This document shows positions 1 through 64,000 of a stretch of DNA of 64,000 nt, piece after piece. Below the pieces are notes generated by a model. That model was given only the letters and a program-made list of their open reading frames with translations. It was not told the origin of the DNA and did no database searches. How positions within the stretch are numbered: the first letter of the stretch is position 1; each line of letters opens with the position of its first letter. Position numbers and translations under genes: made by a program. The stretch comes from a bacterium (GTDB lineage Bacteria; UBA8248), in NCBI GenBank assembly GCA_022828125.1, contig JAJEJD010000015.1:55240-119239 (forward strand), in the 5' to 3' direction.

Positions 1-690
1 GGGTGAACTGCTGCACGAATCCTCGTAAATCGGGTCGGCCGAGCGCATCGCGTGCTCGGCGGCGCGGATGAGTTCGAGTTCGGTCGTGCCGACGCCCTCC
101 TCAGACAGGATGGCGGCGACGGTCTCATGCCCCAGATCCGCCACGCGGCCCGCCTTTCGCATCATCTCCAGGTCGAAATCGCTCTTCACCATCCGGAGTT
201 CCTCGACGATGGTCGAGCGCACGATTTCGAGATCGGGGAACGTCTCCCGCATCCCGGCGTATAGCGGCGCGGGGAACTTGTCGAACGTCTCGACGCCGAC
301 GCGCTTTACGTCGCCCGCGTCGCGGATGAGTTTTTCGAGGTTCTCGACGGAGAGGCCGTCGCCCTTTTTCGCCGAAAAGCCCTCCCCCGCCACGATGCGC
401 GGGACGCACACCTCCCGCGTCGGCATGAGGCCCGGATCGACCATGAGCGCGGGATCGTCGCTCTGTGTGATGAAGGCCGCACCCCCGTCGACGATGGAGG
501 TCTCCGTGGCCGTCAGGCTGATCCAGCCCGCCCGGTCGGGAAAGTAGTCGGTGAGATAGCGCAGGCTGCCGGAGAGCTTGTTGTTGCCGTAGACGATCAG
601 GGCGTCGTATTCGCGCTCCGCCATCAGCCGCCGGGTGTTCGCCAGCCGCCGGTCGATTTCGGCCTGGAGCACGTCGCGTGGAATGGGCAT
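1..690 (-). CDS. M24 family (Xaa-Pro peptidase/creatinase-like) protein, runs off window edge
   Basis: Manual translation from ATG at 690: MPIPRDVLQAEIDRRLANTRRLMAEREYDALIVYG...LRYLTDY...LRMVKSDFDLEMMRKA...TTELEL; typical creatinase N-domain plus R-x-x-K-S-x-x-[DE] M24 linker. Not in the ORF track because it has no stop in the window. Confidence 0.8.
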   Translation of the reverse strand, partial: MPIPRDVLQAEIDRRLANTRRLMAEREYDALIVYGNNKLSGSLRYLTDYFPDRAGWISLTATETSIVDGGAAFITQSDDPALMVDPGLMPTREVCVPRIVAGEGFSAKKGDGLSVENLEKLIRDAGDVKRVGVETFDKFPAPLYAGMRETFPDLEIVRSTIVEELRMVKSDFDLEMMRKAGRVADLGHETVAAILSEEGVGTTELELIRAAEHAMRSADPIYEDSCSSSP

Positions 691-771
691 GTCCGTCCCC
701 TCAGGCGAGGACGCGCGGGGAGACGGGAAATAAAAACCCCGCCTCCGCCGCGCGGCGCCGCGTTTGAACTC

Positions 772-1722
772 TTACTTGATGCCGGCCTTGAGGTTCTTTC
801 CGACCGCCTGCAGCAGTCTCGTGTCGAGCGGAATCGTGCCGGTGTCGATCGTGTACTTGGACTTGTCGTCCTTGTCCATCGCCACGTCGACCCCCGTGCG
901 GACGAGCTGCTTGCCGACGGAATCGCAGAAAGTCAGCACGGTCGCCAGCATGTTGCCGCGGTACACTTCCTGCATCGCCTCCTCGACGCCGTTGAAGCCC
1001 GTGACGATGATCTTGCCGAGCTTGCCGCGCGCCTTGACGGCCTGCAGCGCGCCCAGGGCCATGTCGTCGTTCACGGCGACGATGGCCGAGATGTCGGGGT
1101 GCGCCGTCAGGATGTCTTCGGCTTTCTTGAGTCCCTGCGCGCGGTCCCAGTTGGCCGCCCAGACGCCGACCACCTGGATGCCCTTGTACTTGGCCAGCGT
1201 GTCCCTGGCGCCCCTTTTCCGCAGGATGCTGGACATGTTGCCCGGCACGCCTTCCATGAGCGCGACCTTGCCCTTGCCACCCAGTTCCTCGGCGACGGCT
1301 TTGGCGACCGCGGACTGCCCGTAATACTGATCCGGCCCGACGAAGTGCCGCGCCACCTGCTTGGCCAGGTCGTCGGAGTGGATGAGCACGCGGATACCGC
1401 TCTTCTGCACCTTCTTGACCGTCTGCACCATCGCGTTCGGGTCGATGGCGCTGAAGGCGAGCACGTGCACGCGCTTCTGGATCAAGTCGTCGATCATCTT
1501 CGTCACACCGATCAGGTCGGTGCCGAGGGCGCCGCTCAACACCGTGAGCTTGACGTTGGGATGATTCTTGGCTTCCGCCTCGGCGGAGCGCTTGAGACAC
1601 GCGAAATACGGGTTCCCCAGCGTTTCCACCACGATGCCGATCTTGATGTCTTTCGCGAACGCGGGCGACGTGAACCCGGCGAACGCAACCGCCACGATAA
1701 CGATGCCGATCATGCGCTTCAT
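772..1722 (-). CDS. Sugar ABC transporter periplasmic binding protein (RbsB-like)
   Basis: Signal peptide (AFA|K), NPYF, ANWDR, NDDMALGA, GFNG motifs of class I sugar-binding proteins. Confidence 0.9.
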   Translation of the reverse strand: MKRMIGIVIVAVAFAGFTSPAFAKDIKIGIVVETLGNPYFACLKRSAEAEAKNHPNVKLTVLSGALGTDLIGVTKMIDDLIQKRVHVLAFSAIDPNAMVQTVKKVQKSGIRVLIHSDDLAKQVARHFVGPDQYYGQSAVAKAVAEELGGKGKVALMEGVPGNMSSILRKRGARDTLAKYKGIQVVGVWAANWDRAQGLKKAEDILTAHPDISAIVAVNDDMALGALQAVKARGKLGKIIVTGFNGVEEAMQEVYRGNMLATVLTFCDSVGKQLVRTGVDVAMDKDDKSKYTIDTGTIPLDTRLLQAVGKNLKAGIK

Positions 1723-1873
1723 AGACTTTCCTCCCCGGTTGGATCTATGGCCCAGTGTGCAATCGTATTCTCTGAAATGTGGTGATTAGGGAATCATCAC
1801 ACACGGGCCAGCGCGGGTCAATAAGGGAAGGCGGCGGCGATAACAGGAAAACGCGGAGACGGGCCTTCAATAC

Positions 1874-2199
1874 GGGGTTGTTGAAAATCCCGCCTCGCCT
1901 CATCCTGAGTAGCAGCCCCCCGACTTCGCTCGGGACAGGCTCCGCCGTTGCCCGACACCCCTCATCCTGAGTAGGCGCGTAAGCGCCGTATCGAAGGATG
2001 GGAAACATAAACACTCATTCATCAATCGCGTTTGGCCGCAGGAGGCGCGAACTTCACCCCCTTTGACAGGCTTTATACAGACCCTTCGATACGCGGCTTC
2101 GCCGCTACTCAGGGTGAGGCGGAGTGGCGGGTTGCTAAGGAGGAGCGAGACATTTTGCGCCGCAGGCGTTTTCCCCTTGGGGGACTTTTTTCACAACCC
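1874..2199. mobile_element. MITE-like element with terminal inverted repeats enclosing REP-like palindromes
   Basis: Left end ggggttgttgaaaatccc, right end ggggacttttttcacaaccc; interior cctcatcctgagtag...tatcgaagg and its inverse ccttcgatac...ctactcagggtgagg. Confidence 0.65.
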
Positions 2200-2244
2200 T
2201 CTCAAGGGGGAGTAATTGTAAATTCCCGTGCGGAACGGTCTTCC

Positions 2245-3990
2245 CTACTTCGGCGGGATGACCGGCAAGAGCAGGTGGGAGGGGTGCTCGGGGCCGGTGT
2301 GGACCGTCACCTCGCCGCCGAACACCTCGGGCGGCCTGTCGGCAGGATCGTTGTGCCGGAACGGCCCCACGCCCGAGAAGACGGCGGGCATGTTGGGAAG
2401 CCCCTGGGTGACCCCGCCCGGGTAGACGTAGTCACAACCGCGCACGCTGAGCGCCAGGCGGTAGCCTTTGGGCGCCACGATGCAGGTCGGCCATATCTCG
2501 ACATCCAGCTCGTATATCTCGCCGGGCGTGAGCGGCTGTTTCTCATCGTGCGCGTGGTAGGGCCGGTAGGGCAGCGTGAGCGCCTCGTCCAGCTTCCGGT
2601 GCGAGGCCCGGAGCCAGCCCTGCGCCACCGGGGTGTGCGGGTCGAGCGCGCCCTGGAAGGTGACTTCCCTGAAATCGGGCGTGAACAATCTAAGAACCAG
2701 GAACAAATCGGCGTCCTGGGTCTCGGACGACACCCACAGCTTCGACGCCAGGGGGCCCGTGATCTCGGTTTCACGCTTCAGGGGAGGGGAGACGAACGTG
2801 ACGCCGTCGCTTAGACCTGCGTAGGCCGCCGAACTCGCCTCCTCCGGCGCGGCCTCGCCGAGCAGGTGGCCTTCCGAATGGAGATAGAGCTTCGTCCAGT
2901 TCGTGCGCGCGATGGGCCACTCGTTCTCCGCGCGCTCCACGAACTTCTCGCCGGGGTGGCGAATCTTAAGCTGCACCCTCGGCTGATCCTTCCAGCCCGT
3001 GTCCTCGCTCTTCAGGTAATGGCCGAAAAACTTCTTCTGGAGCGCGACGCCGTAATCGGTATAGAACTCCGTCCAGTGCTCGATGCCGTGGCTCTCCAGC
3101 CATTTTTCCTTGGAAGCCGCGCGCATAAAGGCCTCGCAGTTTCCCCTCGGGTGAAGCCCCTGCCCGCCCCAGTTGTTGGAAGAGAGAAAGGGAACCTCGA
3201 CTTTCGACCAGTCGGGCGTTTTCGCCTTCCAGTATTCATCGTCGAGCGGGTGCGCGCGCATCTCCGCCCCCAGAGGGCAGCGGTTCGCGCCCAGTTCCTC
3301 CTCGCTCAGCGTGTCCGGCCCCGAGACCCAGTCGCCCGTCACCCGGCTCTTGTAGCCGCGCTCGCCCAGGCCATGCTGTTTGGAGCGCCCCCTGTTCTGA
3401 TACCAGTTCTCCGTGAACGTGCAGTAGATGCCCCCGTGGTAGTTCATGTCGCGGTAGAAATCCGCCGCCCCCTCCCAGGCGCACATGGCGACGAGGTGCG
3501 GCGGCTTCAGGCAGGCGACCTGCCACTGGTTGATGGCGTAATAGGAGATGCCGTTGGCCCCCACCTTCCCGTTGCTCCAGGGCTGCGCGCCCGCCCATTC
3601 GATGCACTCGTAGAAATCGCGCGTCTCGCGCTCCGAGAAGGGGTCCATATAGCCTGGCGAGCGGCCAGCGCCTCTCGAATCCACTCGCACGCAGGCGTAG
3701 CCGTCCGGCACCCATTTCTCGGGGTCCACGACTTCCCAGTTCTGGTACTTGTTCGATGAACCCAAGGCGACGTCGGGGTGCTCTTCCACCATGCGGCGCC
3801 ATTGCTCAGGATAGCCGTCCTCGAAGTGGAGCCACTTCCCGTAAATCCCGTAGGTGATGATCACGGGGTAGCGGCCCTCATCAACAGGCCGGTAGACGTC
3901 GCAGCGCAGCACCAAGCCGTCGTCCATCTCGACAGGAACCTCCCAGTCGATCCGCATGCCGTCGGCGATTTCCGATTTACGCCCTCTCAT
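2245..3990 (-). CDS. CocE/NonD family hydrolase (peptidase S15)
   Basis: DSRGAGRSPG, WSNGKVG, GISY nucleophile elbow, C-terminal PepX domain. Confidence 0.93.
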   Translation of the reverse strand: MRGRKSEIADGMRIDWEVPVEMDDGLVLRCDVYRPVDEGRYPVIITYGIYGKWLHFEDGYPEQWRRMVEEHPDVALGSSNKYQNWEVVDPEKWVPDGYACVRVDSRGAGRSPGYMDPFSERETRDFYECIEWAGAQPWSNGKVGANGISYYAINQWQVACLKPPHLVAMCAWEGAADFYRDMNYHGGIYCTFTENWYQNRGRSKQHGLGERGYKSRVTGDWVSGPDTLSEEELGANRCPLGAEMRAHPLDDEYWKAKTPDWSKVEVPFLSSNNWGGQGLHPRGNCEAFMRAASKEKWLESHGIEHWTEFYTDYGVALQKKFFGHYLKSEDTGWKDQPRVQLKIRHPGEKFVERAENEWPIARTNWTKLYLHSEGHLLGEAAPEEASSAAYAGLSDGVTFVSPPLKRETEITGPLASKLWVSSETQDADLFLVLRLFTPDFREVTFQGALDPHTPVAQGWLRASHRKLDEALTLPYRPYHAHDEKQPLTPGEIYELDVEIWPTCIVAPKGYRLALSVRGCDYVYPGGVTQGLPNMPAVFSGVGPFRHNDPADRPPEVFGGEVTVHTGPEHPSHLLLPVIPPK

Positions 3991-4015
3991 CTCATATCTC
4001 CCGTTATGCCAGGAA

Positions 4016-5764
4016 TTATTCTTTCGGCGGTATCACCGGCAGCAGCACGTGGGACGGATGCGCCGGGCCGGTGTGCAGCGTCACCTTTCCGCCGAAGAGC
4101 TCCGTCGGCCTGTCCTCTTTGAGATCGTGCTTGAACGGCCCCACGCCGTAGTAGACGCGGCCCGATATTCTGGGCGCAGACGGCTCGTAGCCGGGCCAGA
4201 CGTAATCGCGCCCCCGGACGCTGATCGCCAGGCGGTATTCCTTGGGGATCACGATGGATGTCGGCCAGATTTCGACGTCCAGTTCATATATCTCGCCGGG
4301 CGTCAAAGGCTGAATCTCATCGTGCGTGTGGTAGGGCCGGTAGGGCAGCGTGAGGGCTTCATCCAGTTTCCGGTGCGAGGCCCTGAGCCACCCGATGGCG
4401 ACCGGCGTGTGCGGGTCGTTCGCACCCCGGTAGACGATCTCCGTCATGTCCGGCGTGAAGACGCGCAGGGTCAAGAAAAGGTCCGCGTCTTCCGTATCCG
4501 AGGAGACGAACAGCTTGGCCGCCACGGGGCCGGTGATCTCGGTTTCCTCGGCGAAGGGATGCGAGACGTAGACCAAGCCGTCGCCCAGGGCGTCATAGGT
4601 CTTCGTGCGCTCGTTGGTCTGGGGTTCCGCCCGGAAGGTGCCCGAACCCGAATGCAGGTAATACTTCGTCCACTGCGTTCGCGCGATGGGCCACTCGTTC
4701 TCAGCTCTCGGCACGAATTTCTCGCCCGGATGCCGCACCAGGAGCTGGACTTTCGGCTGCTCCTCCCAGCCCGTGTCCTCGCCCTTCAGGAAATGACCGA
4801 AAAATTTCTTCTGGAGCGCCACGCCGTAATCGGTATAAAACTCCGTGAAATGCTCCAGCCCGTGCATCTCCAGCCATTTCTGCTCGGTGGCCGATTGCAC
4901 GAAGCCCTCCGTGTTGCCCCTGGGGTGCAGGCCCACTCCGCCCCAGTTGCCCGAGGAAAGAAGAGGCACGTTGATCTTCGCGTAATCGGGCATGCGCTCT
5001 TTCCAGTAATCATCCACGAGGGGGTGATCCAGAATGTCCTGGCCGAAATCGCTCCGGTTGGATGCCAGTTCCTCTTCGCTCAGGTTGGCGGGGCCGGAAA
5101 TCCAGTCGCCGTTGATGCGGCTCTTGATGCCGCGGTTCCCCTTGCCGTGCTGGCGGGGAACGACGGCCTGGCGGTACCAGGTGTCCGAAAACCGGCAGGC
5201 GATGCCGCCGTGGTGGGCGAGGTCGCGGTAGAAATCGGCCGCTCCCTCCCAGACGCACATGGCCGCCAGGTGCGGCGGCTGGAGCGAGGCCACCTGCCAC
5301 TGGTTCATCCCGTAGTAGGAGATGCCGTTCAGCCCCACCTTGCCGTTGCTCCAGGGCTGCACGCCCGCCCACTCGATGCAGTCGTAAAAATCCCTGGTCT
5401 CGCGCGGCGACCACACCTCCAGATAGCCCGGCGAGCGGCCCGCGCCACGCGAATCCACGCGCACGCAGGCGTAGCCGTCGGGCACCCATTTCTCGGGGTC
5501 CACGAGCTCCCAGTTCTGGTATTTGTTGGTGGTGCCCATGACGGTCTCGGGATAGTCGTTCACCATGAGATTCCACTGGTGGGGATAGCCGTCCTGCAGA
5601 TGAAGCCACTTGCAGTAGGGGCCGTAACTCATGATGACGGGGTACCCGCCGTCCTCAATTGGCCGGTAGACGTCGCAGCGCAGCACGACGCCGTCGTCCA
5701 TCTCGATAGGAACGTCCCAGTCGACCCGCATCCCGTCTCTAACCTCGCTCTTGTACTCGCTCAT
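4016..5764 (-). CDS. CocE/NonD family hydrolase, tandem paralogue
   Basis: Same motifs; start set at MSEYKSEV by alignment to the paralogue and the upstream aaggcg RBS. Confidence 0.93.
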   Translation of the reverse strand: MSEYKSEVRDGMRVDWDVPIEMDDGVVLRCDVYRPIEDGGYPVIMSYGPYCKWLHLQDGYPHQWNLMVNDYPETVMGTTNKYQNWELVDPEKWVPDGYACVRVDSRGAGRSPGYLEVWSPRETRDFYDCIEWAGVQPWSNGKVGLNGISYYGMNQWQVASLQPPHLAAMCVWEGAADFYRDLAHHGGIACRFSDTWYRQAVVPRQHGKGNRGIKSRINGDWISGPANLSEEELASNRSDFGQDILDHPLVDDYWKERMPDYAKINVPLLSSGNWGGVGLHPRGNTEGFVQSATEQKWLEMHGLEHFTEFYTDYGVALQKKFFGHFLKGEDTGWEEQPKVQLLVRHPGEKFVPRAENEWPIARTQWTKYYLHSGSGTFRAEPQTNERTKTYDALGDGLVYVSHPFAEETEITGPVAAKLFVSSDTEDADLFLTLRVFTPDMTEIVYRGANDPHTPVAIGWLRASHRKLDEALTLPYRPYHTHDEIQPLTPGEIYELDVEIWPTSIVIPKEYRLAISVRGRDYVWPGYEPSAPRISGRVYYGVGPFKHDLKEDRPTELFGGKVTLHTGPAHPSHVLLPVIPPKE

Positions 5765-5845
5765 GTTTCGCCTTTCCGTGAAGAAGTGGATCACCGTCGG
5801 TGATGTATTTGGGGATGCGGGAAATATAACCGAGGGGACGGGGCT

Positions 5846-5950
5846 AGTCCAGATGGGTAAGGGTATTCGAAAAAGCAACCTTATCTCGAAAGGTGTTTCA
5901 AGGCTGCCGCAATTTCAGGAATGTGGACTGTAATTAGCAGGTGAAGGAGG
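5846..5950 (-). repeat. Cassette right-boundary motif R3
   Basis: Minus strand ...ccttcacctg...gtcca...ctgaaattgcggcagccttgaaacacctttcgagataagg...tttcgaat...catctggac; aligns with 7708-7812 and 8794-8900. Confidence 0.7.
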
Positions 5951-5983
5951 AGGTGAGAGTGAGAGACTGTACCAGGAAACTCC

Positions 5984-6265
5984 TCACTTCAAAGTATCGT
6001 CTTCAAATAGTTGAATGTAATCAGAACGATTTACACTGCAATCTACAATTTCTCGAAAAACTTTAGTCGACACTCCCAATTGCTTCGCCATGCGATTTTG
6101 CAAATAGTCATTGATGTCCTGGTTGTTGTGCGACATGAACGTCTCGCCAATTAACCTATCCTCATCAAATACTCGGTAATATATATGATGGCTATCTTCA
6201 TCAACTTCACATTTCAATTTATTGCGTAATGCTCTTCTGACTTCACGCGCTTTGTAGGTGGGCAT
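5984..6265 (-). CDS. HicA-like toxin
   Basis: 93 aa, DSHHIYY...MSH...DI...LQNRMAKQLGV pattern resembling the HicA dsRBD fold. Confidence 0.6.
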   Translation of the reverse strand: MPTYKAREVRRALRNKLKCEVDEDSHHIYYRVFDEDRLIGETFMSHNNQDINDYLQNRMAKQLGVSTKVFREIVDCSVNRSDYIQLFEDDTLK

Positions 6266-6275
6266 TCGGGGTGGA

Positions 6276-6638
6276 CTACCAATTTACAGTAACAACTTGA
6301 TGAAACAGAGCATCAAGGCGCAGCTTGCGTTTCTCCATATGCTTAGAGAGTTTTTTCGCAGAGTGAAGGGATTTCCATGATGCCTTCAGTGCTTGAAAGA
6401 GCGAAGCCATCGCTTCATCAGGAGTTGAACCTTCCCCATGATGCGGCAAATCCGGTTCCATCAACATATCGGCAAAATATCTTCCGTCTATTGCGTGTGT
6501 CTGAACAAAAGCCGGGATTTCTTCATAAGATTCTGCTGGTTGCTCAATAGGGGCGTAAGCAACTATCGAGGAACTCATTGAAGTATGCTCAACATCAGTT
6601 GTGGTGTTATTTACGGTATGAAGTAAAGTGGCGTTCAT
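6276..6638 (-). CDS. HicB-like antitoxin
   Basis: PDLPHHGEGSTPDEAMASL, HicB partial RNase H motif. Confidence 0.6.
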   Translation of the reverse strand: MNATLLHTVNNTTTDVEHTSMSSSIVAYAPIEQPAESYEEIPAFVQTHAIDGRYFADMLMEPDLPHHGEGSTPDEAMASLFQALKASWKSLHSAKKLSKHMEKRKLRLDALFHQVVTVNW

Positions 6639-6661
6639 TTCGTCGTACTCTCTCCTGGAAG

Positions 6662-6916
6662 TTATTCAGACTCCAGCACTGATATAATAGTGCCACTTCT
6701 CACATTGTAAATTGGATGCCCATCCAGCGCCCGCTCACCTTTGAATTTAGCAACTTCAACTACATCCACCCTAATTCGCAATATGGTTCCATCAGCAAGC
6801 TTGATTTTCATCGGTTTCTCAATAATCTCTTCGATTTCAACTATCTCTACATCATGCATTTCACCGGTTGTTGGATGTTTCATCTTTCGTTCTACCATAA
6901 CCAACCTTTTCTTCAT
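6662..6916 (-). CDS. Small beta-rich hypothetical protein (TA-associated)
   Basis: IKLADGTILRIRVDV...G.PIYNVRS; low GC; directly upstream of the hicBA-like pair. Confidence 0.65.
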   Translation of the reverse strand: MKKRLVMVERKMKHPTTGEMHDVEIVEIEEIIEKPMKIKLADGTILRIRVDVVEVAKFKGERALDGHPIYNVRSGTIISVLESE

Positions 6917-6989
6917 TTATATTGAAGTAGTGATTTCCCTATCCGTCGCCATGAGTGTGACTCCGTTCTCCGTATCGGAGTTGCAGGCG

Positions 6990-7070
6990 CCACTCACGAA
7001 CATACCCTATCTCATAGTGTGCAATGTTTCACCATATTCTGCCATACATTCCTGAAATTTCAATCGGCCT
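6990..7070 (-). repeat. Cassette left-boundary (promoter-like) motif L4
   Basis: Minus strand ttgaaatttcaggaatgtatggcagaatatggtgaaacattgcacactatgagatagggtatg; aligns with 9720-9800 and 8575-8655. Confidence 0.7.
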
Positions 7071-7111
7071 GGAACTCTGCTTCGCGCTCCCTGCGGGCAA
7101 CACGAGAAACG

Positions 7112-7462
7112 CTAAACCTCTGCGAATTTTTGCGGATCCACCCGGGGCAAGGGGACATCACAGGAGAAGATGTCCGGAAGGCTATGCGGGGATTTCGATT
7201 TCAGGTGCCGCTTCACGCTCTCGCGCTTCACGGATTCATAGAGCGCGTGATAGGAGGGCTCGGCGGGTACGAAAATTTCATCCAGGGTGTCGTGCTGCAC
7301 GGCGAACGATATCTGGGCCTCGACCGCTTCGGTCAGACTTTCCACCGCCTGATCTTGCGTTTCCCCATAGCCCCTGAGGCTCATATCCAGGGCAATCGCG
7401 CACCATTTCGCATCTTCCCGAACCACCAGAACGCGAAGAGTGTGGTTGAAATCCATGGGCGT
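7112..7462 (-). CDS. Orphan HicB-like antitoxin
   Basis: WCAIALDMSLRGYGETQDQAVESL, HicB-type motif; RBS aaggag upstream. Confidence 0.65.
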   Translation of the reverse strand, partial: TPMDFNHTLRVLVVREDAKWCAIALDMSLRGYGETQDQAVESLTEAVEAQISFAVQHDTLDEIFVPAEPSYHALYESVKRESVKRHLKSKSPHSLPDIFSCDVPLPRVDPQKFAEV

Positions 7463-7575
7463 GTGCACTCCTTTTGGTGTTCATCCGGGTGCCGAGATAG
7501 CCACGGCAAATTCAGGGACATAGCTTACATGGTTTTAAGAATGTTTGCATTCGACGCAATTTTCAATTCCCCCCA

Positions 7576-7711
7576 TCACTCGATTTTCTCCTCCAGCTTC
7601 CGCGTCGCCTCCTCGACGATTTCGCATACTTTGTCCATCACCTCGGGATGCGCGCGGAACGACTCGCGCACCTCCTTGACGATCGCCATCTTGGCGGCGG
7701 CGAAACCGGCC
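7576..7711 (-). repeat. 136-bp copy of the 3' end of the DUF3486-like gene (copy 3)
   Basis: Encodes AGFAAAKMAIVKEVRESFRAHPEVMDKVCEIVEEATRKLEEKIE*; 9 differences from 9812-9947 by manual count. Confidence 0.95.
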
Positions 7712-7812
7712 AGAGTGGGGTGACCGAAAAAATACTTTTATCTCGGAAGGTGTTTCAGAGCCGCCCAATCTCAGACGTTTGGACGGTTCTGCTCAGTTGA
7801 AGGCGTCGGTGG
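7708..7812 (-). repeat. Cassette right-boundary motif R2
   Basis: cgacgccttcaactgagcagaaccgtccaaacgtctgagattgggcggctctgaaacaccttccgagat, nearly identical to R1. Confidence 0.85.
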
Positions 7813-7851
7813 GGTTTGAAGGCAATAGGTTACCGGGACATATCTGGCAGC

Positions 7852-8262
7852 CTATGTCGTCAACTCGACGCTCCCGGTCAACCCGCTATAAGTCATCGTG
7901 AAATTTTCAAGAAAAGTCCTGCCGAGCAAGGCATGGTGGATTTGTCCTCCGCCAATCAAATCTACGGCGGCGAACCTGCCCAAAATGGTGCAATCCAAAG
8001 CGGGCACGTGAATATATGCGATGTGCATCGTCGTCCTGTGTCTACCCGACACCCCGGAAACTTCCACGCGGTCGACGACGGGCAGTTTCAAGTCGGATGC
8101 GACTTGCCGATCAATGCAACTCTCGGCCGCTCCCGTATCGACAAGGGCATGAAAACGCTTGCCGCTCGGGTCTTTGGGGTCGATACCTATTTCAACGGAG
8201 ATTGTCGGTCCGTACAGGGCCAGTTCCGAGGAAGTTTCAAAACCGCATTCAGCTTTTTGCAT
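7852..8262 (-). CDS. Clan AA (retropepsin-like) aspartyl protease
   Basis: ALVDTGA catalytic motif and LLGRTFL psi-loop. Confidence 0.88.
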   Translation of the reverse strand: MQKAECGFETSSELALYGPTISVEIGIDPKDPSGKRFHALVDTGAAESCIDRQVASDLKLPVVDRVEVSGVSGRHRTTMHIAYIHVPALDCTILGRFAAVDLIGGGQIHHALLGRTFLENFTMTYSGLTGSVELTT

Positions 8263-8500
8263 ATAAAGGCCTGTACATCACCGAAGCGGGGAGCCTCAGA
8301 GGCGGCGCTCCTACCTGCCTGATGAGATACGGCCCGCGATACCCGAATTTTTCAATGGCGTCGGTCGCCGCCTCATCGAAAGACTCATAGGAACCAACGA
8401 GCTTCTCGTCGTGAAAGACGACCCACTTGCCGAAATAATCGAGTTCGAGGTCATCTTTCATGGCCTCATACGTCTCGATTTGTTTTTTCAGGCCGCCCAT
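8249..8500 (-). CDS. DUF5678-like small protein
   Basis: YFGKWVVFHDEKLVGSYESFDEA...PYLIRQVG; overlaps the protease start; RBS aagga. Confidence 0.75.
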   Translation of the reverse strand: MGGLKKQIETYEAMKDDLELDYFGKWVVFHDEKLVGSYESFDEAATDAIEKFGYRGPYLIRQVGAPPLRLPASVMYRPLYAKS

Positions 8501-8574
8501 ATCTAATTCCTTCTCATCAAAGATAGATTGAAAACAATTATACTTTACTCTCTGGTTCACTTCGACCAGGGGAT

Positions 8575-8661
8575 TTACATCCCACAATTACACCCTGTCT
8601 TAGTAGGGAGAAACATTTTATCATACCTTGGCATAGAGTGCTGAAATCCTAACTGCCCCCA
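8575..8661 (-). repeat. Cassette left-boundary motif L2
   Basis: Minus strand gggggcagttaggatttcagcactctatgccaaggtatgat...aagacagggtgtaattgtg. Confidence 0.6.
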
Positions 8662-8797
8662 CTACTCCACCCGCTCCTCGAGCTTCCGCGTCGCCTCCTC
8701 GACGATTTCGCACACTTTGTCCATCACCTCGGGGTGCTCGCGGAACGACTCGCGCACTTCGGTGACGATCGCCATCTTGGCGGCGGCGAAGCCGTCC
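8662..8797 (-). repeat. 136-bp copy of the 3' end of the DUF3486-like gene (copy 2)
   Basis: Encodes DGFAAAKMAIVTEVRESFREHPEVMDKVCEIVEEATRKLEERVE*; 13 differences from 9812-9947 by manual count. Confidence 0.95.
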
Positions 8798-8900
8798 AAT
8801 GTGGGAGGATCGAAATAACACCCTGCTCTAGAAAGGCATTTCAAAGCCGCCACAATCTCAGACGATTGGACGGTTCTGCTCAGTTGAAGGCGTCGATGGA
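8794..8900 (-). repeat. Cassette right-boundary motif R1
   Basis: cgacgccttcaactgagcagaaccgtccaatcgtctgagattgtggcggctttgaaatgcctttctagag. Confidence 0.85.
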
Positions 8901-8957
8901 GGGGTTTAATGGGAAGCTAATCCGGGGGAAAATACCAACGACTTAAATTCACAACTG

Positions 8958-9212
8958 CTAATAAGCCTCGGGCAATTCATTTTTCGCACAGTCTTTGTCG
9001 ATATGCAGGTGACGTATCATCTTCCTGATATGGCCAATCTCGATCTCCGCCCGGCGTCCTCTTCCATGTTCTCCCTTCGGGAATGACGGATAGGTTCGAT
9101 CCCCATATCGGATGCAGAAGTGATGCGTGGTTTCCCTGATGTCACATCCAGGCGCGCACACTTCGAGCATATCCCAAATTTTCCTTAGTTGTACGCGTCC
9201 GCTCGAAGCCGT
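8958..9212 (-). CDS. HicA-like toxin (start probably ACG at 9212; first ATG at 9170)
   Basis: THHFCIRY...FPKGEH...EIEIGHIRKMIRHL; frame open up to the upstream stop codon. Confidence 0.55.
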   Translation of the reverse strand, partial: TASSGRVQLRKIWDMLEVCAPGCDIRETTHHFCIRYGDRTYPSFPKGEHGRGRRAEIEIGHIRKMIRHLHIDKDCAKNELPEAY

Positions 9213-9677
9213 TCAGGCGGCGATAGTTCTTAGTTCATCCAGCAGATTGTGCCGCGCCGTGGGTTTTTTCACCGTTCTAACCTGCACATAGGGCTGGTGC
9301 TCATCTGCGTTTTTCTTTTCCCGTCCTTCGGATTCGATATCTCCCCGGCGCACCGCCTCAACGGCTTCATCCCATTCCCGTTTCGTTTCTTCGCAAATCT
9401 CTTTGAAGAATGCCTCCACACGCTCTTTGAAGGTCGCGAAATCGACGGCTTCCTCCGCCATATCGAACAGGACGGACGTGTAGGTCCGTCGGAAAGCGGA
9501 GAAAGCCTTATCCTCATTTTCTCCGGTCGCAGCGATTCCCCCCGGCTGTACGCCGTACATCCATGTGGAATCATCCTCTTTCATCCCGAGGACCGTTCCC
9601 ATCATTCTTACGTCCGCCACGAAGCCGTTTCCTTCCACCTTGTCAGAGAAGGTGAAAAAGAAAGGAAACGCGCTCAT
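9213..9677 (-). CDS. HicB-like antitoxin
   Basis: WMYGVQPGGIAATGENEDKAFSAF motif; RBS aaaaggag. Confidence 0.55.
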   Translation of the reverse strand: MSAFPFFFTFSDKVEGNGFVADVRMMGTVLGMKEDDSTWMYGVQPGGIAATGENEDKAFSAFRRTYTSVLFDMAEEAVDFATFKERVEAFFKEICEETKREWDEAVEAVRRGDIESEGREKKNADEHQPYVQVRTVKKPTARHNLLDELRTIAA

Positions 9678-9719
9678 GTTCCACTCCTTTTCGGTTAGTG
9701 AATTGGTGCGAGAAATATC

Positions 9720-9811
9720 TCACAAAACCACACCCTATCTCACAATCTACAAAGTATCGCCATATCCTGCCATAGATCGCTGAAATCTCAACCCGCCTGA
9801 TCCGCCCCCCC
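9720..9811 (-). repeat. Cassette left-boundary motif L1
   Basis: Minus strand ttgagatttcagcgatctatggcaggatatggcgatactttgtagattgtgagatagggtgtgg. Confidence 0.75.
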
Positions 9812-10387
9812 TCACTCGATCCTCTCCTCCAGCTTCCGCGTCGCCTCCTCGACGATTTCGCACACCTTTTCCATCACCTCGGGATGCGCGCGGAACGATT
9901 CGCGCACTTCCTTGACGATCGCCATCTTGGCGGCGGCGAAGCCGTCCTGGTATTCGAGCTTGAGCTTTTCCGCCGATATGCGGCTGCGCTCCAGCCCGTT
10001 CACCATCTGCGCGAGTTTCTCGGGCGTCAGGTCCGCGAAGGATTCCTTCCCCATCTGGGAAACGGCCTCGACCGCCTGGGTCATCAGCATCCGCCGCGCG
10101 GCGGCGGCCACCTTCTCGCCCGGGTCCCTGCCCTCGCCGTCATAGGCCATGACTTCCTCGATCAGCTCATCCACCATGGCTTCCACCCGCTTGGTCTTGC
10201 GGATGCCTTCCAGCAGGCGGTTGTTGCGCCTGCCTATGGAGCAGAGCCCTATCTTCTCCCCGGTCTCCTTCTCGAAAGCCTCGGCCACCTCCTCGTAGGT
10301 CTTCCCCTCGGCGAGCATGGGGTCGACGACATTCTCGGCGCCGTATTCCACCACCTTCGACCTGCGCCCCCGCCTCCTCTCCATCAC
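9812..10387 (-). CDS. Mu-like phage gp27 / DUF3486 family protein (putative terminase small subunit)
   Basis: GRRSKV...TYEEVAEAF...GEKIGLCSIGR N-terminal HTH pattern; follows a gp26-like gene as in Mu-like phages. Confidence 0.7.
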   Translation of the reverse strand: MMERRRGRRSKVVEYGAENVVDPMLAEGKTYEEVAEAFEKETGEKIGLCSIGRRNNRLLEGIRKTKRVEAMVDELIEEVMAYDGEGRDPGEKVAAAARRMLMTQAVEAVSQMGKESFADLTPEKLAQMVNGLERSRISAEKLKLEYQDGFAAAKMAIVKEVRESFRAHPEVMEKVCEIVEEATRKLEERIE

Positions 10388-10716
10388 AATTCTCCCACGA
10401 GGATGTCGGGCGAAGCGGATACGGCGCCTTCGAGCAGACCGCGCCCCTTGCGGGTCAGGTGCGCCTCGTAGTCGGTCAGCAGGCGGCCGAAACCGCCCGG
10501 GGTGCGCTTTTCCAATAAACCCCGCCCTGCCAGATCGTCCACGAAGGCCTCGAGCGTCTCGCGGCCCAGGGGCGCGCCGTCCTCATGGTGGCCCGCCTCG
10601 CGCAGCGCGCTCCAAAGGAGAAGGCTGCCCACGCTCGATTCCGGGCGCAAGGCATCCTGGTAATACAGCGTCTTCAAAATGTCGCCGCGCAGGACGCGGG
10701 CCGTCAGTTCGTTCAC
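10384..10716 (-). CDS. Mu-like phage gp26-like winged-helix protein
   Basis: LRGDILKTL...AGH...LAGRGLL...AHLTRKGRGLLEG...PDI; 4-bp overlap with the next gene. Confidence 0.6.
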   Translation of the reverse strand: MNELTARVLRGDILKTLYYQDALRPESSVGSLLLWSALREAGHHEDGAPLGRETLEAFVDDLAGRGLLEKRTPGGFGRLLTDYEAHLTRKGRGLLEGAVSASPDILVGEL

Positions 10717-10975
10717 GATGAAACACCTCCTCGATGATTTTCATACCGGCGCGCCGGACGCCACCCGCCGATATCCAGGCTTCTTGCGCCCACTGAAAAT
10801 ACCTCCTCGATGACTTCCATTCCTGAATGCCGAACACCCCGCGCGCGGCGGGATTCAGCCAACATACAAGGCGGCGCGGGTTCGGGCGGCCCGGCAAATG
10901 CGGGGAAATGCGGGTGCGGGCGCGTTGAGAAAATAAATTCCGGGTTGCACAATGCCGCCCGAGGAGGAGGCTTCG

Positions 10976-11383
10976 ATGCGCTCAAGCGCGCGGAAAATCA
11001 TCACCACGCTCGCCGTATACGCACTCTGGTTCGCGTGGCTGCCCGACGCGCCTGCCCTCGCTCACGGGGAGGAGGAGATACTCCTGTTCGCCTATCTGGC
11101 GGAGGAGCGCAACCTGCTGAGAATCTCGACCGCCATCGTGGGCGGCATCATCCTGGCGATGGGCGCCTTCATCACCCAGCAATCGCGCGCCGAGGCGCGG
11201 GAGAGCGCCCGGGCCGAATTCACGGGCTTCAGGGTTATATTGCCGGGACTGCTCGTCACGAGCCTGGGCGTCATCGTGCTGTTCACGGCCGCCTTCATCC
11301 TGCCCGAGCAGATCAAGATCGTGCACGACCATCCCCTGGAGCACATCGAGACGAAAACGACGAAAAGCAAAAGCGGCCCGTGA
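10976..11383 (+). CDS. Hypothetical membrane protein
   Basis: Signal-like N-terminus, two hydrophobic segments, strong RBS gaggagg. Confidence 0.65.
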   Translation: MRSSARKIITTLAVYALWFAWLPDAPALAHGEEEILLFAYLAEERNLLRISTAIVGGIILAMGAFITQQSRAEARESARAEFTGFRVILPGLLVTSLGVIVLFTAAFILPEQIKIVHDHPLEHIETKTTKSKSGP

Positions 11384-11664
11384 GGGGTTGTTGGAAAGTC
11401 CCTGCGCACCCCCTCGAATGAAGGCCGTATGGGTCAGACATATATGTCTGACCCCGTGGCCGCCCTTGTCATCGGCTGGAAAACCAACCCCCCCTACCCC
11501 CCCTTGTCAGGGGGGCAAGAAAAATCAAAACCCTCCTCAGCCCGGCGGGGGCGCATCGCCTTTTTATACCCCCCTGTCAAGGGGGGGTAGGGGGGGTTGC
11601 CTTGATGAAGTTTCCCTTTCAAGGGGGTTGCCATTACCCTCCCAGGGGCTTTTTCAACAACCCC
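11384..11664. mobile_element. MITE-like element (shared terminal inverted repeats, C/G-tract palindromic core)
   Basis: ggggttgttggaaagtccc ... ggggctttttcaacaacccc; core aacccccctacccccccttgtcagggggg...cccccctgtcaagggggggtagggggggtt. Confidence 0.75.
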
Positions 11665-11689
11665 AAAGCCCTCCCCGCGCAAAACCCCC

Positions 11690-12115
11690 TCACTTCGCCT
11701 TTCCCGTGAGTTTCTCGACGGTGCGCAGCGCGCCCAGACCCAGCATCCCCAGGGTGAGTTCGAGAAGCCCGTCCACCGAGACGGGATAGGGCGCGAGTTC
11801 GCCGCTCATCAGCACCTGCCGCGTCCAGAGCCATGCGCCGAGCGCATACTGGGGAATAAAATAGAACGCCAGCGAGACGCCGCACGTCCACAGGATGAAC
11901 GGCCTGCCGCCCGCGACGAAGACGCTGCGGTGGGCCGCTTCGATTTTGTTGATCTCGTTCTGGGCTTCGGCGGGGCGCATCATCAGCTTTTGCTTTATCG
12001 CCTCCGCCGCGCGCCGCTCGTCCGGCGTCTCGACGAACCTGTCGATGACGTTGGCGACGCTCTCCGCCGCCGACACGACACCGCCGCCGATGAGCTTTTC
12101 CAAAAAGGCCATCAC
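11690..12115 (-). CDS. Phage holin (3TM-type)
   Basis: EINKIEAAHRSVFVAGGRPFILW...GMLGLGALRTVEK signature; directly downstream of the lysozyme. Confidence 0.85.
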   Translation of the reverse strand: MMAFLEKLIGGGVVSAAESVANVIDRFVETPDERRAAEAIKQKLMMRPAEAQNEINKIEAAHRSVFVAGGRPFILWTCGVSLAFYFIPQYALGAWLWTRQVLMSGELAPYPVSVDGLLELTLGMLGLGALRTVEKLTGKAK

Positions 12116-12525
12116 GCGCTCCTTATGCGCCCGGCCACCCTGCCCGCCCGGGCGGGGAGTTCCCGCGCGTAAACCGAATCGAGCGCCTCCCCGGCCGCCC
12201 GCTCGTAATCGCCCTTAGCGAGCGCGGCCCACATCTTCTGAAAGCCCAGAAGGCTCGGCACGCCCATGTTGTAGGCCATGTCGAGCAGAGCGCGCCTGGC
12301 ACCCGGCCTCAAATTCGCATACACCTCGCCGACGCGGGAGCGCTCCAGCTCTTCGGCCATCAGGATGAGCCGGTGGCGGAGGAGCATTTCTCCCTCCTCC
12401 TCTGTAATGCCGTCCTCGATCAGCGTTCCGTAACCGATGGTCTTCTTGCCCTTGGTATCCAGATAGACCCTGGCGACGAAACCCTCCTCGCGCTTGATCT
12501 CCTCTACGAGTTCGTCCGTGAGCAT
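12112..12525 (-). CDS. Phage lysozyme/endolysin (GH24-like)
   Basis: EEG...YLDTKGKKTIGYG catalytic E/D/T triad; DMAYNMG; FQKMWAAL. Confidence 0.88.
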   Translation of the reverse strand: MLTDELVEEIKREEGFVARVYLDTKGKKTIGYGTLIEDGITEEEGEMLLRHRLILMAEELERSRVGEVYANLRPGARRALLDMAYNMGVPSLLGFQKMWAALAKGDYERAAGEALDSVYARELPARAGRVAGRIRSA

Positions 12526-12734
12526 GATTTCTCCTCTTTCACGAGCGAATCCTCGGTTTTGGCCACCTGTTGCAGGACGCGACAAAGCGCCGCCGCTCCC
12601 TTGCGCGCGCCCCAGCGGTCCGCATAGGCCCGGCTCGAAGCCAGCACCCGTCCGTTCCTCGCCCGCACCCGGAAGCGATGCCGCCCGGATTTATCCCGGA
12701 ATATCTCGACGGGACGATATTTCGCGTTCCTCAT
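12504..12734 (-). CDS. YegP/DUF1508 family protein
   Basis: EIFRDKSGRHRFRVRARNGRVLASSRAY. Confidence 0.8.
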   Translation of the reverse strand: MRNAKYRPVEIFRDKSGRHRFRVRARNGRVLASSRAYADRWGARKGAAALCRVLQQVAKTEDSLVKEEKSCSRTNS

Positions 12735-12880
12735 GGCCAACATACGACGCCCCCCAGGAAAAAGCCCAACAGCACCAGCCCCGCCCCCGCGGCGACGAGG
12801 CGCAAGGCGGTGTGCTTCTTGTCGGCCCAGCGCCACAAGGCGGCGTCCGTTCTTCTTTCGAATTCATTTTTTTCGCTCAT
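12731..12880 (-). CDS. 49-aa single-TM protein
   Basis: MSEKNEFERRTDAALWRWADKKHTALRLVAAGAGLVLLGFFLGGVVCWP; RBS gaggag; ATGA overlap with the DUF1508 gene. Confidence 0.65.
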   Translation of the reverse strand: MSEKNEFERRTDAALWRWADKKHTALRLVAAGAGLVLLGFFLGGVVCWP

Positions 12881-13161
12881 GACTCTCCTCTCTTTCCGGT
12901 AATGAAATCCCGCGCGCCGCGCTTAAGCGATGCGCCTCGACGTGAGAGATTCTAGGCCTTGATCCCGCCGGGCCGATGACGGAAAATGCGGGCAATTGCG
13001 GGGTGATGCGCTTTCACCCGCCCCTGGCAGTGAAAAAGCGCATCCCCCCGCGCCGGACGCGCCCGCTCGACCGTTTCGTTCGCGACGCGCGAGGGGCGTT
13101 TCAACCCGCTATGAAGACGACGCGCCGAGGGGCGCACGCCGCCAAGCACAGGAGAGGAACC

Positions 13162-13650
13162 ATGAAAAAACTGACCGCCATCGCCCTCGTGGCCGTATTC
13201 GGCCTGGGGCTGGCCGGGTGCCGCGCCGACGGCACCATGGACAAACAGACCGGCGGCGCGATTCTCGGCGGAATCGCGGGCGGTCTCATCGGGTCCAAGT
13301 TCGGCAAGGGCCGGGGCCGCAAAGCGGCGACCTTCGCGGGCGCGGTCCTCGGCGTCCTCGCGGGCAGCTCCATAGGGCGCCAGCTCGACGAGCGCGACCG
13401 TCTGCTGATGTCGCGCAGCACGCAAAAAACCCTCGAACGCGGCAAGACGAACGTGGCAAGCAAGTGGGTAAACCCCGACACGGGCAACCGGGGCACCATC
13501 ACGCCCAGGCGCACCTACCGGGTCCAGAGAGGCTCGGCCACCAGTTACTGCCGCGAGTTCCAGCAGACCATCACCGTGGGCGGCAAGACAGAGCGCGCCT
13601 ACGGCCGCGCCTGCCGGCAGCCCGACGGAAGCTGGAAGATCGTCAACTAG
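13162..13650 (+). CDS. Glycine-zipper surface antigen lipoprotein (Rickettsia 17 kDa-like)
   Basis: Lipobox LAGC, glycine zipper, WVNPDTG, CREFQQT, ACRQPDGSW. Confidence 0.9.
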   Translation: MKKLTAIALVAVFGLGLAGCRADGTMDKQTGGAILGGIAGGLIGSKFGKGRGRKAATFAGAVLGVLAGSSIGRQLDERDRLLMSRSTQKTLERGKTNVASKWVNPDTGNRGTITPRRTYRVQRGSATSYCREFQQTITVGGKTERAYGRACRQPDGSWKIVN

Positions 13651-13796
13651 GCGCGCGCAAAGAGACGTTCTCATAAGGTTCAGGGGGCGCGGATCGGGTT
13701 GCGCCTTGCATCGAGGCATCGCCCGGTTAAAATACATGGCGCGTTTGTGGAGCGACCGGCAAGCCGGCAGCGATTCAGGAAAGGGGGCCGACAAAA

Positions 13797-14297
13797 ATGG
13801 TTTCCGATCAGACGAGAAACGACGTTTGGCAAGAGCTTCTGGACGTCACGAGACTCGTTCGCTACTACGGGGCGCTTTCCGACCGCCATCGCCGCAACCA
13901 TACCGCCGTTCGGTTTCTCCTCCTGGCCGCGGCGGCCGGCGGAATCGCCGCGCTGCTCGATTTGCTTCCGCAGATCGTGCAACTCGTCGCAGGAGGACTC
14001 ATCGCTCTCGTCGTCGCCTGGGATTTCGTGTCCGACTACGCCAAAAAGGCCGCCGTTCTGCATACGATCGACATCGAATGCGGCCTGCTGGAAATCGAGT
14101 GGCGCGAATTGTGGAACGAGGCCAACGACCCCGAGGCGGGCGACGCGGATGTTCGAGAGAAGAACCGGCGGCTCGCCGAGAGAATCTCATACGTGACCGC
14201 AAGGGCGGGAGACGCCAACATCCCGGAGAATCGGAAACTGAACGAAGAATGCGCGAAAACGGCATACAGGGTCGTGGCCGATCAATATGCCGCCTGA
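13797..14297 (+). CDS. 2TM membrane protein, SLATT-like
   Basis: Helix, two TM segments, then a helical C-terminus; RBS aagggg. Confidence 0.55.
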   Translation: MVSDQTRNDVWQELLDVTRLVRYYGALSDRHRRNHTAVRFLLLAAAAGGIAALLDLLPQIVQLVAGGLIALVVAWDFVSDYAKKAAVLHTIDIECGLLEIEWRELWNEANDPEAGDADVREKNRRLAERISYVTARAGDANIPENRKLNEECAKTAYRVVADQYAA

Positions 14298-14418
14298 AAC
14301 TCGCAATGGCGACTCCTCCATAATTGCCAGAGGCAAACCCCCAAGACCGGAGAACATACCTTTACCGAAACCACCGCCGAGACCACCCGCGCCACCGAAG
14401 AAGAAACCGGAAAACTAG
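14287..14418 (+). CDS. 43-aa proline-rich peptide
   Basis: MPPETRNGDSSIIARGKPPRPENIPLPKPPPRPPAPPKKKPEN*, overlapping the end of the SLATT-like gene. Confidence 0.5.
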   Translation: MPPETRNGDSSIIARGKPPRPENIPLPKPPPRPPAPPKKKPEN

Positions 14419-14501
14419 CCTCTGCTACGTTCCATCCGCGCCCGCATGGAGTTCATGCTTCTCAAGGGATACAATTCGGTTTCACCTTCGAGGGGTGTTT
14501 C

Positions 14502-14906
14502 ATGAAAAAGAGTATCTGCGCGGGCGTGGCGTTCATGTTCTTCGTATCCGGTTGCGCGGGAGTTGGACCGAACCCGGTGGCGCGCTACGCGCCTGCCGAT
14601 GAAAAGCGCGCCTGCGCCTCGCTCAAGGCGGAGATCAAGGCCAACAGGAAGGAAATCGCCAAAAAGACGACCGAGCGAACGAACAAGGCGAACAAGAACC
14701 TCATCCTCGGCGCAGCGGGCGTGTTCCTCATCGCGCCGTGGTTCTACATGGACCTGAAGGGCAAGGAAGCGGTCGAGACCGAAGCCCTCGAGCGCCGAAA
14801 CGCCGCGCTTCGCCGCATCGCCTTCGACAAGGGCTGCAACGCGCCGCTTCCGATCGTGACGCATCAGCGGAAGCCGAACCTAAGAACCGATGAGAAAGGG
14901 AGATAG
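14502..14906 (+). CDS. Hypothetical lipoprotein
   Basis: Lipobox VSGC; C..L..EI and PWFYMDLK pattern. Confidence 0.75.
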   Translation: MKKSICAGVAFMFFVSGCAGVGPNPVARYAPADEKRACASLKAEIKANRKEIAKKTTERTNKANKNLILGAAGVFLIAPWFYMDLKGKEAVETEALERRNAALRRIAFDKGCNAPLPIVTHQRKPNLRTDEKGR

Positions 14907-15273
14907 GCGCAATAGCGTTTCGAGGACAGACGCATGTTCTGCATCCTCGCGGACTCCTGCGCCGGCCATCTCCTGCGCGAGTGGGGGTCGAGAAGTTCAC
15001 GCGCGTCTACGCCGCGAAAGACGCCAAGGCCGCGATCCTCAAGGAGACGGAAAAACCCGACCGGCGGTGGAAGGAGGTGTGGCTGGGCGGGGTAAGGTAG
15101 GAGAGTTACGACCGAGGAGGAAAGAATTGCGTATTTGCAAAAAGAAAAGCCCCCCGGGTTTCCCCGAGGGGTGTAGTTTCATTCCAAGCTTGCTTCCTAG
15201 AAGCCGGGGTCCTCGTCGTGTGTGCGGAACATCGTTTGGTCTCCTTTCAGCGGCCGGATAGCTACAGACTTGC

Positions 15274-15819
15274 CTAACCGTTCAAATTATTCCATTTTCG
15301 ACATAAACTTTCAAGCCCTATATAAAGCCTGCTCCCCCTTCGATTTCTCAGGTCGGCAATCCACGGCTCGAATACGTCATAATAGCGTAAAACATTCGTT
15401 TGATACAGTTCGCGAATGACGCCTTCATTGACAAAACCCTTATCCACCAACACCGCCAAATCCTCAAGATAATTCAAGACATTCGTTATGTTTAATTCGA
15501 GCATGTCATCGTCTTTGATTCTCTCTTGTATAATTCTCAGCCTCTCCTCCCTCGGTTTGTCGGCTATGGGTTTTATTAGCCCGATGACGGCTTTTGGGGA
15601 GTCGAAAAAACTCGTGGTATTCCATTCGGAGGTGAGGGACATCGTGCGGGTCATTTGTTCGGATTCCACATTCGCATAAACGCTTTGAGCGATATAAAAA
15701 GCGCTGACGATTGCGGCTGCTGCGCCAACAGCTATGGCGATAAACGTCGCCAATTCCTTGTGGGCAGGCAAGAAGAAATACACGCCGACAATCACGCCGA
15801 CGAAGATGATGGCAACCAC
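15274..15819 (-). CDS. DUF4760-like membrane protein
   Basis: N-terminal TM segments; VLNYLEDLAVLV..G...E...R.......LY..LE.L...W pattern; low GC. Confidence 0.65.
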   Translation of the reverse strand: MVAIIFVGVIVGVYFFLPAHKELATFIAIAVGAAAAIVSAFYIAQSVYANVESEQMTRTMSLTSEWNTTSFFDSPKAVIGLIKPIADKPREERLRIIQERIKDDDMLELNITNVLNYLEDLAVLVDKGFVNEGVIRELYQTNVLRYYDVFEPWIADLRNRRGSRLYIGLESLCRKWNNLNG

Positions 15820-15850
15820 AGAGGGGCTACGAGACGGGAACCTTCAGCCC

Positions 15851-15875
15851 GTAGGGGTCGCTCGTGAGCGACCCT
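15851..15875. repeat. GTAG-type REP
   Basis: gtaggggtcgctcgtgagcgaccct palindrome. Confidence 0.6.
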
Positions 15876-15898
15876 CTCGGTAGGTGCAGTCTATTGAT

Positions 15899-16024
15899 CG
15901 TCATTCCGGCGCACGCCGGAATCCAGAACCGAGGAAAGGGACAACATCGCAGGTTGAACATGAAAAAGGATAAAGCAAAAAACAAAGGCAAAAACCCTGG
16001 ATTCCGGCATGCGCCGGAATGACG
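15899..16024. repeat. Palindromic repeat element (gtcattccggc...gccggaatgac type)
   Basis: cgtcattccggcgcacgccggaatccag ... ctggattccggcatgcgccggaatgacg inverted pair. Confidence 0.75.
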
Positions 16025-16090
16025 GGCGCTCTCTCCTCCTCAGTCGGTCGCAACCCCTCCCTCCTTGGACGGGGTTGACCCCCCTCAGTC

Positions 16091-16486
16091 CTAATCGTTC
16101 TCCCGCATCCCGCCGAATTTCCATTCGAGATCGTGCGGGAAATCCTCCGTCATCTTCTCGACGTAGGCGAGCACGTCCTCGCGGCGGAAGCGCGCGCTCT
16201 TGAAGGAGGGGTGGCCTTCGGGCTGCCTGGCGCCCGCGCGCGGGGGCGGGCGGCGCAGGTAGACGGGGCGGAGACAGGGCGCGTCGCTCGCGCAGTCCTC
16301 GGCGATGATGGCGTCGAGCGTTCGGTAACTCCGGTAGCCGAGCACCCTGGCGAGCATGGGCTTGGTGAGAAACGCCTCTTCCTCGAGAATGCGGCGCGGC
16401 GTTCTCGAATCGAGCGGGGCGTGTTTCGTTCTCCTCGCGCGCCTCTTGCGCCTGGTCGTCTCATCGCGGGGTTTTCCGGACGGCAT
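16091..16486 (-). CDS. Excisionase/AlpA-like HTH DNA-binding protein
   Basis: FLTKPMLARVLGYRSYRTL...RFRREDVLAYVE; TGATG coupling to the upstream gene. Confidence 0.6.
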   Translation of the reverse strand: MPSGKPRDETTRRKRRARRTKHAPLDSRTPRRILEEEAFLTKPMLARVLGYRSYRTLDAIIAEDCASDAPCLRPVYLRRPPPRAGARQPEGHPSFKSARFRREDVLAYVEKMTEDFPHDLEWKFGGMREND

Positions 16487-16731
16487 CAGGCGAGCGCCTC
16501 GGCGAGCGGGAGGAGGACCAGGTCGCGGCGGCGGGTTCTCTTCATCCGGACGAGGGAGTCGGCGCGCGCGCGGGCGGATGCCATGTTCGGGAAGATGAGG
16601 CTCACGCGCCTTTCGCGGAAGCGGTCGCGGTAGACGAGCAGTGCCGCCTCTTCGGGGAGGCCGAAGCCCTCGTCCACAAGGTCCGAGAGCGCGCGCTCGT
16701 GGGTTCCGATGAAGGAGACGGCATCGTTCAT
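16486..16731 (-). CDS. Hypothetical phage-like protein
   Basis: 81-aa ORF with RBS gggagggg, coupled to the HTH gene. Confidence 0.6.
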   Translation of the reverse strand: MNDAVSFIGTHERALSDLVDEGFGLPEEAALLVYRDRFRERRVSLIFPNMASARARADSLVRMKRTRRRDLVLLPLAEALA

Positions 16732-16918
16732 GACGACGCCCCTCCCGGGCGCAGATGCGGCGCGCTTCCGATGCGGCGTAATAAAAACCCGGATGACCCG
16801 CGCGGTCTCGAAGGTGCGTTGGTCTCGGAGGGGGGCGCCTCGCGGGCGGTTCGAGACGCCGGGTTCGGTGGGGAAGAAGGTGGGGTATTGCGGGACGGAT
16901 CATCCGGGCAAGGCGAAT

Positions 16919-16973
16919 TTCCGAAAAATTCGATAAATTTCGATAAATTCACGGGGTTTTTCGATAAATTCAT
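16919..16973. promoter_or_regulatory. Phased CGATAAAT direct-repeat operator-like motif (copy 1)
   Basis: ttccgaaaaattcgataaatttcgataaattcacggggtttttcgataaatt; near-identical to 50352-50407. Confidence 0.6.
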
Positions 16974-17179
16974 GGAATTTCCTTTTTTTCTTCATAAGGT
17001 CAACAATATCAACTAGATATCCGATTCATCCACCTGTGTGTGATATTCTTATTCACACATCAGGCAACGGCAATATATCTATATATATTTATAATGTCAA
17101 GGAAAATATCCAAAAATATCTATTGCCGGGATGCGGTCGTGCAAGTCATTGACAAGAAAGGAGATACGAAGAGGTCGGG

Positions 17180-18064
17180 CTAGTCGAGGTCTCTGCCCAG
17201 AAGCTCGATGAAGCGCCTCACGCCGCCGTGGAGCGGCTTGTCGCGCCTGTGGATGAGGCCCAGCGGCCGGATGATGCGCTCGCCCTCGAAGGGCAGCACC
17301 GCCAGGGTGTTCATGGCTCGTTCATTATGAACGGCCGAACCGGGCAGAATGCTCACCCAGGTGTCGATGAAGAGCGCCTCCTTGATGCTCTCCACGTTGT
17401 CGAACTCCATCACGACGTCCACGCCGACGCCCGCCTTGCGCAAGACCCTGTCGATCGCGCTTCGGATGGCGAGATCGGCATCGAACGCCACGAACGGTTC
17501 GCCCGCGAGGTCGGGTAGTCTCACCGCATGGCGAAAGGCCAACTGATGCCCCGGATGCGAGACGAAGAACATGGGTTCCTCCTTGAAGGACACGACCCGG
17601 AGCGCCTTGTCTCTCGGGGGGTAGGAGAGGATTCCGATGTCCGCCGTATCGTCCAGAACGGATTGCACGACTTTCTCGGGGTGGAGGCATTCGAGCCGAA
17701 CCCGCGCCTGAGGATACAGGGAGCGGAACCGCTGCATGTAGGCGCCCATCTGGTGAAGGCCCACCGAGTAGATGGCCGCAACGCGCACTTGTCCGTGCAC
17801 CTCGCCGATGCCGTATGATATTTCCGTGCAGACCTGGTCGAATTCCCCCAGCATCTTTCGGCACGCCTCATAAAACCGGGCGCCTTCTTCGGTGATGCCG
17901 AAAGGCCGCTTGCTCCTGTCGAGCAACTCGACGCTCAAATCTCCCTCGAGCTGGCGAAGCGCCTGACTCGCCGCAGACTGGGTCACGCCGCTTTGAGCAG
18001 CTCCCTTGGAAAAACTCTTTTCCTGGATGATACGGCAATACAGCCTCAAGGATTCGATGTTCAT
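17180..18064 (-). CDS. LysR family regulator divergent from gltBD
   Basis: SFSKGA...TQSAASQALRQLE HTH plus LysR substrate domain. Confidence 0.95.
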   Translation of the reverse strand: MNIESLRLYCRIIQEKSFSKGAAQSGVTQSAASQALRQLEGDLSVELLDRSKRPFGITEEGARFYEACRKMLGEFDQVCTEISYGIGEVHGQVRVAAIYSVGLHQMGAYMQRFRSLYPQARVRLECLHPEKVVQSVLDDTADIGILSYPPRDKALRVVSFKEEPMFFVSHPGHQLAFRHAVRLPDLAGEPFVAFDADLAIRSAIDRVLRKAGVGVDVVMEFDNVESIKEALFIDTWVSILPGSAVHNERAMNTLAVLPFEGERIIRPLGLIHRRDKPLHGGVRRFIELLGRDLD

Positions 18065-18091
18065 GAGAAAAGGTTACAATATAAATAATCC

Positions 18092-18106
18092 TAATGCAAT
18101 ATATTA
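18092..18106. promoter_or_regulatory. Candidate LysR operator
   Basis: AT-rich palindrome TAAT-N7-ATTA between the divergent lysR and gltB genes. Confidence 0.35.
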
Positions 18107-18268
18107 AATATTTTAGTTTGTCTTATTTTTCAGCGCGTGCTATACTCGAAGTCCGTTTCATGGAAATCATCATGCGATGTCCATAAGACGCTCTCAGGAG
18201 TTCCCCGTGAAATGGGCAAACGGGGAGTTTTCCTGGAACTTCACTCGGAAAGAAAGTTTGGTGAAACA

Positions 18269-22817
<4,549 letters not shown>

Positions 22818-22825
<8 letters not shown>

Positions 22826-24269
22826 GCCGACGGGTTTTGTGGAATTCGGAAGGGAAGCGCCCAAGACGAGGCCCGTGGAAGAGCGCGTCCACGACTGGGA
22901 CGTCGTCTATCTCCCAACGCCGCACGAGACGCTTAAGCAACAAGGTGCGCGGTGTATGGACTGCGGCATTCCCTTCTGCCATGAGGGATGTCCGCTGGGA
23001 AACCTGATCCCCGACTGGAACGATCTGGTCTACCGGGATTTGTGGAAAGATGCCATCGACCGGCTCCACGCGACGAACAATTTTCCCGAGTTCACGGGCT
23101 GGCTCTGTCCTGCTCCGTGCGAGGATTCCTGCGTACTGACAATCAACGACTCCCCGGTGACGATCAAGGAGATCGAAAAATCTCTCATCGAGCACGCCTT
23201 CGAACAGGGCTGGGTGCAGCCGACAGCACCTGCGGTGCGCACCGGCAAGAAAGTCGCCGTCGTGGGTTCAGGGCCGGCGGGGCTGGCCGCGGCACAGCAA
23301 CTCAACTGGGCGGGCCATCAAGTCACCGTGTTCGAGCGCGACGACAAACTCGGCGGACTCATGCGCTACGGGATTCCGGACTTCAAGATGGACAAGACGT
23401 ATATCGACCGCCGTACGCAGCAGATGGAAGAAGAGGGCGTGGCGTTCCGCGTGAACGCGAACGTGGGCGTCGACCCCAAGGTCTCAGAACTCCAGGAAGA
23501 ATTCGACGCCATCGTGCTCGCCGCCGGCGCCCTGCTCCACAGGGATTTGCAGATTCCGGGCCGCGAGATGGACGGCATTCACTTCGGCATGCGCTACCTC
23601 ACCATGCAGAACCGGCGGCTTGCGGGAGAAGAGATACCGGATGAGGAATTTATTACCGCGAAGGACAAGCACGTGGTCGTTATCGGCGGCGGCGATACGG
23701 GTGCGGACTGCGTGGGCACCGCGCACAGGCAGGGGGCGAAATCTGTCCGGCAGTTCCAGTACCACCCGCGTCCGCCGGACAAGCGGGATCCGCTGAACGA
23801 CCCCTGGCCGAACTACGCGAACATCTTTCGCACCGCGCCCATGTATGAAGAAGGCGGGGAGCGCATCTTCCAGATTCAGACCCGCCGGTTCCTGGGCGAA
23901 AACGGCCGCGTCAAGAAAATCGACACCGTGAAGGTGAACGAATCCCACGACGAGGACGGGAGGGTCGTCTTCACGGAGATCCCCGGCACGGAAGAGGAAA
24001 TCGATGCGGATCTCGTGCTCCTGGCGATCGGCTTCCAGGGACCAGACTGCCACCCGCTGCTCGATGAGCTGGCCCTCGAACGCACCGGTCGCGGCGCGGT
24101 GAGCCGCGATGACAAGTGGATGACGAGCGCGCCCGGCGTCTTCGTGGCGGGCGACATGATGCGGGGCGCCTCCCTGGTTGTCTGGGCAATAGCGGACGGC
24201 CGCTCCTGCGCGCGCGCCGTGGATGAATACCTGATGGGAGAATCCCAACTCCCCGCCCCCCTGGATTAG
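22818..24269 (+). CDS. gltD: Glutamate synthase small subunit
   Basis: [29 protein letters not shown]. Confidence 0.97.
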
Positions 24270-24322
24270 GGGTGCTGACGGTATCCTCTTTGACTCCCAT
24301 ACATCAGACAGGCTCTTCACGA

Positions 24323-24359
24323 AACAAGCCCGGTAAAGCGCGCCTTTACCGGGCTTGTT
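24323..24359. terminator. Bidirectional hairpin terminator
   Basis: aacaagcccggtaaag-cgcgc-ctttaccgggcttgtt between convergent genes. Confidence 0.7.
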
Positions 24360-24408
24360 GATGCAATCGATCTGTTGCTGCGAAACCGTCGTCTCAAAGC
24401 GAAACGCC

Positions 24409-25422
24409 CTAGTTCCCCAGCGCCTTGTTCTTGATGGGCCGTATATCGAAAACCTCAGGCTTGTTCGTGTCCACCATCACCTTCACGGCGTGCATCTGCT
24501 TGGCGCCGAAGACCTGAAGCGCTACGACGTTCGGCGCTTTTTCCGGGAAAGGGCGCGTGGCCTTGTATTTGTGGCTGTCGCCATAGATCAGCAGAACCGG
24601 CTTTTTGAACGCGGCGGCCGCTTTGATCAGCGCATCGCCGAACCTCTTGAATCCCGATGCGCCCGAGAACGCCTCTTTTTTCGCTCTGAAGAACCCCGTC
24701 GTGAACATGTCGGCGTGAATCGCGAGAACCAGCGCCTTGGCCTTGGCGGCGACGGCCCCCTCGAAGCCCGCGTTCAGCCAGGCGACGTTCGCCTCATCGC
24801 GCGCAAAGAACTCCGCGATGGCACGCCTGTCTCGCACCTGAAAATTATTGTTCGAACCCACGACGTGCGCCGTGATGAAATGGACGCCCTCTTTCACGAA
24901 GCGCGTGTTCTCGGGATAACCGGTGAATTCCCTCATCATGTCGGATTGGCGTTCGAGCTTCATGGGAGCCCTGCCGAGTGATTGCGGGCCGCGGGAGAAA
25001 TAGTGCTTCCGCAAAAAGGCGAGCCTCTCGATGGGATCGAAGCGGCCTGCTGTCCAGCGGTGGCAATCCGTCCATTCGTTGTCGCCGGGCGTGTAGACGA
25101 GAGGGGCGTCGAAGGAATTCATGAAATCGAGTTGGTCGAGGAGCATCCTGTCCGAGCAGGGCGTGGAGCCCGATTTGGTGTCTCCGACATGGATCGTGAA
25201 AGCAGGCTTGAGCGCGTTGATTTGGCCGATCAGCGCCTTGAACGGCGGGTAGACCTTCGCGGGCTCCCCGTAAGGCATGTCGCCCAGGGCCACGAAGGTG
25301 AAGGGCTTATCCGCCGAGGCTGCGCCCGCCGTCAGCACGAACAGCGCGGTCGCGCCGAACAGTGCGCCCAAACATTTGCGCAAGAACGAAGCGGAATTAC
25401 TCATCGGACCCATCCCATCCAT
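24409..25422 (-). CDS. Secreted metallophosphoesterase
   Basis: GDMPY, HVGD, TPGDNEWTDC, GDSH motifs; signal peptide. Confidence 0.85.
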   Translation of the reverse strand: MDGMGPMSNSASFLRKCLGALFGATALFVLTAGAASADKPFTFVALGDMPYGEPAKVYPPFKALIGQINALKPAFTIHVGDTKSGSTPCSDRMLLDQLDFMNSFDAPLVYTPGDNEWTDCHRWTAGRFDPIERLAFLRKHYFSRGPQSLGRAPMKLERQSDMMREFTGYPENTRFVKEGVHFITAHVVGSNNNFQVRDRRAIAEFFARDEANVAWLNAGFEGAVAAKAKALVLAIHADMFTTGFFRAKKEAFSGASGFKRFGDALIKAAAAFKKPVLLIYGDSHKYKATRPFPEKAPNVVALQVFGAKQMHAVKVMVDTNKPEVFDIRPIKNKALGN

Positions 25423-25622
25423 CTCCTAAGGATTGCAAGAAAAGATCGGCATCTCCCGATACAAAAGGAGACGTCTGCCAATAACTGGAAAAACATCCAT
25501 GCCGAAGCCCGCCAGAAGACGCAATATAGAAAAAATTTCCAGGAGAGATGTTACAAACAGGTGGCGATTCCATGATTTTTCGCTAAACCGAGGTTGGAAA
25601 AATAATGCACAGCGCCCGGAAC

Positions 25623-26510
25623 CTACCTGCGCCAGCCCATTCTGTCCGCGATTCGCAGGATGATGTCCGAGCGGTTGAGGGCGTAGACGTGAAAATGGTT
25701 GACGCCCAGTTCCATCAACTCCCAAATCTGGAGCGCCGCCAGATCGGCCGAGCTTTCCTGAAAGGCCTCGGGGTCATTCTCGTAGGGCGCCAACGCATCG
25801 ACGACGCTCTTGGGCACGCTCGCCCCGCATTTTTCCGCAAAACGCTGCACCTGGCCCAGGTCGCGCACGGGCAGGATGCCCGGCGACACGGGAACCGGGA
25901 CGCCCCGAATCGCCGTCCGCTCCCTGAACCGCTCCCAGACGTGCGCCTCGAAGAAGAACTGCGAAATCGCGTAGCTGGCCCCTTCGTCGACCTTGCGGAG
26001 GAAGTGATCCATATCCGCATTCTTGTCGGGCGTTTCGGGGTGGCCCTCGGGGTAGCAGGCCACGCCGATGGAGTGGAGCCAGTCGAAGTTACAGAGCCAC
26101 CGCACGAGGTCGGCGGCGTAGCGGAACCCGCCGGCCACGGCCTCATCGCGCGTCATGCCTTCCGGGATGTCGCCACGCAGCGCCAGGATGTCGCACACCC
26201 GGTTATCCCCATAAACGTCCAGCAGGCGCTTGAGTTCCGTTTCGTTCGCGCCCACGCAGGTGAGGTGCGCCACGACGCGACGCGGATAGCGCCTCGCCAG
26301 CTCCAGCACCAACTCGAGCGTGCCCTCCTGCGTGGAGCCGCCCGCCCCGTAGGTCACCGAGATGAAGGCGACGTCCATCGCGTCGTGAATCGCCTCCACC
26401 TCGCGCAGGGTGCGCTCTACCGCCTTGCGCCCCTTGGGCGGATAGAGCTCGATGGATATGCTCACTCCATCGGAGACGATGCCATCGATGACGGCGGACA
26501 ACCCGTTCAT
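25623..26510 (-). CDS. metF: 5,10-methylenetetrahydrofolate reductase
   Basis: SIELYPPK, SVTYGAGG, AHLTC, LALRGD, YPEGHP, SQFFF. Confidence 0.95.
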   Translation of the reverse strand: MNGLSAVIDGIVSDGVSISIELYPPKGRKAVERTLREVEAIHDAMDVAFISVTYGAGGSTQEGTLELVLELARRYPRRVVAHLTCVGANETELKRLLDVYGDNRVCDILALRGDIPEGMTRDEAVAGGFRYAADLVRWLCNFDWLHSIGVACYPEGHPETPDKNADMDHFLRKVDEGASYAISQFFFEAHVWERFRERTAIRGVPVPVSPGILPVRDLGQVQRFAEKCGASVPKSVVDALAPYENDPEAFQESSADLAALQIWELMELGVNHFHVYALNRSDIILRIADRMGWRR

Positions 26511-26616
26511 CCCTTCCCTCCTCCTTCAGGCGGACGCCGCCAGTATGCGAGGCGCAAAAAAACGGGCGCGGGGCATGTCCACCCCGCGCCCAGGAACATC
26601 AGGTGCAAAGACCGGC

Positions 26617-27081
26617 CTAGCCCAGACCCTCGATTGCCGCGAAGAGCTTATCGTCGTCGGGCTTCTCGGGCGGAGCGGACGTCACCTCCATGTAGGCGAC
26701 GTTCCCGTCCTTGTTGACGAGTACCACCGCGCGGTTGCTGAAACCCTTGTCGTTCAAGAGTCCATAGGCCGCGCACGTTCCCTTGCCGAAGAAATCGCTC
26801 AGCAGCGGGAACTCGATGCCGTACTTCTCGGCCCAGGCGGCGTGCGCGAACGGGCTGTCCACGCTGATGCCGATGACCTCGCAGTCCGCATTGTCGAACT
26901 TCGCCTTCTCCGCCTGATAGGCGGGCAACTGCTCGCTGCACACGGAGGAGAAATCGAACGGGTAGAAGCAAAGCAGGACGTTCTTCTTGCCCCGGTAATC
27001 GCTCAACTTGATCGTGTCGCCCTCGGCGAGGGTTCTCGGCAGCTCGAAGTCGGGAGCCGCATCACCTACGCTCAGTGCCAT
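26617..27081 (-). CDS. Peroxiredoxin (AhpE/BCP-like)
   Basis: [33 protein letters not shown]. Confidence 0.92.
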
Positions 27082-27093
27082 GAGACAACCCTC

Positions 27094-27681
<588 letters not shown>

Positions 27682-27928
27682 TTCGTTTTCTCCTTGATGG
27701 GAATGGAATGTTCCGATTCAGGTGGTAATAATCAAACAGCCGGGGCCGCGGCCCCGAAAAATTATCCAAAACCGCCGGATCGCGTGAACGGCGATAAGAG
27801 ACGCTGCGGATGAGTTTTCCGTTTTGTGTAAATTTTATCTCTGCCCCGATTCACAAGCGCGCGTATTCTACTTTCAGGGGTCGCTTCGCGTCAAACCTCA
27901 TCCTGGGCGGGCACAGCCCGTAATCTGG

Positions 27929-28828
27929 CTATTCAGGCGCGTCCATCTTCTGGATCTCGTCGAAATCGCGGTAGAGAAGCGTCAGGTCCTCCTCGATCAT
28001 CCCCCGCTCGACGGCTTTTTTCAAAAACGAGAGCGTATCCTCGGCCAACTGGATGTCGGCGCCTCGCTTTCGCCCGATTCCGACGGCGAGGCCTACGTCT
28101 TTTTGCAGGTTGTAGATGCGGGCCTGCCCGTTCCACGTGCCCGAGAGGATGTTGTTCGGAAAACGGTGGCGGCTCGCGTAGCTGTAGGCCGTCGACGCGT
28201 TGAAGATGTCGATCATGTCCTCGACCCGCATCCCGAGGCGTTCGACCAAGCGCGCTCCCTCGCACGTCGCTAGGAACATCGTGTGGAGCACCATGTTGTG
28301 GATGAGCTTCATGGTGTGGCCCGAACCCAGCGCGCCCAGATGGAAGACGTGATCCACGAAGGGTTTCAGGTATCGCCTCGTGCGCTTGAGGAGCGCCTCG
28401 TCCCCTCCGATCATCAAGGTCAGCCTGCCCTCCAGGATGTTGCCGGGCCCGCCGCTCATGCCGGCGTCGAGATAGCCCAGCCCCGCGCGCTCGGCGCGCT
28501 TCGCGAGGCGCTTGGTCTTCGCCGGATCGGACGTCGTGAGGTCGTAGACGACGAGGCCTTTTCCCGGGTTCTTGAGCAGGCCGTCTTTCCCCCGGAAACA
28601 CGCGGCTATCTCGTCCGATGAAGGCACGACGAAGAAGACGACCGCGCAGGATTCCCCTATCTCGCGCGGCGTGGCGATGGCTACGCCCTCGGCTCCCTCG
28701 AAGGGCTTCCGCCTTGCCTCTGAAACGTCCCAGACCATCAGGGGCATCTTCGCCCCGATAAACCGCTGCGCCACGGGATTCCCCATGCGGCCCAAGCCAA
28801 TGACGCCCACGCCCTTTCGTTTCGCCAT
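27929..28828 (-). CDS. 3-hydroxyisobutyrate dehydrogenase-family oxidoreductase
   Basis: GLGRMG, DAGMSGG, GSGHTMKLIHN. Confidence 0.9.
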   Translation of the reverse strand: MAKRKGVGVIGLGRMGNPVAQRFIGAKMPLMVWDVSEARRKPFEGAEGVAIATPREIGESCAVVFFVVPSSDEIAACFRGKDGLLKNPGKGLVVYDLTTSDPAKTKRLAKRAERAGLGYLDAGMSGGPGNILEGRLTLMIGGDEALLKRTRRYLKPFVDHVFHLGALGSGHTMKLIHNMVLHTMFLATCEGARLVERLGMRVEDMIDIFNASTAYSYASRHRFPNNILSGTWNGQARIYNLQKDVGLAVGIGRKRGADIQLAEDTLSFLKKAVERGMIEEDLTLLYRDFDEIQKMDAPE

Positions 28829-28866
28829 GAAACACCTCGGATGGATGAACCGGAAATGAATTCTAT

Positions 28867-28943
28867 TGGAGCCGACGACCGGACTTGAACCGGTGACCTG
28901 CTGATTACGAATCAGCTGCTCTACCTGTCTGAGCTACGTCGGC
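28867..28943 (-). tRNA. tRNA-Thr (CGT)
   Basis: GCCGACGTAGCTCAG...CTGATTCGTAATCAG...GGTTCAAGTCC...GTCGGCTCCA cloverleaf with encoded CCA. Confidence 0.96.
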
Positions 28944-29123
28944 TGAAAGGAGTATGCAACCCTGGTGAGGCTCGCGTTCCCCATGAGGGTGGTATTGAAC
29001 ACACCGCCCCCGCCTTCGTCAAGCCAACGGCGGCGCGAGGAGCCGAATTCCGCCTTTCACCGTTCCCGGTTTCATCGGACGGCTTGACTTACGAGCCGAC
29101 GCGTCGTAAATCTCTTTTCTCTT

Positions 29124-29196
<73 letters not shown>

Positions 29197-29354
29197 CTAC
29201 AAACCACCCCGAATCCGTTCGGGTTTCATACTATTTCTCACAGGAACGCCCGGACTACGTCTCGTGCGGGAATGCGGCCCGCCCCCGGAGGGGGCCGGTT
29301 CGCGCGCCGGGTAACCCACGGCCTGCTCCCAGATCACCAATATGGAGATCGAAC

Positions 29355-29738
29355 ATGGACGACGCCGAGAAGAAGGCCCTGATCGGGAAGACCGTCGCCG
29401 ATCGCGGCTGGGTGCTGCCCGAGCAGGAGTTCTACATCGAAAAGGATCCCGAATACCACGTACGCCAAAGCGCGCTCTATAACCACGTCATCAAGCGCGA
29501 GGGCGCGCTCTCTGAAAAGATGCGCGAGCTCATCATCATCACCGCCCTTTGCGTGCGCCTGCCGGGCACGGAGGTGGAAACCTACGTCAAGAACCACATG
29601 CGCCGCGCGATGGACCTGGGCGCCACCGAGGATGAGATATTCGAGGCCGTGCAGTGCCTCATTTTTCCAGCCGGCGGCCCCTCGCTGATGATGGGCATCA
29701 AGTGCCTCCGCGCCGTCCTGGAGGAACGGAAGGCTTAA
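29355..29738 (+). CDS. Carboxymuconolactone decarboxylase (CMD) family protein
   Basis: LSEKMRELII...HMRRAMDLGATEDEIFE...GGP. Confidence 0.85.
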   Translation: MDDAEKKALIGKTVADRGWVLPEQEFYIEKDPEYHVRQSALYNHVIKREGALSEKMRELIIITALCVRLPGTEVETYVKNHMRRAMDLGATEDEIFEAVQCLIFPAGGPSLMMGIKCLRAVLEERKA

Positions 29739-29770
29739 TATCCATTTTTCGATATCCCTGGGGAGGCAAC

Positions 29771-30508
29771 ATGGACAGAAGCATCTGGGCGGCCTGGTAC
29801 GATCTGCCGAAAGAAGACGAGGCCGAATACAACGAGTGGCTCCACCACACCCACATCAAGGACGCGCTCAAGCGCCCCGGCTACATGTGGGCGGCCCACT
29901 ATGAACTCGTGGACCGCGAATCGCCCAAATCGAAGAAAAAAGACCATCTCGCCTACACGGACGACCCCTCGATTCCAAACGGCACGGAGTTTCTGCTGCT
30001 CTTCGGGGGCACGAGTGCCGAGGTGTTCCTGAGTCCCAACCCCGCGCAGCTTGCAGAGACCTATTCCGACGAGACGAAGGCGATGATCGCCAAGCGAATC
30101 GGCGAGCGCACCGGTATCTTCACCGAGGTGGACCGGGTGAACGGCCCCGCCGCCGCCACCCGCGCTCTCGGCGGCGTGCCCGCGCCAATCGTCCAGATGG
30201 GAACCTTCAACTGCTTCACGCCGGAAGATGATTTCGACTTGAGTTCGTGGTACGCGCAGGACCGCCTGCCCGCGATGAAGTACATGCGCGGCTGCGTGGG
30301 CACCCGCAAGCTGGTCTCCGTGGCGGGATGGGCGAAGCACTCCATCTTCTATGAGTTCGCCTCGCTGGAGATGGTTCTCGAACACTTCCCGCGCGCGGAC
30401 AAGCTCTTCCCCGGCGAAAACGACTGGTCGTACCACGTATGCCAGCGCCTGCTCCACGCCCCCGGCTCGCCCACGCGCGGCAAGCGCATCTGGCCGCCGG
30501 TCGAATAA
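29771..30508 (+). CDS. Hypothetical protein with tandem EthD/DABB-like domains
   Basis: Two repeats: EYNEWLHHTHI...PGY and SWYAQDRLP...GC. Confidence 0.7.
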   Translation: MDRSIWAAWYDLPKEDEAEYNEWLHHTHIKDALKRPGYMWAAHYELVDRESPKSKKKDHLAYTDDPSIPNGTEFLLLFGGTSAEVFLSPNPAQLAETYSDETKAMIAKRIGERTGIFTEVDRVNGPAAATRALGGVPAPIVQMGTFNCFTPEDDFDLSSWYAQDRLPAMKYMRGCVGTRKLVSVAGWAKHSIFYEFASLEMVLEHFPRADKLFPGENDWSYHVCQRLLHAPGSPTRGKRIWPPVE

Positions 30509-30524
30509 AGCGGAGGACGCGCGC

Positions 30525-31208
30525 ATGAACTACATGAAACCTATCCGGGTCGACGAGGCCGAAGGCGAAGCCGCGAAACTATTCGAGGGCGTGACGAAGA
30601 TGCTCGGCCGCGTGGCGAATTCCTTCGCCGTCATGGCCTATCAGCCCCACGTCGCCAAGGTCATCCTGCCGCTCACCGTCACCCTCATGCGCGAGGGGCT
30701 GGGCACGGTGCTGCCCACCAGGATCAAGGAGATCGCCGTCATCAAGACGAGCCACCTGAACGGGTGCGACTACTGACTCGGGCACAACACGGCGCTCGGT
30801 CGAGACGCCGGGGTGACGGAAGAGCAGGTGCAGGAAATCTGCTCGGACGCCTATATGGATTCCGAGACGATGACCCCGAGGGAGAAGGCCGCCGTCCTGT
30901 GGGCGGAGCACGTGACGCTGAACACCGCCAAGACGCGCGACGACGTGTTCTGCGAAGTGCGGCGCCACTTCGATGACCGCGAATTCGTCGAACTCACGAT
31001 GGTCATCACCTATTTCAACATGAGAAACCGCTTCCAGGACGCCCTGCGCATTCCGCTGGATGAGCCGAAAACGATATCCGGCATCACCATCGGACGCAGG
31101 CAGGACCCCGAGAATCTGAAAGCCTATCTCGCGGAGGTGGTGGCGGGGTGGCCCGAGAGTTTCCCAGGGCCAGGGGATGAAGATGATGAAAAACCTTCGA
31201 TTTCGTGA
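30525..31208 (+). CDS. AhpD/CMD-family selenoprotein (CxxU; TGA at 30774 read as Sec)
   Basis: SHLNGCDY*LGH aligns with the AhpD CxxCxxH motif; the frame continues as an AhpD-like C-terminal half; hairpin just downstream. Confidence 0.85.
30790..30810 (+). promoter_or_regulatory. Bacterial SECIS-like hairpin
   Basis: CGGCG-CTC-GGTC-GAG-A-CGCCG; G-starting loop 21 nt after the UGA. Confidence 0.7.
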
Positions 31209-31260
31209 TTCGGCATGTAGAACCTGCCGGGGAGGCAGGAAACTACGCTCCCCCCTTGAG

Positions 31261-31548
31261 GGGGTTGTTGGCAAAGGCCCCCCTGAAAGGGGATTGGGGA
31301 GTTCACGGCAAGGAGGGACGAGGGGTTCGGAGAGAATCATGCTTCACTCACTCTCCCATAGCTTAAAAAGCAACCCCCCCTACCCCCCCTTGTCAGGGGG
31401 GTAAGAAAAAGCAAAGCCCCCTCAGTCCGGCGGGGACGCATCGCCTTTTTATACCCCCCTGACAAGGGGGGGTAGGGGGGGTTGCCTTTATGGGGTTTCC
31501 CTTTCAAGGGAGTTGCCATTACCCTCTGTGGACTTTTTCAACAGCCCC
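31261..31548. mobile_element. MITE-like element (shared ends, C/G-tract core)
   Basis: ggggttgttggcaaagg ... gactttttcaacagcccc; core homologous to 11384-11664. Confidence 0.75.
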
Positions 31549-31579
31549 GGAATAAAGAGAAATCAGGAGGCCGTCAGCC

Positions 31580-32023
31580 ATGAACGAAAAACCCGATTTC
31601 GTATGGGAGAATCTGGAAGTCGGCATGACGATCGGCGAGCGCAGCCTCACGGTGACGCAGGCGATGGTGGACGCGCACTGCGACGCCGTGGGCGCAAAGC
31701 GGGAGTGGTACCAGGGGGATTCCCCCGCGGGCGGGGCCATCGCGCCGCCCATGATATTCATCAACGACCTGCTCGCCATCTATGATGCGAACTACAAGCG
31801 CTTCGGCACCATCCACGCCAAGCTCGGCTACCGCTTCCACAGGCCGGTGCGCGTCGGCGAGACGGTGCATCAGAAAGTCACGGTGACCGACCTGTACGTC
31901 AAGCGCGAGAAGGGCTGGATCGTGAGCGAGTTCGCCGTCACGAACGAGGCGGGGGAGTTGCTGCTCACCTCCTCGCACACTTCCGTCCTGAGCCTCACGA
32001 GAAGGCATGAAAAAGATGACTGA
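31580..32023 (+). CDS. MaoC-like hot-dog fold protein
   Basis: IAPP...IHAK..YRFHRPVRVGE. Confidence 0.85.
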   Translation: MNEKPDFVWENLEVGMTIGERSLTVTQAMVDAHCDAVGAKREWYQGDSPAGGAIAPPMIFINDLLAIYDANYKRFGTIHAKLGYRFHRPVRVGETVHQKVTVTDLYVKREKGWIVSEFAVTNEAGELLLTSSHTSVLSLTRRHEKDD

Positions 32024-32447
32024 TACGCTGCTCGAAAACCTGGAGCCGGGAGACGCCCTCCCCGAGCGGACGCACGAGGTGGACTGGGAGGACATCCTCA
32101 AGTTCAACCGCTACGTCACAGGCGGCGTGGATACGAAGAACATCCACACGGACGATGAAGTGGCGCGGAAAGCGGGCCTGCCCCGGGCGGTGGCGACGGG
32201 CCGCCACCCGGTCTCGTTCATCACGGAACTCATGGTCGATCACTTAGGCTTCGGCTTCATCACGGGCGGTGAGATCGATGTATCCTTCGTCAAGCCCATA
32301 TTCCCGGGCGACGTTCTGACGCTTCAGGCTGTGCTCAAGGAGAAAACACTCGACCAAGGCGCCACACATTATCTCTTCGACGTATCGCTCACGAACCAGG
32401 AAGGCGCAGCCGTAACGGTCGGCACTGCCGGCGCCCGACTCGCCTAA
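32007..32447 (+). CDS. MaoC family dehydratase
   Basis: NIHTDDEVARKAGLP..VATG; FVKPIFPGD. Confidence 0.88.
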   Translation: MKKMTDTLLENLEPGDALPERTHEVDWEDILKFNRYVTGGVDTKNIHTDDEVARKAGLPRAVATGRHPVSFITELMVDHLGFGFITGGEIDVSFVKPIFPGDVLTLQAVLKEKTLDQGATHYLFDVSLTNQEGAAVTVGTAGARLA

Positions 32448-32456
32448 GTCCCACGC

Positions 32457-34565
32457 ATGAGCGCGCGCGAATCCCTGGTCAGCCTGTTTCACCCGAAATC
32501 ATTTGCGGTGGTGGGCGCAGCCTCGGATCTCAACCGCCTGGGCGGCATCCCCTTGCGGTTGACCATGCGCTACGGCTTTCCCGGCCCCATCTACCCCATC
32601 AACCCGAGGCGCGAGGAGATTGCGGGCTTAAAATGCTACCCCGACGTCGCCTCTCTCCCCGAAGCGCCCGAATTCGCGCTCATCTGCACCCCGAGAGAGG
32701 ACGTGCTCCCCGCCCTCGCCCAGTGCGCGGAACGCGGCGTGAAGGCCGCCGCCGTCATCACGTCCGGCTTTGCGGAAACGGGCGCGGAAGGCGTGGCGTT
32801 ACAGGAGAAAATCCTGGCGCTCCGCGACAAATCGGGGATGCGCGTGCTCGGCCCCAACTGCATGGGCGTCGTGCACGTGCGCTCGAAGCTCATGGCGACG
32901 TTCACGATATCCATCCGCGACGACGACCCGCTCATTCCGGGGGCGGTGGCCCTCGTCACCCAGAGCGGGGCGATGGGGGCGTGCATGCTCACGGGCTTTC
33001 AGGAGAGCGGCTCCGGCATCAGCAGCCTCGTGAGCCTCGGCAACGAGGTGGACGTCGATTTCGCGGAATGCGTCGAATACTTCATCGACGACCCGCACAC
33101 GCGCGTCATCTGCGGGTATCTCGAATCCGTGCGCGACGGCGAGCGCCTGAGGCGCGCCGCCCTGCGCGCGCTGGAGCGGGATAAACCCATCGTCCTCCTC
33201 AAAGGCGGCAAGACCGAGGAGGGCGCGCGCGCCGCGCGAAGCCACACCGCCGCCATCACGACTTCGAGCGACGTTTTCGACGCCTTCGCCGCGCAATACG
33301 GGATTCAGGTGCTCGAATCCATGGATGAGTTCATCGAGATAGCGGATTTCCTAGCGCGCAGCAAACCCATCGAAGGAAACGGAGTGGGGATTTTAAGCTT
33401 CTCGGGCGGACTGGGTTCGCTCGCTGCGGACTTAAGTACCGAGGCGGGCCTCACGCTCCCCATCCTCGCAGGGGAAACACAGGAAAAACTCGCGGGCGTC
33501 CTCCCCGACTACGCGCCCAAGGACAATCCGGTGGACCTCGTATCCCTCATGGTCAGCAAGCCCGAGAGCCAGCCGCTCAAGACGGCGGGAGAGGCCGTGG
33601 CGCGGGATGAGAACGTGGACGCCCTGCTCTTCATGATGGGCGTCTATCACCACGTGGGCGAGCAGATAGCGGCGGAGGTGAAGGCGCTGTTCGAAGCCTC
33701 ATCGGTGCCCGTCGCCTTCGCCTGGCTCACCGGGCCGCGCGAGCAGATACAAAACTTAAGGAAAGCCTCCGTGCCCGTATTCGGCGATTATTCGAGAGCG
33801 ATTCGCGGGCTGGAATCCCTCCTCTCGCTCAAAAACGCGCGCGAGGCGGCCGCCTCCCGGCCCCGCTTGGTCGACACGGCGCGGGCGGAGCAAGCGAAGC
33901 GACTCATGCGAGAGAGTATTCCCTCTCCCGACGGCTTTCTTCCGGCCGAGACCTGTGCGGAAATTCTCGATCTCTACGGCGTCCCGAGACCGAAGGAGAC
34001 CCTGGTTGAAACGTCCGAAGAAGCGCTCAAAACGTGGGAAAATTATAAAGCGCCCATCGCCCTCAAGGTCGTATCGGACAACCTCTCGCACAAGACGGAA
34101 GCGGGCGGCGTCATTTTAGGTCTTAACACGCCTGATGAGGTTCTGTGCGCAGCTCAAAAACTGCTAGCCCTCAGCTATGATGCCCGCCTTCTGGTTCAGG
34201 AGATGATCGAGGGCGGCCTGGAACTCCTCGTCGGCGTATCGAACGACCCGACGTTCGGCCCGTGCGTCACGGCGGGGCTGGGCGGCGTGTACGTGGAGGC
34301 ATTAGACGACGTGGCACGCCTGCTTCCGCCTTTCGAGGCCAATGAGGCCGCGCGCGCGCTGTCGGGCCTCCGCTCGCGCGTCATTTTCGAGGGCTTCCGG
34401 GGCGGGCCGGCCGTTCAAATTCCGCACATATCCGATATAATGGTCAAAATCTCCGAACTGGCGACGGAGCTTGGGAACGATGTCGCCGAGATGGACTTGA
34501 ACCCGCTCATCGCCACGGCGGAGGACTGTATCGCCGTGGACGTTCGGATAAAGACTCATTCCTGA
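32457..34565 (+). CDS. Acyl-CoA synthetase (NDP-forming), acetate-CoA ligase family
   Basis: GPNCMG, TQSG, SLGNE, SHT, NPVD, HKTEAGGV, DLNPL. Confidence 0.93.
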   Translation: MSARESLVSLFHPKSFAVVGAASDLNRLGGIPLRLTMRYGFPGPIYPINPRREEIAGLKCYPDVASLPEAPEFALICTPREDVLPALAQCAERGVKAAAVITSGFAETGAEGVALQEKILALRDKSGMRVLGPNCMGVVHVRSKLMATFTISIRDDDPLIPGAVALVTQSGAMGACMLTGFQESGSGISSLVSLGNEVDVDFAECVEYFIDDPHTRVICGYLESVRDGERLRRAALRALERDKPIVLLKGGKTEEGARAARSHTAAITTSSDVFDAFAAQYGIQVLESMDEFIEIADFLARSKPIEGNGVGILSFSGGLGSLAADLSTEAGLTLPILAGETQEKLAGVLPDYAPKDNPVDLVSLMVSKPESQPLKTAGEAVARDENVDALLFMMGVYHHVGEQIAAEVKALFEASSVPVAFAWLTGPREQIQNLRKASVPVFGDYSRAIRGLESLLSLKNAREAAASRPRLVDTARAEQAKRLMRESIPSPDGFLPAETCAEILDLYGVPRPKETLVETSEEALKTWENYKAPIALKVVSDNLSHKTEAGGVILGLNTPDEVLCAAQKLLALSYDARLLVQEMIEGGLELLVGVSNDPTFGPCVTAGLGGVYVEALDDVARLLPPFEANEAARALSGLRSRVIFEGFRGGPAVQIPHISDIMVKISELATELGNDVAEMDLNPLIATAEDCIAVDVRIKTHS

Positions 34566-34578
34566 CGAGAGGAACCGC

Positions 34579-35013
34579 ATGAGCACGAGAATCACGCCCG
34601 AAATACGCGCCCTGGTGGGGCGAAAGCACGGCCCCTACCGCGTGAGGGTCGAGCAGGGGGCGATTGAGAAATTCGCGGACGCGGTCGGTGACGAGAACCC
34701 CGCCTATCGCGGACCCGACGCTATCGCGCCGCCGACGTTTCCCACCACCTTCCGGCCCAGGGACGCCTATCCCGACTTGCCACCTAGTTTCGGCGACGTG
34801 GGCCTCCATGCTTCACAGGTCTACGAGGTCGAGCGGCCCATCCGCGCGGGCGATGAACTGGACGTTTCCTTCACCATCGTGGACATCACCGAAAAATCGG
34901 GCCGAACGGGCGATCTCGTCTTCGTGGAGCGTGAATACGAGTTTACCGATGCGCGCGACGGCTTTCGCGTGGGCGGCGGCAAGTGGGTGTCGCTCAGGCG
35001 CTTCAGGAACTGA
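34579..35013 (+). CDS. MaoC N-terminal-type dehydratase subunit
   Basis: VEQGAIEKFADAVGDENP..APPTF..LH..Q. Confidence 0.88.
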   Translation: MSTRITPEIRALVGRKHGPYRVRVEQGAIEKFADAVGDENPAYRGPDAIAPPTFPTTFRPRDAYPDLPPSFGDVGLHASQVYEVERPIRAGDELDVSFTIVDITEKSGRTGDLVFVEREYEFTDARDGFRVGGGKWVSLRRFRN

Positions 35014-35023
35014 GGGAGAGACC

Positions 35024-35425
35024 ATGAAATACCAGAAGGGCGACGCACTCCCCGAACTCGTGAAAGACCCGGTTTCGCGGACGCAGCTCGTGAAATACGC
35101 CGGCGCAAGCGGGGATTACAACTCGATTCACTATGACGATGAGGCGGCGCGTGCGGGCGGTCTGGAAGGCGTCATCGCCCACGGGATGCTCTCGATGGGC
35201 TTTCTGGGGCAATTCGTCGAAACCACCTTCGGCGCGGGAAGCTACAAGAGGCTCGAGGTGCGCTTTCAGGGCATGGTGAAGCTGGGCGAGGTCATCACCT
35301 GCCGGGGCGTCGTGACCGATCTAGCAGAAGAGAATGGCCGGGAATACGCCGCCTGCGACATCGAGGCGGTAGACTCAGAAGGCCGCGTCGTCACCAAGGG
35401 CGAGGCCCAGGCCTGGCTGGACTGA
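35024..35425 (+). CDS. MaoC family dehydratase
   Basis: YAGASGDYNSIHYD...IAHGM. Confidence 0.9.
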   Translation: MKYQKGDALPELVKDPVSRTQLVKYAGASGDYNSIHYDDEAARAGGLEGVIAHGMLSMGFLGQFVETTFGAGSYKRLEVRFQGMVKLGEVITCRGVVTDLAEENGREYAACDIEAVDSEGRVVTKGEAQAWLD

Positions 35426-35453
35426 ATCCACAGAACGGAAAGAGAGGAACTCC

Positions 35454-36197
35454 ATGAGACTGAAAGACAAGAACGCCCTCGTTACGGGTGCGGCGCAGGG
35501 CATCGGACGCTCTGTCTGCCAGAGGTTCGCCGAAGAAGGCGCCAAGGTCCTCGTCGTCGACATGAACGAGGAAGGCGGCGAGGAGACGGCGCGCCTGATA
35601 AGAGAAGCCGGGGGCGAGGCGCTCTTCCACAAGGCCGACGTGAGCAGCCTTGCGGAAGTCGAGGGCGCGCTCGACGCGTCCGAGGCCGCGCACGGGCCCA
35701 TCGACGTCATGGTGAACAACGCAGGGATCGTCCGCGCGGCCATGCTCCACAAGATGAGCGAGGCGCAGTGGGACTCCGTGATCGCCGTGCATCTCAAGGG
35801 CACCTGGACGGGAATCCACGCGGCGGCCAAGCGCATGATCCCCCGGAAGGAGGGCCGCATCATCAACGTCACCTCGGGCGCGGGGCTTCGCGGCACCATC
35901 GGGCAGATCAACTACTCCTCCGCCAAGATGGGCATCGTCGGCGCCACACAGAGCGCGGCGCGTGAGCTTGGACGCTACAACATCACCGTGAACTGCGTCT
36001 CGCCCGCGGCCATCACCCCGATGACGGAGACGATCCGCACGGACGAGCGCTTTGAATCCAAGTATCTGGAGCGCATCTGCCTGGGCCGGTGGGGCGAGCC
36101 CGAGGAGATGGCGGCGGGGTTCGTCTTTCTGGCGTCGGACGAGGCGAGCTACGTGACCGGCATCGTGCTCCGAATCGATGGCGGCCTGGGGATGTGA
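35454..36197 (+). CDS. FabG-like short-chain dehydrogenase
   Basis: TGAAQGIG, NNAG, YSSAK. Confidence 0.92.
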   Translation: MRLKDKNALVTGAAQGIGRSVCQRFAEEGAKVLVVDMNEEGGEETARLIREAGGEALFHKADVSSLAEVEGALDASEAAHGPIDVMVNNAGIVRAAMLHKMSEAQWDSVIAVHLKGTWTGIHAAAKRMIPRKEGRIINVTSGAGLRGTIGQINYSSAKMGIVGATQSAARELGRYNITVNCVSPAAITPMTETIRTDERFESKYLERICLGRWGEPEEMAAGFVFLASDEASYVTGIVLRIDGGLGM

Positions 36198-36200
36198 TTT

Positions 36201-36228
36201 GTAGGGACAGGTCGCGACCTGTCCCTAC
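36201..36228. repeat. GTAG REP palindrome
   Basis: gtagggacaggtcgcgacctgtccctac; recurs at 38845 and 42788. Confidence 0.85.
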
Positions 36229-36333
36229 GGGAATAACCCTCGCTCCCCACCCCTCGTCTGGCATCCCCACCACGGGCCTGCTAGAATCGCCGCAGGTTTT
36301 GCCCCTTGATAACAAAAAGCGGAGGAACCGCCC

Positions 36334-37362
36334 ATGAAGGCCATGATCCTTAAAGAGTTCGGCGCGCCCCTCGTCTACGAGGAAGCGCCCGAACCCAAGA
36401 TCGGCCCCCGCCAGGTGCTCGTCGAATCGAAGGCGAACGGCCTTTGCGCGACGGACCTGAAGATAGTGGACGGAAGCGTCAAGACCGCCCCCACGCCCCT
36501 GATGCTCGGCCATGAGAATTCCGGCGTCGTGCTGGAAGTCGGCGCGGAAGTCGAATCCGTCGCCCCCGGCGACCGCGTGGTCGTCGTGAGCAAACAGACC
36601 TGCGGACGCTGCCGCATGTGCCGCCTGGGTCATGAGGAGATGTGCCTGAACTCGCCGGGACGGCTGGGCATCGAGATAGACGGCGGCTTCGGCCAGCTCG
36701 TCGCGGCGTCTGAGCGGAATCTCGTGAAAATCGGGGACAACGTCTCCCTGGCGGCGGCCTCCCTCATCGGCGGGACGCTCGGCTCCCCGCTCCACGCCAT
36801 CCGCATGGCGCGGCCCGAACTCGGCGAGTGCGCCGTCATCTTCGGGGTCGGGGGACTGGGTCTGCACGCCCTGCAAATCCTCCGCCACCTGGGCGCGAAC
36901 GTCATCGCCGTGGACGTGAAGGAGGAAAAACTCGCCAAGGCGCGCGAACTGGGCGCGTTCGAGACCGTGAACGCGATGGAGACCGACCCTGTGAAAGCCG
37001 TGATGGACATCACGAACGGTTTCGGGGCAGACATCGCGCTCGAGATCGTCGGCGGGGCCGCCGTGCCGCCCGTGCTCCAGCAGTGCATCGACCTGCTCCG
37101 GCCCGGCGGGCGGCTCGTCATCCTGGGCTACTCCTTCGGCCAGAAGGTGGAGATCGACCCCGCGCAACTCGTCTACAAGTGGATACAGATCGTCGCGTCG
37201 CACAACCACACCGTGCGCGACGTGAGCGATGCCGCGAGCCTGGTGAACGACGGCCGCGTGCGCGCCGTCATCACCGAGGAAGCCCCGATGCCCGACGCCA
37301 ACGACGCGCTGGCCGCCCTGCGCGCGGGCGACCCGGTGGGCCGCATCGTTCTCACGTGGTGA
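36334..37362 (+). CDS. Zinc-dependent alcohol dehydrogenase family protein
   Basis: CATD, GHE, CGRCRMC..C, GVGGLG. Confidence 0.92.
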
Positions 37363-37426
37363 GGCGACCGGCCCGATGAGATCATACGACCTATATCAAC
37401 CAACCAACGCATCCGCAGGAGGCAGC

Positions 37427-38818
37427 ATGTCGCATCGAATCGAAACCGACAGCATGGGCGAGATCGAGGTGCCCGGGGACAAATACTACGGCGCGCAGAC
37501 GGCGCGCTCGCTCGTTCACTTCAAGATAGGCGGCGACCGCTTCCCGCGCGAGATCATCCGCGCGCTGGGGATTCTGAAGAAAGCCGCCGCGGTGACGAAC
37601 GAGGAGTTGGGGATTCTCGATTCCGAGAAGGCTGCGCTCATCAATCAGGCGGCGGATGAGGTGATCGCGGGCGATCTGGACGCGCATTTCCCGCTCGTCG
37701 TCTGGCAGACCGGCAGCGGCACGCAGACGAACATGAACGCGAACGAGGTCATCGCGAACCGCGCCATCGAAATCGCGGGCGGCGAGATGGGCTCCAAGGA
37801 CCCGATCCACCCCAACGACGACGTGAACAAGGCGCAGTCCTCGAACGACACCTTCCCGACGGCGATGCACATCGCGGCGGGCGAGCAGATGACGAAGAAA
37901 CTCATCCCCGCCGTGGAGACGCTCCACAAAACGCTCGCGCAGAAGGCTGAGGCCTTCGATTCGATCATCAAGATCGGCCGCACCCATCTCATGGACGCCG
38001 TTCCCCTGACGCTTGGCCAGGAGTTCTCGGGCTACGCGCAACAACTCGAAAACGGCCTCGCGCGCGTCAGGATGTCGCTGGACGGCATCTACGAGCTGGC
38101 CCTCGGCGGAACGGCGGTGGGTACGGGCCTCAACACCCACCCCGATTTCGCGGAGAAGGCCGCCGCGAGAATCGCCGAGATGACGGGGCTTCCCTTCCGC
38201 AGCGCACCGAACAAGTTCGAGGCGCTCGCCGCGCACGATGCGGTCGTCTTCGCGAGCGGTGCGGTGAAGACCCTGGCAGCGTCGCTCATGAAGATAGCGA
38301 ACGACATACGGATGCTGGCGTCCGGCCCCCGGTGCGGGGTGGGCGAGCTTCTAATTCCCGAGAACGAGCCTGGCAGCTCCATCATGCCCGGCAAGGTGAA
38401 CCCCACGCAGAGCGAGGCGATGACGATGGTGTGCGCCCAGGTGATGGGCAACGACGTGGCCGTGAACGTGGGCGGCGCGACGGGGCATTTCGAGCTGAAC
38501 GTGTTCAAGCCCGTGATGATCTTCAACCTGCTGAACTCCGTGCGCCTGCTGGCCGATGCGTGCGTTTCGTTCAACGAGCACTGCGCGGTGGGCATCGAAC
38601 CCAACCGGCCGGCGATAGAGGGCTATCTCCAGAACTCGCTCATGCTCGTAACGGCGCTGAACCCCGTCATCGGCTACGACAACGCGGCCAGGGTGGCGAA
38701 AAAGGCGTTCACAGAAGGCGGCACCCTGCGCGACGCGGCCATCGCCCTCGACCTACTCACGGGCGAGGAGTTCGACGCCGCCGTCAAACCCGAGAACATG
38801 ATCGGGCCGAGGGGGTAG
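37427..38818 (+). CDS. fumC: Fumarate hydratase class II
   Basis: [29 protein letters not shown]. Confidence 0.97.
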
Positions 38819-38844
38819 GCCCCGGTAATTTGTTCTCTCACCCC

Positions 38845-39021
38845 GCAGGGACAGGTCGCGACCTGTCCCTACAAAAGCAACCCCCCCTACCCCCCCTTGT
38901 CAGGGGGGTATAAAAAGGCGATGTGCCCTCGCTGGGCTGAGGGGGTTTTGCTTTTTCTTACCCCCCTGACAAGGGGGGGTAGGGGGGGTTGCTCCTTTGG
39001 CAAAGGCTTTTTCAACAGCCC
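38845..39021. repeat. REP fused to a partial MITE
   Basis: gcagggacaggtcgcgacctgtccctac, then the C/G-tract core in inverted orientation and the end ctttttcaacagccc. Confidence 0.75.
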
Positions 39022-39041
39022 TTCCTTGGTAGGGTTTGACC

Positions 39042-40085
39042 CTACCTCTCCGCAAACCCCTCGAACGCCACTGGTATCTGCTGGATGTCCTGAATCAGAT
39101 CGGGCGGGAGATCGCGATCCGCCGTGGGGAGCATCCCCGCGTAGAGGGTGTCGACGCCGTTGCCGAAGCGCGTCTCTATCGCTCCCTTGATCTCCCCGTG
39201 CACGCCCACGGCGGCGAAAAGGCGCACGAGGTCGTCCGGAATCTCGCCCGCCAGCTCGCCCCATTTGCCCTCGCGCGTCATCTGCCTGAGCTTCCGGCCC
39301 AGATCGCCGTAGCCGTGCATCTCGAGCACCGGCCAGTAATCGGGCGTCGAGCCGTAAAAGCCGAGGCGCACCTTCACCTCATCCATCCCGCGCCTGATGG
39401 TTTCCTCATCGCGCCCCGTGACGACGTAGCCCCCGCCGGTGATCTCGAAGTTCTCGCGCGTGATCCCGTTCTCCCCGAACCCTTCCGTGAGCCTCGGGAG
39501 GCAGAACTCCTCGAAATACCTGCTGGTGCAGAACGGATGCAGCCGGACGCCGTCGCACCGGCTCCCCGCGACTTTCAGCATCCCCGGCCCTACCGCCGCA
39601 ATGGTGACGGGCGCCATCGGCTGGCCCCCGGAGGGCGGCGTGAAGGCGGGCGTCATGAGGCTGAACTGGTAGTGCTCGCCCTTGTAATCGAGTTTCTCCC
39701 CGCTTTGCCAGGCGCGCCATATCGCGCGGAGCGATTCCACGTATTCGCGCATCCTCGCTGCGGGCGCGCTCCAGGGCACGCTGAAACGCCGCACGTTGTG
39801 CGCCCGTATCTGCGGGCCGAGGCCCAGGACGAACCTTCCTTCCGAGGCGACCTGCAGGTCCCACGCCGCGTTCGCGCACATCATGGGACTCCTCGGAAAA
39901 GCGATGGCCACGGCGGTCAGAAGCTCCACGCGCTTCGTCTCCACCGCTGCCACCGCCAGGGGCAGAAACGGGTGGTGCGCGTTCTCCATGGTCATCACGC
40001 CGTCATAGCCTGCCGCCTCGATTTCTCGCGCTGCGGGACCCGCTTTTTTCAGGTCATCCATCGGTAGGGTGGTCATGATACGCAT
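39042..40085 (-). CDS. LLM-class (probably F420-dependent) oxidoreductase
   Basis: AIAFPRSP, GRFVLGLG.Q..AH...RF, HPF, FYGSTP.Y. Confidence 0.88.
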   Translation of the reverse strand: MRIMTTLPMDDLKKAGPAAREIEAAGYDGVMTMENAHHPFLPLAVAAVETKRVELLTAVAIAFPRSPMMCANAAWDLQVASEGRFVLGLGPQIRAHNVRRFSVPWSAPAARMREYVESLRAIWRAWQSGEKLDYKGEHYQFSLMTPAFTPPSGGQPMAPVTIAAVGPGMLKVAGSRCDGVRLHPFCTSRYFEEFCLPRLTEGFGENGITRENFEITGGGYVVTGRDEETIRRGMDEVKVRLGFYGSTPDYWPVLEMHGYGDLGRKLRQMTREGKWGELAGEIPDDLVRLFAAVGVHGEIKGAIETRFGNGVDTLYAGMLPTADRDLPPDLIQDIQQIPVAFEGFAER

Positions 40086-40224
40086 CTCGAAACTCCTGTC
40101 GTCGATAAAGAAAACGCCGCCGGGCGGCGGCGCGGCGCCATGATACACGATCCATCCCGCGCGCACATCGTGATATGATGGGGCATCGAACACACGCTCA
40201 AGCGCACTCAATGGAGGAGCCTCC

Positions 40225-40974
40225 ATGGCCCAGCCGTGCCGTCTCGAATACCGGGGCTTTCACCAGCTCGAACTCGTGCGACACGGGGGCGAGGAAATCC
40301 GTATCGGCGGGCAGCCCCGCGTTCTGCAGGAACCTCCGCCCAACGTGGCCTCGCGGCCTCCCGTCGATACGGTGCAGTACGTCTACGCGAGGTGGGATGA
40401 AAAACGCGAGCGCGTGAAGCTGGTCGCCTCGACGACGGGGCATGAAACCCTGGACGGCGAAGAGGTGATGCGCGGCGAACCGGCGGCGCTCCTCGTAGGC
40501 ATGGGAAGGCCCTACGAGAACAGGCCCAGGCACTACCACTGGGCGGACAGGCCCGAGCACAGGACGCTCATCCTGAGCCATTACAACAGACAGCGAGTCG
40601 AATGGCGGCAAAGGCTGCGCGCGGATGCGGCGGTTTCTCCGGGCGGATGGCGTGAGATATCGCCGGATATGAGCGTCTCTTTTCTCGTATGGGGAGAGGA
40701 GGCGGCTCGTCTTGAGATCGAGGGCCGCGTGCGGAACGAAGACGCCGCGTCGCCGCTGCTTCTGGGCATGGGTCTCGACGGCGCGCCTCCCGAATCGGCT
40801 GATGTGGAGATCGCACCCGCCTCAAGGCCGGATCAGGCCTTCAACCTCAAATACGAGAGAAGATTCTCCCGCGATGAGGAGGGTTTTCACACCCTCTCCC
40901 TGTACGGAAAGACGGAAGGCATCTCCTGGACTGCTCTTCAAGGCGCGACGCTGCGCTATTCCACCCTTGGCTAA
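40225..40974 (+). CDS. Hypothetical protein resembling a phage tail-fibre domain
   Basis: QPCRL...YVYA...LVASTTGH...LLVGM...WAD....R...S.YNR; RBS ggaggag. Confidence 0.55.
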   Translation: MAQPCRLEYRGFHQLELVRHGGEEIRIGGQPRVLQEPPPNVASRPPVDTVQYVYARWDEKRERVKLVASTTGHETLDGEEVMRGEPAALLVGMGRPYENRPRHYHWADRPEHRTLILSHYNRQRVEWRQRLRADAAVSPGGWREISPDMSVSFLVWGEEAARLEIEGRVRNEDAASPLLLGMGLDGAPPESADVEIAPASRPDQAFNLKYERRFSRDEEGFHTLSLYGKTEGISWTALQGATLRYSTLG

Positions 40975-40985
40975 GGAGCAAGGCG

Positions 40986-42119
40986 ATCAACGAATCCCAT
41001 CAAGACCCCAAATTCCTGCATGACCTCGGCGTCCGCCGCGTCATCAGCGCGCGCACCCGCCAGACCGTCTTCGGCGGCTCGAAGCTGAGGCCTGAAATAT
41101 GGGCCGCCATGCAGGAGGCGAACGCCGCCCAGGTGGACATGAACGAACTCCACGCAAAGGCGGGCGCGCGTATCGCGCAGATGACGCAAAACGAGGCGGC
41201 CTACGTCACGAGCGGCTCCGCCGCAGGCCTCGCGCTAAGTGCTGCCGCCTGCATCACCGGCGGAAACCCGGCCCTCATGGACAAGCTCCCCTTCACCGAC
41301 GGTCTCAAGAACGAGATCGTGGTCCACCGCTTCCAGCGGAACCACTACGACATCAACATCCGCCAGGCGGGGGCGCGGCTCGTGGAGATCGGCTCGCACC
41401 GCCAGACCCACCCCTGGGAGCTAGAGGAGGCCATCGGCGAGAAGACGGCGGCCGTCTTCTACTTCCCGGGTCAGTACATGGGCCGGAACATCCTGAAGCC
41501 GGAGACCATCATCGAGATCGCGCACGAGAGGAACGTGCCCGTGGTCGTGGACGCGGCGGCGCAGCTTCCGCCGTCCGCCAATCTCTGGCGCTACACCAAA
41601 GAGATGGGGGCCGACGCCGCCATCTTCAGCGGGGGGAAGAGCATCGGCGGACCGCAGAACACCGGAATCATCCTGGGCAAAAAGAAGATCGTCGATGCCT
41701 GCGCCATGATGGGAAGCCCCAGGTATTCGGTCGGACGGCCCATGAAGGCGGGGCGCGACGACATCGTGGGCCTGGTCCGCGCGCTCGAACATTACCTGGA
41801 CGAGGGCGAGGCCGCCCAGTACGCCCACAACGAGCGGTGGTGCGAGTTCTTCATGGAGCGCACAGCCGGGATGAAAGGGTTATCCCCTCGCCTCAGACGC
41901 CCAAACGCCCTGGGACAGGATTTGCCCGAAGTCGTGATCGATATCGACGAGGAATCGCTCGGGAAATCGCGCGATGAGATCGCCGCTTCACTATGGGAAT
42001 GCGAGGTGCGGGTGCAGGTCGGCGTATCGGGTGAATCGGAGATCTACATCTCCCCCGACCCGCTCACGGATGCAGACGCGGAATACCTCTGGGCGAGGTT
42101 TGTGGAGGTTGTGTCGTAG
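40986..42119 (+). CDS. SelA-like/DgaE family PLP-dependent enzyme (probable ATC start)
   Basis: LGVRRVISA, TSGSAAG, VDAAA, FSGGK (PLP Lys), GRPMK; AAGGAG 7 nt before ATC 40986; first ATG at 41109. Confidence 0.85.
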   Translation: MNESHQDPKFLHDLGVRRVISARTRQTVFGGSKLRPEIWAAMQEANAAQVDMNELHAKAGARIAQMTQNEAAYVTSGSAAGLALSAAACITGGNPALMDKLPFTDGLKNEIVVHRFQRNHYDINIRQAGARLVEIGSHRQTHPWELEEAIGEKTAAVFYFPGQYMGRNILKPETIIEIAHERNVPVVVDAAAQLPPSANLWRYTKEMGADAAIFSGGKSIGGPQNTGIILGKKKIVDACAMMGSPRYSVGRPMKAGRDDIVGLVRALEHYLDEGEAAQYAHNERWCEFFMERTAGMKGLSPRLRRPNALGQDLPEVVIDIDEESLGKSRDEIAASLWECEVRVQVGVSGESEIYISPDPLTDADAEYLWARFVEVVS

Positions 42120-42150
42120 GGGATGGATTCAGATTCGTGAATCGCTTCTC

Positions 42151-42176
42151 GTAGGGGCGGACCTGTGTGTCCGCCC
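42151..42176. repeat. GTAG REP upstream of RAYT
   Basis: gtaggggcggacctgtgtgtccgccc. Confidence 0.85.
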
Positions 42177-42188
42177 GGAGCATTCAAC

Positions 42189-42791
42189 ATGGACGTGAAC
42201 CAAACTAGACGAAATTCATATCGGTTGGAGGGTTATGATTATTCCCGGGCGGGATGTTATTTCGTGACGGTTTGTGTGCAGGGCAGACAATGTCTGTTCG
42301 GCGAAATCATCGAAGGCGAGATGGTCTTGAACGACGCGGGGAAGTTGGTCGTCCATTGGTGGCACGAAACAGAGAACAAATTCCCCCATCTCGAATTAGA
42401 TCAATATGTCCTTATGCCAAATCATATTCACGGAATCGTTGCGTTTGTAGGGGCGGACCTGTGTGTCCGCCCGGAACACAGAAATATAAAACCAAACAAT
42501 TGCCACCAGATAGAACAAGAACGAAAAGAACAAAATCAACAGGGCGGACACACAGGTCCGCCCCTACAGGAAATCATTCAATGGTTTAAGACGATGACCA
42601 CGAATGAATATATCAAAGAGGTGAAATCCCGACGTTTCCCGCCATTCGAGAAACGCATCTGGCAACGATCATTTTACGACCATGTCATCCGTGATGAAAA
42701 CGATCTCAACCGCGTCCGCGAATATATCCAGAACAATCCGTTGAAATGGTCGCTTGATGAGTATAACCCGGTAAACCAAACGCAATCGTAG
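42189..42791 (+). mobile_element. REP-associated tyrosine transposase (RAYT, IS200/IS605 Y1 family)
   Basis: YDYS..G.YFVT, MPNHIHG (HUH), WQRSFYDHVIR, YI.NNP..W; flanked by GTAG REPs. Confidence 0.92.
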
Positions 42792-42815
42792 GGACAGGTC
42801 GCGACCTGTCCCTAC
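42788..42815. repeat. GTAG REP palindrome overlapping the RAYT stop
   Basis: gtagggacaggtcgcgacctgtccctac. Confidence 0.85.
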
Positions 42816-42842
42816 GAAACCACCGAAAGGGTCGTCCCGCCT

Positions 42843-45551
42843 CTAATTCTCCCCGCTCTTCAGGAGTTGCCGCAGGACGTACTGCAGGATGCCGCCGTGC
42901 TGGTAGTAGGCCACCTCGTTGGGGGTGTCGATGCGCACGGTGGCGTCGAATACGATCGCCTGGCCGCCGCCCTCAGGCGTGGCGGTCACGCGAACCTCTT
43001 TCGCTTCGCCCTGCTCCACACCCTCAATGTCGAAGGTTTCGCGGCCCGTGAGTCCCAGACCCTCCGCCGAATCGCCCGGCTTGAACTGGAGCGGCAGCAC
43101 GCCCATCCCCACCAGGTTCGAGCGGTGGATGCGCTCGAAGCTCTCGGCGATGACGGCCCGGATGCCGAGCAGGCTCGACCCCTTGGCGGCCCAGTCGCGC
43201 GAGGAGCCCGTGCCGTACTCCTTGCCACCCAGGACGACGAGGGGGATCCCCGCCTCCTGGTACTGCATCGCCGCGTCGTAGATGGGCATGACCTCGTTCG
43301 TGGGGAAGTAGGTGGTGAAGCCGCCCTCGGTGCCCGGCGCCGCCCGGTTGCGCAGGCGCACGTTCGAGAAGGTGCCGCGCATCATCACCTCGTGGTTCCC
43401 GCGGCGCGAGCCATAGGAGTTGAAATTATCTGGCAGCACGTCGTTCATCACCAGGAAATGCCCGCCCGGGCTGTCGCGCTTGATGGAGCCGGCGGGCGAG
43501 ATGTGGTCCGTCGTCACCGAATCGCCCAATAGTGCCAAGCAGCGCGCGCCTGCGATGTCCTCGACCGGCTCGGGTTCGGCCTTCATGCCGTCGAAATAGG
43601 GAGCCTTCCGGATATAGGTGGACATGTCGTCCCAATCGAAAAGGCCGCCCTCGGGCGTGGGGATGCCCTGCCAGCGCAGGTCGCCCCGGAACACGTCGCC
43701 GTAGCTTTTCTGGAACATGTCAGCCTTCACGTGGTTCATCACCACGTCCTGTAGCTCGCTCTGCGTGGGCCAGATGTCTTTCAAGTAGACGGGGTTTCCA
43801 TCCCCATCCTCGCCCAGGGGGTCTCGCGTGATGTCGAGGTCCATGCGGCCTGCGATGGCGTAGGCCACCACCAGGGGCGGCGAGGCCAGGAAGTTCATGC
43901 GCACCTCCGCGTGCACGCGGCCCTCGAAGTTCCGGTTGCCCGAAAGCACCGAGCAGGCGACCAGGTCGCCCTCGGCCACGGCCTGGGAGATGTGCGCGGG
44001 CAGAGGCCCCGAGTTCCCGATGCAGGTCGTGCAGCCGTATCCCACGTTGTGGAAGCCGAGCGCTTCGAGATAGGGCGTGAGGCCCGCGCTCTGAAGATAT
44101 TCCGTCACCACCATCGAGCCCGGCGCGAGCGAGGTCTTGACCCAGGGCTTGGCTTTCAGGCCGCGCTCGGCGGCTTTTTTCGCCACGAGGCCTGCGCCCA
44201 GCATGACGGTGGGGTTCGAGGTGTTCGTGCAGCTCGTAATCGCCGCGATGACGACCGCCCCGTGCGTTATCTCGTAGGTCTTCGTTCCATCGCGCACGGT
44301 GACGGCGGCGGGCGCCACGGCCGTGCCGCCGCCATCGCCTCCGCCGAGTTCCGTGAGCATCTTGTCCAGTTCGCGCTCGAAGGTGGCGCTCGCCTCGGTG
44401 AGGACGATGCGGTCCTGGGGCCGCTTGGGACCCGAGATGCTCGGGACGACGTCGCCGAGTTCAAGCTCCAGCGTGTCGGAGTAGACGGCCTCGGGGGAAT
44501 CCGCCTCGCGGAACATGCCCTGCGCTTTCGCGTAGGCTTCCACGAGCGCGATTTGCTCCGCCGGCCTGTTCGTGAGCTCCATGTACTTGAGGGTTTCGCC
44601 ATCGATGGGGAAGATGCCGCAGGTCGCGCCGTATTCGGGCGCCATGTTGGCGAGCGTCGCGCGGTCGGCGAGCGGCAGGTTGTCGAGACCCGGGCCGTAG
44701 AACTCGACGAACTTGCCCACGACGCCCTTCTCCCGCAGCATCTGCACGACCACGAGGACGAGGTCGGTCGCCGTGGCGCCCTCTCTCAGATCGCCCGAGA
44801 GACGGAAGCCCACCACGTCGGGAATGAGCATCGAGTAGGGCTGGCCCAGCATGGCGGCTTCGGCCTCGATGCCGCCCACGCCCCAGCCCAGGACGCCGAT
44901 GCCGTTGATCATCGTGGTGTGCGAGTCCGTGCCCACGACGGTATCGGGGAAGGCGCGCGTGACGCCTCCTTTTTCGTCCGTCCCCACCACCGGGGCGAGG
45001 AATTCCAGGTTCACCTGGTGGACGATGCCGGTGTCGGGCGGCACCGCGCGGAAGTTGTCGAACGCATTCTGCGCCCAGCGCAGGAAGGCGTAGCGCTCGG
45101 TGTTGCGATCGTATTCGAGCTGCGCGTTGTTCTCGAGCGCCGTCTCGGTGCCGAACTCGTCCACCTGCACGGAGTGGTCGATCACCAGGTCGACGGGCTG
45201 TAAGGGATTGATGAGGTCGGGGTCGCCGCCCAGGTCCTTCATGGCATCGCGCATGGCGGCCAAGTCCACCACCACGGGAACGCCCGTGAAGTCCTGCAGC
45301 AGCACGCGGCTCGGCATGAAGCCGATTTCTTTCGCCTCGGGGTTTTTCGCGTCCCAGGAGGCGAGCGCCTCGACGTCGGCGGCGCGCACGGAGCGCCCGT
45401 CCTCGTTTCTGAGGAGGTTCTCCAGCAGGACCTTCATGGCGAAGGGGAGCCGCGCGACGTCGCCCTTGTCATTCAGCGCGTCGATTCTGTAGATTTCGTA
45501 GGTTTTCCCGCCGACTTCGAGTTGTGAGCGGGCGTTGAAGCTGTTGGTCAT
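42843..45551 (-). CDS. acnA: Aconitate hydratase A
   Basis: [41 protein letters not shown]. Confidence 0.98.
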
Positions 45552-45787
45552 CTTTCACCTCTTTCGGACGGGAAATCCGCCTCCCCGAGAAGCCACCGGG
45601 AAAACACCCCCCACCCCGTCAAGCGCTCGTTGCTTCCGAGGCCGGCCCCGGAGGCCAGCTCAGGGCAAAAGCTATAACTGATTGAATCATATTGGATTGC
45701 AGAAATACCGACTTTCTATTGATGAGATAATACCACAGATGGGCGCAAAGAACGAGGGCGATCCGAAACCCGCGCCCGGGAGCGTTC

Positions 45788-46222
45788 TTACGCTTCTTTG
45801 ACGACCATATAGGTGGCCGAGGCGAAACAAATGAGCCTTTCCGCATCGTCCAGGATGCGGATTTCCCAAACGGAAGTCTTTCGCCCCAGGTGCAGGGCCT
45901 TCGCCTCGCCGACGAGGGTTCCCTCCTTCACGGGACGGACGAAGTTCACCTTCATCTCCACCGTCACCACCTCGGTGCCGACCGGGTAGCTCACGTAGCT
46001 GCCGACGCCGCCTACGGTGTCGGCGAGTGAGGCCAGCGCGCCGCCGTGGACGATCCCGAAGGGTTGATGCAGCTTCGGCTCCACGGGCATCGCGACGCGG
46101 GCGAAGCCCTCTTCGGCTTCCAGAACCTCGAAACCCAGGAGATCGTTGAAATTCCCCTGCCAGCGGGCCTGGAACACCCGCTCGACCTCTTCTCTCGTCC
46201 ATGAGCGACCCATCGTCATCAC
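45788..46222 (-). CDS. PaaI family thioesterase
   Basis: QPFGIVHGGALASLAD. Confidence 0.92.
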   Translation of the reverse strand: MMTMGRSWTREEVERVFQARWQGNFNDLLGFEVLEAEEGFARVAMPVEPKLHQPFGIVHGGALASLADTVGGVGSYVSYPVGTEVVTVEMKVNFVRPVKEGTLVGEAKALHLGRKTSVWEIRILDDAERLICFASATYMVVKEA

Positions 46223-46346
46223 CTCAAACGCGCGCGCCTCGCGTGAGAGCCATGCGCGTGAAAAAAGTCCAGGAATTCACAGGAAAACCAACGACGAAAC
46301 GGAACCTTCCCGGAAAGGCCGGAGAGCCTGCACGAAACGCCGCAAC

Positions 46347-46616
46347 CTACGCCGATCTTTTGAGCAGGACCGCCAGGGCTTCGGTTGATTTCTCCAAAGA
46401 TCCGTTAGATTTTTCTAATGATTCGAGCGTTTTCTGCAACGCTTCCCTGCCCTCCCGGCCCTGGACGATGATTGCATCGAGCGCCTTCTCCCTTTGTCTC
46501 GTTGCTTCCCGCATGGTGTAAAGGCCGTACCAGATCAAGGCGCTTTGCGTAACGCCCACGACGAATTGCGCGATAGCTATGAGGTCTCCCGTGTTGATCG
46601 GCTGCAAATCGATCAT
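46347..46616 (-). CDS. Small TM plus coiled-coil hypothetical protein
   Basis: VG..Q..LI..GL..MR.A...R.KALD pattern shared with 48755-49219; RBS gagagga. Confidence 0.65.
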   Translation of the reverse strand: MIDLQPINTGDLIAIAQFVVGVTQSALIWYGLYTMREATRQREKALDAIIVQGREGREALQKTLESLEKSNGSLEKSTEALAVLLKRSA

Positions 46617-46718
46617 CTTTCCGCATCCTCTCTTTCCGGGTCCTCATTCAGGTTATCGGAGTTATCTCGTGAACATTATAGAACCAAAACGCGGGATGAG
46701 CGCAAATGCGCTCGCCGC

Positions 46719-47261
46719 TCATCGGGAGGAAGTACGGGCTGGATTCCCCATGTGTTGTGCGGCTTCCGTGTGGTTTCGGCGGTTCCGCTGTCCGAAACTC
46801 TCTATCGACTTGGCGATGCCAGCAAGGGACTTTGGAGGACCATATAATCCTCTGGTATCCAGTTCTCGCAATCTCGATGTTTCCCAATCCGCCAGACACT
46901 TGAATACGGTGGATACGACTTGCCCTCTGGACTTGATGCGGGAAACGTCTTTCCCCTCCTGCTCCAGGAAGGCGCGGACGTGGTTGACGTTCGGCATGAA
47001 GGCCTTGTCCTCATATTTCTTCGCAAGCGTCATCAGGACGCTCTTTTTCCTTTCATCCGACAACGCCAAAGAACCTACGATAGAAACTGCGTTTGGTTTA
47101 GGCCTTGGTTTTTTAACTCGTTTGACTGAGGAGCTTTTTGAAGCAGGAGCGCGTTTGAGCTTAGGGTCGAAATCCTCAAGCGCTTCACGAACTATCTCAT
47201 ACCCGCAATCATCAACAAGGGTCGACAACAAGTTTCGCAATTCGTTCTTTTGCACGCTCAA
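46719..47261 (-). CDS. Hypothetical protein coupled to ParA
   Basis: 180-aa basic ORF with a 4-bp overlap with the ParA gene. Confidence 0.65.
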   Translation of the reverse strand: MSVQKNELRNLLSTLVDDCGYEIVREALEDFDPKLKRAPASKSSSVKRVKKPRPKPNAVSIVGSLALSDERKKSVLMTLAKKYEDKAFMPNVNHVRAFLEQEGKDVSRIKSRGQVVSTVFKCLADWETSRLRELDTRGLYGPPKSLAGIAKSIESFGQRNRRNHTEAAQHMGNPARTSSR

Positions 47262-48130
47262 CCCTCCCTGGGCGATAATCCTATCATCTCCAGAAACTCA
47301 TTCGCGATTTTTTGAGATTCTCCCCAAGCATTTCCTGTATGTGATGCGTACTCTTCTTTAGCCATTTTAGGGTATCCACGCGAGTGAGTCATCTCATTGC
47401 TCATAACAGGCCATCCGTACTCTCCCGCTTTTTCGCGAATTTCTTCCCTAGAATCCCTGTGGTGTGGTCCTCGCGGAGACCACTGTGTCTCGCTGTTGTT
47501 AATCAACACGCCGCACACATCAATGGCATGAGTGGGATTTTCCGATCTGAAATCCTCCAGAGATTCTTGCAATAGAGGGAAACCAATTGTGGAGAAAAAT
47601 TCCGTCCGCACCGGAACGAGAACATAGCGCGACGCATGATACGCCGTCCTGGTAAGCACTGATTCGGTCGGAGCGCAATCAATCAGAATCAGATCTTTAT
47701 TTTTCATTTCATGAGCGATATATCTCGCCAGCACTGGCTCATCGACACGAACAGATTCAATCAGGTTGTTCGCGAAATCGAATCTCGACGGAATGAGATG
47801 GAAATTCTCTTTCTGCTCCCACCGAGAGCCCACCCTTTTGAGAACATTCTCCAAAGGCGCAGGAGCCGACCGCTCAGAAGATGGGGGCAAGTAGCCGTTG
47901 AAAAGTTCCACAACAGAAGGTTCTCTATTCTCCATGAACTGCTTATAATCGTTTTCCGTCATGAGCGCCTGGCTCAGATTCGCTTGTGGATCCAAATCAA
48001 CAGCCAGCACGTTCAAATTCTTGCGTACGGCGTATCTTGCCAGCAATGCCGCGACCGTCGTTTTCCCAACGCCGCCTTTCAAGTTGATTACTGATACAAC
48101 GACAGGGTTCCTCCTGGTTTCTTCCAACAC
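47258..48130 (-). CDS. ParA family ATPase
   Basis: NLKGGVGKTT, DLDPQANL, IDCAP. Confidence 0.92.
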   Translation of the reverse strand: MLEETRRNPVVVSVINLKGGVGKTTVAALLARYAVRKNLNVLAVDLDPQANLSQALMTENDYKQFMENREPSVVELFNGYLPPSSERSAPAPLENVLKRVGSRWEQKENFHLIPSRFDFANNLIESVRVDEPVLARYIAHEMKNKDLILIDCAPTESVLTRTAYHASRYVLVPVRTEFFSTIGFPLLQESLEDFRSENPTHAIDVCGVLINNSETQWSPRGPHHRDSREEIREKAGEYGWPVMSNEMTHSRGYPKMAKEEYASHTGNAWGESQKIANEFLEMIGLSPREG

Positions 48131-48288
48131 TCCATCCTCCGCTGCTGTTCACATGAAGGCGGCATTACAACCCATCGGCAAGAGTTTTAAGAGGACTGTG
48201 CGTAAGTGTGGCGTACCCGCAGACTATTTTCGGGCTCCCTGCGACCATTTCCGCGATACGGGTGAGAACGGTGCTCCCGAAGGTCCGA

Positions 48289-48603
48289 TCAGCCGAAGAT
48301 CTGTGTCGGCACGCGGCCCCATTCGGCGGGGTCGGTGAGGATGTCGCCGCCCTCGCCCTCGTAGGAGAAGAAAAGGAGTTCGGTTTCCGTTTTCTTGCCC
48401 TTCTTTTCCAGACGCCGCACGGTGATGGTCGGCACGTGGACGCCGAGTTCGAAGTTTTTGGCGTGGCTCACCGAGACGCTCGCGCCGAACTTGGCGGCGC
48501 AGCTTTCGAGTTGTTCCCTCGTCGTCTTCACCCGACCGTCCGCGAGGATCTCCCCGCCGAAATTCTCCGTGAGGTCGACCACAAAAATTTCTGGCTCCAG
48601 CAT
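48289..48603 (-). CDS. Hypothetical protein
   Basis: 104-aa ORF with RBS aagggag and host-like codon use. Confidence 0.6.
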   Translation of the reverse strand: MLEPEIFVVDLTENFGGEILADGRVKTTREQLESCAAKFGASVSVSHAKNFELGVHVPTITVRRLEKKGKKTETELLFFSYEGEGGDILTDPAEWGRVPTQIFG

Positions 48604-48754
48604 GATGGCGCATTCTCCCTTGAAACGTGATGAACGAAACACCCCTTTCGGGGCCTGCGAAAGCGCGGAGTCTAGCAGAAAGGGGACGGGGTGAGAAAGG
48701 GGGCGGGGGCGAAACGGAACGCAGCGGATTCAACAGATTATATAAAGACGCCTT

Positions 48755-49219
48755 TCAATCGGCGGACGTACGCTCGATGAGCGCGTTCAAGGCCCGCATG
48801 TTTTCCTCGTGATTGGCTTTGTTCACTTCGATGAGCGCGCGAAGCGCCGTCATGTTTTCTTCGTGACTCGTTCTGTTTCGTTCGATGAGTTCGCGCAACG
48901 CCACCATGTTTTCAGCGTGGTTGGCCATGCTTTCTTCGTGGTTGGACCGGGTGCGTTCGATAAGTTCGTCGAGCGCCTTGTCCCGCGTAATCGCCGCGCG
49001 GCGCATGTATAAAAGACCCACCCCGATCATGAGGCACTGCGCGAATCCCACCGCGCCGGCGACCCATACGCCCGCGTATTGCGCCGCAATAGCCGCTTCC
49101 TGCAATTTGAGGCTTGCGTTTTGAAAGTCTATGGTCGCCTTCTGAAAGACCGTGGTCGCGTTCTGAAAGGCGATGGTTGATTTCTGAAAAGCGATAGTGG
49201 CGATCTCGAATTCCGTCAT
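48755..49219 (-). CDS. TM plus coiled-coil protein with internal tandem repeats
   Basis: Heptad repeats TIAFQKS/TIAFQNA/TTVFQKA/TIDFQNA and 18-aa repeats LIE....NHEENM.AL. Confidence 0.75.
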   Translation of the reverse strand: MTEFEIATIAFQKSTIAFQNATTVFQKATIDFQNASLKLQEAAIAAQYAGVWVAGAVGFAQCLMIGVGLLYMRRAAITRDKALDELIERTRSNHEESMANHAENMVALRELIERNRTSHEENMTALRALIEVNKANHEENMRALNALIERTSAD

Positions 49220-49439
49220 TCCCGTTCCCTTTTAGGTTGTCCCGAGAGTCGCAAGATCATATTACCAAATCACGATACGTCAGACAAATTCGCCCATACG
49301 TCGTTTCGGGATCAAGCAGGGGAACTATCAAAGGTTCATGGGAAATTTTCCCTTGGGGTAAAATTCAGCAATCCGGGTGCACAAGTGAGGACTTCCGAGC
49401 CTTCCCCTGAAAACAGCGTCGAGACCCCTCCCCAAATCC

Positions 49440-50210
49440 CTACCAATCCCAGAACAGCGTATACGCCCTTCCGGTGACGGGGCCGGTTTCGCGCCACTCC
49501 AGGCGGGTCTGGCCGGTTTCGTTCAAATGGCGGGGATAGACGCGGCGCTTGTTGAAGCTGTTCGACGCCCCCTGGGACTCCTCGCGCCGCGCGCCCACGA
49601 GCTTGCGGCCGGGGGGGATGAGCACCTCCAGGTGAAATTCGTCGGTGGGGTATTCCACCACGAGAGTGACCCACTCGTTTCGCGTCGTGAACGAATCGTG
49701 AAGAACGATCTCGTGGCGGAGTTCGAAGCGCGCGCCCGCGCGAATCGGCCCGGGCAGGGGCAAATGCGCGGAATAATCCGCCCCCGCACCCTTTTCTATC
49801 CGGTATTCCAGGGGCGTCCAGGGGGCTTCGGCGGCGCCGTCTCCGGCAAGACGGTAGGAGTAGGCCACCTCCCTGTCGCCGCTGCCGGTATGATAGCGCG
49901 TCCTCACCCGGGGCAGCTCCCGCCGGGCCACGCAGCGCCGCACGCTCTCCATGCGCGCGGTGCGGCCGTCGACGTCTCCTATCGTATACAAGCGGGAGTG
50001 GAGGAGGACATGGTAGTCGTACTCGTCCTCCTCGCCGCCACCCGCCGCGGGGACGGATTCTGCGGAGCGGGTTCGTTCTTCCAGGCGCAGGACGCGCGCT
50101 TCGAGCGCATCGAGCTTATCCGAGAGTTCTTCCTGGCTCTTGAGAATCGAAGAGATGCCGCTGGAGAGCTCTTTGAGGAGGTCTGCTGTTTCCGGACTTT
50201 CATCCGCCAT
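49440..50210 (-). CDS. Hypothetical protein (coiled-coil N-terminus, beta-rich C-terminus)
   Basis: Long ORF with GC-rich codon use ending YTLFWDW. Confidence 0.7.
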   Translation of the reverse strand: MADESPETADLLKELSSGISSILKSQEELSDKLDALEARVLRLEERTRSAESVPAAGGGEEDEYDYHVLLHSRLYTIGDVDGRTARMESVRRCVARRELPRVRTRYHTGSGDREVAYSYRLAGDGAAEAPWTPLEYRIEKGAGADYSAHLPLPGPIRAGARFELRHEIVLHDSFTTRNEWVTLVVEYPTDEFHLEVLIPPGRKLVGARREESQGASNSFNKRRVYPRHLNETGQTRLEWRETGPVTGRAYTLFWDW

Positions 50211-50351
50211 GTCGGTGCATCCATCGCGCTGCATTGTGTCGCGCATTAACCCGCATTTGCCGTGTATGTGTCTCCCTGGGGGAGAGGTATACCAACATAC
50301 CGGGCGCGCGGGCAAGGAGCGTCTCCCGCACCTCGCTCTCCCGGAAATCAA

Positions 50352-50407
50352 TTCCGAAAAATACGATAAATATCGATAAATTCACGGGGTTTTTCGATAA
50401 ATTTCAT
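50352..50407. promoter_or_regulatory. Phased CGATAAAT operator-like motif (copy 2)
   Basis: ttccgaaaaatacgataaatatcgataaattcacggggtttttcgataaatt. Confidence 0.6.
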
Positions 50408-50425
50408 AATAATTAACTAATTGAT

Positions 50426-51517
50426 CTATAGTGGGTTAAGCTGTTTCAGGGCGTTTCGGCCGGACAAGCGGCCGGCGTCGGCCAACTGTCCGCACGCCGC
50501 GAGAATGTCGCTCCCCTTGGGGGTGCGCGTGGTGGCCACCACCCCCGCCGCCAGGAGGATGCGGCGGAATTCCTCGACGCGCCCGTCGTCGGGCCGCTCG
50601 AAGGGAGTTCCCGGAAACGGATTCCAGGGTATGAGATTCACCTTGCATTTCAGCCCCTCCAGGAGCCTCGAGAGCTTCTTCGCGTCTGTTTTCGTGTCAT
50701 TTACCCCCCGGAGCATGACGTATTCAAAGGTGATGCGGCGGCGCTCACCCATCGGCAACTCCCGGCATTCATCGAGCAGCGCCCTCAGATTCCACTTGCG
50801 GTTCACCGGAACGAGTTTTCCTCTGGTTTCATCATCCGCCGCATGCAGCGATACGGCCAGACCCACGCCCGGAACGGCGGAGACGAAACGTTTCAGCCTC
50901 GAGGCGACCCCCACCGTCGACACGGTCAGCCTCCGGGGGCTGACGCCGTTCGCCTGCGGGTGCGTGAGAATCTTCACGGCCTTTACGGTGGCGTCGAAAT
51001 TATCGAGCGGCTCCCCCATTCCCATGAACACGACGTTGTGCAAGCGCTCCCCCGGGGCAAGGAGGTCTCTTGCAGCCAGGAACTGACCGACGATCTCACC
51101 GGCCGTCAACTGCCGGACGAAACCCATCTTCGCCGTCAGACAAAATGCGCACCCCATCGCACATCCGACCTGTGTGGAGACGCAAAGAGACCACCGCATG
51201 ACGCCGCTTACGTTTCTCATAGGTATCCGGACGCTCTCGACCCGCGCGCCGTCACGCAGACGCCACAAATATTTCTCCGTGCCGTCCGTGCTTTTGCTCT
51301 CCCGGTCGAGTTCGAGAGCCTCCAGACGAGCCGCTTCCCCGAGCTTTGCCCGAAAACCCTTGGGGATATTGGTCATTTGGGAGAACTTGCTCACACCATG
51401 GGCATACAGCCATGAGAATATCTGCCGGCCTCTGTAGGGGGGTTCCCCCATCTCCCCGCACAGCGAGACGAGCTCCTCCTCATCCATGCCGAGGAGCCCG
51501 ACAGGCCGAGCGGACAT
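50426..51517 (-). CDS. rlmN: 23S rRNA A2503 C2-methyltransferase
   Basis: CVSTQVGCAMGCAFC, FMGMGEP, SLHA, AACGQL. Confidence 0.96.
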   Translation of the reverse strand: MSARPVGLLGMDEEELVSLCGEMGEPPYRGRQIFSWLYAHGVSKFSQMTNIPKGFRAKLGEAARLEALELDRESKSTDGTEKYLWRLRDGARVESVRIPMRNVSGVMRWSLCVSTQVGCAMGCAFCLTAKMGFVRQLTAGEIVGQFLAARDLLAPGERLHNVVFMGMGEPLDNFDATVKAVKILTHPQANGVSPRRLTVSTVGVASRLKRFVSAVPGVGLAVSLHAADDETRGKLVPVNRKWNLRALLDECRELPMGERRRITFEYVMLRGVNDTKTDAKKLSRLLEGLKCKVNLIPWNPFPGTPFERPDDGRVEEFRRILLAAGVVATTRTPKGSDILAACGQLADAGRLSGRNALKQLNPL

Positions 51518-51656
51518 CGATCGCTCCACCCGGACAGTTGCGATTTTCGATAGCGAGTCATTTTTCATGGACAGGCTCATGATGTTATGGTTTGCCCGTT
51601 TCGTTTCCGGCTCGAATCATAACATGGTTGTCCATAACCGGATGGAAAGCACTCAT

Positions 51657-52292
51657 ATGAGCATACGCGCGCTTCTTTTAGACCACGACGGCACGCTTGT
51701 CGACAGCTACGACGGCATCGCCAAGTGCATGCGCCTCATGTGCCGTGATCTGGGCGTGCCCGAAATGAGCGATGCGGACATTCTCGCATCCATCGGCCCT
51801 ACGCTCGAGGATAGATTCACCCAACTATGGGGCGAAGACATGGCCGAAGAGGCGGTACGCATCTACCGCTCCCATTACAAGATCCATAATGCCGCAGGCA
51901 CCCATATCATTCCCGGCGTGAAAAAAACACTCGAAACCCTCTCCCAACGAGGTATTCAGATGGCCTGCGTTTCGAACAAGGCCTGGTTCTTCTGCAAGGA
52001 GCAATTAGCCCACGTCGGGCTCTTGCCCTACATGCACGCGGTATTCGGTCACCGTCAGGGATATGCGCCGAAACCGGCCCCGGAAATGCTGTTCGCCGCC
52101 ATCGAATCGCTTAACGCGAAACCGGAGGAAGTCGTCATGGTCGGGGATACGACGACGGACTTACAAGCCGCTAGAAACGCATCCATCCCAGCATGGATCA
52201 TCAAGGGGAAATACTCCCGGCATGACGAGATAATGAAATCAAACCCGGACAGGTATCTGGAAAAATTAGAGGACATTCTCGACCTGATATAA
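51657..52292 (+). CDS. HAD hydrolase (phosphoglycolate phosphatase-like)
   Basis: DHDGTLVDS, SNK, KP.P, GD...D. Confidence 0.9.
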   Translation: MSIRALLLDHDGTLVDSYDGIAKCMRLMCRDLGVPEMSDADILASIGPTLEDRFTQLWGEDMAEEAVRIYRSHYKIHNAAGTHIIPGVKKTLETLSQRGIQMACVSNKAWFFCKEQLAHVGLLPYMHAVFGHRQGYAPKPAPEMLFAAIESLNAKPEEVVMVGDTTTDLQAARNASIPAWIIKGKYSRHDEIMKSNPDRYLEKLEDILDLI

Positions 52293-52494
52293 TTCGCCAC
52301 CTGCCGCTTGCGCGCTCGACGATGGTTTTCTATCTTTTATTCAGGGAATAGCGGCGTACGATGGCGCCGCCCTAAGTCCGCCGAATCATCTCGATTTTGC
52401 GCAAGAGTCCGTTCTTGCTCTTTCATCTCGCGGTTTTGTTTGAACCTGAATGGAAAGACGCGCCGCCCGAACCAATTCCAATGCTTTCCCCGGG

Positions 52495-53268
52495 ATGAAT
52501 CTCATGAACCTCGTCATCAGCGCCCTGATCGCCATTTACATTTTATTCCTGATACTCGAACTCAAAAATTTGCGCCTCGGGCAAAGTAAATACATATGGG
52601 CTGTTTCGAGACTCCCGCTGGCCGGAATCGCTCTTGCCGCCGTATGGATGCTCCATGCGCAGCCGCTACCCTCCATAACAAAACTGATGCAGTTAAAAAT
52701 TGCATTCCTCACTCCGAAAATTCATCTCGATGAACAAATGAAGACGACGACAAGTGGAAATTTCACGGCAGGAAAACCCGGGATTTTTTGGCACATTCAT
52801 CATTACGCCAGACTCTATGAGGTCGACCCCCTGTTGGTGCGAGCCGTCATCGAGGTGGAAAGCAACTTCGATCCAAAGGCCGTTTCCCGGGATGGGGCTA
52901 AAGGACTGATGCAAATCAACCCGATTACCGCCGAACATTTGGGTCTCAACGATGCTTTCGACATCCGGGAAAACATCGAGGGCGGCGTACGTTATCTACG
53001 ATATTTACTTGAGCTATACGGTTGGAACTTGCATAAAACGCTGGCCTCATACAATGCGGGGCCCGCCAACATAAAACGCTATAACGGGATTCCTCCCTTC
53101 CGGGAGACACGCCAGTATATCTCAAGGGTCATCAAAGTATATGAACGCCTCAAGAGAACGGATGAAGTCTTCAACGACGCCTCCCGGCTTTCAGCTTTGC
53201 GCCGTCCGTCGCCCGACACCGAAGTAAAAATGGATAGCTCCGCTCAGCGGCAAATCACGCAACAGTGA
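52495..53268 (+). CDS. Lytic transglycosylase (SLT domain)
   Basis: VESNF, GAKGLMQ, YNAG, ET..Y. Confidence 0.92.
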   Translation: MNLMNLVISALIAIYILFLILELKNLRLGQSKYIWAVSRLPLAGIALAAVWMLHAQPLPSITKLMQLKIAFLTPKIHLDEQMKTTTSGNFTAGKPGIFWHIHHYARLYEVDPLLVRAVIEVESNFDPKAVSRDGAKGLMQINPITAEHLGLNDAFDIRENIEGGVRYLRYLLELYGWNLHKTLASYNAGPANIKRYNGIPPFRETRQYISRVIKVYERLKRTDEVFNDASRLSALRRPSPDTEVKMDSSAQRQITQQ

Positions 53269-53445
53269 ACTTGAACACGAAAGGACTTGTTTCCATTCAG
53301 GAAAGCGCACCGTTTTTCTCAGCTTATGGCAATGATGCGTCGTTCTGGAATCACATTGCCAAACCATACGTGGGTTCTATATTTTACCATTCAAAGAAAC
53401 CACCCGGCCCCGATATATCAATAGCGCAACGCACCAGGACATAGA

Positions 53446-54186
53446 ATGCCGATTAGAGCCGCCTCATCAACCACCCGAAAACGAAAAATCCTGAAACTCA
53501 CGGATAGGCTATTGGTGCGCTTCGGGAAGCCAAAGCGTACAAAGCGAAGCAACCTCCTCGATTCCCTGGTCGAAACCCTGCTCTCACAAAGCACGACCGA
53601 TCATAACCGCGACATGGCGTTCGATTCTTTGAAAAAAACTTTTGCGAGTTGGGATGAAATCGCCGACGCCCCCCAAAAGTCTCTTGCCCAGGCAATCCGC
53701 TCGGCCGGATTGGGGAATCAGAAAGCGGGGAGAATACGGGATTTTCTGAGATGGCTTCGTGAGGACCGAGAGCAACTCTGCCTGGAATTCTTGCACCATG
53801 AACCAGATGATTTCGCCGTGCAGTATCTTACCCAGCACAAAGGCATCGGCGTCAAAACCGCTTATGTCACCCTGATGCTGGCTTCCAACCGCGATTTGTT
53901 CCCCATCGATGTTCACATTCACCGGATCATGATTCGTCTGGGCATCATTCCCGAGAAAACGACGCCTGAAAAATCCCATGCGGTCCTGGCACCACTCATT
54001 CCAAAAGGCCGCGCTCATGAATTGCACATGAACATGCTGCGTTTCGGTCGAACCATTTGCACCGCCCGCAATCCCAAGTGCACCGACTGCGACATGAGAC
54101 GAATGTGCCCCTACTATAAAGACAATATCTCGGGAAAATCCAAAAGCGGAGATGTTCATCTTTCGCAAAAGCAAATCAGCCCATGA
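53446..54186 (+). CDS. Endonuclease III-like HhH-GPD glycosylase
   Basis: LLSQST, GIGVKTA, PIDVH, C.ARNPKC..C.....C FeS cluster. Confidence 0.9.
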   Translation: MPIRAASSTTRKRKILKLTDRLLVRFGKPKRTKRSNLLDSLVETLLSQSTTDHNRDMAFDSLKKTFASWDEIADAPQKSLAQAIRSAGLGNQKAGRIRDFLRWLREDREQLCLEFLHHEPDDFAVQYLTQHKGIGVKTAYVTLMLASNRDLFPIDVHIHRIMIRLGIIPEKTTPEKSHAVLAPLIPKGRAHELHMNMLRFGRTICTARNPKCTDCDMRRMCPYYKDNISGKSKSGDVHLSQKQISP

Positions 54187-55079
54187 ACTGGATCCAGCTG
54201 ATCGGCCCGGGCGAGCTGCTGGCCATCGCATCTTCCATCACATTCTCGGTAGCGCAAACTTTTCTCAGACAGGGAATGAGGAGCGTATCGCCACTGGCCG
54301 CCGCCTTGATAGTCAATGGAATCGTAAGCCTGGGCGGATTCATCATATCTCTCTTGAATGGCACGCTAGTCACCTCCAAAGCAGAAACCATTTTTTGGTA
54401 CGCCGCCGTGGGCGCCGCGGGTCCCACCATTGGAAGATATTGCTACCTGGTGGGCGTCTCCCGTATCGGGCTCAGCCGCACCGTACCCATATCCTCGGCG
54501 GCCCCGATTTGGGGAACCCTTTTCGCGATCCTGATTTTGGGAGAAACGCCGACAACCATGGTCGTACTCGGCACCCTGGGCATCGTCATCGGGGTATCCA
54601 TTCTCGGGATACAAGACGACAAATCGCAATCTTTCAAAAGCTGGTTTCGGGGAGCGCTCATATTTCCGCTCGTGTCATCCCTGGCATATGCGGTGGCGCC
54701 CATCTTCGCCAAACTCGCTTATACACATCAGATGACGCCCAGCGTCGGCATGGCCGTCTCCTTCGCCACGGCCAACTGCTTACTTCTGCTCACGAAACCG
54801 ATCCTGCCCGGCCAAAATGATATTCGCGGCAAGAAAATAGGCCTTCTATGGGTGGGAGGCGCAGGCGCAATCGGGATTTGCAGTTCGTTTATGCTCTGGA
54901 CAGCCTTTACGATGGCGAGCGTGTCCACTGCGCTGCCCTTGAGCCGAATCGCACCGATCTGGGTACTGATCCTGAGCTATTTTTTCCTGGGGAAGCTTGA
55001 AACAATCAACCGCAAAACGGTTTTGGCCACGATTTGCATTGTCGCGGGAGGAGTTCTGATCACCGCTTTCCGGAACTAA
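54183..55079 (+). CDS. EamA/DMT family transporter
   Basis: About 10 TM segments in two repeats, LGE motif. Confidence 0.88.
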   Translation: MNWIQLIGPGELLAIASSITFSVAQTFLRQGMRSVSPLAAALIVNGIVSLGGFIISLLNGTLVTSKAETIFWYAAVGAAGPTIGRYCYLVGVSRIGLSRTVPISSAAPIWGTLFAILILGETPTTMVVLGTLGIVIGVSILGIQDDKSQSFKSWFRGALIFPLVSSLAYAVAPIFAKLAYTHQMTPSVGMAVSFATANCLLLLTKPILPGQNDIRGKKIGLLWVGGAGAIGICSSFMLWTAFTMASVSTALPLSRIAPIWVLILSYFFLGKLETINRKTVLATICIVAGGVLITAFRN

Positions 55080-55151
55080 TTCTAAAGAAAAAAGAGAAGC
55101 AACACGACAAATTCCCCCATCGACATCGAATCTCCAGCATATAGAGAATCC

Positions 55152-56399
55152 CTACCTGCCAGCAGCCGCCTCGGCGACACGAGGGGAATAAACAAGATCA
55201 TCCACTTGCGGCGGATCTTCCAGGAAACCTGCCGCTTTCAGCGTCAACACGTCGTTCGTGCCGTCTGAATGCAGGAAGCTCAAGGCGTCGCGCATCAGTT
55301 TTTCGATGGGGTTTTTCCGCATATACCCCGCCGCCCCCCAAAGCTCCATCGCCTCCTGGCATACCTGGACGGCGGACTCGGAAGCGAATACCTTGCTCAG
55401 CATCGCATTTTTCCGGTCCATCTCCTCAAGCTGGGTGGACCACGCAGTACGCCACAAATAAGAGCGAGAGGCTTCTATCTTCATCGCCATACGCGCAAGC
55501 CGTATTTGCTGAAGCTGATGGTCGAGCAAAGGCACGCTGCCCTGGATTCGGGCATGGGCATACTGCAAAGAGAGATCATACGCGCGCTGCGCGACCCCTA
55601 GGACGGTGGCGCCCGCCTGGATGTTGCTCCCGTGTCTGATGAACAAATTGGCCAGAGCGGGCAGAGCCTGGCCCACTTCTCCGATTTGGTCTTCCGCCGG
55701 AACTTCCACATCGTGAAACTCCAATGTGCCGTTCTGAACACACCTTTGGCCGAGCTTGTCCCACACCTCCGTAACTTCAAAACCCTTGGCATCTGAGGGC
55801 ACCAAAAAAGCCGTTAGACTGTTCATCATCGGATTGTCTTTATCCGTGCGGGCGGCTATCTGATAGACTTTCGCGAGACCCCCATTGGAGATGTAACGCT
55901 TGGCGCCGTTCAACACCCAGCGGTCTCCTTTCTGCTCTGCATACGTCTGTATTCCCGCCCCGGGATTCTGGTTGGGCCATACATTGTCACTTCCCGCCAT
56001 AGGCTCCGTCCAGGCCGTCGCCAGAATACACTCGTCATCATCCATGATTTTGGGGAGCCAGCGTTTTTGCTGTTCCTCATTCGCCATGTTGGCAATTGAC
56101 GTCATGATCTTCCACGTCTGATCAAAGGCGACAGCCAGTCCCAAATCCCCATAGGCCAGCGTTTCACCCACGATGGCGCAGGAAAGCACGTCGGCCCCTT
56201 CGCCTCCAAATTCCTTCGGGACAGTGAGCGTCCTGAGGCCTCGTTTTGAACCTTCTCTGATGACTTCCCAGTTAAAGGATGCTTCAGGATCTTCGATGCG
56301 GTCCGCGACCTCCGCGGCGGGGATCATCACTTCGGTGGCGAATCTTTTCGCAATATCTCTGAGTTCCATCTGCCGGGGGGTAAGCTGGAAATCTACCAT
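55152..56399 (-). CDS. Acyl-CoA dehydrogenase family protein
   Basis: TEP.AGSD, LNG.K.YISNG, KLG.R, WGAAGY. Confidence 0.93.
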   Translation of the reverse strand: MVDFQLTPRQMELRDIAKRFATEVMIPAAEVADRIEDPEASFNWEVIREGSKRGLRTLTVPKEFGGEGADVLSCAIVGETLAYGDLGLAVAFDQTWKIMTSIANMANEEQQKRWLPKIMDDDECILATAWTEPMAGSDNVWPNQNPGAGIQTYAEQKGDRWVLNGAKRYISNGGLAKVYQIAARTDKDNPMMNSLTAFLVPSDAKGFEVTEVWDKLGQRCVQNGTLEFHDVEVPAEDQIGEVGQALPALANLFIRHGSNIQAGATVLGVAQRAYDLSLQYAHARIQGSVPLLDHQLQQIRLARMAMKIEASRSYLWRTAWSTQLEEMDRKNAMLSKVFASESAVQVCQEAMELWGAAGYMRKNPIEKLMRDALSFLHSDGTNDVLTLKAAGFLEDPPQVDDLVYSPRVAEAAAGR

Positions 56400-56524
56400 C
56401 GGTTTTATCCTCCAAGGGTAATTGTCCTGGCGATTCAGTCGCGATGAAACAGTCGCGAATCATTATGTCAAGAAAACGCGCTATTGAGCCTCCGCTTTTT
56501 CAATTCCCGGGATGTGAGCGCATA

Positions 56525-56935
56525 TTAAAGAGCCGCCGGGTTCTCGCACAACTCGATGCGGATATTGCCGGGCCCTCTGACATAGGCGATCATCCGCCCG
56601 CCAACCCCGCGGCGCACGGGCTCCACCATAATTTCCGCCCCTTTGCCCCTCAACCACTGAACGGCAGCTTCCACATCCGGAACGCCGAACCCGAAATGAT
56701 CCAGACCCTGAACCAGTTCCGGCCCTACGGAATCGGGCGCCTCCTCAGGCCTGACGCCACGCGCGAATATCACCAAGCGGCCGATTTGAACCGCTGCGTT
56801 GGGCGAGCCTTTGAAGTCCTCGTCGTAGCGGACGATTTCAGCGTCGAACACGTTTTTGAAATACTCGGCAAACGCCTTCACATCTGCGCAAACATAGTGA
56901 ATATGATCAAAACCGAATTCCATCAAATTCTCCAA
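56525..56935 (-). CDS. VOC/glyoxalase family protein
   Basis: FDHIH, LDHFGF, GP..IRIEL. Confidence 0.9.
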   Translation of the reverse strand: MENLMEFGFDHIHYVCADVKAFAEYFKNVFDAEIVRYDEDFKGSPNAAVQIGRLVIFARGVRPEEAPDSVGPELVQGLDHFGFGVPDVEAAVQWLRGKGAEIMVEPVRRGVGGRMIAYVRGPGNIRIELCENPAAL

Positions 56936-56943
56936 ATATGAGA

Positions 56944-58653
56944 TTACGGCGTGATGATAATCGGTGAATCCTCAGAATCGGTATCTTCCGAAACACCGCC
57001 ATCCTCGACATCCCCTTCTTGCATTTCCCCTTCCACACCCTGAGATTCCCGGATCTGGCGGATAACGCGATTCAGCATCGCATAGATGGAATACTGAACC
57101 ATTTCGACGAATAACGGCGTGGGTTCATCCGTTTCCACCTGCATTTCATCCGCCAGCGTCACGCATTCCCGGGCCATCGCTTCATCGCCCGCCAGATGGA
57201 AAACGTATCCATTGTCTTCCAGTTGGCCCGATATGCGCTCCCGCAACGCCGCATCCTGAAAAATTTCTTTTGCGCCGTTTTCCACTATCTGCTGAAGACG
57301 CTCTTTTTTCTGTCTTTCGTCCAGCGCCACCTGACTTTCCATCGACTCCATGAACTCCTGGAAATACGGCTCCACGCGCTCTGCATCCATCAGCCAACCC
57401 CAGAATGGCCGGTGGGAGAAAATCGTGCGCACATCCATCCTGTTCTCGTCTTCCGCAAGAGAACTCACCATCCCCCGGACGGGATGCGACCCCTCCACGG
57501 GAAACACGTCGGCCTCCGTCAAAGGATCGAGCATGAGCTTCGCGTGCGTATAACCACGCGGCAGCGGCGTATCCGCTTCTTCGTTTTCGCGCTGACCGCG
57601 CTCCAGAAGCCAAACGGCGTACCCGGCAGGAACTTCCTGTGACGCCAAGGCGGGCGTTTCTGAAATTCGGCGGAAAATATCGCGCAACTCTTTGGCGCTC
57701 ACATCTGCATCCGTGAACTCGACAATGCCTCGTCCCCGGTGCAAACGCGCCTGCACGAGATACCTCCCGCGCGGAACCCTCGAGCGGGCAAGCCACAAAA
57801 GCATCTGCCCACTCCCGTCTACGGCGCTTACCAAGGCATATACATAGTCAGGATAATTTGAGCGTCGGGCAGTACGAACACCCGCATCCGGTAATTTTTC
57901 AACTTCAACGCCTTTGCTTTTCAATCGAAATATCGCTTTGCGTATTCGTGACAACGTATCTTTGTCCTTGCTGGATTCCGAGAGCTTTTGAAGCGCAATC
58001 GCGGCCTCCTGCGTAGCCATATCCGCCAGAATTTGAATGAAGTATGGGGGCGGTAGTATTCCTTCACCGCCCATCGCTTCAGCCAATACCAGCAGGCGTT
58101 TCTCTGAAACGTCAGGCTTGTTCTCAAGGCCGTCACGCAGCACGACTTCCTGCAAAAAAGAAGGCAGGTCATTCAATGACGACACGAGGGACATCGCGGA
58201 ATCGACTGTGAGGGACTCATTCTGGCTTAAATGTTCAGAAACTTCCTGAGCGCGGCTTAAATTTTCCGGATTAAAACCATCCGGCAATTCTACTTTCTCA
58301 TCCAACGCCCGAAGAGTCTCAAACAGCGCGGTGAGCCCCGGTATCGACCATCGCATCGCCCGAATAAGCGTTACAAGCTTTTGAACGACGGATGCATCCC
58401 CAAGCTCGCGCAGAGCGATAAGTGTGGGAATCCGCCCCTCAGGAGTCGTGGAGGACAGATGGTTCAATACACCGGCAATTCCGACCTCCCCCATTTCTCT
58501 GATTTCATCCAAAAGAGGCGCAGGCGCCATGGCGCCCGGCGGAGCCGGAACCGTGAACGATGCTTCGAGACCGGCCGCTATCGCGGCGGCCCTATCCAAA
58601 TCTTCTTTGGAAAAAGATTTTTTCGAGGCCTTTAACCTCGATTTCTTTGCCAA
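56944..58653 (-). CDS. Hypothetical protein with HEAT-like helical N-terminus
   Basis: Long ORF; TTG start after aggaga RBS; RKAIFRLKSKGV motif. Confidence 0.75.
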   Translation of the reverse strand: MAKKSRLKASKKSFSKEDLDRAAAIAAGLEASFTVPAPPGAMAPAPLLDEIREMGEVGIAGVLNHLSSTTPEGRIPTLIALRELGDASVVQKLVTLIRAMRWSIPGLTALFETLRALDEKVELPDGFNPENLSRAQEVSEHLSQNESLTVDSAMSLVSSLNDLPSFLQEVVLRDGLENKPDVSEKRLLVLAEAMGGEGILPPPYFIQILADMATQEAAIALQKLSESSKDKDTLSRIRKAIFRLKSKGVEVEKLPDAGVRTARRSNYPDYVYALVSAVDGSGQMLLWLARSRVPRGRYLVQARLHRGRGIVEFTDADVSAKELRDIFRRISETPALASQEVPAGYAVWLLERGQRENEEADTPLPRGYTHAKLMLDPLTEADVFPVEGSHPVRGMVSSLAEDENRMDVRTIFSHRPFWGWLMDAERVEPYFQEFMESMESQVALDERQKKERLQQIVENGAKEIFQDAALRERISGQLEDNGYVFHLAGDEAMARECVTLADEMQVETDEPTPLFVEMVQYSIYAMLNRVIRQIRESQGVEGEMQEGDVEDGGVSEDTDSEDSPIIITP

Positions 58654-58815
58654 AACCACTTCTCCTATTGTATATGTCTCAAAGCACACATCATCGGCGG
58701 GGGTAACACATACTGTCAAGACGAAGTCGAAACACGAATTTCTCACATTTTCAGATTTTGCCGACTACAACATTCACATGACAGAATCATTGTTATATCG
58801 GTCCCTGGAGCCAGC

Positions 58816-59805
58816 GTGAACTTTCGATTTGCCCATTGTGGCGATTTCCATCTCGGCTATGACTTCGGCTATCTTCCGCCTCGTAAAGCAGCGGCGCGCC
58901 AAGCCGACCTTCGGGTAGCGTTTTTCCGCACCGTTCGCGAAACTCTCAAATGGGGCGCACAGGTATTCCTTGTCTCGGGCGACCTGTTCGACACGCCGCA
59001 TCCAGGTGAACGTGACGTAGAAATCGTCTCGAAGAATCTCGCGCATTTATCGAAAAAAGGGGTGCGCTGTTTCGCCATACCCGGCAATCACGACCCGATA
59101 CACCCGAAATCCGTGTGGAATCGACCCGAAATGGCAAGCTATATCCACCTGTTCCGTGGTGATACCGCTGCCGGGTTGGCGAAAGCGAACATCGGCGAAC
59201 TCAATCTTACGATTGCCGGAATCCCCTGGGACAGCGAAGACGCCTTCAAACCGCCTTTGCAAGAAATCCTCAAGCGGAAACTGGATGTAAGCGACAGGTC
59301 CATCCTGCTTTTACACGGTTCGGAAGCCGCTCTCGCCTCAGAGCACCCTGCATTCAAGGAACATCCATTCGAAGCAGAAGATTTGAAGCGTCTGCCCTTC
59401 GGCTATGTTGCCATTGGCCACTACCACAAACCCATGGATGTCGCCCGCTGGAGCGGCGGCGCCGCATGCTACAGCGGTTCGCCCGAGGGTTTGCGGTTCA
59501 GCGACCACAATCTGGGGGAACGCTCTATCGTTTTGGGAGAAATGGACGAGAGAGGCTCTCTGGTTCAGGTCAAAAGAAAAACCATCAATGCGCGCACCAT
59601 GAAAACGCTTTCATACTCCGCCGGGGACGGGACGACTACGGACGACTGGTTCCGGACTATCGATGACATGAGAGACCCCGATACCCTTTTGAGAGTGCGC
59701 GTCCCGAAACAAGAAGGCGGTGAACAAAGGCGGGCCGAAGTTCTATTGTCCTCGCTATGTCCTGACTATTTCTATTTGGACATCATCTGGGAATCACCCT
59801 CGTGA
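58816..59805 (+). CDS. SbcD/Mre11-like DNA repair exonuclease
   Basis: DFHLG, GDLFD, GNHD, GHYH, YSGSPE. Confidence 0.9.
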   Translation: MNFRFAHCGDFHLGYDFGYLPPRKAAARQADLRVAFFRTVRETLKWGAQVFLVSGDLFDTPHPGERDVEIVSKNLAHLSKKGVRCFAIPGNHDPIHPKSVWNRPEMASYIHLFRGDTAAGLAKANIGELNLTIAGIPWDSEDAFKPPLQEILKRKLDVSDRSILLLHGSEAALASEHPAFKEHPFEAEDLKRLPFGYVAIGHYHKPMDVARWSGGAACYSGSPEGLRFSDHNLGERSIVLGEMDERGSLVQVKRKTINARTMKTLSYSAGDGTTTDDWFRTIDDMRDPDTLLRVRVPKQEGGEQRRAEVLLSSLCPDYFYLDIIWESPS

Positions 59806-60590
59806 GCGAAAGTATCTGGTGTGACGTCTCCTTTTCCCACCCGGAAATCCCCACGAGACTCAAAGACGCGCACCGGGCGCACGCAGATGATGTACAACAC
59901 GTTGTGTGCGTCGTAATCGATATACTCAGAGCCACAACGAACATCGCCGCCATCCTGGAGAATGGATGTTCCGCGATATATCCATGCGTGTCTCCTGAGA
60001 TGGCGCATGAACTGGCCCGGAAGCTGAGACACGCGCATGGCGCCGAACAAATCGTTCTGGGCGGAGAGCAGGACGGCAAGCCTATCGAAGGATTCGACGG
60101 GGGAAACTCTCCGCTCGAATACACGCGCCGGAGAATCGGCGGCAAGACCTTGATACTCTCAACGAGCAACGGCACCAAAACACTCTCCGCCGTGCAGCGT
60201 TGCGGAGAAATTTTTACCGCCGCTTTCGTGAACATTACCGCAACTGCCGAACGGGTAGCCTCCATTCTCCATGAAAACCCCAATCAATCCCTCCTGATCG
60301 CCTGCTCGGGCCGTGAAGGCGCCTATTGTGAAGAAGATACCGTAGGGGCAGGAATGCTCCTGCAAATCCTGTCCAAGCATCTGGAAAAGCTGGAATTCTC
60401 CGACACCGCTCGCGCAGCTTTGCACGTCGTTCATGGGGCGGAGAAAAACCTGGAAAAGATGCTTTTTCACAGTTGGTGGGGCAGACACTTATCGTCTCTG
60501 GGACTTGACGACGATATATCCTTCTGCGCGCAGAAGGACATCACGAGGGTCGTTCCCAAGCTGGACGGCGGGATAATAAAGATTTCTTAA
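59802..60590 (+). CDS. comB: 2-phosphosulfolactate phosphatase
   Basis: VIDILRATT, GE..G, GNSP, TSNGT, ED..GAG. Confidence 0.9.
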   Translation: MSESIWCDVSFSHPEIPTRLKDAHRAHADDVQHVVCVVIDILRATTNIAAILENGCSAIYPCVSPEMAHELARKLRHAHGAEQIVLGGEQDGKPIEGFDGGNSPLEYTRRRIGGKTLILSTSNGTKTLSAVQRCGEIFTAAFVNITATAERVASILHENPNQSLLIACSGREGAYCEEDTVGAGMLLQILSKHLEKLEFSDTARAALHVVHGAEKNLEKMLFHSWWGRHLSSLGLDDDISFCAQKDITRVVPKLDGGIIKIS

Positions 60591-61399
60591 GTTTCAAGCT
60601 CCTTCGCCAAGACGTTCTCAACCATATCCTGCGGCCCCGGAGAATTCGCCCCGGGTTTCAAATACAGAAAGAATTCCCGGTTTCCTTTCGCGCCCGCAAT
60701 CGCGCTCGTTGCGATGCCCTGGGGAGCCATTCCCGCCCGAAGCGTCTCATCCCAGACGCGGAGGAGCACTTCGCGGTGAAGCGCGGGGTCGCGAACGATT
60801 CCACCCTTTCCCACACGTCCCCTCCCCACTTCGAACTGTGGTTTGACGAGAACGAGCATCTCTCCATCGTCGTCGAGCAACTCATGAACCGGTTCGAGCA
60901 CCTTCATGACGGAGATGAACGAAACGTCCACGGCGCATAAACCCGGCCGTTCTTCTCCAACCAACGTTTGAAAAATTTCCGGCGTCAGATGCCTGGCGTT
61001 CACACCTTCCAAAAGAATGACTCTGGGGTCATTCCGTAATTTCCAGTCAATCAAACCCTTACCCACGTCCACCGCCGCAACGCGGCGCGCGCCACGGGCG
61101 AGCAGCACGTCGGTGAATCCACCCGTCGACGCGCCGACATCCATGCAGTATTTATCCAGTGGATCAACCCCGAAAAAATCCAGCGCGCCTGCGAGCTTCA
61201 GGCCTCCCCGGCTGACATAGGGACAAGGGTTTTCCTTGAGGGTGATGGATGCGTCTTCCGGAAACGAAGAACCCGCCTTGGTGGCGGGTTCGCCGTCGAC
61301 ACTCACAAGACCTGCCAGAATCAGGCTGCGCGCACGCTCCCGACTCGGAGCCAGCGCACGTTCGACGAGTAACTTATCAAGCCTCTGTTTCTTTACCAT
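60587..61399 (-). CDS. tlyA: TlyA rRNA methyltransferase
   Basis: S4 domain, YVSRGGLKL, DVGASTGGFT, KPQFE. Confidence 0.96.
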   Translation of the reverse strand: MVKKQRLDKLLVERALAPSRERARSLILAGLVSVDGEPATKAGSSFPEDASITLKENPCPYVSRGGLKLAGALDFFGVDPLDKYCMDVGASTGGFTDVLLARGARRVAAVDVGKGLIDWKLRNDPRVILLEGVNARHLTPEIFQTLVGEERPGLCAVDVSFISVMKVLEPVHELLDDDGEMLVLVKPQFEVGRGRVGKGGIVRDPALHREVLLRVWDETLRAGMAPQGIATSAIAGAKGNREFFLYLKPGANSPGPQDMVENVLAKELET

Positions 61400-63311
61400 G
61401 CGCCGCCAGATCGGCAGAATCAGCCTTGCCTTCCATCAGATCGCGAGCCGCCTGGGTAATATCGCCTGGCGTAAGTCCACAGTCGTCACGCTGGAGTTGA
61501 GGCGCTCCGTGCTCGATGAAACGATCGGGAATACCCAAAACCGTGGCGGAAACGTCCCGGATGCCATGCGCCGCCAAAAGCTCCAGAACGCCGGCGCCCA
61601 TTCCACCGATGCGCGTTCCCTCCTCGATCGTGACGACGCGCTTGCAGCGCCTCGCGAGTTCCAAGACTTTCTCTTCATCCATCGGCTTCACAAAGCGGAG
61701 ATTCAAGACCGACGCCTCTATTCCGAGTTCCGCCAATTGCCCGGCGGACTCCATGGAAAGGCCTACCATAGGACCCAGGGCGATGAGAGCGACGTCATCG
61801 CCGTCGCGAAGCGATTCCGCCTCTCCGATGGGAATCGTCTCGATATCTTCATCCATCGACACCCCCTCGCCGGAGCCGCGCGCGAAGCGAACTGCCGCCG
61901 GGCCGGGATGTTCAATCGCGGTCAAGACCATTTTCTGAAGCTCATTTTCGTCTTTGGGCGACATGATGGCCATGTTCGGCAGACACCGGAGATAAGCCAG
62001 GTCATAGGCCCCCTGGTGGGTAGGCCCGTCATCGCCCACGAGACCGGCCCGGTCCAGCGCAAAGGTAACGGGCACGTTCGTGAGGCAAACGTCGTGGATT
62101 ATCTGATCATAAGCCCGCTGCAAAAACGTGCTGTAAATCGCGGCGACTGGCTTCATTCCTTCGAGCGCAAGGCCTGCGGCGAAAGTTACCGCATGTTGTT
62201 CACACATCCCTACGTCAAAGCAGCGCTCCGGCAACACTTTCTGGTAGTTGACGAGCGCCGTGCCTTCCAGCATGGCCGCCGAGATGGCGACAATCTTTTC
62301 ATCCTTTTGACTGAGCTCGATCATGGTATCGGTAAAAACTTTGGAGTAGCCGGGAGGGCCGGGTGCTTTCTTGTGGAATTCACCGGATTCGGGATCGAAT
62401 TTCGTCACGCCGTGATAGGTGATGGGTTCCGCCTCACTGTAAGGATACCCATAGCCTTTTCGGGTTACGACGTGCACCAGATTGGGCCCATCCAGATTTT
62501 TTACGTTCCTCAGAGTGGGAATCAGCAAATCGAGCCTGTGTCCATCCACCGGACCGATGTACCGGAAACCCAGTTCCTCGAACAAAATTCCCGGCACGAT
62601 GATATTTTTCAGAGACTCCTCCACCCTGTCCATCAGCGTGACGGCATGACTGCCCACCACGGGAAGGTGGCTGATTATTTTCTGGACTTCCGTACGCACC
62701 TTGCGGGCCCGGTTCGACCATTCACCCGTCATGATTCGCGCCAGATACGAGCACATGGCGCCTACGTTATGCGAAATTCCCATTTTATTGTCATTGAGAA
62801 TAACGGTGAGGTTCCGCTTCGAATCCCCGGCGTTGTTGAGCCCTTCCATCGCCATGCCGGCGGTCAGGCTGCCGTCTCCGATGATGGCGACGACCTGAAA
62901 ATCCTCACCCGAGAGGTCTCGCGCCGTGGCCATTCCCAGCGCCGCCGAAATGGACGTGCCTCCATGCGCGACATTCAGATGGTCGTATTCGCTCTCACGC
63001 CTGTCCGGGAAACCGGCGATTCCCTCCCACTGCCTCAGCGTATGGAACCGATCCCGGCGTCCGGTAAGGATCTTGTGCGTGTAGGCCTGATGGCCGACAT
63101 CCCAGATCAACTTGTCTTTCGGCGTATCATAGAGATAGTGAAGCGCTACGATGAGTTCCGCAGCTCCCAATGATGCGCCGAGATGCCCGCCCGTATTGGA
63201 GGTTACCTGAATGACCATGTCGCGGAGTTCATCCACGACTTGGGGTAACTCCTCTTCCGGTAGTTGTCTCAAATCCGCCGGGCTATCTATGCGCTCTAGC
63301 AATTCGCCCAT
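61377..63311 (-). CDS. dxs: 1-deoxy-D-xylulose-5-phosphate synthase
   Basis: GGHLG, WDVGHQ, GDG, YSTFLQRAYDQ, DRAGLVG.DG.TH. Confidence 0.98.
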   Translation of the reverse strand: MGELLERIDSPADLRQLPEEELPQVVDELRDMVIQVTSNTGGHLGASLGAAELIVALHYLYDTPKDKLIWDVGHQAYTHKILTGRRDRFHTLRQWEGIAGFPDRRESEYDHLNVAHGGTSISAALGMATARDLSGEDFQVVAIIGDGSLTAGMAMEGLNNAGDSKRNLTVILNDNKMGISHNVGAMCSYLARIMTGEWSNRARKVRTEVQKIISHLPVVGSHAVTLMDRVEESLKNIIVPGILFEELGFRYIGPVDGHRLDLLIPTLRNVKNLDGPNLVHVVTRKGYGYPYSEAEPITYHGVTKFDPESGEFHKKAPGPPGYSKVFTDTMIELSQKDEKIVAISAAMLEGTALVNYQKVLPERCFDVGMCEQHAVTFAAGLALEGMKPVAAIYSTFLQRAYDQIIHDVCLTNVPVTFALDRAGLVGDDGPTHQGAYDLAYLRCLPNMAIMSPKDENELQKMVLTAIEHPGPAAVRFARGSGEGVSMDEDIETIPIGEAESLRDGDDVALIALGPMVGLSMESAGQLAELGIEASVLNLRFVKPMDEEKVLELARRCKRVVTIEEGTRIGGMGAGVLELLAAHGIRDVSATVLGIPDRFIEHGAPQLQRDDCGLTPGDITQAARDLMEGKADSADLAAHGKETEA

Positions 63312-63425
63312 ATCATCTCCCCCACGGGATTTCGTCTGAAACCAAACCACGCTTCACAATGAAAATGTCATTCGCTCCCAAATTCCGCTTTGTTCAAAGT
63401 CTAACCCGACAATGATAGTCAAACG

Positions 63426-64000
63426 TCAAAACCGACGCAAGATAATAAAATGCGCCAAAGATTCCAATTCTGGCGCTTTATTCGGGAAAATTTCGAGCGC
63501 TCCCAATGCCTCCTCGCAAGTGGAGCGCGCGAGTTCTTTCGATTTTTCCATACCGTACAAGGCGGGATAGGTGGCCTTGTTCAATCCCTCATCCGAGCCT
63601 ATGGGTTTTCCCATGAGGGCCTCATCGCCTTCCACGTCCAAAATGTCGTCCACGATTTGAAACGCCAGTCCTATCTTTTCGCCATAGACACGCAGCGCTT
63701 CCAATTGCGCTTCATCACCCCCGCCGAGGAGACCTCCCAGGCAAACGGAAACCCTCAATAGCGCGCCCGTCTTTCTTCTGTGGATTTCCTCCAAATGCGC
63801 CATGTCGCTCACAAGGCCATTGGCCCGGATGTCCAAAAGCTGTCCCCCCACCATACCCGTCGCGCCTGCCGCATCGGCGACCATGCGAATCGCTTTCACA
63901 TGACGCCCAGGCGAAACCTTCGCACCCATTTGTTCATTCGCCATCAATTCGAAGGCCAGGGCCTGCAACCCGTCACCCGCGAGAATCGCCGCCGCCTCCC
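63426..64000 (-). CDS. ispA: Geranyltranstransferase/polyprenyl synthase (5' part outside window)
   Basis: GQLLD, KTGAL, FQIVDDILD, GK..GSD; upstream of dxs. Confidence 0.93.
   Translation of the reverse strand, partial: EAAAILAGDGLQALAFELMANEQMGAKVSPGRHVKAIRMVADAAGATGMVGGQLLDIRANGLVSDMAHLEEIHRRKTGALLRVSVCLGGLLGGGDEAQLEALRVYGEKIGLAFQIVDDILDVEGDEALMGKPIGSDEGLNKATYPALYGMEKSKELARSTCEEALGALEIFPNKAPELESLAHFIILRRF

Follow-up and report, generated by a model that had tools for sequence, protein, structure and literature searches.

Architecture of the gp27-cocE locus

The window, i.e. the whole 64,000-nt stretch of DNA that was analysed, carries on its minus strand an intact Mu gp27/small-terminase-like gene (hereafter gp27), followed by an array of four small cassettes and then by the peptidase gene cocE (Table 1). 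In addition to its Pfam assignment, the gp27 product matched the PHROG terminase small subunit family phrog_426 (E 9.6e-11). The gp27 family is single copy in the genome and was detected by protein search in 20 of the 22 genomes of the genus, while the dN/dS of 0.12-0.42, computed against 11 orthologues, indicates purifying selection on gp27, so that only gene-restoring insertions should survive. Its neighbour up110, for which Pfam, NCBIfam and PHROG gave no family match, adjoins gp27 in 19 of 20 genus loci and also in all five loci fetched from other genera, at 64-76% amino acid identity. The bacterium is sponge-associated, and its gp27 is an orphan gene, conserved and derived from a phage. 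cocE lies downstream in 18 of the 20 genus loci at 83-95% nucleotide identity and is the conserved right neighbour of a variable spot. Across the 20 genus loci fetched, the flanks are 82-97% identical and the distance from gp27 to cocE ranges from ~0.6 to 4 kb; the interval is a hypervariable spot across this Nitrospinota genus.

Table 1. Features from up110 to cocE, in the order of transcription
Feature	Positions	Strand	Description
up110	10384-10716	-	110-aa gene paired with gp27; constant neighbour
gp27	9812-10387	-	Phage_Mu_Gp27, PF11985, 33.9 bits (cut-off 28)
Gene end A	9812-9947	-	Last 136 nt, inside intact gp27
L1	9719-9811	-	Conserved promoter-like leader before cassette 1
Cassette 1	8958-9677	-	154-aa (9677-9213) and 70-aa (9170-8958) genes; no family match
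R1	8798-8940	-	Right-flank copy ending TGGAC; 82.8% to R2 over 99 nt; R profile E 1.2e-44
Gene end B	8662-8797	-	Displaced, 136 nt, TAG stop; 90.4% to A, 88.2% to C
L2	8580-8661	-	Divergent L copy; L profile E 2.4e-27
Cassette 2	7852-8587	-	Small protein (weak DUF5678) and clan AA aspartic protease (8262-7852)
R2	7712-7850	-	Right-flank copy ending TGGCC; 85.4% over 96 nt to terminal R of locus L026
Gene end C	7576-7711	-	Displaced, 136 nt; 93.4% to A
L'	7480-7575	-	Alternative leader, always with cassette 3, unrelated to L; 95.8% to locus L024, 92.7% to L025
Cassette 3	7112-7468	-	118-aa gene; HicA-like partner of five relatives missing
L4	6993-7071	-	Separates cassettes 3 and 4; preceded by neither gene end nor R; L profile
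Cassette 4	5984-6916	-	84-aa, 120-aa and 93-aa (HicA-like) genes
R4	5851-5990	-	Native right flank next to cocE promoter; R profile E 1.1e-38
cocE promoter-like site	5823-5851	-	TGGACT-17-TATATT (promoter scan); -35 box holds last GGAC (5850-5847)
cocE	4016-5764	-	S15-family peptidase (CocE/NonD-like); PF02129 and PF08530; ATG at 5764

The last 136 nt of gp27 are present three times, and all three gene ends begin at one base, the GGAC or GGCC at gp27 nt 441. Self-comparison of positions 5750-10450 aligned 9947-9805 with 7711-7569 (93.0% over 143 nt, E 8e-58), 9947-9761 with 8797-8622 (83.4% over 187 nt, E 2e-53) and, for R plus gene end, 8899-8656 with 7812-7570 (85.7% over 244 nt, E 2e-77), and a separate repeat search independently listed three 201-nt copies. 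The same comparison paired L1 with L4 (9799-9719 and 7071-6993; 77.8% over 81 nt, E 3e-12) and R2 with R4 (7811-7725 and 5955-5868; 71.6% over 88 nt, E 3e-6). These results confirm a preliminary description of this DNA, which had reported three 136-bp ends with one start point, taken them for displaced copies of the 3' end of the gene, and noted that L and R recur around unrelated low-GC cargo; L measures ~90 nt, R ~140 nt, and GC drops from ~0.65 to 0.39-0.55 across the array.

Fifteen L copies from 12 loci align, with a conserved TTGAnA, a TATGGCAnGATAT block and a TGAGATAGGGT block, and in L4 the promoter scan found TTGAAA-16-CAGAAT with TG at 7063-7036; L probably acts as a promoter-like leader. 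L1 is 96.8% identical to the L of locus L027, yet gp27 is only 89% identical to its counterpart there. A terminal R homologous to R4 occurs in seven other loci, and R is the ordinary native right flank of the variable spot, as in single-cassette loci such as L026.

Cassette cargo

The preliminary labels for the cargo, hicBA-like in cassettes 1 and 4, orphan hicB-like in cassette 3, and DUF5678 plus protease in cassette 2, stood in part. The protease was borne out (PF13975, 34 bits against a cut-off of 28.2; TIGR03698, E 6.8e-8), the DUF5678 match is weak (E 0.026), and HicA-type support within the array is limited to the last gene of cassette 4 (PF07927, E 1.9e-4, 21.9 bits against a cut-off of 27; phrog_353 toxin, E 5.6e-5). 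The cassette-1 and 'hicB-like' proteins had no family match in searches that included Pfam, NCBIfam and PHROG, and the putative antitoxins of cassettes 1, 3 and 4 matched neither a HicB family nor each other. In locus L024, the partner of the cassette-3 gene matches PF07927 at E 1.7e-4, under the cut-off. For the cassette-1 gene c1a, a search of 5.8 billion proteins gave only 28 homologues at E<=0.001, and the two with a source name are both from Nitrospinae.

Assembly of the array

The source is a metagenome-assembled genome, and short-read contigs break within each gene end; one rival reading is that strain variants of one locus were merged or strung together into a spurious tandem array. 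The read evidence comes from one study, as the contigs of four sponge-metagenome runs (X1-X4), which cover all 30 bins. X3 and X4, the runs with variant strains, have contigs that extend from R2 48 nt into gene end C; from R1 into gene end B, an X3 contig extends 78 nt and an X4 contig only 30 nt, and the listed contigs of X1 and X2 reach only ~30-36 nt into the gene ends. The longer of these joints (78 and 48 nt in X3, 48 nt in X4) come from runs other than the possible source of the genome. Contig depths are near-equal along the array (11.5-14 in X1, 22-33 in X2), gp27 included, and the cassette depths do not sum to that of gp27, which fits cassettes in series in one genome rather than alternative alleles. 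Displaced gene-end arrays are moreover found in one-contig genomes and in a genome of 8 contigs, e.g. at loci L029 and L040. The array itself is real, and an assembly artefact is highly improbable. Since the contigs break inside each gene end, the placing of cassette 1 before cassette 2 depends on the assembly of the window itself. Contigs, the form in which the read data were available, do not reveal rare excised or circular forms.

The GGAC motif and the cocE promoter

Of 23 loci, 21 have the motif TGGAC-N17-19-TATAnT, among them loci of distant species without common cassettes, and the motif is kept where its surroundings are not conserved. The GGAC at the right edge of the array is the -35 hexamer of the cocE promoter, and this box is conserved whatever the cargo, which speaks against GGAC as a recombination core. 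The same four nucleotides occur at gp27 nt 441-444. Because GGAC is the -35 box and R the native flank, the R-GGAC-end joint is a fusion in which a 4-nt microhomology links the right flank to gp27 nt 441.

Variation and joints among related loci

Among 22 related loci, cassette 1 (as c1a) was found in nine, cassette 3 in nine with a partial match also in L042, all three genes of cassette 4 together in five, and cassette 2 in none; a fifth cassette, c5, encoding HicA and a DUF1902 protein above its cut-off, occurs in 4 of 18 clustered relatives. Cassette 1 precedes cassette 3 in L025, L027 and L029 and follows it in L030. Number, order and content thus differ among relatives, as the preliminary description had proposed to check, and its notion of serial capture agrees with cassettes that are shared, shuffled and not fixed. 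Its placing of the newest cassettes nearest the gene is likewise favoured: locus L024, the closest relative by its flanks, has an end-L'-cassette 3 unit directly on gp27, for which reason cassettes 1 and 2 seem to have been added later, on the gp27 side.

The joints themselves differ by lineage. The repeated part of gp27 is nt 357-565 in L029 (209 nt, 97.6%), nt 361-576 in L061, nt 187-258 plus 351-582 in L030 (72 + 232 nt) and, as a remnant, the last 24 nt in L025, so that the repeat is 136 nt long here and ~220 nt in L029 and L061. The L029 and L061 joints are identical at 257 of 297 aligned positions and the cargo after them differs; therefore a joint, once formed, can persist or spread beside changing neighbours. 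The joints of L025 and L027 seem to have arisen from that of L029/L061 by deletion. Locus L040 presents a mirror-image case, where a 110-nt leader with the first codons of a downstream cyclase gene is present in three copies, copies 1 and 2 preceding inserted defence-type genes and copy 3 standing at the cyclase gene itself.

These observations bear on the central proposal of the preliminary description, that circles of R-GGAC-gene end-L integrate at the gp27 GGAC through a dedicated recombinase encoded elsewhere, as in an integron without attC. It would account for two joints at exactly one base, for three ends of 136 nt, for L and R framing unrelated cargo, and for units that look foreign rather than duplicated in place; 16 tyrosine-recombinase matches lie elsewhere in the genome, and co-occurring variant strains carry both joints. 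Yet the supposed core is a promoter box, and the outermost end of the array reads R-GGAC-promoter, lacking the gene end that integration would leave there. Relatives have joints at gp27 nt ~357 and ~187 and the mirror-image leader duplication, and the R-TGGAC|nt 441 joint type was found in none of the 22 related loci. No extra synonymous conservation was seen around gp27 nt 441. L and R, which are not alike, have no predicted hairpins or other structure and no match in this genome beyond this locus. No recombinase domain was found within the cassettes or on the whole contig, which extends the preliminary remark on the window, and its remark that attC sites are lacking also held, as no attC-like inverted repeats or hairpins were found. 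Dedicated site-specific capture is therefore quite unlikely: with GGAC a -35 box, ragged boundaries, a reversed order in L030 and neither recombinase nor hairpins, the proposed attP is not supported, and of the integron-like platform serial capture and shuffling find support, a dedicated att site used by gene-sized circles does not.

Origin of the array

The most plausible interpretation, which we consider probable, is insertion anchored by homology, in which microhomology joints are rare, with later reshuffling by homologous recombination. Small self-contained operons, several of them HicA-type toxin-antitoxin-like and most of them behind the shared promoter-like leader L, would pile up between gp27 and the cocE promoter. 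New units would enter by recombination anchored on gp27 homology. The incoming DNA might be linear, with a short microhomology linking its far end, or it might be a circularised fragment that one homologous crossover inserts; in such insertion-duplication, a donor circle that has a single segment of homology leaves that segment as direct repeats. In both cases the whole gp27 would be recreated and a copy of its 3' part pushed downstream. Here, the right flank up to the cocE -35 TGGAC would have been fused to gp27 nt 441 through the common GGAC. The unit would then have gp27 sequence on both sides, and homologous recombination, including loop-out and loop-in of circles, could move, duplicate or delete it or swap its cargo, with no need for a dedicated recombinase.

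Consistent with such a route, the gene ends resemble different relatives. End A is nearest to the gene end of L026 (96.3%), end B to that of L025 (93.4%), with variants in common with L038 and L039, and end C-L'-cassette 3 is 93.7% identical over 605 nt to the corresponding segment of L024. That A, B, C and L1 are each close to differing relatives suggests that the units are of foreign origin.

Several observations stand against homology-anchored insertion. L and R copies are 72-86% alike over 80-100 nt and would be poor substrates for RecA-type exchange; cargo has nevertheless been swapped close to their edges. Moreover, the same joint (R-TGGAC or R-TGGCC to nt 441) occurs twice in the genome with R copies just 83% alike. 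That microhomology acted twice, independently, at the same 4-nt site is unlikely, so this interpretation must assume one origin of the joint and its subsequent spread; the recurrence is not explained by chance alone. Ends B and C have no private substitutions in common, and none of the 22 related loci has this type of joint. Homologues of ComEC and DprA are present, and as they were also matched in 10/14 and 11/14 control genomes they are no sign of DNA uptake.

The repeated joint would follow more simply from one old tandem duplication in place, in which a single illegitimate event, an unequal exchange at the GGAC common to gp27 and the promoter, was followed by expansion through unequal crossover and by later cargo replacement, through homologous recombination in L or the gene end and in R. 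R1 groups with the terminal R of L026, one of the closest relatives by gp27, and so does R2, which is also as this scenario would have it. The copies, however, have diverged like those of separate species (ends 88-93%, R1 and R2 83%), and for each end the gene of some other species is at least as close as the sister copies. Divergence within R is greatest in the half next to the joint, the opposite of what a shared joint with replaced distal parts would give, and the duplication is retained in no other genome among the 22 loci. The preliminary description had named a fixed identical array with ragged boundaries as the mark of such an event; the boundaries are ragged, and a fixed array was not seen in relatives. 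We regard in-place duplication as rather unlikely.

Comparison with known systems

Homology-facilitated illegitimate recombination, in which homology anchors one side and 3-8 nt of microhomology joins the other, has been described in laboratory transformation of Acinetobacter, Pseudomonas and Streptococcus, whereas here it is inferred only from its products in uncultured symbionts. The cargo resembles HicAB type II modules in consisting of small two-gene operons, with HicA-domain matches in cassette 4, in the cassette-3 partner of relatives and in c5, but every HicA match lies just below the Pfam cut-off and the antitoxins of cassettes 1, 3 and 4 lack a HicB match. As in integrons, small cassettes, several of them toxin-antitoxin-like, form a one-directional array at one site with content varying among relatives, and additions near the anchor are plausible. 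Unlike integrons, the array has no integrase beside it, no attI and no attC-like elements, its cassettes carry promoter-like leaders, and its boundaries vary between lineages.

Tycheposons, integrase-borne islands that restore the 3' end of their target and stack in tandem, are described as units at tRNA genes flanked by partial copies of the target 3' end, where newcomers push older ones inward (bioRxiv 10.1101/2020.12.28.424599). The units here are flanked in the same way, but they are ~1.1 kb long and lack an integrase, their repeats vary in length between lineages, and no gene end follows the outermost unit.

The closest parallel may be the C-terminal or sequential displacement arrays of Rhs, CDI and T6SS effector-immunity loci. 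Two reports model Rhs/T6SS effector arrays by a homologous event paired with an illegitimate one, through which 3' ends become orphaned, and propose that homology-facilitated illegitimate recombination comes first and that whole arrays are then exchanged by homologous recombination (PMC8125069, PMC5361080). Such arrays too consist of an intact gene followed by same-orientation orphaned 3' parts, each with its own genes, and vary in content between strains. In contrast, the anchor gene here is no polymorphic toxin, the displaced tail is the conserved and not the variable part, and the far joint uses the promoter of a neighbouring gene; the cargo here forms independent operons beyond the stop codon, which have a promoter-like leader of their own. 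The array would thus represent the process proposed for Rhs/T6SS displacement arrays, operating here behind a non-toxin gene.

Structure of the array and its support in metagenome contigs

The order of elements on the minus strand exactly matches that of the preliminary description, and the repeats were confirmed by self-comparison (Table). Downstream of gp27, the anchor gene resembling Mu gp27 and small terminase subunits, lie L1-c1-R1, then a displaced copy of the gene end (end B) with L2-c2-R2, then a second copy (end C) with L'-c3, and finally L4-c4-R4-GGAC, where c1 to c4 are the cassettes, L and L' the leaders before them and R the right motif. Ends A (within gp27), B and C start at an identical base, GGAC or GGCC, and are 93.4% (A-C), 90.4% (A-B) and 88.2% (B-C) identical, while the R motif plus gene end between units is 85.7% identical over 244 nt (E 2e-77). 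The GC content drops from ~0.65 to 0.39-0.55 across the array, whose repeats were found solely at this locus in the genome.

Table. Features of the array in the window, with repeats and cassette occurrence in the loci of relatives
Feature	Position or extent	Strand	Remarks
gp27	10387-9812	minus	191 codons; Phage_Mu_Gp27 (PF11985) and PHROG small terminase subunit
gp27 end copy A	9947-9812	minus	self-comparison
gp27 end copy B	8797-8662	minus	self-comparison
gp27 end copy C	7711-7576	minus	self-comparison
cocE promoter-like site	5851-5823	minus	promoter scan
L029 repeat	gp27 nt 357-565		97.6%, 209 nt
L061 repeat	gp27 nt 361-576
L030 repeat	gp27 nt 187-258 and 351-582		preceding c1
L025 repeat	last 24 nt of gp27		kept
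L040 (relative G007) repeat	~0.3-3.2 kb 3' of gp27 stop		110-nt piece, three times
c1			9/22 related loci
c2			0/22 related loci
c3			9/22 related loci, plus one partial
c4			5/22 related loci

The assembly was checked against contigs of four sponge-metagenome runs (X1-X4) from one study, one of which is possibly the source of the assembly. These contigs cover 30 of 30 bins, yet break within every gene end. Those listed for X1 and X2 extend just 30-36 nt into the ends, and those of X3 and X4, which represent variant strains with 10-22 differences per contig, run from R2 48 nt into end C; from R1 into end B, the X3 contig extends 78 nt and the X4 contig 30 nt. Contig depth is similar over the four cassettes and gp27 (11.5-14 in X1, 22-33 in X2), which argues that the four cassettes follow one another in a single genome rather than representing alternative alleles, although the contigs alone do not prove which of c1 and c2 comes first. 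None of the X1-X4 contigs showed a joint that bypasses an entire unit; contigs lose rare forms and are silent on excision. Taken together, an assembly artefact is highly improbable, and the array is real and instructive.

Several further details of the array can be recorded. One X4 contig joins 9696 to 9805, leaving out 9697-9804 and skipping L1, and probably derives from a co-occurring relative in which another leader precedes c1. The gene end preceding L2 carries a tip resembling end A in both X3 and X4 (joint 8654 to 9804, 38-nt side), a hint that end copies have exchanged sequence. A 63-codon ORF is predicted at 8662-8853 (minus), with a GTG start in R1 and the gp27 frame through end B, and similar predicted ORFs span the displaced ends of the related loci L029, L030 and L061. 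Elsewhere in the window, low-GC patches (0.40-0.49 in a background of 0.6-0.7) lie at ~15150-15750, 16800-17250 and 17850-18300, with a DUF4760 gene and a gene for a LysR regulator nearby.

The gp27-cocE spot among relatives

We compared 22 related loci, from 20 genomes and two metagenome contigs; these two contigs were all that a metagenome scan for further loci gave, and a viral scan gave none. The flanks are 82-97% identical, and the stretch from the gp27 stop to cocE, the downstream S15 peptidase gene, ranges from about 0.6 to 4 kb; on these alignments the spot is hypervariable across the genus. A further cassette, c5, consisting of a DUF1902 gene above the cut-off and a HicA-like gene, occurs in four of the 18 clustered relatives. 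The combinations seen are gp27-c3, gp27-c3-c4, gp27-c4, gp27-c1, gp27-c1-c3, gp27-c3-c5 and gp27-c1-c5, with the reversed order gp27-c3-c1 in L030, so that cassettes are shared and shuffled and there is no fixed array, as had been anticipated.

In L024, the closest locus by its flanks (cocE 95.4%, up110 97.0%), a unit of gene end, L' and c3 that is 93.7% identical to the third unit of the window sits directly on gp27, suggesting that c1 and c2 were added later, on the gp27 side. This fits the earlier proposal that the newest cassette lies nearest the gene. The affinities of the individual parts are scattered: end A is nearest to L026 (96.3%) and end B to L025 (93.4%), end B has variants in common with L038 and L039, and L1 is 96.8% identical to that of L027 whereas gp27 is merely 89% identical. 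These affinities of the ends and of L1 suggest a foreign origin of the units.

Cassette cargo

The cargo had been described as toxin-antitoxin-like, and this stands in part. The last gene of c4 matches HicA (PF07927) at E 1.9e-4, its 21.9 bits being under the cut-off of 27, and a PHROG toxin family at E 5.6e-5. In the window c1a, c3 and c4b have no family match, and c2 encodes a small protein with a weak DUF5678 match and a clan AA aspartic protease. The c3 of relatives comes with a HicA-like partner, absent from the window (22.0 bits in L024), and the c5 gene of L032 reaches 26.5 bits; DUF1902 exceeds its cut-off only in the c5 of relatives. No relationship was detected among the presumed antitoxins or between them and DUF1902 (profile comparisons to c5, E 0.18-0.51), and cargo proteins gave nothing below E 0.1 against PDB sequences. 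Among 5.8 billion proteins, c1a has 28 homologues at E<=0.001, none with a family; two have a source name, both Nitrospinae. A 35%-identical relative of c4a is encoded on contig C13, and the other cargo proteins are without a second copy in the genome. In L080, a locus from another genus (relative G023), ORFs of 82 and 73 aa lie directly 3' of gp27 (2582-3054) and have weak aspartyl-protease matches (E 0.005), an echo of c2.

gp27 as a retained phage-derived gene

The anchor scores 33.9 bits against PF11985, above the cut-off of 28 (33.3 bits in the genome-wide search), and matches phrog_426, a family of small terminase subunits, at E 9.6e-11. A protein search found it in 20 of the 22 genus genomes and a DNA search in 21, one of the latter being merely a 25-nt match. 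Among the 20 fetched genus loci, the 110-aa gene up110 is upstream in 19, a phage lysozyme gene is a neighbour in 16 and a cocE-like S15 peptidase gene is downstream in 18; in the window a GTA-type holin gene sits between the lysozyme gene and gp27. The up110-gp27 pair is also kept, without lysis genes or cocE, in five loci belonging to other genera in the family (L076-L080), with cross-genus amino acid identities of 64-76% for up110 and only 42-47% for gp27, and gp27 is thus an old, retained, orphan phage-derived gene, outside any live prophage. Its dN/dS of 0.12-0.42 against 11 orthologues is that of a gene under purifying selection.

A working phage or gene-transfer agent making cuts at gp27 was also considered; Terminase_6C, Terminase_6N and TerL_ATPase gave no large-terminase match in the 97%-complete genome, and the idea stays speculation. 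A genome search with Portal_Mu was uninformative, as its control matched nowhere.

The gene up110 (10384-10716, minus) is always directly upstream of gp27 and matches no family; the two genes may form a functional unit that the host has retained. In L036 (relative G004) the gp27 frame shifts near codon 50-60 and the protein search matches two pieces, reflecting a gene that is broken or an indel in the assembly. The window also carries tandem S15 peptidase (CocE/NonD-like) genes at 2245-3990 and 4016-5764 (minus) with 75% DNA identity, both copies being matched in 16 of 20 genus loci.

L, R and the GGAC core

Alignment of 15 copies of L from 12 loci shows a kept TTGAnA together with two further conserved blocks, TATGGCAnGATAT and TGAGATAGGGT; a promoter scan of L4 gives TTGAAA-16-CAGAAT with TG upstream. 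L may be a shared promoter and leader. By profile, R adjoins cocE in seven other loci (L026, L035, L033, L038, L037, L030 and L034), with L062 as a marginal eighth (E 0.0017), and more diverged forms were seen in the alignment of loci. Single-cassette loci such as L026, with the order gp27-L-c4-R-cocE, carry R before cocE, which makes R an ordinary right flank.

The GGAC closing R, taken previously as an att core, is part of a TGGAC-N17-19-TATAnT motif present in 21 of 23 loci, the exceptions being L038, whose contig stops 13 nt past TGGAC, and L040, where cocE is not adjacent. The motif is kept in distant species though its surroundings are not. Accordingly, the supposed core is the predicted -35 box of the cocE promoter, and the joint of R, GGAC and gene end is best described from its sequence as the right flank fused to nt 441 of gp27, where the displaced ends begin, at a 4-nt microhomology (CAGGAC in gp27, CTGGAC in the promoter).

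Descent of L and R from a single element was considered and rejected, since local alignments were no better than shuffles in 10 of 12 pairs; for the best two, 6 and 11 of 300 shuffles attained the score. A perfect 14-nt inverted repeat (5911-5924 in R4, 7046-7059 in L4) brackets c4 and was considered as a mark of cassette ends; by eye, other c4 loci do not keep it.

Joints in relatives

Three joint types were found across lineages. The repeated stretch of gp27 measures 136 nt (twice) in the window, ~209-216 nt in L029 and L061, 72 plus 232 nt in L030 and 24 nt in L025. L029 and L061 share one joint, in which the start of R is fused to ~nt 357 (257 of 297 aligned positions identical), perhaps formed at a shared (G)ACGCC, and L025 and L027 can be read as deletion derivatives of it. 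The cargo behind the shared joint differs, being L'-c3 in one locus and L-c5 in the other; a joint, once made, thus persists beside changing cargo.

L040 presents a mirror-image displacement, with the anchor on the opposite flank. Its 110-nt piece covers the leader of the downstream adenylate-cyclase gene and the first codons, with neighbouring copies 94.5% and 93.5% identical. Copy 1 lies before an inserted N6_N4 methylase-Mrr fusion, copy 2 before a GmrSD-type (GmrSD_C) nuclease and copy 3 at the cyclase gene proper, 3' of which is an MNT-HepT pair. The varied joints together with L040 imply that flank-duplicating insertions happened several times and at different positions.

The same nt-441 joint is present twice in the window, with R copies 83% alike and GGAC in one and GGCC in the other; no private substitution links ends B and C that would point to a single origin of the two joints. 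The two nt-441 joints could reflect one illegitimate event followed by unequal and homologous exchange, or a true site preference. We consider a single old duplication, with the cargo replaced later, an unlikely explanation of the array.

Discussion

With somewhat better than even confidence, we interpret the array as the product of serial displacement through homology-anchored and illegitimate recombination. DNA from related strains would anchor by homology in gp27, while its far end would join at a microhomology; equivalently, a fragment could close on itself at the microhomology and integrate by one homologous crossover. Either route would restore gp27, as selection demands, and shift the tail copy downstream. 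The new unit would have gp27 sequence on both sides, and homologous recombination could then insert it into any single-gp27 genome, excise it in circular form, or bring about its duplication or deletion. Being short and diverged, L and R make weak substrates for RecA-type exchange; the cargo has nonetheless been swapped near their edges. Homologues of ComEC and DprA are present, and are uninformative, being found also in 10 and 11 of 14 control genomes.

The earlier idea was integron-like capture at a dedicated att site. In a related reading, R-TGGAC-gp27 tail-L would be a true attachment site, at which a recombinase encoded elsewhere, or the conserved up110-gp27 pair working on DNA at its own gene, repeatedly captures ~1-kb promoter-bearing cassettes at nt 441, the other joints of relatives being occasional illegitimate by-products. 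The locus would then serve as a cassette platform without relation to integrons. Tests for a dedicated system were negative: no recombinase domain was found in ten locus proteins (gp27 and nine cassette ORFs, or gp27, up110 and eight), none of the 16 PF00589 tyrosine recombinase matches in the genome is on the window's contig C29, consensus folds of 11 R and 15 L copies gave 0 predicted pairs, arguing against a structured RNA or attC-like hairpin, and Rfam had no match at E<=1 in 5600-10500. Moreover, L and R are not significantly alike and are confined to this locus (best matches elsewhere in the genome, E 0.92 and 0.18), and DNA-level constraint at nt 441 is not in excess (synonymous-codon conservation 0.92, against 0.74-0.94 along gp27). 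The joints are ragged, that at nt 441 occurring in 0 of 22 related loci, and the far end of the array is R-GGAC-promoter, without the gene end that the integration model requires. A dedicated site-specific platform, and with it a true attachment site in the form just described, therefore seems decidedly improbable, and we retain serial displacement as the preferred reading.

No prior description of this locus was found in the literature, as judged by titles and the starts of abstracts. With 23 variants and no fewer than three independent joint types, one joint type having spread beside differing cargo, the locus is a compact natural record of how accessory-gene hotspots grow when no dedicated mobile-element enzyme is at work. 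A caution follows as well, as target repeats that are equal in length and share a 4-nt "core" can pass for an att site where the core is really the promoter box of a neighbour.

Integrons carry an IntI-type tyrosine recombinase beside the array, which contig C29 does not, and an attC hairpin at each cassette boundary, where here only the L4-R4 inverted repeat is notable; their cassettes are mostly promoterless and served by a common promoter, and L, a putative promoter, has conserved promoter-like hexamers in 15 copies. Integrative elements that restore a gene 3' end carry an integrase and keep a constant repeat boundary in all hosts, unlike the units of ~1.1 kb described here, whose ORFs are without recombinase match and whose boundaries vary. 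The site-specific counterpart is seen in integrase-borne islands that stack up with partial tRNA genes at their flanks (bioRxiv 10.1101/2020.12.28.424599). The closest likeness is to sequential (C-terminal) displacement arrays, in which an intact gene likewise precedes orphaned fragments of its own 3' part, each with different genes behind it, and which also have lineage-irregular joints at short microhomology, as with GGAC in gp27 and the -35 box. The recombination process preferred here is the one proposed for Rhs "C-terminal displacement" arrays (PMC8125069) and for T6SS effector-immunity arrays; for the latter, homology-facilitated illegitimate recombination is invoked, the authors remarking on the likeness to integrons and the absence of an integrase (PMC5361080). 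The anchor in those arrays is a polymorphic toxin whose variable C-terminus is exchanged together with an immunity gene, whereas here it is a Mu gp27/TerS-like gene with a conserved C-terminus and the cargo follows the stop codon. Displacement arrays, in which an insertion restores the gene and pushes the old tail downstream, would thus not be confined to polymorphic toxin genes, and in uncultured sponge symbionts a conserved, domesticated phage gene can serve by its homology to anchor stacks of cargo, both toxin-antitoxin-like and of the defence type.

Follow-up and report, generated by a model that had tools for sequence, protein, structure and literature searches.

Displaced ends of a conserved, small-terminase-like gene separate putative toxin-antitoxin-like modules in a bacterial array with no integrase on its contig

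In a genome obtained as a metagenome bin from sponge samples, an intact Mu gp27-like gene is followed by three successive module units, of which the second and third each lie behind a further copy of the 3' end of that gene. We favor, as the moderately probable reading, an origin by C-terminal displacement of the kind known from Rhs and T6SS loci, in which illegitimate joins added units that homologous exchange has since frequently reshuffled. The positions given below are those of the window, the whole stretch of 64,000 nt that was analysed (Table 1).

The three gene ends align over 136 nt, are 90-93% identical in nucleotides and differ at 3-4 of 44 residues in protein. The alignment reproduced the 13 and 9 differences in 136 bp, with zero indels, that the earlier note had counted for copies 2 and 3, which differ from each other at 16 positions. 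In copy 2 (8662), 7 of the variant bases are synonymous or fall in the stop codon (GAA/GAG, CAT/CAC, AAG/AAA, CTG/CTC, AGG/CGG, TGA/TAG) and 6 lie in four replacement codons (K>T, A>E, E>D, I>V); copy 3 (7576) has 5 synonymous bases and 4 bases in three replacement codons (D>A, E>D, R>K), with the D>A situated 3 nt from the join. The earlier list of these changes had left out three non-conservative replacements, namely K>T, A>E and D>A. The copies also emerged from a repeat search as one family of three, with a 201-nt reference and spacings of 1086 and 1150, and the whole genome has exactly three copies of the gene end.

Table 1. Features of the array and its flanks, with positions in the window
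Feature	Position	Strand	Details
Left flank	10384..12585	minus	110-aa ORF (10716..10384), GTA-type 3-TM holin (12115..11690), phage lysozyme (12585..12112)
Mu gp27-like (DUF3486, small-terminase-like) gene	9812..10387	minus	191 codons from GTG
Intact gene end (tail 1)	9812-9947	minus	136 nt including stop codon
Module 1	8900..9811	minus	G-run, promoter-like D4 element (9729-9799), 154-aa ORF (9677..9213), 70-aa ORF (9170..8958)
Right-end element D2D3 of module 1	8798..8899	minus	ends at join J12 (8797|8798)
Displaced gene end, copy 2	8662-8797	minus	13 differences from intact end
Module 2	7813..8661	minus	112-aa ORF (8587..8249), 136-aa clan AA aspartic protease (8262..7852)
Right-end element D2D3 of module 2	7712..7812	minus	ends at join J23 (7711|7712)
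Displaced gene end, copy 3	7576-7711	minus	9 differences; no in-frame start codon
Module 3a	7072..7575	minus	118-aa ORF (7468..7112)
Module 3b	5957..7071	minus	second D4 element (7001-7071); ORFs of 84 aa (6916..6662), 120 aa (6638..6276) and 93 aa, HicA-like (6265..5984)
Native D2D3 (5861-5956) and putative cocE promoter (TGGACT-17-TATATT, 5851..5823)	5823..5956	minus	conserved right border of variable region
CocE/NonD-type hydrolase gene, right flank	4016..5878	minus	Peptidase_S15 and PepX_C, E 6.3e-44 and 4.8e-36

The provenance of the genome as a sponge metagenome bin, together with the breaking of Logan short-read graphs inside the tails, would be compatible with an assembly artefact, namely the tandem concatenation of versions of a single-module locus that come from different strains; we regard this as scarcely credible. 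The D2D3-to-tail adjacency is absent from single-module genomes and is not one that repeat collapse can create. Moreover, Logan contigs of sample X2, identical to the window, span 7675-8710 and 8768-9852 across both joins, the latter with 30 tail-side bases, one short of the 31-letter bridging rule, and a join is also crossed by independent contigs from X3 and, in a separate study, from X19; a fusion of the gene body with a displaced tail could be neither shown nor excluded on the Logan contigs. Copy 2 falls within a 63-aa ORF (8853..8662) that starts in D3, and other assemblies have at least 6 contigs on which displaced-end ORFs of 60-63 aa encode this J12 join; these ORFs come in 4 variants, each a mosaic of polymorphisms from the working gene pool.

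Relative to the intact end, dN/dS is 0.21 for copy 2 and 0.12 for copy 3, not near 1 and close to the values among 17 working gene ends (median 0.19, pooled 0.24), and the excess of synonymous change is significant for both (binomial P 0.0185 and 0.0049, respectively). All 13 variant bases of copy 2 and 7 of the 9 of copy 3 recur in 16 working tails of relatives, so that 20 of 22 are common to the copies and the working genes of related species, with 0 private bases in copy 2 and 2 in copy 3. These comparisons support the view that the differences are allelic and carry the signature of an expressed gene, unlike decay, and they uphold the earlier proposal that each copy diverged as the end of such a gene. 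Plain duplication in place with neutral drift since then would suit the dispensability of the displaced copies for the protein, the lack of a start codon in copy 3, and the private replacement changes in the fragments of other lineages, one of which has an internal deletion; given the low dN/dS, the synonymous excess and the paucity of private bases in the window, we judge it very unlikely. Across loci, the private changes are 2 synonymous to 9 replacement in 5 displaced fragments as against 22 to 14 in 18 working genes (Fisher P 0.017), a contrast to be expected if selection acted until displacement and was relaxed thereafter. The proposal further expected full-length homologues with the displaced tails: the nearest such tails are 1 residue from copy 2 and 2 residues from copy 3, and the exact tail of neither is present among the 76 compared proteins of at least 180 aa, while the exact intact-end protein tail is present in 2 full-length homologues.

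The gene that supplies these ends likely starts at an ATG one codon into the frame, giving 190 aa as in its homologues (32 clusters, mostly 190 aa). Its product matches PF11985 (E 5.1e-8, 33.9 bits, above the gathering cut-off of 28) and phrog_426 'terminase small subunit' (E 9.6e-11). It is the single gp27-type gene in the whole genome. Among 22 other genomes of the genus it is conserved in 20, and all 18 close loci have it intact, with a whole-gene pN/pS of 0.20. An adjacent large-terminase packaging module is absent, the modules and the hydrolase gene lying downstream instead, and the genome (97% complete) has no match to Terminase_6N or TerL_ATPase; a search of it for the Mu portal gave no match, as did the control search. 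The earlier contention that the gene is still under selection without a large terminase is thereby supported, and the genus-wide purifying selection on a small-terminase relative, with no large terminase found, points to a domesticated function.

The flanks of the array are stable and its content is not. Of the 22 other loci examined, 20 have the hydrolase gene downstream of the gp27-like gene, synteny is conserved in the left flank (holin, PF11351, E 3e-11; lysozyme, PF00959, E 8.1e-13), and between these syntenic flanks the modules are shuffled in 20 of 22 other loci, the variable region ranging over 587-3972 nt, with that of the window the longest. The GC content is 0.42-0.55 within this region and 0.62-0.67 outside. 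Modules 1, 2 and 3a/3b have no ORF family in common. A dedicated genome-wide family of mobile cassettes was considered and ruled out, since the modules and the D4 and D2D3 repeats are confined in this genome to the one locus. Module 1 has homologues in 10 other loci, its D2D3 has a homologue in the stretch immediately preceding the cocE promoter, and a protein atlas offers a weak HicB-like lead for it (0.77-0.79). The protease of module 2 matches PF13975 (E 4.5e-8) and, under the cut-off of the model, TIGR03698 (E 6.8e-8); the DNA of this module was not found at the locus in any of the 41 other genomes of the family and has weak partial matches elsewhere in two of the genomes (G014 and G010). 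In relatives the ORF of module 3a is followed by a HicA-like gene (PF07927, E 2.7e-5, sub-cut-off), which is missing in the window, and the 93-aa ORF of module 3b matches PF07927 (E 1.9e-4, sub-cut-off), phrog_353 'toxin' (E 5.6e-5) and, as the sole and weak PADLOC match, a model at E 5.4e-4. The HicA matches in relatives are all under the Pfam cut-off (E 2.7e-5, 3.6e-4 and 8.7e-4), and a DUF1902 match there is above its own. Taken together, these mostly sub-threshold HicA, ParE-like and atlas leads weakly suggest that the modules are toxin-antitoxin-like. Searches of the PDB with the 154-, 70-, 118- and 112-aa ORFs returned nothing below E 0.1, and NCBIfam gave only a sub-threshold clan AA protease match among the module ORFs; single-sequence AlphaFold models of module proteins were poor (mean pLDDT 48.2 and 62.1), and the better, still poor, one had no Foldseek match at E <= 0.001. 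A promoter-like TTGAAA-16-CAGAAT lies at 7063..7036 in module 3b; as a scan for promoters and terminators found 4 promoter-like sites against 3.7 expected, such sites have weight only from their conservation across loci. Rfam found nothing in 5600-10500, its sole matches being sub-threshold mir-2008 ones, on both strands, at a hairpin in the left flank (11487-11597).

The joins can be read directly. At both J12 and J23, a sequence ending in TGGAC meets gene nt 438-441 (GGAC), a site that reads GGACGGC in some gene alleles; this TGGAC is the -35 element of the putative hydrolase promoter, which forms the conserved right border in all loci. An intact gene with one or more displaced 3' fragments also occurs at three other loci (G011, G012 and L055). 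The joins of G011 and L055 lie near gene nt 355-363, at GACGCC, with fragments of ~214-222 nt, and that of G012 near nt 187-197, with an internal deletion and fragments of ~72 and 226 nt, as against the 136 nt of the window. There are three join classes within the genus and no single crossover site. The borders of the variable region are near-universal, with a stop codon and G-run on the left and a C-run followed by CCATCTGGAC on the right, which form a short inverted repeat.

Integrase-borne islands that enter the 3' end of a gene or tRNA leave a displaced copy of the gene end, and tandem islands leave several. The array resembles them in that direct repeats of a 3' end bracket inserted DNA and the gene remains intact, and cassette insertion at or after the gene end by a recombinase acting in trans, be it an island integrase or an integron-like enzyme, with each element bringing its own gene-end copy, would account for the sharp shared borders and their inverted repeat, for the single position of both window joins, and for an X3 contig on which module 2 is joined to an intact-type tail end, the tail type switching within a 6-nt G/C run. 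Unlike in such islands, there is no tyrosine recombinase (PF00589) on the window's contig, all 16 matches in the genome being on other contigs; the repeats are longer and diverged, lacking within their 136 nt any distinct core of identity set off by divergent sequence; and the join position varies by lineage. Profile searches detected no recombinase domain in the module ORFs, a repeat search found no inverted repeats at module borders, and the modules occur nowhere else in the genome. We accordingly deem site-specific insertion improbable.

The earlier note had also proposed that each cassette arrived and travels with its own tail; in that form, the proposal is not supported by the comparison with relatives. 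A tree of 24 tails groups them by genome or lineage, not by the proximal module, and the two tails of G011 are sisters in it; either the donors are close kin or conversion homogenises the copies. Copy 3 is nearest to the window's own intact end and stands 14 nt from the tail of G022, a genome with the same module as that of copy 3 at 95% identity. Identical module proteins are found on a contig whose full-length gene has another tail, and the overall association between tail and module is weak (a gap as large as the observed one arises in 28 of 5000 label shuffles). The linkage breaks at the stop codon and G-run in two comparisons at least, copy 3 with G022 and the X3 contig. The G011-type join is followed by different distal modules in L039 and L055, the genes of which differ at 74 of 576 nt, implying that modules were swapped behind an existing join. 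The displaced ends apparently keep exchanging with the working gene pool. Excision that swaps tail and module together, as had been envisaged, is mechanistically possible, and none was observed. A scan of metagenomes for further loci yielded 2 only; as to gene order, contigs of 171,416 and 149,681 nt show no more than co-occurrence.

In our proposal, small, low-GC modules of toxin-antitoxin-like kind gather throughout the genus at one hotspot, which lies between the orphan gp27-like gene, now domesticated, and the promoter of the cocE-type hydrolase gene. Modules would move mostly via homologous recombination in the two conserved flanks; occasionally, an incoming piece, comprising a gene end, a module and the start of the hydrolase promoter region, might be added rather than exchanged. 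One side of such a piece would pair by homology in the gene and the other would be joined illegitimately, at microhomology, inside the resident gene; alternatively, the piece might circularise at that microhomology and enter via a single crossover. The new module would then lie directly behind an intact gene, with the old 3' end and old module of the resident farther downstream, and two such steps would yield the three-unit array of the window. The 136-nt tails and the ~95-nt right-end elements could later serve as homology arms through which tails and modules continue to undergo exchange or conversion between units and between genomes. The succession of steps, the existence of a donor and the route, through one-sided homology or a circle, are inferred; no donor, circle or excision product was observed. 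In favor of displacement stand the selection signature and shared variation of the copies, the relaxation in displaced fragments, the microhomology joins with their different positions in other lineages, the shuffled modules of foreign-looking composition between syntenic flanks, their confinement to one locus on a contig with no integrase, the contigs of other runs that cross the joins, and the precedents cited below. Counting against it are the shared join position, the grouping of tails by lineage, the linkage broken at the border, the lack of an exact copy 2 or copy 3 tail among the full-length proteins compared, and the mostly sub-threshold annotation of the modules.

The same join position occurs twice even though the D3 sequences abutting the two joins are only ~70% alike, with D2 96% alike; this implies either two independent joins or an old single join followed by exchange. 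A doubtful alternative is that everything between gene nt 441 and the hydrolase promoter was duplicated in place, and later triplicated, by replication template switching or unequal crossover at GGAC, with modules and tail alleles subsequently imported from relatives alongside gene conversion from the intact copy. The displaced ends would then never have been the working ends of this genome, having only borrowed the variation of working alleles. Such a history would explain the identical position of both joins, the lineage-wise grouping of tails, the shared join of L039 and L055 ahead of different distal modules, and the mosaic J12 ORFs. It nevertheless requires more steps than additive import; a donor lacking the join could not replace D3 right up to it, as the divergence of D3 would demand; and it acquires the signature of selection only via later import, which displacement also allows.

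Displacement as set out above is, in its main features, familiar from other loci. In the available text of Jackson et al. 2009 (PMC2935791), rhs loci have an intact gene and then direct-repeat 3' fragments of varying length with their own downstream partners in a low-GC trough, the fragments being mostly silent and some degenerating, and laterally acquired alternatives are modeled as entering by homologous recombination via circular intermediates. The present array, too, has an intact gene followed by direct-orientation 3' fragments, each with unrelated partner genes, and as in Rhs, CdiA and T6SS orphan arrays the fragment length differs between loci, with no fixed site. Unlike in rhs, as that text presents it, where a hypervariable toxin tip is exchanged with its immunity gene, the repeated gene end here is conserved and non-toxin, the payload consists of separate modules behind a stop codon, and the anchor is a relative of a phage small terminase. 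For the effector-immunity arrays of the T6SS in Vibrio cholerae, the accessible portion of Kirchberger et al. 2017 (PMC5361080) describes additive insertion that displaces the resident module downstream with no integrase, proposes homology-facilitated illegitimate recombination behind a conserved upstream anchor, and finds homologous replacement commoner than additive events. Our reading involves the same integrase-free additive displacement behind a conserved upstream anchor; by that account, retention there reflects selection for immunity genes, whereas here the genes are toxin-antitoxin-like and the displaced piece is without known use, and the microhomology joins are directly readable here. 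Toxin-antitoxin 'islets', in the part of PMC13617665 at hand, are compact, hold toxin-antitoxin genes only and no mobility genes, and are exchanged by recombination in conserved flanks. Our locus is comparable in its compactness, want of mobility genes and probable exchange through its flanks, and differs in its tandem arrays split by displaced ends of a flanking gene, which that part does not describe for islets.

A more far-reaching idea, which we consider possible but rather unlikely, is that addiction keeps the array growing in the manner of an integron that needs no integrase. As in integron arrays, so far as the available portion of PMC5361080 outlines them, small, mostly promoter-poor modules all point in one direction, and on the additive model the newest is proximal and older ones are pushed back; unlike in integrons, there is no intI on the contig in the PF00589 search, no attI or attC was seen, and the units are separated by gene-end copies. 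Resident toxin-antitoxin modules would kill recombinants that replace them, so that incoming modules would survive mainly when added via a rare illegitimate join. The displaced ends and the promoter-proximal right-end element would act as portable homology arms, by which any unit could undergo exchange, loss or copying back into the expressed gene. For the copying back there is a hint in the mosaic tails seen in other assemblies, both in full-length genes and in displaced-end ORFs. If true, silent gene ends would supply variants to the working gene in the manner of silent cassettes in antigenic-variation loci.

The preferred reading, displacement, would extend this type of array building beyond the polymorphic toxin loci from which it is known (rhs, CDI, T6SS) to a setting in which the flanking gene is ordinary and conserved and the cargo toxin-antitoxin-like. 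With illegitimate joins legible at single-base resolution, the locus provides a testable case of small accessory modules accumulating without any mobility gene, in which the leftover gene ends can record allele exchange and may still take part in it. The bacterium that hosts this array, at a toxin-antitoxin-like hotspot, is sponge-associated.

The last 136 nt of the gp27-like gene recur twice within the window without indels, and alignment of the intact end with both copies confirms the 13 (copy 8662) and 9 (copy 7576) differences reported in the earlier note; the copies differ from each other at 16 positions. The three copies also emerged as one family from a repeat finder, spaced 1086 and 1150 nt apart, and the whole genome of the window contains exactly three copies of this gene end. 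The genome was binned from a metagenome, and the sequencing runs that contain window DNA are recorded as sponge metagenomes. We placed Logan contigs from four runs on positions 5400-10800. Contigs of run X2, from another sample in the study of the possible source, are identical to the window over 5400-7616, 7675-8710, 8768-9852 and 9918-10800, break solely within the conserved middle of the tails, and cross both joins between a module's right-end element and a displaced tail, with the 8768-9852 contig having 30 tail-side bases, one below the 31-letter bridging rule. Crossings are also provided by contigs 7663-8654 and 8719-9841 of run X3 and by contig 7675-8703 of run X19, which belongs to another study. 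Further, at least six contigs from other assemblies have the displaced end at the first join annotated as an ORF of 60-63 aa. An assembler cannot invent the adjacency at these joins out of single-module strains, and we reject an assembly artefact. In the window, the ORF at the first join (63 aa) has a GTG start inside the right-end element and is predicted by gene callers elsewhere too.

Positions of the gene, its displaced ends, the modules and neighboring features in the window
Feature	Position	Strand	Remarks
Tandem hydrolase paralogue	2245-3990		~75% nt identity to hydrolase gene
Hydrolase gene	4016-5878		
Promoter-like TGGAC/TATATT pair	5851..5823		putative
Right border	5852-5870		C-run + CCATCTGGAC
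Module 3b	5957..7071		
Module 3a	7072..7575		
Module 2	7813..8661		
Module 1	8900..9811		
D4 (promoter-like element)	7001-7071; 9729-9799; 8622-8653		last one partial
Left borders	7569-7575; 8655-8661; 9800-9811		stop codon + G-run
Copy 7576	7576-7711	minus	second join at 7711|7712
Copy 8662	8662-8797	minus	first join at 8797|8798
63-aa ORF	8662-8853		
Intact end	9812-9947	minus	
Mu gp27 / DUF3486 gene	10387..9812	minus	191 codons; PF11985, 33.9 bits vs cut-off 28
Inverted repeat	11485-11599		39 nt, 90% complementary

The proposal that the displaced ends diverged while they were parts of expressed genes is borne out by their substitutions. By Nei-Gojobori counts over 44 codons, the intact end is separated from copy 8662 by 6 synonymous and 5 replacement changes (dN/dS 0.21) and from copy 7576 by 6 and 3 (0.12), and the two copies from each other by 7.5 and 6.5 (0.21). 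These ratios are not near 1, and the 17 working ends of the genus give a median of 0.19 and a pooled value of 0.24. Against a neutral expectation of about 22% synonymous changes, the synonymous excess has binomial P values of 0.0185, 0.0049 and 0.0047, respectively. The earlier note was right about the synonymous changes, but three non-conservative replacements are missing from its list: copy 8662 also has K>T and A>E, and copy 7576 has D>A. The working tails of 16 relatives contain every one of the 13 variant bases of copy 8662 and seven of the nine of copy 7576; of the two they lack, one (D>A) lies 3 nt from the join and the other is the third base of an AAA lysine codon, at a position where lysine is common among full-length metagenome proteins. 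Full-length carriers of the displaced tails were found as near matches and not as identities: among 76 proteins of at least 180 aa, none has a displaced tail unchanged, two are within one residue of the copy 8662 tail and one is within two of that of copy 7576 (within one if the join residue is set aside), while the intact tail is matched exactly by two. The five displaced fragments, from four loci, carry 2 synonymous and 9 replacement changes of their own, versus 22 and 14 private changes in 18 working genes (Fisher P 0.017). This two-phase pattern, selected variation beneath a thin layer of neutral change, is a prediction of the displacement of once-working ends, and it disfavors the plain decay of a copy in place.

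The gp27-like gene is itself under selection, as had been claimed despite the lack of a large terminase: pN/pS for the whole gene is 0.20 (18 close loci, 153 pairs), its 576-nt frame is intact in all 18, and neither Terminase_6N nor TerL_ATPase has a match in the 97%-complete genome. A search of this genome for a Mu portal found nothing, with the control search equally silent. The gene, the only one of gp27 type in the genome, also matches PHROG 426 ‘terminase small subunit’ (E 9.6e-11) and is present in 20 of 22 other genus genomes at 67-96% protein identity. Upstream of it lie a 110-aa ORF, a GTA-type 3-TM holin and a phage lysozyme, followed farther out by a surface-antigen-like protein, a LysR regulator and a glutamate synthase; downstream are two CocE/NonD-type hydrolase genes. 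It is an orphan within a small, conserved cluster of phage origin, and the flanks of the variable region are chromosomal. In two species the gene may be broken: in G023 the match is split in two (residues 1-58 and 54-191), which points to a frameshift, and in G019 the match is restricted to residues 26-190. At least three more hydrolase copies occur elsewhere in the window's genome (contigs C22 and C23). The inverted repeat separating the holin gene from the 110-aa ORF is rich in C7/G7 runs and may be a REP-like hairpin; sub-threshold Rfam matches to mir-2008 on both strands were judged spurious.

Across 20 loci fetched from genus genomes and two metagenome loci, the order lysozyme-holin-110-aa ORF-gene-variable region-hydrolase is kept in 20 of 22 as far as the contigs extend; one contig ends before the hydrolase and one locus is without it. 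The variable region spans 587-3972 nt, the window's being the longest, with a GC fraction of 0.42-0.55 versus 0.62-0.67 outside. Its modules are shuffled: the window's modules 1, 3a and 3b reappear in other species at 78-95% identity in different orders and combinations, and no copy of module 2 was found at the locus in any of the 41 other family genomes. The modules, D4 and the right-end element occur nowhere else in the window's genome. Several module ORFs match HicA below the Pfam cut-off, one family is DUF1902 (above cut-off), another is weakly ParE-like, and module 2 codes for a clan AA aspartic protease; the 154-aa protein of module 1 has weak HicB-like leads from a protein atlas and nothing stronger. 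Since the HicA matches are sub-threshold and the atlas leads weak, we call the modules toxin-antitoxin-like rather than proven toxin-antitoxin systems. The window's module 3a is without the HicA-like gene found behind its homologue in the loci of five relatives (L035, L037-L040); D4 and module 3b stand in that gene's place, leaving a 118-aa putative antitoxin orphaned. D4 has the form TTGAAA-16-CAGAAT with an upstream TG and stands ahead of unrelated module ORFs; in relatives it is followed by a perfect palindrome, CACCCTAT-GAG-ATAGGGTG, which may be a shared operator of HicAB-like modules.

The right end of the variable region is in every locus a conserved motif, CC(C/A)A(T/C)C(T/C)TGGAC, with TATATT about 17 nt later, a putative promoter-like pair for the hydrolase gene. 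A stop codon plus G-run marks the left border in nearly all genus loci (L035-L056, as in the window), and a C-run followed by CCATCTGGAC marks the right one; the two borders combine into a short inverted repeat, possibly the stem of a former terminator whose loop the modules entered.

Each displaced tail in the window begins exactly at the conserved right-border motif: the preceding module's right-end element runs to ...TTGGAC or ...CTGGCC and is continued by gene sequence from nt 442 (GGCTTC...). As the intact gene reads ...CCAGGAC|GGCTTC here, the window joins lie on a GGAC microhomology, lengthened to GGACGGC in some promoter alleles. In G011 and the metagenome locus L055, a module right end is joined near gene nt 355-363 at a GACGCC microhomology, and the fragment in G012 is longer, starting at about nt 187-197 and carrying an internal deletion. 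These three join classes, all at microhomologies and with the fragment retained through to the stop codon, on a contig that in the window's case has no tyrosine recombinase, are marks of illegitimate recombination and not of a site-specific system. The rhs loci, for which ‘C-terminal displacement’ by a circular intermediate is modeled (as outlined in PMC2935791), similarly have repeats of part of the core that vary in length, along with unrelated partners and a low-GC trough. The array architecture also fits the sequential displacement of T6SS effector-immunity arrays, for which homology-facilitated illegitimate recombination is proposed (as outlined in PMC5361080). By either route, the gene would stay intact and gain a new proximal module, with the old end and old module being pushed downstream.

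The earlier note further tied each cassette to its own tail, both on arrival and on departure, a claim that has weak support and is contradicted in particular comparisons. Such strict co-travel predicts that tails cluster with genomes sharing the same proximal module. A maximum-likelihood tree built from 24 tails does not show this: the three from the window fall in an unresolved polytomy with those of four relatives (G016, G017, G022 and G008), the two of G011 are sisters (96/80), and the two of G012 lie within one clade. Copy 7576 is closest to the window's own intact end and 14 differences from the tail of G022, whose module 3a is 95% identical to the window's from the first base past the G-run. 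What stands is a weak association: tails differ at 15.96 positions within a proximal-module type versus 18.38 between types, a gap reached by 28 of 5000 label shuffles, as against 1708 of 5000 (no association) for the gene body. Because related genomes are not independent, we take this as a mere hint of short-range linkage. On a 171,416-nt contig of another assembly, a full-length gene (product P0002, 11 residues unlike the window's protein) shares T, E and D in its tail with copy 8662, and the window's module-1 and module-2 proteins are recorded in identical form on a contig likewise of 171,416 nt. Four variants of the first join's displaced-end ORF were found, which recombine the working-gene polymorphisms A/E, D/E, E/A and V/I, and an X3 contig leading out of module 2 changes to the intact-type tail end inside a 6-nt G/C run. 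Hence, tails and modules are still exchanged or converted after displacement, and the displaced ends may owe part of their ‘allelic’ look to later import instead of to freezing at displacement. The mechanism is best described as displacement through illegitimate joins, then homologous exchange; the kind of process is known, the setting new.

From the listed difference positions, the longest perfect runs shared with the intact end are 35 nt (copy 8662) and 40 nt (copy 7576), and runs this long can support rare homologous crossovers by RecA-dependent recombination. A tail-tail crossover would delete 1,150 or 2,236 nt, bringing module 2 or 3 beside the gene, and change up to four residues of the gp27-like protein. 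No product of this kind was seen, nor could short-read contigs display one. PMC13617665 describes compact TA-only islets that spread when flanking core genes recombine. Should the resident modules be addictive, selection would act against simple replacement and the survivors would be rare additive joins; this putative role of addiction, contingent on the modules being addictive, would explain the repeated, independent formation of arrays at this one locus. At least two of the breaks in tail-to-module linkage are located inside the left-border G-run.
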